The notes: generated by a model not told the origin, from the sequence alone. DNA of 28,930 nt from an uncultured Rickettsiales bacterium (GCA_964451475.1 CAYVII010000001.1:1-28930); one strand, 5' to 3'; positions 1 to 28,930 are shown, counted from the first letter of the stretch. Numbers and translations are program-made.

Positions 1-1
1 T

Positions 2-523
2 GGCTGTGATAAAATCCAGACAGGCAAAGGTTTTGGTGAGCCTATAACATTGCTTGCAGACATCGCGCCGGATGTTGAAGTTCTTTCGCTCACTATTTTT
101 AAAGCGGGTGTTAAATTCCTGGTTGCCGCGTCAAGCGGTCGTGGGTTTATTGTTCCTTCAGAGGAAGTAGTGGCGCAAACTAAGAACGGTAAGCAGGTGC
201 TTAACCTTAAAGATGGCGAAAAAGCTGTTGTTGCACGTGAAGTGACGGGTGACCATGTGGCAGTAGTTGGTGAAAACCGTAAGCTGCTTATATTCACGAT
301 AGATCAGCTTCCTGAAATGACCCGTGGTAGCGGTGTTGCGCTTCAGAAGTATAAGGATGGCAATCTTTCTGACGTTACTACTTTTAATAAATCTGAAGGT
401 TTAAGCTGGACACAGGGTAAGGATCGTACACGCACTGAAACTGATATCATGACGTGGCTATCAATGCGTGCCACTTCTGGTAAAATGGTGCCAAACGGCT
501 TCCCGAGAAACAATAAATTCTAG
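2..523 (+). CDS. parC: DNA topoisomerase IV subunit A, C-terminal fragment (starts before the window)
   Basis: Frame is open from position 2. GyrA/ParC beta-pinwheel repeats (GRGF, KQVLNLK, QLPEMTRGSGVALQKYKDG), and the ending RATSGKMVPNGFPRNNKF is typical of alphaproteobacterial ParC. Confidence 0.88.
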   Translation, partial: GCDKIQTGKGFGEPITLLADIAPDVEVLSLTIFKAGVKFLVAASSGRGFIVPSEEVVAQTKNGKQVLNLKDGEKAVVAREVTGDHVAVVGENRKLLIFTIDQLPEMTRGSGVALQKYKDGNLSDVTTFNKSEGLSWTQGKDRTRTETDIMTWLSMRATSGKMVPNGFPRNNKF

Positions 524-527
524 TAAT

Positions 528-558
528 AAAAAAAGCCCGCAGGTTTGCGGGCTTTTTA
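528..558. terminator. Bidirectional intrinsic terminator between parC and the RDD gene
   Basis: AAAAAGCCCGCA-GGTT-TGCGGGCTTTTT perfect stem with A and T tracts on either side, between convergent stops at 523 and 572. Confidence 0.9.
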
Positions 559-571
559 ATATGTGTATTAC

Positions 572-1024
572 TTACGCTTTTACTATGTATGTATTTGCAA
601 GGTTATCATGAAGGCCGCGCTTCTTTTTACTGAAGGCGATCATGATAAAGCCGATACAAAGTATCATCCAGCTTAGTATTTTACCAAAATAGCGGAATAC
701 TGAAGTTAGCAGGCTAATGCGATTGCCGTTTGCATCTACAACCTTCATGCCCAATGCGCGTTTGCCAAGCGTGCCCTGAATTTTTGAGCAGCAAAGACCA
801 ATTTCATATGCGGCGCCAAGAAATATGGCCAGTAATGTAAGGCGGTTCATTGCGCCCATCATACGCGCCTGTTCTTCTGCCGATGAGTTATCTATAACAT
901 CGGGCAGCATTACCAGGCCGATTACATAAATTGCCGCATATACAATTATAGCATCCAGTATATGCGCTAAAAGTCTTATCCAGAAGCCCGAGTAACGCGC
1001 TTCTTCCATATTTATTGGTTCCAT
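572..1024 (-). CDS. RDD family membrane protein
   Basis: YSGFWIRLLAHILD, two hydrophobic helices, QGTLGKRALGMKVVD, R-Y-F-G-K, RGLHD motifs; RBS AAGGAG upstream of the ATG. Confidence 0.88.
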   Translation of the reverse strand: MEPINMEEARYSGFWIRLLAHILDAIIVYAAIYVIGLVMLPDVIDNSSAEEQARMMGAMNRLTLLAIFLGAAYEIGLCCSKIQGTLGKRALGMKVVDANGNRISLLTSVFRYFGKILSWMILCIGFIMIAFSKKKRGLHDNLANTYIVKA

Positions 1025-1130
1025 AAATCTCCTTAAAGTTTAAAATCCTAATATAAACACTGGCTTAAAAAGTTTATAATGCAATGTTTTGCTATATTTG
1101 CTATTAAGCTGCGCAAGTAATGGAAATTTC

Positions 1131-1760
1131 ATGAGTAAGATACGCAACACTAAAACCCGTGTTAAAACGGCAAAGGAAAGGAAGATCGCCTCCACTTTGT
1201 GGCTGCAGCGTCAGCTTAATGACCCGCTGGTAAAGCAGGCGAAGGCTGATGGCTGGCGTTCACGCGCTGCATATAAGCTGCTTGATATGGATGAAAAGTT
1301 TCGTTTTTTAAAAGCTGGCATGAAGGTTCTGGATCTTGGTGCGGCACCCGGTGGATGGACTCAGGTTGCGCTCAAGAAAGGCTGTAAGGTTACGGCAATT
1401 GACCTGCTGGAAATAGACCATATTCCAGGCGCTAAAATAATACGTGGTGATTTTACTGAAACTGAAATTGAAGGGCCTTTTGACCTTGTTATGTCTGACA
1501 TGGCCCCAAATACCATGGGAGACAGAAGTGTAGACCATATAAGGGTGATGGCGCTGGTTGAAGAGGCGTATTATTACGCTATGGATAACCTGAACGAGGG
1601 CGGCCATTTTATAAGCAAAATATTTCAGGGTAATGAAAGTAAGAAGATGTTTGAGGATATGAGAACAAAGTTCAAGACCGTAAAATATTACAAGCCGGAT
1701 TCAAGTCGCAAGGATTCTAAGGAAATTTTCTTTGTTTGTCTTGATTATGGAGGAAATTAG
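1131..1760 (+). CDS. rlmE: 23S rRNA (U2552-2'-O)-methyltransferase RlmE/FtsJ
   Basis: RSRAAYKL, DLGAAPGGW, SDMAP, K-D-K-E tetrad and SRKDSKE. Start moved from TTG 1089 to ATG 1131, where the family-like N-terminus begins. Confidence 0.93.
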   Translation: MSKIRNTKTRVKTAKERKIASTLWLQRQLNDPLVKQAKADGWRSRAAYKLLDMDEKFRFLKAGMKVLDLGAAPGGWTQVALKKGCKVTAIDLLEIDHIPGAKIIRGDFTETEIEGPFDLVMSDMAPNTMGDRSVDHIRVMALVEEAYYYAMDNLNEGGHFISKIFQGNESKKMFEDMRTKFKTVKYYKPDSSRKDSKEIFFVCLDYGGN

Positions 1761-1805
1761 TTCTTTTTTAATGAGTTGCAGCTAATTTCTAGCATAAGGT
1801 AAGTT

Positions 1806-3779
1806 ATGCAGAATTACAGTTTTTCAGAAAAAGCAGCATGGATAGAGCCGGTAGAAGCTGCGGTTGCGCAGGCAAAGCCGGATGATAGCGGTTACGGTGT
1901 GATATATACGGTAATTGATGAACAGACATTGATAGGTGCGGCAGGTTATGAAAGATATAACCATTATGCCTATAAGATACTGAACAAGTACGGGCTTGAT
2001 AATTTTTCAAATATTGAAATAGCTTTTAACCCGCAATATGAAAAAATCGCTCTGCATGAAATACGCATAATACGCGGTAATGAACGCATTGAGCTGCTTG
2101 ATACGAATAATATTCGGCTATCTAAACGTGAAAAGGATTCGTACAGGCGTATTTATGACGAAACACAGACGCTGCTTGTTATTCTGGATGATGTAATGGA
2201 AGGCGATGTGGTGGAATATTCATTTACACGTATTGTCGATAGTTCTATTCCCGGGAACTGCTTTAGTGATGTTATTTACTTTAACTGGGGTATTCCTGTT
2301 GAGAAGATAATTGCCAGAATGGCGGTGCCGCATGGTATGGAGCTTAGTATCCGTGATAAATCGGGGGTAGAGCCGGAGATAACTGATGTAAACGGATATA
2401 AGAACTATGTCTGGAAAACCTCCCGTATGAACCCGATGCGTTATGAGCAGGGTGTACCAAACTGGGTGATACAGGATAAATATGTAGAAGTAAGTGAGTT
2501 CAAAGAATGGTGCGATGTAGTAAAATGGGCGATTCCGAAATATAAGGATTCGTTTGAGGTCAATGAGGAGATCAGACAGCTTGCAGATAGTATAAAGTCT
2601 AAAACTGCAGATGTTTCTGCCAGGTTTATTGAGGCTTTGCGTTATGTACGTGAAAGTATCAGGTATGTTAGCGTTGCGTATTCGGCAAGCGGGCAGCTTC
2701 CGCACCCGGCATCTATTACAATAGACCGTAAATATGGTGACTGTAAGGATAAATCCGCGCTGCTTGTTACATTGCTGCGCGAACTTGGAATTGTAGCGTA
2801 TCCTGCGCTAGTGAATAGTTACACCACGCGCGGAGTGAAAGATAAGTTGCCTTCGGGCAATGCATTTGACCATGTGATAGTTTATGCTGAAGTGAACGGT
2901 AAAAAGATATTTGCCGACCCTACTATGAGCTATTCTGCAGGTAACTTGGATAATCTGGAAATGCCTTTATACGGCGTTGCGCTTATTTTAAAAGAAGGCG
3001 AGGATGCTTTGACTGACATTCCTCAGGCTTTACCGGCGCAGCCTAATTTTGAAACACATGAGATATTTGATGTTAAGGGTGGTTACGGCAAGCCTGGCAA
3101 TCTGGTTGCAAAATCAATATACAGAGGTTCAGGCGCAAGTGAAATAAGAGCTATGCTCGCAAGTAACAGCATGGAAGATATCAAGGCTAACTATAAAGGT
3201 TATTATACCAATTTTTATGAAGATGTCGAAATAGTAGGTATCCAGTTCAAGGACGATCTTGAAAAAAACGAGGTTGTTTTGTTTGAAGAGTATAAGCTTT
3301 CTTCACCTTGGAAAAAAGGTGACAAAAATCTTGCGCACTTCATATTCTCGTATGCGGCTTTCAGACGTCACTTCCTTACACCTCCTCAGGAAGGTTCAAG
3401 AAAATATCCGTTCCTTATAGATGCGGCTTTCCCGCATGCTATCAAGACAATTGAGGCTAAGCTGCCGCGCAGCAGATGGTCAAAAGTTAAGCAGAAAAAG
3501 AAGAACAAAAACGAATTCTTTGAATATGAGTTTGAGGAAAATATTAGGTCAAACGTACTGAAAAGTAAGATGGAACTGCGTTTCCTGCAAAATCTGGTTC
3601 CGGCTGAGAAATTCCAGTCTTACAAGAAAGATGCTGAAAAGACTCTGGAAAATATAGGCGACAGGTATATGTCTGACCATGCTACCAAATGGGGGCGTTT
3701 TGTTGAGCGCTATCTGGTAATACTGGGCATTGTTGCGTTCATTGCCCTTAAGATTGCAGTGGTTAGCTCTCAGAGGTAA
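1806..3779 (+). CDS. DUF3857 + transglutaminase-like (Cys-His-Asp) protein with a single C-terminal TM helix
   Basis: GDCKDKS, FDHVI and ADPT triad motifs; N-terminal DUF3857-like region (GDVVEYSFT); hydrophobic tail YLVILGIVAFIALKIAVV. Confidence 0.8.
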   Translation: MQNYSFSEKAAWIEPVEAAVAQAKPDDSGYGVIYTVIDEQTLIGAAGYERYNHYAYKILNKYGLDNFSNIEIAFNPQYEKIALHEIRIIRGNERIELLDTNNIRLSKREKDSYRRIYDETQTLLVILDDVMEGDVVEYSFTRIVDSSIPGNCFSDVIYFNWGIPVEKIIARMAVPHGMELSIRDKSGVEPEITDVNGYKNYVWKTSRMNPMRYEQGVPNWVIQDKYVEVSEFKEWCDVVKWAIPKYKDSFEVNEEIRQLADSIKSKTADVSARFIEALRYVRESIRYVSVAYSASGQLPHPASITIDRKYGDCKDKSALLVTLLRELGIVAYPALVNSYTTRGVKDKLPSGNAFDHVIVYAEVNGKKIFADPTMSYSAGNLDNLEMPLYGVALILKEGEDALTDIPQALPAQPNFETHEIFDVKGGYGKPGNLVAKSIYRGSGASEIRAMLASNSMEDIKANYKGYYTNFYEDVEIVGIQFKDDLEKNEVVLFEEYKLSSPWKKGDKNLAHFIFSYAAFRRHFLTPPQEGSRKYPFLIDAAFPHAIKTIEAKLPRSRWSKVKQKKKNKNEFFEYEFEENIRSNVLKSKMELRFLQNLVPAEKFQSYKKDAEKTLENIGDRYMSDHATKWGRFVERYLVILGIVAFIALKIAVVSSQR

Positions 3780-3829
3780 GTATTTCCTTGTTTTTGGGCG
3801 CAAAAGTCTTTAAACAGCGCCCAATCCTT

Positions 3830-5653
3830 ATGCTTACAATAAATGAACTTACCTTCCGCATTGGCGGGCGCACTTTGCTGGATAACGCATCCCTGACCAT
3901 ATCATCTGGCCAAAAGATAGGTCTTGTCGGGCCAAACGGCACCGGTAAATCTACTCTTTTCAAGCTTATTACCGGTGAACTTACGGCAGATAGCGGTGAT
4001 ATAACTATTGCCAACCGTGTAAGCGTTGGTGTTGTAAGGCAGGACATTCCTGAAGATGATACAAGCCTTGTGGATATTGTTCTTTCTTTTGATAAGGAGC
4101 GTGCGGCTCTTTTGAAAGAGGCTGAAACTACTGAAGATCCTGACCGCATCGGCTATGTATATACGCGCCTTGAAGAGATTGGCGCTTATGAAGCGCCTTC
4201 ACGTGCCGAAACTATTCTTGCCGGTCTTGGCTTTGATAATGAAGCGCAGAATATGCCGATATCTGCATTCTCGGGCGGCTGGCGTATGCGTGTTGCGCTT
4301 GCGGCTGCGTTATTTTTACAACCTGACCTACTTATGCTGGATGAGCCTACCAACCACCTTGACTTTGAAGCAATGGTCTGGCTGGAAAGCTATTTGATGA
4401 ACTACGACAAAACGGTAGTTATTATTTCGCACGACCGCGACATACTGAACAAAACCGTTACGCATATTGCGCATTTGGATAATAAGAAAATTACCATGTA
4501 CACCGGTAATTATGACCAGTTTGAGCGCCGCCGTGCAGAAAAAGCCATGAACCAGCAAGCGCTGCATGAAAAGCAAATGGCGCAAAAAGAACATATGATG
4601 AAGTTTGTGGACAGGTTCCGCGCAACTGCATCTAAAGCGCGTCAGGCGCAAAGCCGCCTTAAGGCTATTCAGAAAATGGATATTGTTGATGCGGTGATGG
4701 CTGAACGTGTTACTAAATTTGAATTTCCTGAACCTGCTCAGCTGGCATCGCCAATCATTACAATTGATAACGTAGATGTTGGATATACTCCCGGTAAGCC
4801 CGTGCTTAAAAAGCTTAGCCTGCGTATTGATATGGATGACCGTATTGCCCTGCTTGGCGCTAACGGTAACGGTAAATCAACGCTTGTGAAGCTGATATCT
4901 GATACTTTGCAGCCAATGAATGGTGATATGCACCGTTCAAGTAAACTGAAGATAGGCTATTTTGCGCAGCACCAGACAGATGACCTTGATGTGACGCAAA
5001 CCCCATACCAGCTTATGCAGGATGTTATGAAAGAGCATCCTGAAGCTAAGGTGCGCGGTGTTCTTGGCCGTTTTGGTTTTGACCGCCATAAGGCTGATAC
5101 AAAAGTGCAGGAACTTTCAGGTGGCGAGAAAGGTCGGCTTCTGCTTTGCATTATGAGCTATGATGCGCCGCATATCATGCTGCTGGATGAACCTACCAAC
5201 CACCTTGATATGGATGCGCGTGAAGCTTTAACGCAGGCGCTGAATAATTACGAAGGAGCGGTTATACTGGTAAGCCATGACCCTCACCTTGTTGAGTGCG
5301 TTGCTGACCGTTTATGGTTAGTTGCAGACGGTACATGCCAGCCATATGACGGCGATATTGATGCGTACCGTCAGCTTGTTATGGACCAGCGCAAAAAAGA
5401 GCGTAAGGCAGCCCGTGAAGCTAATAAAAAAGATAAAGATGCGCCAAACACCAATGATAATGAAAAGCAGGCTAAAAAGTTGGAAAAACGTATTGAAGAA
5501 CTTACAAAGCAGCGTGATAACCTAGAAAATGAAATAGCGGTATTTTCACAGCAAGGTGCCGCGCATAAACTAAAAGATATGAATGTGCTTCATAAGAAGA
5601 TAGTCAAAGAATTGCAGGATGCAGAAATTGAATGGATGAAGCTTATTGCCTAA
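3830..5653 (+). CDS. ABC-F family ATPase (YheS/Uup-like)
   Basis: Two NBDs (GPNGTGKS and GANGNGKS, FSGGW and LSGGE, LDEPTNHLD twice), inter-ABC linker, C-terminal coiled coil, no TM segment. ATG 3830 (MLTINEL) preferred over TTG 3788. Confidence 0.92.
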   Translation: MLTINELTFRIGGRTLLDNASLTISSGQKIGLVGPNGTGKSTLFKLITGELTADSGDITIANRVSVGVVRQDIPEDDTSLVDIVLSFDKERAALLKEAETTEDPDRIGYVYTRLEEIGAYEAPSRAETILAGLGFDNEAQNMPISAFSGGWRMRVALAAALFLQPDLLMLDEPTNHLDFEAMVWLESYLMNYDKTVVIISHDRDILNKTVTHIAHLDNKKITMYTGNYDQFERRRAEKAMNQQALHEKQMAQKEHMMKFVDRFRATASKARQAQSRLKAIQKMDIVDAVMAERVTKFEFPEPAQLASPIITIDNVDVGYTPGKPVLKKLSLRIDMDDRIALLGANGNGKSTLVKLISDTLQPMNGDMHRSSKLKIGYFAQHQTDDLDVTQTPYQLMQDVMKEHPEAKVRGVLGRFGFDRHKADTKVQELSGGEKGRLLLCIMSYDAPHIMLLDEPTNHLDMDAREALTQALNNYEGAVILVSHDPHLVECVADRLWLVADGTCQPYDGDIDAYRQLVMDQRKKERKAAREANKKDKDAPNTNDNEKQAKKLEKRIEELTKQRDNLENEIAVFSQQGAAHKLKDMNVLHKKIVKELQDAEIEWMKLIA

Positions 5654-8523
5654 CGGCTAAGTGTCACTTGTGTTTCTTTTGGTATAGTTCCAGTTAAATA
5701 TTCTGCAGCTTTATCAATATCAGCCTTATTAAAGGTTTTTTGCGGTATGTGCAGTGCAAATCCTTTCTCGGTCTCTTTATGGGTTGAGTATTGCTGGTCT
5801 GTTCCTGCAGATTTTTTTGCTGATATTATCGGGTTTAGACCGTCCTGAATTATTTCCGCATGCTCAAAATGCTGGCCGCCGATAAGTTCTGCATGTGAAG
5901 TTCTTATATCTGCCTTTGCCAGTAATGCCTGTATAGAATGTCCTTTTACTATTGCATCATTCAGATGTTGCGAACCCACTATTACCGCTATCCGTGCCGA
6001 GGGGTTATGTCTTGCAAGGTTTTCAAGCCTTTGTGCCATTTCTATATTACGCTTGGTGAATAACAAATTTTTTGTATGCTCACTTGCGTGTTCAAGATCT
6101 GTTGTTTCTGACATAAATGCCGCTCTTGCATTCCCGATTGCGTTTTTGTTTGTATCAATGCAATGCAGATTAATGCCGCCTTCTTTGCAAAACCGGAAGA
6201 TTTCGAATAAGGCCTGTTTTTTCTCCGGCACCTCATTCAGCTCAAATTCCCAGTATCCAGTAAATTTCTCATCGGTAAGTTTACCCGCGATATATTCATC
6301 TATTTCCGGTTGGTGCTGGTATGAAAGTTCAATTGCAATATCTGTAAGACCATTCTTCGCTACCATTGCCGGTAGCGCGTAAAGTTCTGTTGCGGCATGG
6401 CCGATGTTATAATGCGTTTCACCAATCAAAAATACTTGCGCTTCAGGTTGCCAGCAGCTTGCAAGCATCAGACCCTGATTATTATTTGTAAAATCAAGTT
6501 CAGTGGCTTTGTTCTCTGTTTTTCCCTGTGCGTAAAATATACTTTTATTTACAAAATCTGCAAAGTTTTCAAAGTTTATTGCATACCTGTAGCTGCGGTT
6601 TGCCGGTAATAAAATCTCTGTTTCCGTAGCGCCTATTGCAAGTTCAGGCTCTTTATTCAGCTGCATTAATTTATCAAGCGCTGCTAGTCGGCCTGAGACA
6701 TTGTTATGGCCGGCAAGAAGCTGTGCGAATTTTTGCGCTTTTGCTTCCGTGAGTTCATTTTTGGATATCGATACCGCAAGTTTTGTCACAAGTATTGTAA
6801 ATAGTTCATCGCTTGCGGCAATCACCTTCATTAAAGGCTTTGTATTTTTATCATTCAGTGTTGCTTTCGTTGCTACTATGGCATTTGAGGTTTTTTCAAA
6901 GTCATCTGTAAGCATTTTTACAAATTCAGGCTGATTCAGGTCTCTTTCGGCAAAAAAGCTAAGGCATTTGTAGTAATTTGGCGGTAGCTGATCTTTAAAG
7001 TCAGCCATCAGACGTTCAAAGAGTAGCGTATCTTCAGGAGGACTAAAATATTTTGGTCCCATGTACATGGGGGCGCCGTAAGCATTAAGTGCTGATGACC
7101 TGTCCATTAACAGATCAATTACTTTTGCGTCAGCTTCAGGTATGAGGTTTTTAAGATTATCTAGCTTGTTCTCTCTTTCCAGCTGCACCAGATTTTGAAG
7201 GAAATAAGAAAATACAGAGTTATTGCCATGTGAGTTACTTTGGTGATTTCCTCCGAATTTATTCATGTATTTAATAAAATGGCGGCTTGATTCTATTGGC
7301 TCACCCGTATCAAACATTTCCATTGCCATACTGGTTATAATGTTTGAGTCGTGACCTTCTGTAAGAAAAGATCCAGCTTTATGTAAATAGTCTCTAGTGG
7401 TAATTCTTAGTTGCCTTGCGCTAAGTATTCCTGCATCTGCAAATAATTTACATAGCGCAGGGAATTTATACATGCCCTGATATGTATTTATAAACTCTGA
7501 TCCTTTTTCGTATGTATAATAAGATGATGCGTCTCTTATCCTGCCAAGATCAAAAGTTCTGGCATTATAGCCATCACCGCGCATTGATTTTGGAATATTT
7601 GAAAATATGCGGGTTATGGAATTAGCAATGGCAGGGTCGTGTGCGGCTTCTGCCATTAGTCCGCTACGGAATCTTTGCAGCGCATCAAGTCTTAGTTCAT
7701 TCACTAAAGCGCGTATCATTGGCACGTAGGAATGATTAGGTATCTTACCGTCTCTGCTCCAGTGTGATGATATTGAATCCGGCAAGTTATGGCCGCATTT
7801 TTTTTGTAGCTCCTCTTGTCTTTGGTAACGGGATTTTTTTACTTCCTCAGGTTCGTCATTGCTATAATATGCTGTGAAGCCGTGTTCCGCATTGTGAAGC
7901 AATATTTTTGTGTATTCTAAAACTTCTTCATTGCTTAATTCAGGCCCACTTCTTTTTATTGCCGGCACCACTTTCTCAATTGCTATACGAATGTTTACAT
8001 GACGCAGGGTATCCTTATCATTCAGCGCTTCTTCAAGTGCATCAAATGCTGTAATTATTCCAGTGATACCAGTAAATATATGATCATAAGGATAATGGTC
8101 AGTGTTATAGCCGGTATGAGCGCCCATATGTTTGCGAGCGTTTTCAAAATAAGGGTTATTATCGGGCAGGGGCGGGTTATTTAGCGCTTCTGTAACTGCC
8201 GCTTTTTGTGCGTTAAGTTCAGCCCTTAGGGCGGCAAATTCTTTGCGGCGGAAATATCCAGCCAAAAAACTAAGCCGGCTTTCCTGTTTTTCAAGCTCCG
8301 CAATATCTGCGTTTACAGTGTCCAGCAGTTTTAAGGAATTACGGTAGGCAATAAAATGTGATGTTGCGTCGCCGATCATATAATCGGCCAGTAAGCCGGC
8401 CTGTTGTCTGGAATGGCTTAATTTTGCAAGTAAGTCAGCATCATAGGCAAATTCATCATTTTTGCCGCCCTTACCTTCTCCACTGGCTATTTCTGCCTGA
8501 ATCCGCTGCAACACATCCATCAT
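5650..8523 (-). CDS. Large hypothetical protein (957 aa) with a C-terminal EreA/ChaN/TIKI-like domain
   Basis: Uninterrupted 2.9-kb ORF. C-terminal FLIGETH...IAIE...RNIEMAQRL...IVGSQHL; N-terminal helical/coiled-coil region; no signal peptide. Confidence 0.6.
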   Translation of the reverse strand: MMDVLQRIQAEIASGEGKGGKNDEFAYDADLLAKLSHSRQQAGLLADYMIGDATSHFIAYRNSLKLLDTVNADIAELEKQESRLSFLAGYFRRKEFAALRAELNAQKAAVTEALNNPPLPDNNPYFENARKHMGAHTGYNTDHYPYDHIFTGITGIITAFDALEEALNDKDTLRHVNIRIAIEKVVPAIKRSGPELSNEEVLEYTKILLHNAEHGFTAYYSNDEPEEVKKSRYQRQEELQKKCGHNLPDSISSHWSRDGKIPNHSYVPMIRALVNELRLDALQRFRSGLMAEAAHDPAIANSITRIFSNIPKSMRGDGYNARTFDLGRIRDASSYYTYEKGSEFINTYQGMYKFPALCKLFADAGILSARQLRITTRDYLHKAGSFLTEGHDSNIITSMAMEMFDTGEPIESSRHFIKYMNKFGGNHQSNSHGNNSVFSYFLQNLVQLERENKLDNLKNLIPEADAKVIDLLMDRSSALNAYGAPMYMGPKYFSPPEDTLLFERLMADFKDQLPPNYYKCLSFFAERDLNQPEFVKMLTDDFEKTSNAIVATKATLNDKNTKPLMKVIAASDELFTILVTKLAVSISKNELTEAKAQKFAQLLAGHNNVSGRLAALDKLMQLNKEPELAIGATETEILLPANRSYRYAINFENFADFVNKSIFYAQGKTENKATELDFTNNNQGLMLASCWQPEAQVFLIGETHYNIGHAATELYALPAMVAKNGLTDIAIELSYQHQPEIDEYIAGKLTDEKFTGYWEFELNEVPEKKQALFEIFRFCKEGGINLHCIDTNKNAIGNARAAFMSETTDLEHASEHTKNLLFTKRNIEMAQRLENLARHNPSARIAVIVGSQHLNDAIVKGHSIQALLAKADIRTSHAELIGGQHFEHAEIIQDGLNPIISAKKSAGTDQQYSTHKETEKGFALHIPQKTFNKADIDKAAEYLTGTIPKETQVTLSR

Positions 8524-8572
8524 AATAACTTTATAAAATGTAGTATATTTCTATTAAGCATTTGTGACATAA

Positions 8573-10150
<1,578 letters not shown>

Positions 10151-10212
10151 TAACTTATTAAGTTCAGGATGATAATTTCCGCGAGCTAACAAATAAATCT
10201 AGGGAAAATAAA

Positions 10213-10817
10213 ATGAAAAACTACTCAAAACTACTGGCATTAGGACTAACGCTTGGCCTTGGCGCATGCGCATCCATCATTGAAGGTGAATCTGATAGAG
10301 TTGAACTTAAAACTCAGCAGAACATTCCTGCGCAATGCCAGCTTTCTAACGGCCGAGGTACTTACACAATCAACGCTCCGGGTTCTGCAGAGATCAAGAA
10401 ATCAAAAACGGACCTGGATATCAATTGCCATGGCGCAGACGGCTCAAACGCTAAAAAAGTTGTTCAGTCAGATATGGAAACATGGTTCATCGGTAACCTT
10501 GTGTTTGGTGGTATAATTGGCGGAGGTGTTGACGCTGCAACAGGTTCTATGTGGGAATACCCTAAAGAAATATCGGTTGATATGACTCCTATTGCCCAGC
10601 CTGTATCACAGCAATATTACACTCCTGCCGAACCTCAGCAATCATATGCTCCGGCTACCTTAGTTCCTGAGGCTGCAACTGCTCCGGCAACGATTGCACC
10701 TGCAGCTCCTTATGCTCAGCCTCAGCAATATGCACCTACGGTTCAGCCGCAAGCACAGGCTGCGCAGCCAACTTACTATGCACCTGCACAAGTGCCTGCA
10801 ATCGCTCCTGCTAACTA

Positions 10818-10818
<1 letters not shown>
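10213..10818 (+). CDS. Predicted lipoprotein with a Pro/Gln/Ala/Tyr-rich C-terminal tail
   Basis: Lipobox LGAC (Cys19), CASIIEG, Gly-rich hydrophobic segment GNLVFGGIIGGGVDAATG; stop overlaps the next ATG (TAATG). Confidence 0.75.
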
Positions 10819-13772
<2,954 letters not shown>

Positions 13773-13860
13773 TTAGGTGTAGTCAATAATGCAGCTAATA
13801 ATGATAATAATTAAAAGCTGCGGTTGAAAAGCAATATATAACCAAACATGGAGAAGAAAA

Positions 13861-14133
13861 ATGAAAAGTTCAGTTAAAAAGTTTTTGGCAATAGCACTGG
13901 TTGGCGGTGCGTTATTCGGTGCAACAGGTGCAAGCGCGCATGATTGGGACAATGGCCGTCATAAAGGATATAATAATTGGCATGGTTACGATAAAAAAGT
14001 AGTGCATGTACATAAGCACAAACCTGTAAAATATGTGTATAAACGCTATGAATCACGTCCTAAGTATGTTTATCATGACCACCGCAATTATTATTCAAAA
14101 CCGGACCGTCTGATAATCGGCTTCAATTTCTAG
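13861..14133 (+). CDS. Secreted His/Lys/Tyr-rich small protein ending IGFNF (paralog 1)
   Basis: Signal peptide ending ASA, GGAG RBS, low-complexity H/K/Y mature part, and a C-terminus shared with 14521..14802. Confidence 0.75.
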   Translation: MKSSVKKFLAIALVGGALFGATGASAHDWDNGRHKGYNNWHGYDKKVVHVHKHKPVKYVYKRYESRPKYVYHDHRNYYSKPDRLIIGFNF

Positions 14134-14140
14134 GTAATTC

Positions 14141-14407
14141 GTGGCGACAACCCTTAAAGTAAAAATCATTCCAAATGCCAGCCGGGAAGGAATTTCCGGC
14201 TGGTATGGCGATATGCTTAAGGTGAAGGTTATGCAGCCGCCGGAGGACGGCAGGGCGAATAAAGCACTGCTGGAGCTACTGGCAAATAGTTTTAATGTTC
14301 CTATAGCTACAGTAAATATAATCAACGGTTATAGCTCGCAAATAAAAACTATTCAGTTTCAGGATGATATAAAGTTTTTTGATTTTATTCCGAAGGAAAT
14401 TCCGTAA
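14141..14407 (+). CDS. DUF167 (YggU/UPF0235) family protein
   Basis: LKVKIIPNASR, LKVKVMQPPEDGRANKALLELLA and GYSSQIK match DUF167; GTG start. Confidence 0.85.
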   Translation: MATTLKVKIIPNASREGISGWYGDMLKVKVMQPPEDGRANKALLELLANSFNVPIATVNIINGYSSQIKTIQFQDDIKFFDFIPKEIP

Positions 14408-14462
14408 AGCTGCCGTATATATGATGCAATCAAAATAATAACTAAAATTAGCATTATTTATA

Positions 14463-14516
14463 TTGATTTCAAGGGTTACAAGAGTATAATCAAATTACTT
14501 CTAAAGCCTAAGGAGG
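14463..14516 (+). promoter_or_regulatory. Sigma70-type promoter and strong RBS for 14521..14802
   Basis: TTGATT (14463-14468), 16-nt spacer, TATAAT (14485-14490); AAGGAGG at 14510-14516. Confidence 0.55.
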
Positions 14517-14520
14517 TTTT

Positions 14521-14802
14521 ATGAAAAAAACATTAGCAGCAGCAATTATCGCCCTTGCGGTATTTGCAGCCCCGGCCGCGGAAGCTCGCGACAGGGGGCA
14601 CGGTGGCCACGGTGGTTATCATCACGGTCATCATTACAAGCATCATGACCGCGGTCATTATAAAAAACACAGGGTAGTTCATAACTATTACTATGCTCCT
14701 CCCCGTTACGGCTACTATAGGCCATATTACAAGCATTATGGATATAGATATGACTACTACCATCCAAGGCGTGATGGCGTGTTCATAGGCTTTAATTTCT
14801 AA
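14521..14802 (+). CDS. Secreted His/Tyr/Gly/Arg-rich small protein ending IGFNF (paralog 2)
   Basis: Signal peptide ending AEA, AAGGAGG RBS, GHGGHGGYHHGHHY then YYYAPPRYGYYRPYY, followed by a terminator-like hairpin. Confidence 0.8.
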   Translation: MKKTLAAAIIALAVFAAPAAEARDRGHGGHGGYHHGHHYKHHDRGHYKKHRVVHNYYYAPPRYGYYRPYYKHYGYRYDYYHPRRDGVFIGFNF

Positions 14803-14832
14803 GAAATTACCCAACCATGTTTATCCCTAGTT

Positions 14833-14869
14833 GCGGCCCGGAAGTAAAATCCCGGGCCGTTCCTTTTTG
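14833..14869 (+). terminator. Intrinsic terminator after paralog 2
   Basis: GCGGCCCGG/CCGGGCCGT 9-bp stem followed by TCCTTTTT, between convergent genes. Confidence 0.7.
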
Positions 14870-14886
14870 CACATATATTGTGCTTA

Positions 14887-15786
14887 TTACATAAATAGGA
14901 AGCTTTTTAGCATCATGCTAAAGTTTTTATGGCGGCGCATTTTGCGGTTTTTTATTCCCGCCAGCATTACCTTGGCAATATCTGTTATACGGTAATATGC
15001 GCGCTTCGAACGGTAGTAGTTGAATTCCTCTTTTGTAGGCATTGCGAAATACTGCTCTTTTTCACTGCTTACATCAATTGGCTTTAATTCACCGCATTTT
15101 ATTAGTCTTCGTGCCACTTTCTGAATCAGCCTGCCACCAATAAGAGCCGCCTCCACTAGCACTTGCTGCTGTGTTGCGTTTTCAGGAATACGAAATTCTT
15201 TGCGCTCAAGTATACCGCCGGTGTCTATGCCTTCATCCATTTTATGGATAGTTACACCGGCTTTAGATTCGTTGTTCTTCAGTACCCAGAAATAGCTGAT
15301 AGCTCCGCGGTATTTTGGCAGGTAGCCAGGGTGCATATTCCATACTCCGTGCGGCGCAAGATGAAGTATATCTTTTTCTATAAGCTGGCTGAAGAAGCAT
15401 GAAAGAATAACATCGGGTTTGTGCCTGCGAATAAATTCTGCCGCTTCAATAGTATTTACGTTAGGACAATCCATGACATCTATGTTTTTGCGCTTTGCCA
15501 ATTTTTTGATCGGCACAAGGGCAGTGTGCTTGCCGGGAATTAAACTGGTAAGATAAATTAGCGCGCGGGCAACTTTGTGCTGGAAGTAAAGTGTAAGGGC
15601 AAAACGCAGGCCAATTTTGCGGAAGTATTTTTTTAGGGCGCTATCACCTTTTTTAGTTACGGGTATTGGCTTGGCGCGAAGCATGCCCACTATCTCAATC
15701 TCGGGTGCGGTATCCAGAAGATTGAGCGCAACCGTGCTGCCAATATGGCCACTGGTGTAAAGAACAACGGCGCGGATAGGTTTCAT
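14887..15786 (-). CDS. Stand-alone N10-formyl-THF-dependent formyltransferase (Formyl_trans_N family)
   Basis: WNMHPGYLPKYRG and GVTIHKMDEGIDTG (Asn/His/Asp catalytic residues); lacks the Fmt GTP-F N-terminal motif and the Fmt C-terminal domain. Confidence 0.8.
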   Translation of the reverse strand: MKPIRAVVLYTSGHIGSTVALNLLDTAPEIEIVGMLRAKPIPVTKKGDSALKKYFRKIGLRFALTLYFQHKVARALIYLTSLIPGKHTALVPIKKLAKRKNIDVMDCPNVNTIEAAEFIRRHKPDVILSCFFSQLIEKDILHLAPHGVWNMHPGYLPKYRGAISYFWVLKNNESKAGVTIHKMDEGIDTGGILERKEFRIPENATQQQVLVEAALIGGRLIQKVARRLIKCGELKPIDVSSEKEQYFAMPTKEEFNYYRSKRAYYRITDIAKVMLAGIKNRKMRRHKNFSMMLKSFLFM

Positions 15787-16018
15787 AATCTTATTATAGT
15801 CCTAAAATAGTAAAATTTGGCTTAAAAACTCTGTAAGTACATGAGATGTTACAATATTTGCTGCACTGCATTATGATGCGCAGGTGCAATGCCATGAAAA
15901 CTTTATTTCCCAACTTGAGGCCGGAATGTAAAATTTATTCCGGGCATGTCAAAAAAGAGCTATAAAAAGACATGGCAAATTTTTTGCAAAACAGGTGAAA
16001 AAAGTTCTTTACATTCAC

Positions 16019-16049
16019 TTGAAAATTTGTAGAAAACGTGTTATATAAT
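16019..16049 (+). promoter_or_regulatory. Putative sigma70 promoter for the decarboxylase leader
   Basis: TTGAAA (16019-16024), 17 nt, then TATATA (16042-16047) with an extended-10 TG; an overlapping TATAAT lies at 16044-16049. Confidence 0.5.
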
Positions 16050-16051
16050 TC

Positions 16052-16199
16052 GTAGAGCCTAAACCACTCTACACTTTGGGACACTGAAGCGGTATATAGG
16101 GGAAACCAAGCTGGTATGTAATAGTACTACCTTAGGGAGGCCAACCATTAAAGCCAAATCAGTTATTTGTTAAAACGAATAACTTTGGGATTTTATGAG
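16052..16199 (+). ncRNA. Structured 5' leader, probable speF-leader-like cis-regulatory RNA
   Basis: About 150-nt leader of an ornithine decarboxylase with hairpins GTAGAG/CTCTAC, GGTA-GTA/TAC-TACC and AGTTATTTGT/ACGAATAACT. Context matches the alphaproteobacterial speF leader motif; the sequence resemblance is from memory only, no covariance model was run. Confidence 0.5.
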
Positions 16200-17429
16200 A
16201 TGGACAAATACCGCGACGTAGTTGCAGCAGTTAATGCTGTTTCTCCTTCTGAGCCTATGTACATTCACCGCCCTCACATTGTGAGCAAGGCTGCAAAATG
16301 GTTCAAATCAAATTTTAAAGGCAAGGTACTTTACGCTGTAAAGACCAACCCGCATCCTGCCGTGATCAGGCAGATCTATGATGCCGGCATCAAGAATTTT
16401 GATGTTGCGTCACTGGCCGAGATTGAGCTGGTAAAGTCTGTAGCTCCTGAAGCTAAGATGTATTACATGCATCCTGTAAAGCCGCGCGAAGCTATTGCGA
16501 AGGCTTACTTTGAGCATGGCATCAAAACTTTCTCGCTGGATAGTTATGTTGAGCTGGAGAAGATACTTGCTTCAACCAACTATGCAAAAGACCTGCGTCT
16601 TATGGTGCGTATCGCAATCAACTCGCCTTACGCTGAAATTTCTTTGTCTAAGAAATTCGGTATGGCTTGCGATGAGGCGGCGGAGTTCCTTAAATATGCG
16701 CGTAAGTTCAGCAAAAAACTGGGTATCTGTTTCCATGTTGGTTCGCAGTCAATGCATCCTGATGCATTCTCTGAGGCTATCGAAAAAGCGGGCCGTATAA
16801 TTGATGAATCCGGCGTTAAAGTTGATATTATCGACGTTGGCGGGGGCTTCCCGTCAGTTTACCCCGGTATGAACCCGCCTGACCTTGAGCGTTATATGCA
16901 AACTATCCACCGCAGCTTCATGAAGCTGGATCTTGGCGGTAACGTTAAGCTATGGTGCGAACCGGGCAGGGCGCTTGTTGCTGAAAGCGGCTCACTTGTT
17001 GTGCGTGTCGATCTTCGTAAAGATAACGCTCTTTACATCAACGACGGTACATATGGTGGCCTGTTTGATGCCGGTCAGCCTGAATTCGTGTTCCCTACAA
17101 AAGCAATGCGCACAAAAGGTACTGATTTTGACACGGAATATGCTCCGTTCATATTTTATGGCCCGACATGCGATAGCATTGACATGATGAAAGGTCCTTT
17201 CATGCTTCCTGCCGATATTCAGGAAGGTGACTATATAGAGATCGGTCAGTTGGGAGCTTACTCGCTTTCAATGCGCTCGGACTTCAATGGCTTTGGCAAA
17301 TATGTTGAAGCTGAGTCTGAAGACCAGCCTATTATGTCTATCTTCCGCCGTACGCAGGAAATGCCAAAAGTGGCAGCAGAAAAAATTGCTACACGAGGCA
17401 AAACGGCTATAACTAAATTCAGGAAGTAA
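16200..17429 (+). CDS. Fold-type III PLP-dependent ornithine(/lysine) decarboxylase
   Basis: YAVKTNPH (PLP Lys), FDVAS, FHVGSQ, DVGGGF, EPGR, GPTCDS, GAY. ATG 16200 after GGGA preferred over TTG 16167. Confidence 0.88.
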   Translation: MDKYRDVVAAVNAVSPSEPMYIHRPHIVSKAAKWFKSNFKGKVLYAVKTNPHPAVIRQIYDAGIKNFDVASLAEIELVKSVAPEAKMYYMHPVKPREAIAKAYFEHGIKTFSLDSYVELEKILASTNYAKDLRLMVRIAINSPYAEISLSKKFGMACDEAAEFLKYARKFSKKLGICFHVGSQSMHPDAFSEAIEKAGRIIDESGVKVDIIDVGGGFPSVYPGMNPPDLERYMQTIHRSFMKLDLGGNVKLWCEPGRALVAESGSLVVRVDLRKDNALYINDGTYGGLFDAGQPEFVFPTKAMRTKGTDFDTEYAPFIFYGPTCDSIDMMKGPFMLPADIQEGDYIEIGQLGAYSLSMRSDFNGFGKYVEAESEDQPIMSIFRRTQEMPKVAAEKIATRGKTAITKFRK

Positions 17430-17437
17430 ATTAAATG

Positions 17438-17482
17438 AACCAGCTCCGCCCCTTAAAAGGCGGGGCTTTGGTTTTTGTTTTT
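17438..17482 (+). terminator. Intrinsic terminator after the decarboxylase
   Basis: AGCTCCGCC/GGCGGGGCT stem (one G-U pair) followed by TTGGTTTTTGTTTTT. Confidence 0.75.
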
Positions 17483-17497
17483 AATTCAGAGGTCATA

Positions 17498-18049
17498 ATG
17501 AAGGCAATCCTAAAAATCCTTATACTTGTTTTCCTGCTTACCTCAGGTACTGCTCAGGCAGAAAATATCAATATCTACACTGATCAATCTAAAGGCATAA
17601 CCATAACAAAACCTTCTGACTGGTTCTTTGACAGGGATGAAACGCAAAACCTTGTTATTACGGTCGCTAAATATCTTGAGCCTTATAATGACCTTAACCC
17701 GAATATAGAGATAAGCGCGCATCCTGCCAGCGAGTATGGCACTACCGACCCTATGAACGTTCTGGAGTGGCTGCTTGGTAATATATCAAAGTCGGCAGAT
17801 GACTGGAAAGTTATAAAAAGCCCTGCAAAATCAAAGGTAGACGGGCATAGCGCCGCATTTGCCTATATAAGCAAGTCAATGATGCATGAGGGTGTGAAAT
17901 ACCCTCAGAAAATAAAAGTATGGATGGTGCATAAAGGAAATCATTTCATTCTTATAAGAGCTACTGTAAGAGGTGACGAAACTAATGGTTCTATGAAGGA
18001 ACTGGATAATATCCTTAGAACCATTAAACTAACTAAAGACCAGGACTAA
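17498..18049 (+). CDS. Secreted hypothetical protein, possibly PsbP/Mog1/DcrB-like fold
   Basis: ATG 17498 after GAGG; signal peptide ending AQA; ITITKPSDW...KVDGHSA...ELDNILRTIKL pattern resembles PsbP-like proteins. The fold call is tentative. Confidence 0.6.
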   Translation: MKAILKILILVFLLTSGTAQAENINIYTDQSKGITITKPSDWFFDRDETQNLVITVAKYLEPYNDLNPNIEISAHPASEYGTTDPMNVLEWLLGNISKSADDWKVIKSPAKSKVDGHSAAFAYISKSMMHEGVKYPQKIKVWMVHKGNHFILIRATVRGDETNGSMKELDNILRTIKLTKDQD

Positions 18050-18061
18050 AAAGGAAAAGAT

Positions 18062-19300
18062 ATGAGCGAAAATTCAGTGAAAGGTAATTTGCTAATAATC
18101 GGCGCAGGCGCGGCGGGTAGTGTTGTTGCTAAAAAAGCGGCGCTGTGCCGTGATGTTTTTAAGAACATCCATCTTGCAAGCCGTACTGTTTCTAAATGTG
18201 AAGCAGTTGCTAAGGAATGCGCTACGCCAATTGAAGTTTCGCAAATTGATGCCGATGATGCAAAGGCGGTTGCTGCTCTTATCCGCAAATTTAAGCCTGA
18301 ACTGGTTGTGAATATGGCCCTTCCTTATCAGGATCTGCCAATCATGGACGCATGCCTTGAAACCGGCGTGCACTACCTTGATACTGCAAACTATGAACCT
18401 AAAGACGTTGCAAAGTTTGAATATAGCTGGCAGTGGGCTTATCAGGAGCGTTACAAAAAGGCTGGCCTGCTTGCAGTTCTAGGCTGCGGTTTTGACCCGG
18501 GCGTTACCAATATTTTCACTGCATATGCAGCAAAGCACCTGTTTGATGAAATTCATTATCTGGACATTATTGACTGCAACGCCGGTGACCACGGCAAATC
18601 ATTTGCTACCAACTTCAACCCTGAAATTAATATCCGCGAAGTAACTCAGGATGGCCGTTATTTTGAGAATGGCGAATGGCATGAGATCAAAGCCCTGTCT
18701 ATTGGCCGCGATATTGATTATCCTGAAGTTGGCCCTAAAAAGTCATATCTTATATATCACGAAGAGCTTGAGTCTATCGTGAAGAATTTTCCTACGCTTA
18801 AACGCGCGCGCTTCTGGATGACATTCTCTGACAACTACATCAAACATCTTGATGTTCTGCAAAGTGTGGGCATGACTCGTATTGACCCTGTTATGTATAA
18901 CGGTCAGGAAATCATTCCACTTCAATTCCTGAAAGCGCTATTGCCTGAACCTTCTTCACTTGCCGAGAACTATCATGGCAAAACTTCTATCGGCTGCGTG
19001 ATACAAGGTATCAAAGACGGTAAGGAGAAGAAATACATCATCTATAATGTGTGTGACCATGCTATGTGCAACAAAGAAGTTAAAGCGCAGGCTGTTTCAT
19101 ATACTACAGGAGTTCCGGCGGCTACGGGCGCGCTTATGGTCATGAAGGGCTTGTGGAGCGGCACGGGTGTTATGAACGTTGAAGAGTTCAATCCTGATGT
19201 GTTCCTTGAAGAGCTTGCAAAGCAGGGCCTCCCTTGGTCTGTAAAAGAGCTGGATATAGTTGAAAAAACTGAGCCGGTGAACTTCAAGCTAGCGGCGTAA
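18062..19300 (+). CDS. Carboxy(nor)spermidine dehydrogenase (saccharopine dehydrogenase family)
   Basis: IIGAGAAG, HYLDTANYE, GCGFDPG, FATNFNPEIN, NVEEFNPD; TAATG-coupled to the decarboxylase downstream. Confidence 0.9.
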   Translation: MSENSVKGNLLIIGAGAAGSVVAKKAALCRDVFKNIHLASRTVSKCEAVAKECATPIEVSQIDADDAKAVAALIRKFKPELVVNMALPYQDLPIMDACLETGVHYLDTANYEPKDVAKFEYSWQWAYQERYKKAGLLAVLGCGFDPGVTNIFTAYAAKHLFDEIHYLDIIDCNAGDHGKSFATNFNPEINIREVTQDGRYFENGEWHEIKALSIGRDIDYPEVGPKKSYLIYHEELESIVKNFPTLKRARFWMTFSDNYIKHLDVLQSVGMTRIDPVMYNGQEIIPLQFLKALLPEPSSLAENYHGKTSIGCVIQGIKDGKEKKYIIYNVCDHAMCNKEVKAQAVSYTTGVPAATGALMVMKGLWSGTGVMNVEEFNPDVFLEELAKQGLPWSVKELDIVEKTEPVNFKLAA

Positions 19301-20406
19301 TGCTGGATACCTCAAAGATAAAAACACCTGCATATGTGCTGGATGTTGCGTGCCTTAAGGCTAACCTTGAGAAAGCGGCTTTCATCAAGCAAAAAACAGG
19401 AGTTAAAATTATTCTGGCTCTAAAAAGCTGGTCCATGTTCTCTGCCTTTGATTATTTAAAAGATGTTCTTGACGGTACAACCGCCAGCGGCTTGTATGAA
19501 GCTAAACTTGGTCATGAAGAATTCGGCAAGGAAGTGCACGCATATTCGCCCGCTTATGATGACACGGAAATTGAAGAGCTGGCAAAAGTTGCCGACCATA
19601 TTTATTTTAACTCAGCAACCCAGTACGAACGTTACGCTAGTAAATTACCCAATGCTAAACTTGGTATGCGTATCAATCCGCAGCTTTCACAGGTTAAAAC
19701 CGCTCTTTATAATCCGTGTGCACCATGCAGCCGTTTTGGCGTTATTGATGCAAATAGCTTGCCTGAGAATTTAGATGCCCTGCATTTTCATGCATTATGC
19801 GAAAGTAACGCAGAAGAATCTGCTAACTTTATAAATCATATATCTAAAAACTATGCAGCGCAGATTGCGCGTGTGAAAGAGGTGAATTTTGGTGGTGGCC
19901 ATTACTTTACTTTTGCCGGTTATGAAACTGAAAAGCTGATAAACGCGCTAAACGATTTTCAGCAAAAGCATGGCGTTAAGGCAATAATAGAGCCGGGTGG
20001 GGCGCTGGTTTATAATACCGGTTATCTTGTTTCCACGGTGCTGGATTTTGTGTTCAATGAAAAGCAAATAGCAATACTTGACACATCTGCAACGTGCCAT
20101 ATGCCGGATGTACTTGAAATGCCTTACCGTCCTAATGTAATAGGTGACGCAGAGGGTAACCTGCATAAATATTTATTTACCGGCAAAACCTGTCTCACCG
20201 GCGATGTTATTAGTGATTATGCATTTAAAGAGCCGCTAAAAGTTGGAGATAAAGTTGTATTCACAGACATGATGCAATATGCCATGGTAAAAAACACCAC
20301 CTTCAATGGCATTCCTCTACCTGATATCGGTATATTGGACGAGCAGGGCAAGTACCGCGTAGTAAAAGAATTTGGCTACGAAGACTTTAAGGGCCGTAAC
20401 AGCTAG
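19300..20406 (+). CDS. nspC: Carboxy(nor)spermidine decarboxylase
   Basis: LALK, YNPCAPCSRFG, HFHALCE, NFGGGH, EPG, TCHMPD, TCLTGD, KNTTFNG. Confidence 0.92.
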   Translation: MLDTSKIKTPAYVLDVACLKANLEKAAFIKQKTGVKIILALKSWSMFSAFDYLKDVLDGTTASGLYEAKLGHEEFGKEVHAYSPAYDDTEIEELAKVADHIYFNSATQYERYASKLPNAKLGMRINPQLSQVKTALYNPCAPCSRFGVIDANSLPENLDALHFHALCESNAEESANFINHISKNYAAQIARVKEVNFGGGHYFTFAGYETEKLINALNDFQQKHGVKAIIEPGGALVYNTGYLVSTVLDFVFNEKQIAILDTSATCHMPDVLEMPYRPNVIGDAEGNLHKYLFTGKTCLTGDVISDYAFKEPLKVGDKVVFTDMMQYAMVKNTTFNGIPLPDIGILDEQGKYRVVKEFGYEDFKGRNS

Positions 20407-20872
20407 TTTATAAGCTTTATCAATTCTTTTGTTGATTCGCGCAGGCTCTTTTTTGCATTAAATCCTTTTATAACTTTGCCGGTTTTTGTGTCGTGAACAG
20501 GGTTTGCGTCATTAGGGCTTAGGAAGTAACGGTAATCGACCGTAAGTTCCTCACCTGCCCTGATATTACGCAATGCAAACAAAATACCGCAGTGATACAA
20601 CAGGTTTGGCTTTTCCGAATGGTTCACAGTTTATCTTCAACCTTATACTCACCTTTTTTATTTACTAAAAATATATTCCCAACCCAGCGAATGGCTGTTT
20701 CTGTAACGCGCTTATTCTTTTGCTTTTGAGCTGCATCATATTCTTTTTCAGTTATTGCATTAGCCTGGAATGCTAAAATACCCACTACTGCAGCTTTCTT
20801 TATTTTCTCACGGGTAAAGCAGCCTTTTTCGGCGATCTCAGATTTTTTTATCTGTGATCTTACGAGCAGCAT
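20403..20872 (-). pseudogene. SET-domain methyltransferase gene split into two overlapping ORFs (20624..20872 and 20403..20627); frameshifted, naturally split, or a sequence error
   Basis: ORF1 (ATG 20872, TAATG overlap with the aguA stop) carries the SEIAEKGCF...IKK SET N-terminal motif and ends EDKL*. ORF2, in the -1 frame, starts at GTG with NHSEKPN...ALRNIRAGEELTVDY. Confidence 0.72.
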
Positions 20873-21894
20873 TAAGCCGGTTCCTGTTGTGTCAGGCAAT
20901 GAATTGTTCCCTGGCCAAGCACCAGATCCAGCGCGTGGATGCCCACAACTTCGCGTTTAGGAAAGCATTCTGCAAGCACGTTTAGTGCGATACGGTCATT
21001 CGGATCATTAAAGGTTGGAACCATTACGTATTTATTCGTAATAAGGAAGTTGCCGTAAGATGCGGGCAGGCGGAAATCACCGTAAAGCACAGGCTTTGGC
21101 ATAGGCAACTCAATAATATTGCACTTCGTGCGCTTCAGGCGTTTTAGATTTTCCTGCAGGTGTTTGTAATTCACTTCTTTCTTGTTAGATTCTACCACGG
21201 TTACAATTGTATCTGAATTAACAAAGCGTGTTATATCATCTACATGGCCGTGAGTATCATCGCCGGCGATCCCGTTTTCCAGCCAGATAACATCAGGAGC
21301 ACCAAGATATTTAGAAAATACTTCGGCGTAATCATCCTTGGTAAAGCCGGGGTTGCGTTCCTGTATTGGGCTTTGCAGGCATTCTTCGGTAACTAATATC
21401 GTGCCTTTGCCGTTAACATCCAGCGCGCCGCCTTCCATCACTACCTGCTTGCCTTTGTGCATCGGCACAATTTCTTTAAGCTTGAAGTGTTTGTTTATTT
21501 CGGTCGGGACTTGGTTATCAAACTTATGGTTCTTGTATTTTGCCCATGCGTTGAAGCGGAAGTTGCAGAATGCTTTTTCGCCGGCTTTGTTCTTTACGAA
21601 TATTGGGCCAGAATCACGCATCCAGCCGCGGTTTGTAGGAATTTCGTATATTTCAACGTTGTCCATATTAGCATTGGCTTTTTCAAGATATTTTAACGCC
21701 TGAGCTTTGTAGTTTTTGTTCTTAACTATAAGGCGCAGCTTTTCCGAATAGGAGATATAACGCCCCATTTCAGAGAATGCCCATGGTATGGGGCCAAACT
21801 TTGCGGGCCAATCCAGCGTGTAATGCGGCCAGTTAAGCCATGTTGCCACGTGTTTTTCCCACTCTGCGGGCATAGTAAAATTATTGCTGGTCAT
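20872..21894 (-). CDS. aguA: Agmatine deiminase (PAD/AguA family)
   Basis: MPAEWEKH, WMRDSGP, MEGGALDVNG, DDTHGHVDD, ASYGNF, GTIHCLTQQ (catalytic Cys). Confidence 0.92.
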   Translation of the reverse strand: MTSNNFTMPAEWEKHVATWLNWPHYTLDWPAKFGPIPWAFSEMGRYISYSEKLRLIVKNKNYKAQALKYLEKANANMDNVEIYEIPTNRGWMRDSGPIFVKNKAGEKAFCNFRFNAWAKYKNHKFDNQVPTEINKHFKLKEIVPMHKGKQVVMEGGALDVNGKGTILVTEECLQSPIQERNPGFTKDDYAEVFSKYLGAPDVIWLENGIAGDDTHGHVDDITRFVNSDTIVTVVESNKKEVNYKHLQENLKRLKRTKCNIIELPMPKPVLYGDFRLPASYGNFLITNKYVMVPTFNDPNDRIALNVLAECFPKREVVGIHALDLVLGQGTIHCLTQQEPA

Positions 21895-22780
21895 CGAAGC
21901 GCTTTGTGATGTTGGTGTAAGAATCTATGCGACGGTCACGCATGAACGGCCAGAATTTGCGTTTTTCTTCAGTTGCTGTCATATCAACTTCTGCAATCAA
22001 TACACATTCAGATGAGCTATCGGCCTGTGCGATTATTTTGCCGTAAGGGTCAGCCACAAAGCTATTGCCCCAGAATTTAATTCCGCCTTCAGTGCCAACG
22101 CGGTTGATAGCCGCAACATAAACGCCGTTTGCAATTGCGTGCGCGCGTTGAATGGTTATCCAGCTATCAAGCTGTTCGGCGAACATTTGTTCTTGCGGTT
22201 TATCTGAGTTTTCCACGTCATCGGGCTGCCAGCCGATAGCGGTTGGGTAAATTAGCGTTTCAGCGCCTTTTAATGCCGTAAGGCGTGCAGCTTCAGGATA
22301 CCATTGATCCCAGCATACAAGCGTGCCTATTTTACCTGCGGATGTATCAAAGCTTTTATATCCAAGGTCACCGGGGGTGAAATAATATTTCTCGTAGAAT
22401 TTATTATCGTGCGGGATGTGCATTTTACGGTAGATACCGCTTAGTGTGCCGTCACGCTCAAGTATAACCGATGTATTGTGGTAAATTCCGGCGGTGCGTT
22501 TTTCAAAAATGCTGCCTGCAACAACTACTTTATGTTTTTTTGCGAACTCGGAAAGTGCCTGAGTGGTTGGGCCGGGAATTGGTTCAGCCAGTTCAAAAAG
22601 AGCGGGGTCTTCGTACTGGCAGAAATAATCATTCATAAAAAGTTCAGGTAAAAGAATGGCATCTACTTTTTTAGAGGCAGCTTCTTCCATTAGCTTAAGC
22701 GCTGTTTTCAGGCTTTTTTTGCTATCACGGTCACAGGCCATTTGAATTAGGCCTATCTTGTATTTTTTATGGTTTGACAT
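21881..22780 (-). CDS. aguB: N-carbamoylputrescine amidase (nitrilase family)
   Basis: Glu-Lys-Cys triad (PELF, YRKMHIP, VCWDQWYPE), EKYYFTPGD, PTAIGW, RDRR; overlaps the aguA start. Confidence 0.9.
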   Translation of the reverse strand: MSNHKKYKIGLIQMACDRDSKKSLKTALKLMEEAASKKVDAILLPELFMNDYFCQYEDPALFELAEPIPGPTTQALSEFAKKHKVVVAGSIFEKRTAGIYHNTSVILERDGTLSGIYRKMHIPHDNKFYEKYYFTPGDLGYKSFDTSAGKIGTLVCWDQWYPEAARLTALKGAETLIYPTAIGWQPDDVENSDKPQEQMFAEQLDSWITIQRAHAIANGVYVAAINRVGTEGGIKFWGNSFVADPYGKIIAQADSSSECVLIAEVDMTATEEKRKFWPFMRDRRIDSYTNITKRFDDQQ

Positions 22781-22819
22781 AGGGGCAGGTAATTAACATA
22801 ATGCCCCCCAAATAGCAAT

Positions 22820-23005
22820 ATGGAACAAAAAAAGCCCAACTTTTTTAAGCGCGTAAAGCAGTACAAAAACAAAGGAAAGTACGGCAAACGGGCTTTCTAT
22901 ATCTGGATAACGTACCAGACCGTTAAGGGTATTACCACTACATCACTTATCTGGATACCGCTGATTTACGGCTATTTAAAGCACCGCCACCTGTTTGGTT
23001 TTTAA
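22820..23005 (+). CDS. Small basic membrane protein (61 aa), hypothetical
   Basis: Fills the gap between aguB and the regulator exactly; Lys-rich N-terminus followed by hydrophobic segments; no clear RBS. Confidence 0.5.
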   Translation: MEQKKPNFFKRVKQYKNKGKYGKRAFYIWITYQTVKGITTTSLIWIPLIYGYLKHRHLFGF

Positions 23006-23607
23006 TTTATAAGCTTGTAACCTTCACCGCGAACCGTTTGTATCTGGTTAGGGTTGGTCAGTTTTTTGCGCAAGCGGGCAATTTGCACGTCAACCGCACG
23101 TTCGTCTATGCCGTATTTTTGGGATATCTCAGCGCGTGATATTGCGCGGTTCATATTGGCAGAAAGTAGCTCCAGCAGATTTTCCTCGGCTGTTGTAAGG
23201 TTGCCGCTGGTTTCAACTTTTATGCCTTTTACAGGTTGGGTGCGCTTTAATATTGAGTTGATGCGCAAGACCAGTTCTTTTGGTTCAAAAGGTTTGGTCA
23301 AATAATCATCAGCGCCATTTTCAAGTCCGCTTATCCTATCGGCGCTTTCGCCCATTGCTGTTAGCATCAGCACGGGAATATCTGACGTAGTGCGCAGTTT
23401 TTTTAGAAAATCAAAACCGGTTTCTTTTGGCATCATGCCATCAAGCACAATCAGGTCAAACTGCATGTACGCCAGATGTTCACGCGCTGTATGCGCCGAT
23501 TCTGCACCAACTACCATGAAGCCGCTTTCTGTAAGGAATTTGCGCAGTAATGCGCGAAGGCGGTTATCATCATCAACAACCAGTATGTGTGGCAGGGATG
23601 ATTTCAT
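23002..23607 (-). CDS. OmpR-family response regulator (alphaproteobacterial OmpR/PetR-like)
   Basis: ILVVDDD, IVLDGMMP (phospho-Asp), MLTA, GADDYLTKPF; winged helix RAVDVQIARLRKKL...IQTVRGEGY. Confidence 0.9.
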   Translation of the reverse strand: MKSSLPHILVVDDDNRLRALLRKFLTESGFMVVGAESAHTAREHLAYMQFDLIVLDGMMPKETGFDFLKKLRTTSDIPVLMLTAMGESADRISGLENGADDYLTKPFEPKELVLRINSILKRTQPVKGIKVETSGNLTTAEENLLELLSANMNRAISRAEISQKYGIDERAVDVQIARLRKKLTNPNQIQTVRGEGYKLIN

Positions 23608-23612
23608 GCGCT

Positions 23613-24896
23613 TTAAGCTGCTGTTTTGTACTTAGCTTTGTACTTTTTAATGCGCTCTTCCAGCTCCGGGCGGAAGTGGCGGATAAGCCCCTGTACCGGC
23701 CATGCTGCGGCATCGCCAAGTGCACAGATCGTATGACCTTCTATCTGGCGTGTCAGTTCTTCCAGACGGTCAATCTCTTCAATCTCTGCGTTGCCTTTAA
23801 CCATACGCTTCATTGTACGGTAAAGCCAGCCTGTACCTTCACGGCAAGGAGTGCACTGGCCGCAAGACTCATGCTTATAGAAATGCGAAAGACGGCAAAT
23901 TGCTTCAACGATATCTGTTGATTTATCCATTACGATAATACCCGCAGTGCCAAGGCCGGAACGTACAGCACGAAGGCTATCAAAATCCATCAGCACTTCA
24001 TCACATATCGACTTTGGAAGGGCAGGAACAGATGAACCGCCCGGAATAATTGCCTGTAGATTATCCCAACCGCCGCGTACGCCGCCGGCATGTTTTTCAA
24101 TCAGGTCTTTTAACGGAATACCCATTGCTTCCTCAACGTTGCAAGGCTTGTTTACATGGCCGGAAATGCAGTAAACTTTTGTGCCTACATTGTTCGGGCG
24201 GCCAATTCCGGCAAACCAGCTTGCACCACGGCGAAGTATTGTTGGAACAACTGCAATAGACTCAACGTTGTTAACCGTTGTAGGGCAGCCATAAAGGCCC
24301 GCACCTGCAGGGAAAGGGGGTTTGAGGCGCGGTTGGCCTTTTTTGCCTTCCAGGCTTTCAATAAGCGCAGTTTCTTCACCACAGATATATGCGCCAGCGC
24401 CACGGTGCAAATAAACATCGCAGTCCCAGCCGGATTTGCATGCGTTCTTACCAATTAAACCTGCTTCGTATGCTTCATCAATTGCGTTTTGCAGGTTTAC
24501 TGCTTCGTTGTAAAACTCGCCGCGGATGTAGATATAAACTGCGTGTGCGCGGATAGCGAAAGCGGCAATTAAGCAGCCTTCAATTAGTTTGTGCGGATCA
24601 TTACGTAAAATATCACGGTCTTTGCATGTACCAGGCTCAGACTCATCGGCATTTACTACAAGGTAGCTAGGACGAGGGTCTGCTTTTGGCATAAAGCTCC
24701 ACTTCATACCGGTACTGAAGCCGGCGCCGCCACGGCCGCGTAGGCCGGAAGCTTTTACTTCTTCAATAATTTTGTCGTGCCCCCAAGCAAGGATGTCTTT
24801 TGTTTTATCCCAATCACCACGCTTTTGCGCAGCTTTAAGGCCATAGCTTTCTACGCCATAAAGGTTAGTGAAAATTTTATCTTTAGCATCAAGCAT
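23613..24896 (-). CDS. nuoF: NADH-quinone oxidoreductase subunit F
   Basis: [50 protein letters not shown]. Confidence 0.97.
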
Positions 24897-25101
24897 TGCC
24901 GTTCCTCAAATTTTTTCTTTCCTTGTAAAATAAACTTACAAGACCACCACATGAAATCCCAAGTCCAATAGACGTCAGTTGATAAAATATTTTCATTGAA
25001 TCAAGTACCAATGCAACGAAGGCCAACGCAGTTATGAATAGTACAGTGAAAGTCAGGCCTTTTATATACTTATAACGTTCTATCTGTCGGTCTTTTTGCA
25101 T
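24889..25101 (-). CDS. Small two-TM hypothetical protein between nuoE and nuoF
   Basis: TAATG overlap with the nuoE stop and an 8-bp overlap with the nuoF start (its 3' end carries the nuoF GAGG RBS); two hydrophobic stretches. Confidence 0.6.
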
Positions 25102-25691
25102 TACTTAGCCTCCTTCGGCTTAAACCCTTCAGGGGCAGAGCATTGGCGGCCTATAACGCTGCCAGCAGGACGGCGTTTGCCTGTTTTAAGTTCTTTTAGA
25201 ATTTTAGTAGTTTCATCAGGCGTGATGTCTTCATAGTAATCATCATTCACCCAAAGAATCGGTGCGTTTACGCAAGCGCCAAGGCATTCCATTTCTTTCA
25301 ATGTAAATTTACCGTCAGATGTAGTTTCACCAACTTCAATGTTCATGTGTTTTTTGCAGGCATCAAGAATATTATCAGAGCCACGCAGCCAGCACGGGGT
25401 TGTACGGCAAACCCAAACAACGTTCTCGCCCACTTTTTCTGTATGGTATTGCTCATAGAAAGTGGCAACTTCCTGCACGCGGATATATGGCATGTTCAGG
25501 TAATCACCCACATATTCAATACATTCCTGAGAAAGCCAGCCGCCGTTTTGGCGCTGTGCAATATCAAGTAGCGGCATTACCGCTGAAAAGTGGCGGTTCT
25601 CAGGGTATTTTGCAATATGCTTGTCTGCCGCCTTTTTATTTTCTGCGGTGAATTCAAACTTTGCAGGTTCTGTCTTTTTAGCTTTAGCCAT
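25101..25691 (-). CDS. nuoE: NADH-quinone oxidoreductase subunit E
   Basis: VCRTTPCWLRG and ECLGACVNAP [2Fe-2S] cysteines; YYEDITP. Confidence 0.96.
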   Translation of the reverse strand: MAKAKKTEPAKFEFTAENKKAADKHIAKYPENRHFSAVMPLLDIAQRQNGGWLSQECIEYVGDYLNMPYIRVQEVATFYEQYHTEKVGENVVWVCRTTPCWLRGSDNILDACKKHMNIEVGETTSDGKFTLKEMECLGACVNAPILWVNDDYYEDITPDETTKILKELKTGKRRPAGSVIGRQCSAPEGFKPKEAK

Positions 25692-25693
25692 GA

Positions 25694-26437
25694 TTATTCA
25701 ATTTCGTAAGTTATCGTAACGTTAGAGTTTAGTTTGATGCTGCCAAGTATTTCAGTGTCTGTAACAGGCATTGCTTCTGCAGCTGCATTTGCAGTACCCA
25801 TAAACTTGCCGCGCATTTGTGCCATTGGGTAAACTATATTGTCTTCATAACCTTCATAGCGCACGGGTTTTTTAAGTTTTACGCCAAGCTTATTAGCGAT
25901 TTTTTCCGCTTTTGCTTTTGCAGCTTCAATTGCCATATCGCGCACTTTATCTTTATGAGGGGTAATTTCAGTAACGCCATACTGGCCGCTATTTACGCTT
26001 GCATATCCGCTTTCAGCCAGGCCTTCCAGTACAGCATCGTATTTTGTAAGGTCGGTCAGTTTAATATTCAGGCTACGATTTACATCGTAGTAATCAATCA
26101 CTGTCTGATCGCATTTTTTGTAATTACCTTTTTCATCGTAGCAGTTTTTATAAACAGGGTTGATAGAAAGCGAATTACCTTTAATATCGGTTTTTTTCAT
26201 CCCGAATTTACCGGTAAGGTCTTTTAGTATCTTTGCGTAACTTTCATCGTTCAGCTTTTTAGCTTTTGCCAGATCTTTATCGCGGCTGTTAAGGTTAGCG
26301 CTGATGCTCACAAAATCAGGCTTAACTTCAAGTTCTGCTATACCTTGAGTAACCAGCACTGATTTTGAGTACATGTCATCTGCCATTGCAGGTGAAGCGA
26401 TTAGAGCCAGTAGTAGAAATGTGAATATTTTTTTCAT
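25694..26437 (-). CDS. Secreted SIMPL (DUF541) domain protein
   Basis: Signal peptide ending AMA; [42 protein letters not shown]. Confidence 0.85.
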
Positions 26438-27636
26438 CGGTCGATCTCTCCAAATACGATATCCTGTGTTGCAATAAGAGCGGTTACGTCGGCCAGCAAG
26501 TGGCCTTTGCTCATGAAGTCTAAGCCCTGAAGATGCGCAAAACCGGGCGCGCGGCAGAAGCAGCGGTAAGGTTTGTTTGTGCCGTCAGAAACTATGTATA
26601 CGCCGAATTCACCTTTAGGCGCTTCAACGGCAGTATATGTTTCACCTGCGGGAACGCGGTAACCTTCAGTGTAAAGTTTGAAGTGGTGGATAAGCGCTTC
26701 CATTGAATGCTTCATTTCTGAGCGTTTTGGAGGAGCTACTTTTTTATCAGACGTTTTAACAGGGCCGGAAGGCATTTTTTCGCATGCCTGTTTGATAATT
26801 TTTAGACTCTGGCGCATTTCTTCCATGCGGATAAGGTAACGGTCATAGCAGTCACCGTTTTTACCGATCGGTATATCAAATTCATAATTCTCGTAGCCGT
26901 CATATGGCTGGCTTTTGCGCAAGTCCCACGCAACGCCTGAGCCGCGCAGCATCGGGCCGCTAAAGCCCCACTCGAACGCTTCTTCTTTTGAAACCACCCC
27001 AATATCAACAGTACGCTGTTTAAAAATACGGTTCTCGGTTAAAAGCTCATCAACATCGTTCAGTATCTTAGGATAAGTTTCAGTGAATTTGTAAATATCA
27101 TCAATAAGGCGCTGGTCAATATCTGCCGCTACTCCACCCGGACGGAAGTAAGCTGAGTGGAAGCGAGCACCGGATGCGCGCTCATAGAATTCCAGCATTT
27201 TCTCACGTTCTTCAAACAGCCATAGAAGCGGCGTCATTGCGCCAACGTCAAGCGCGCCTGTAGTTACGTTCAGGATGTGGTTAAGTATGCGTGAAATTTC
27301 AGCGTACACAACGCGAATGGCTTGTGCGCGGGCAGGAATTTCGCAACCTAAAAGTTTTTCAACTGCCAGTGAATATGCGTGCTCCTGATTCATTGGAGCA
27401 ACGTAATCAAGCCTGTCAAAATAAGGTAGCGCCTGCAAGTATGTTTTATATTCAATCAGCTTTTCAGTGCCGCGGTGGAGCAGGCCGATATGCGGATCGG
27501 CACGGTCAACAACCTCACCTTCCATTTCCAGTATCAAACGCAGAACGCCGTGCGCCGCAGGGTGCTGCGGACCAAAGTTGATGGTTACTTTATCGTCCTC
27601 GCGGGACTCTATCATTTGCTCGATATTGATGGTCAT
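26434..27636 (-). CDS. nuoD: NADH-quinone oxidoreductase subunit D
   Basis: [40 protein letters not shown]. Confidence 0.97.
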
Positions 27637-28061
27637 TACTGATTGAAATTCGCGTTACTGTTCATTGATGATTGGCCAAGCACGGTGTTCTGGCCAAGAG
27701 TTATAATAATATTGTCAGGATATTTATTTGCCGCGCCCGTGCTTGCGTCAACTATAGCACCTACGCCAAGAGTCAATGCCGCACCGCCGTAACCCCATGC
27801 ACCCACGTCAGAAAGAACTTTGGCAGTTCCAGATGCGCTTCCGTTTTGCGGAACGCATGTGATCTCAATAGGTTTAACCGACTTTGGAACGTTCACAGTG
27901 CCGGGGGCATTGAAAGAAGTATTGTAATCTTCGCCTTTTACCGAGCAGTTTGAAGGAACTGAAGGTGAAGTTGCAACAGTAAGGGTTTGCGTACTACCTT
28001 CAATAATTGAAGCACATGAAGATATTAGCAGTGCAGAAGTAATAAGAAGGAACTTTTTCAT
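27636..28061 (-). CDS. Predicted lipoprotein, paralog of 10213..10818
   Basis: Lipobox ISSC (Cys16), CASIIEG, NAPG, VDASTG, YP; GGAG RBS; TAATG overlap with nuoD. Confidence 0.78.
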
Positions 28062-28069
28062 ATGGTCTC

Positions 28070-28930
<861 letters not shown>

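What the first reader, a model, noticed from the sequence alone, without database searches (positions are those of the whole stretch)
20403..22780. SET-domain methyltransferase translationally coupled to aguB-aguA: candidate polyamine N-methylation system
Seen: the SET ATG shares a base with the aguA stop (TAATG at 20870-20874), and the SET motifs (GxF-like N-terminal motif, NHS..PN, GEELTVDY) are all retained. Known: SET domains are SAM-dependent amine (lysine) methyltransferases, bacterial ones are mostly uncharacterised or host-histone effectors, and SET fusions to polyamine-synthesis domains have been proposed to N-methylate long-chain polyamines in diatoms. Inference: this SET may methylate putrescine, agmatine or spermidine, or regulate the pathway enzymes by lysine methylation. 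I know of no described aguBA-SET operon.
Basis: partly seen in the sequence, partly recalled or inferred. Interest (0 to 1): 0.7.

Follow-up and report, generated by a model that had tools for sequence, protein, structure and literature searches.

The report
Broken SET methyltransferase in polyamine operon
A small SET-type methyltransferase gene sits at the end of a polyamine-synthesis operon but is broken here by a 2-base insertion, and its intact relatives in distant bacteria and archaea also lie beside polyamine genes, which points to an undescribed link between this enzyme family and polyamine metabolism.

Summary
On the minus strand, aguB (22780..21881), aguA (21894..20872) and a SET-domain gene (from ATG 20872) form one overlapping array. 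TAATG lies at 20870-20874. The KGCF, NHSEKPN and GEELTVDY motifs are present.

The SET gene is split by a 2-bp TG insertion (+ strand CACA, 20625-20628). The insertion is also present in Illumina-derived contigs of two samples from one study.

A relative (L001) has an intact 155-aa gene at the same junctions. Two other relatives (L012, L013/L014) have aguA abutting nspC with no SET. So the gene was long under purifying selection but is dispensable, and here it is probably a recent pseudogene.

The protein belongs to a distinct family of stand-alone SET proteins of about 155-170 aa (72 clusters at E<=1e-30). Of 14 independent lineages with usable context, 5 have the SET gene immediately beside polyamine genes: aguBA/nspC, agmatinase, speA-speB-speY, speD-speE, and DHS/ODC/speE/speD. 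Two more have such genes within 7 kb.

This non-random pattern supports a functional link to polyamines. Whether the substrate is a polyamine amine or a protein lysine is untested. I found no paper describing this link.

The parts
21881..22780 (-). aguB-like N-carbamoylputrescine amidase gene (299 aa), first gene of the array
   Evidence: Pfam CN_hydrolase 1.7e-62. The best NCBIfam hit is TIGR03381 agmatine_aguB at 279 bits, below the equivalog cut-off of 410.
20872..21894 (-). aguA-like agmatine deiminase gene (340 aa); overlaps aguB by 14 nt
   Evidence: Pfam PAD_porph 2.3e-103 over the full model. TIGR03380 agmatine_aguA scores 242 bits, below the cut-off of 382.
20870..20874 (-). TAATG: the aguA stop and the SET start share one base
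   Evidence: Read directly from the sequence. The same junction (CCTAATGCTG) occurs in L001.
20624..20872 (-). SET gene, 5' part. It encodes 82 aa (SET-N and SET-I regions, with KGCF in place of the GxG motif) and ends at a premature TGA at 20626..20624.
   Evidence: It aligns to residues 1-82 of the intact 155-aa P0001.
20625..20628 (-). Frameshift site: TGTG on the minus strand where the intact relative has a single TG (CTGTGAAC versus CTGAAC), a 2-bp insertion
   Evidence: DNA alignment with L001. The insertion is present without gaps in a 6585-nt contig of run X1 (depth 15.6) and a 152-nt contig of run X4.
20403..20627 (-). SET gene, 3' part in the -1 frame (74 codons from GTG 20627). It carries the NHSEKPN SAM-binding motif, YHCG, GEELTVDY with the catalytic Tyr, and the family-specific C-terminal extension.
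   Evidence: All nearly invariant family residues are retained.
19300..20406 (+). nspC (carboxynorspermidine/carboxyspermidine decarboxylase), convergent with SET. The stop codons overlap in CTAG at 20403-20406.
   Evidence: TIGR01047 nspC 449.7 bits, above the cut-off of 409. Junction read.
18062..19300 (+). Carboxynorspermidine synthase/dehydrogenase-like gene
   Evidence: Pfam Sacchrp_dh_NADP and Sacchrp_dh_C. NF043000 scores 429 bits, below the cut-off of 800.
16167..17429 (+). Alanine-racemase-fold ornithine/arginine decarboxylase-like gene. It is not lysA.
   Evidence: Pfam Orn_Arg_deC_N 2.8e-41. lysA scores 164 bits against a cut-off of 298.

Best explanation
**What it is.** The region is a three-gene minus-strand array, aguB-aguA-SET, joined by overlapping codons. 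It abuts the convergent nspC gene at the end of a spermidine-synthesis cluster (ODC/ADC-like, CANSDH, NspC). The host is an uncultured low-GC alphaproteobacterium from a bioreactor or wastewater.

**The protein.** The third gene encodes a stand-alone SET-fold, SAM-dependent N-methyltransferase of about 155 aa. It belongs to a distinct prokaryotic family with its own conserved C-terminal extension.

**The family.** It has been placed next to polyamine-biosynthesis genes several times independently, with different partner genes, in distant bacteria and DPANN archaea. I therefore take it to act in polyamine metabolism.

**Mechanism (inferred, not shown).** The lysine channel of the SET fold accepts the 4-aminobutyl end of a pathway amine such as putrescine, agmatine, spermidine or homospermidine. 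That end has the same -(CH2)4-NH3+ shape as a lysine side chain. The enzyme would methylate it with SAM.

**This genome.** A 2-bp TG insertion just before the NHS motif separates the N-terminal part from the catalytic part. This copy is most likely a recent pseudogene. That fits the complete absence of the gene from two sister lineages.

**Shown:** gene order, overlaps, SET fold and motifs, the frameshift, presence/absence among relatives, and the recurrent neighbourhoods.

**Inferred:** co-translation, the link to polyamine function, and the small-molecule substrate.
For: **Anatomy and fold**
- Anatomy.
- Profile against PDB sequences: best match MLL1 SET, E=1.6e-12, with GxG, NHS and ELTxDY aligned.
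- AlphaFold model of the intact ortholog P0001: pLDDT 96.2. Top Foldseek hits are MLL1, EZH2 and NSD SET domains, probability 1.00.

**Family size**
- 72 clusters (at 50% identity) at E<=1e-30 and 188 at E<=1e-10. Nearly all of the best 150 listed are single-domain proteins of about 150-200 aa.
- 380 proteins at E<=1e-10 in bacteria of many phyla and in DPANN archaea.

**Selection**
- Between the window and L001, SET dN=0.148 with dS saturated. Both halves are alike (0.142 and 0.156). This is comparable to nspC (dN 0.161).

**Neighbourhoods**
- L001: aguB-aguA-SET facing nspC.
- L007, cyanobacterium: SET is followed after 18 nt by an agmatinase ORF (TIGR01230 above cut-off).
- L017/L018: speA, then divergently speB-speY-SET on one strand. 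SpeY matches NF002699 at 570 bits, above the cut-off of 500.
- L022, Aenigmarchaeota: speD-speE-SET on one strand.
- L015/L016, Nanoarchaeota: ODC-like and DHS on one side of SET; an unknown gene, speE and speD on the other.
- L003: agmatinase and an ODC-like gene 2.5-5 kb away.
- L004/L006, Lentisphaerota: a non-lysA ODC-like gene 4.5-6 kb away.

**Precedent**
- Diatom AdoMetDC-aminopropyltransferase fusions sometimes carry a histone N-methyltransferase domain proposed to N-methylate long-chain polyamines (Michael 2011, as cited in PMC12029483).

**Frameshift:**
Against: - No SET enzyme is known (to my knowledge) to methylate a small molecule. Nothing computed here distinguishes a polyamine from a protein-lysine substrate.
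- Seven of the 14 lineages with context show no polyamine gene nearby: L002, L008, L010, L011, L019, L020/21, L023 and L024.
- The sample is small and I chose it myself (closest homologs and long contigs). The chance expectation is an assumed figure, not a measured one.
- In the window's clade the gene is dispensable: absent in L012 and L013/14, frameshifted here.
- That clade also departs from the family consensus at G15E (first G of GxG), G27A, Y81K and D102N.
- The cluster also carries other lineage-specific small genes: a PsbP-like gene here, and 217-aa and 194-aa genes in L001. Insertion of accessory genes at this locus is therefore common.
Confidence: 0.45

Rival explanations
1. It is an ordinary protein-lysine methyltransferase. 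The family methylates a lysine of a protein whose function is tied to polyamines. Candidates are a pathway enzyme (regulatory methylation), a nucleic-acid-binding, ribosomal or translation protein that polyamines also act on, or in archaea the aIF5A/deoxyhypusine system. That would explain co-regulation with polyamine genes.
For: - Every SET enzyme with a solved structure that matched is a protein-lysine methyltransferase.
- All studied SET methyltransferases act on protein lysines (PMC1282579).
- In the Nanoarchaeota locus the gene lies divergent from a true DHS-type gene (best model deoxyhypusine synthase NF002294, 337 bits, just under the cut-off of 350).
- A different SET subfamily follows a PAD_porph-family gene in a radical-SAM/SDR cluster (L026). 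There both enzymes could act on a peptide.
Against: - The partner genes differ between lineages (aguA, speB, speY, speE). What they share is the small-molecule pathway, not any one protein.
- The DHS homolog in L017 is the agmatine-condensing SpeY type rather than an IF5A modifier (PMC13625781).
- No candidate protein substrate gene is conserved next to the family.
Confidence: 0.3
2. The local linkage is incidental. The SET gene is a dispensable accessory gene that landed between two convergent genes, for example a eukaryote-like effector of a protist-associated alphaproteobacterium that targets host histones. It has no role in polyamine metabolism.
For: - Among four lineages that share 85-92% identical flanking proteins, the gene is present in two and absent in two, and the window's copy is frameshifted.
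- Other small lineage-specific genes are inserted in the same cluster.
- The nearest named NuoF relatives include Paracaedibacteraceae and Odyssella, which are amoeba symbionts.
- Known bacterial SET proteins are mostly host-directed (PMC3980110).
- SET GC (0.37-0.41) is slightly below that of the flanks (0.42-0.46).
Against: - Immediate adjacency to polyamine genes recurs in four other unrelated lineages, including free-living cyanobacteria and DPANN archaea.
- The start codon overlaps the aguA stop in both carriers, and there is no intergenic space at either end.
- The protein has no secretion-related or targeting domains. It is a 155-aa bare SET with a family-specific tail.
- dN is low against a saturated dS.
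Confidence: 0.15
3. The split gene is still functional in this genome. Either ribosomal frameshifting or termination-reinitiation at the overlapping GTGA makes two fragments that reassemble.
For: - The GTG of the second ORF overlaps the TGA of the first (GTGA, 20627..20624).
- Both halves are free of further stops and keep all conserved residues.
Against: - There is no slippery heptamer at GAT AAA CTG TGA and no convincing Shine-Dalgarno sequence before the GTG (read).
- The same sequence minus TG is plain coding sequence in L001.
- The break lies immediately before the NHS motif, inside the knotted catalytic core.
- Outright loss of the gene in sister lineages makes decay the simpler reading.
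Confidence: 0.05

Closest known systems
Canonical SET-domain protein lysine methyltransferases (Pfam PF00856; e.g. MLL1, EZH2, NSD; minimal viral vSET of PBCV-1; Legionella LegAS4/RomA)
   Same: - Same fold and same catalytic motifs: NHS, ELTxDY tyrosine, and GxG-type loop in most family members.
- Profile E=1.6e-12 to MLL1.
- Foldseek probability 1.00, TM 0.55-0.65.
- LegAS4 and vSET also match.
   Different: - It is a stand-alone protein of about 155 aa without pre-SET or Cys-rich post-SET regions.
- It has its own conserved C-terminal segment (F125-x-D127-xx-TG...G136 and a terminal helix at 139-154).
- It has no accessory targeting domains.
- It is encoded in polyamine gene clusters, and its substrate is unknown.
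Diatom AdoMetDC-aminopropyltransferase fusions carrying a histone N-methyltransferase domain, proposed to N-methylate long-chain polyamines (Michael 2011, FEBS Lett 585:2627; seen only through citations)
   Same: A methyltransferase of the histone-methyltransferase type is physically linked to polyamine-synthesis enzymes. In L022 the linkage is speD-speE-SET, the same three activities in the same order.
   Different: - Here they are separate genes, not a fusion.
- The organisms are prokaryotes.
- Homology between the diatom domain and this family was not tested.
- The diatom proposal is itself untested, as far as I know.
aguBA agmatine deiminase pathway operons (agmatine to N-carbamoylputrescine to putrescine)
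   Same: aguB and aguA homologs are adjacent and overlapping, in a cluster with a decarboxylase and spermidine-synthesis genes.
   Different: - A third, SET, gene is appended.
- Both enzymes score below the NCBIfam equivalog cut-offs. Their exact guanidino/carbamoyl substrate could differ, as shown for some AIH homologs in PMC13625781.
Plant putrescine N-methyltransferase (PMT)
   Same: It is the only well-known enzyme that N-methylates a simple diamine with SAM. It is therefore a functional analogue of the proposed activity (PMC3725402, listed).
   Different: PMT has a Rossmann-fold class I enzyme derived from spermidine synthase. It has no relation to the SET fold.

Membership tests
SET-domain methyltransferases (PF00856) | Match to the SET profile above the curated threshold | tested here: met
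   42.8 bits against a cut-off of 22.4, model positions 2-104 of 105, on the read-through translation. All homologs carry PF00856.
SET-domain methyltransferases (PF00856) | SAM-binding N-H-S motif and catalytic tyrosine of ELxxDY | tested here: met
   NHSEKPN and GEELTVDY are present. In the family, N83 is conserved at 100%, H84 at 99%, E108 at 99% and Y113 at 98%. They align to the MLL1 motifs.
SET-domain methyltransferases (PF00856) | GxG SAM-binding loop | tested here: inconclusive
   The family has G15 (85%)-x-G17 (97%). The window and L001 have E-K-G.
SET-domain methyltransferases (PF00856) | SET beta-clip/knot fold | tested here: met
   The AlphaFold model of ortholog P0001 has pLDDT 96.2. 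Foldseek hits SET domains with probability 1.00.
SET-domain methyltransferases (PF00856) | Intact reading frame (a functional member in this genome) | tested here: not met
   A 2-bp insertion gives TGA after codon 82. It is confirmed in contigs of runs X1 and X4.
SET-domain methyltransferases (PF00856) | Methyl transfer to a lysine epsilon-amine of a protein | not testable with these tools
   This needs an enzyme assay.
Agmatine deiminase AguA / N-carbamoylputrescine amidase AguB | Equivalog-level match (TIGR03380 / TIGR03381) | tested here: inconclusive
   These are the best hits but fall below the cut-offs: 241.7 against 381.8, and 279.2 against 410.25. The Pfam PAD_porph and CN_hydrolase domains are full length.
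Diatom-type polyamine synthase/N-methyltransferase fusion | Methyltransferase domain fused in one polypeptide to AdoMetDC and aminopropyltransferase | tested here: not met
   The best 150 family members listed are almost all single-domain proteins of about 150-260 aa. In L022 speD, speE and SET are separate adjacent genes.
Host-directed bacterial SET effectors (LegAS4/RomA, NUE type) | Extra targeting or secretion modules and a host-histone substrate | tested here: not met
   The protein is 155 aa with only the SET domain. Similarity to LegAS4 is limited to the SET core (E=6.7e-7). Secretion and substrate are not testable here.

The most novel reading that the evidence does not exclude
This family would be the first SET-fold enzyme class that N-methylates free polyamines or agmatine-type amines. 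It is spread through bacteria and DPANN archaea as an add-on module to at least four different polyamine pathways. It would be the prokaryotic counterpart, and possibly the source, of the methyltransferase domain in the proposed diatom long-chain-polyamine machinery.
Probability: 0.3. Interest if true: 0.85.

Novelty: new variant of a known kind. Interest (0 to 1): 0.6.

Why it matters
SET domains are regarded as protein-lysine methyltransferases of mainly eukaryotic function. What the sporadic prokaryotic SET genes do in the cell itself is largely unknown.

A conserved SET family that travels with polyamine-synthesis genes in unrelated bacteria and archaea gives a concrete hypothesis that can be tested cheaply. 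If the substrate is a polyamine, three things follow:

- It would extend the chemistry of the SET fold to small molecules.
- It would reveal a route to N-methylated polyamines in prokaryotes.
- It would give experimental access to the methylation step proposed for diatom silica-forming polyamines.

If the substrate is a protein, it would point to lysine methylation as a regulator coupled to polyamine supply.

For this genome the practical message is different. The gene is a recent casualty and should be annotated as a frameshifted pseudogene.

Tried and rejected
- **Assembly error as the cause of the frameshift: rejected.** The insertion is a dinucleotide, not a homopolymer. It is present in a contig of depth 15.6 in run X1 and in a separate contig of run X4. 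Contigs of two other studies (X2, X3) stop short of the site, so its status elsewhere is unknown.
- **Programmed frameshifting: rejected as unlikely.** There is no slippery heptamer.
- **RNA evidence: inconclusive.** One 175-nt RNA-run contig covers 20341-20515. Its strand is unknown and it lies over the convergent gene ends.
- **Metagenome scan:** it gave only two loci, because the pattern YHCGI[LV]FA is narrow.
- **Viral contig scan:** apart from L032 (residues 1-150), hits covered only the SET core (about residues 1-127 or less), not the full family. The one of interest is L026.
- **tblastn of P0001 against the plasmid and phage collections:** no match.
- **Promoter/terminator scan of 20200-23100:** fewer sites than in shuffles, so uninformative.
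- **tRNA and Rfam scans of the window:** nothing found.
- **Unknown 204-aa gene beside SET in the Nanoarchaeota locus versus the window's 204-aa PsbP-like gene:** unrelated.
- **Simple gain in one ancestor of the window and L001:** not favoured. The two carriers are never each other's nearest relatives in aguA, nspC or CANSDH. The gene trees disagree with each other, however, so one gain plus recombination cannot be excluded.
- **ODC-like neighbours as lysA:** rejected. All score well below the lysA cut-off.
Full report
**1. What is in the sequence**

On the minus strand three reading frames follow each other with overlaps.

- aguB runs 22780..21881 (299 aa).
- aguA runs 21894..20872 (340 aa) and overlaps aguB by 14 nt.
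- A SET-domain frame starts at ATG 20872..20870. That ATG shares one A with the aguA TAA, giving minus-strand TAATG (+ strand CATTA at 20870-20874).

Pfam assigns the following:

- aguB: CN_hydrolase, 1.7e-62.
- aguA: PAD_porph, 2.3e-103, full length.
- Read-through of the third frame: SET, 42.8 bits against a cut-off of 22.4, model positions 2-104 of 105.

NCBIfam's best models for the first two are agmatine_aguB and agmatine_aguA. Both score below the equivalog cut-offs.

The SET stop (20405..20403) overlaps the stop of the convergent nspC gene (19300..20406; TIGR01047 above cut-off) in the palindrome CTAG.

Upstream of nspC on the + strand lie three more genes:

- a carboxynorspermidine-synthase-like gene (18062..19300);
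- a PsbP-like gene (17435..18049);
- an alanine-racemase-fold ornithine/arginine-decarboxylase-like gene (16167..17429) that is not lysA.

**2. The gene is broken**

The SET frame ends at TGA 20626..20624 after 82 codons. The rest of the domain continues in the -1 frame from GTG 20627. This part holds NHSEKPN, YHCG, GEELTVDY and the C-terminal tail.

Alignment with the intact gene of a relative shows CTGTGAAC here against CTGAAC there. That is a 2-bp TG insertion immediately before the NHS motif.

The insertion is not an artefact of this assembly.

- A 6585-nt contig of run X1 (word depth 15.6) matches 19300-22900 without a difference.
- A separate 152-nt contig of run X4 spans the site without a gap. 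X4 is a different sample of the same bioreactor study.
- Contigs from two wastewater studies end before the site, so nothing can be said about other populations.
- Only contigs were available, not reads, so a minority intact allele cannot be excluded.

The context GAT AAA CTG TGA has no slippery heptamer. The GTG overlaps the TGA (GTGA), so reinitiation is conceivable. The break lies inside the catalytic core, however.

**3. Close relatives**

Four related lineages could be compared. Their flanking proteins are 79-92% identical to the window's.

- **L001** has aguB-aguA-SET with the same TAATG junction, an intact 155-aa SET (P0001, 79% identical) and the same CTAG overlap with nspC.
- **L012** (a 131-kb contig with the same nuo-response regulator-aguB-aguA-nspC-CANSDH-ODC order) has the aguA stop overlapping the nspC stop (TTAA) and no SET gene at all.
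- **L013/L014** show the same SET-less junction as L012.

Between the window and L001 the SET gene has dN=0.148 with synonymous sites saturated. The two halves give equal values (0.142 and 0.156). This is comparable to nspC (dN 0.161).

The gene was therefore under purifying selection for most of that divergence, and the frameshift is recent. All nearly invariant family residues are still in place.

In none of the three flanking genes are the two SET carriers each other's nearest relatives. This favours an ancestral gene lost more than once. The gene trees disagree with each other, though, so recombination or a single gain cannot be excluded.

Either way the gene is dispensable in this clade.

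NuoF places the organism among uncultured Alphaproteobacteria. The nearest named relatives, at 81-83%, are a CG11 MAG, Paracaedibacteraceae and Odyssella. NuoF is too conserved to say more.

**4. The family**

A profile of the first homologs, searched against 1.84 billion representatives, found 72 clusters at E<=1e-30 and 188 at E<=1e-10. Nearly all of the best 150 listed are single-domain proteins of about 150-200 aa that match the profile end to end.

A second search listed 380 proteins at E<=1e-10. Source names include Nanoarchaeota, Aenigmarchaeota, Tepidisphaeraceae, Humisphaera, Thermodesulfobacteriota, Deltaproteobacteria, Spirulina, Lentisphaerae and Alphaproteobacteria. All are annotated only as 'SET domain-containing protein'. 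NCBIfam has no model for the family.

Conserved positions comprise two groups.

- Canonical SET residues: G15-x-G17-x-F19, N83-H84-S85, E108-L-T110-x-D-Y113.
- Family-specific residues: R62, L91-Y-H-C-G95, F125-x-D127-xx-T-G, G136 and a terminal helix.

The window's clade departs from the consensus at G15E, G27A, Y81K and D102N.

The AlphaFold model of P0001 is confident (pLDDT 96.2, pTM 0.90). It matches MLL1, EZH2, NSD, ASH1L, SETD2 and vSET SET domains. The sequence profile finds MLL1 at 1.6e-12, and also LegAS4 and vSET. There is no Cys-rich post-SET region.

**5. Neighbourhoods of family members**

I obtained usable context for 14 lineages whose SET proteins are well diverged from one another.

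*Immediately adjacent to, or embedded in, polyamine genes (5 lineages):*

1. The window and L001: aguBA-SET facing nspC.
2. L007, a cyanobacterial MAG: SET is followed 18 nt later on the same strand by an agmatinase ORF, TIGR01230 above cut-off.
3. L017/L018: speA divergent from speB-speY-SET on one strand. [quoted passage not shown] That is the agmatine-dependent homospermidine route described in PMC13625781.
4. L022, Aenigmarchaeota: speD-speE-SET on one strand, both above their equivalog cut-offs.
5. L015/L016, Nanoarchaeota: an ODC-like gene and DHS on one side of SET; an unknown gene, speE and speD on the other.

*Nearby (2 lineages):*

- L003, an alphaproteobacterial MAG: agmatinase and an ODC-like gene 2.5-5 kb away, behind a conserved gene of about 800 aa.
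- L004/L006, Lentisphaerota: a non-lysA ODC-like gene 4.5-6 kb away.

*No polyamine gene seen (7 lineages):* L002, L008 (whose SET is close to L003's), L010, L011, L019, L020/21, L023 and L024.

I assumed, rather than measured, that about 0.5% of genes are polyamine-biosynthetic. The chance that one lies within two genes on either side is then about 2%. Five or more hits in 14 lineages would have a probability of roughly 6e-6.

The sample is small and I chose it myself, so this is an indication, not a statistic.

What carries weight is that the partner genes and orientations differ between lineages: aguA, speB, speY, speE. The adjacency must have arisen several times rather than being inherited as one block. 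In a rough neighbour-joining tree the linked members are spread among the unlinked ones. The window's clade falls next to the two DPANN sequences.

**6. Interpretation**

The recurrent, independently assembled linkage to four different polyamine routes argues that the family works in polyamine metabolism.

The routes share only their small-molecule products and intermediates, all of which carry a 4-aminobutyl primary amine. That group has the same shape as a lysine side chain. The simplest mechanism is therefore SAM-dependent N-methylation of such an amine in the lysine channel.

That step is inference. No SET enzyme known to me acts on a small molecule, and every solved relative is a protein methyltransferase.

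A protein-lysine substrate coupled to polyamine supply is nearly as likely. Candidates are a pathway enzyme, a nucleic-acid-binding or translation factor, or aIF5A in archaea.

For this genome the most likely state is a recently inactivated gene.

**7. Literature**

Full-text searches found no paper linking prokaryotic SET genes to polyamine genes. The searches combined 'SET domain' with polyamine, spermidine synthase, agmatinase, homospermidine, deoxyhypusine synthase, agmatine deiminase, gene neighbourhood or operon.

- The review of bacterial SET proteins does not mention polyamines (PMC3980110).
- The 2026 study of SpeY gene clusters does not mention a methyltransferase (PMC13625781).

AdoMetDC-aminopropyltransferase fusions are sometimes fused to a histone N-methyltransferase domain (Michael 2011, as summarised in PMC12029483). 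I could not read the original paper or test homology.

**8. Verdict**

The aguBA-SET operon, however, is a rare local form of it, the copy here is broken, and the substrate is open.
- It is a new variant of a known kind: a known fold and annotated domain with an undescribed conserved association.
- Interest: 0.6.

Noticed in passing
window 16167-17429, with 20872-22780: The cluster has aguA and aguB but no speA-type arginine decarboxylase. The only decarboxylase besides nspC is an alanine-racemase-fold ODC-like gene. It may be an ODC turned arginine decarboxylase, as reported for alphaproteobacteria in PMC13625781.
   Followed up: partly
window 20872-22780 and 18062-19300: AguA, AguB and the CANSDH-like protein all score well below their NCBIfam equivalog cut-offs. 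Their true substrates might be aminopropyl- or carboxyaminopropyl-agmatine-type intermediates rather than agmatine and putrescine.
   Followed up: no
window 17435-18049: A 204-aa gene with a weak PsbP-like match lies between the ODC-like and CANSDH genes. A hydrophobic N-terminal stretch in the translation suggests a signal peptide (not tested). It is absent from L012, and no homolog was found in L001, which instead has unrelated 217-aa and 194-aa genes between CANSDH and nspC. This polyamine cluster collects lineage-specific small genes.
   Followed up: partly
L003 10492-12843 and L008 6715-9168: A conserved protein of about 800 aa with no Pfam match (59% identical between the two loci) lies convergent to the SET gene in GC-rich alphaproteobacterial MAGs. 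In L003 it is the last gene after the ODC-like and agmatinase genes on its strand.
   Followed up: partly
L026 3264-8483 (IMG/VR contig): A different SET subfamily (167 aa, with a Cys-rich CTCGSPYC tail) directly follows a PAD_porph/agmatine-deiminase-family gene. Both sit in a same-strand run of radical-SAM, PAS-like, membrane and short-chain-dehydrogenase genes on a Firmicutes-like element. This is a second, independent deiminase-SET pairing.
   Followed up: partly
L024 1-16471: A family member lies on a 125-kb contig beside an intein-containing family-B DNA polymerase, a SNF2 helicase, a UCH peptidase and an ORF of more than 3400 aa. The contig looks like a giant virus or another eukaryote-associated genome.
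   Followed up: no
L003 13930-15169: The ODC-like gene of this MAG matches in two adjacent frames. This is probably a frameshift error or a pseudogene in that assembly.
   Followed up: no
window 25101-28804 and L012 1342-7082: The nuo operon carries small extra ORFs of unknown function between nuoA/B, nuoC/D and nuoE/F (called genes in L012). The window shows a corresponding run of nuo-sized ORFs that I did not annotate.
   Followed up: no
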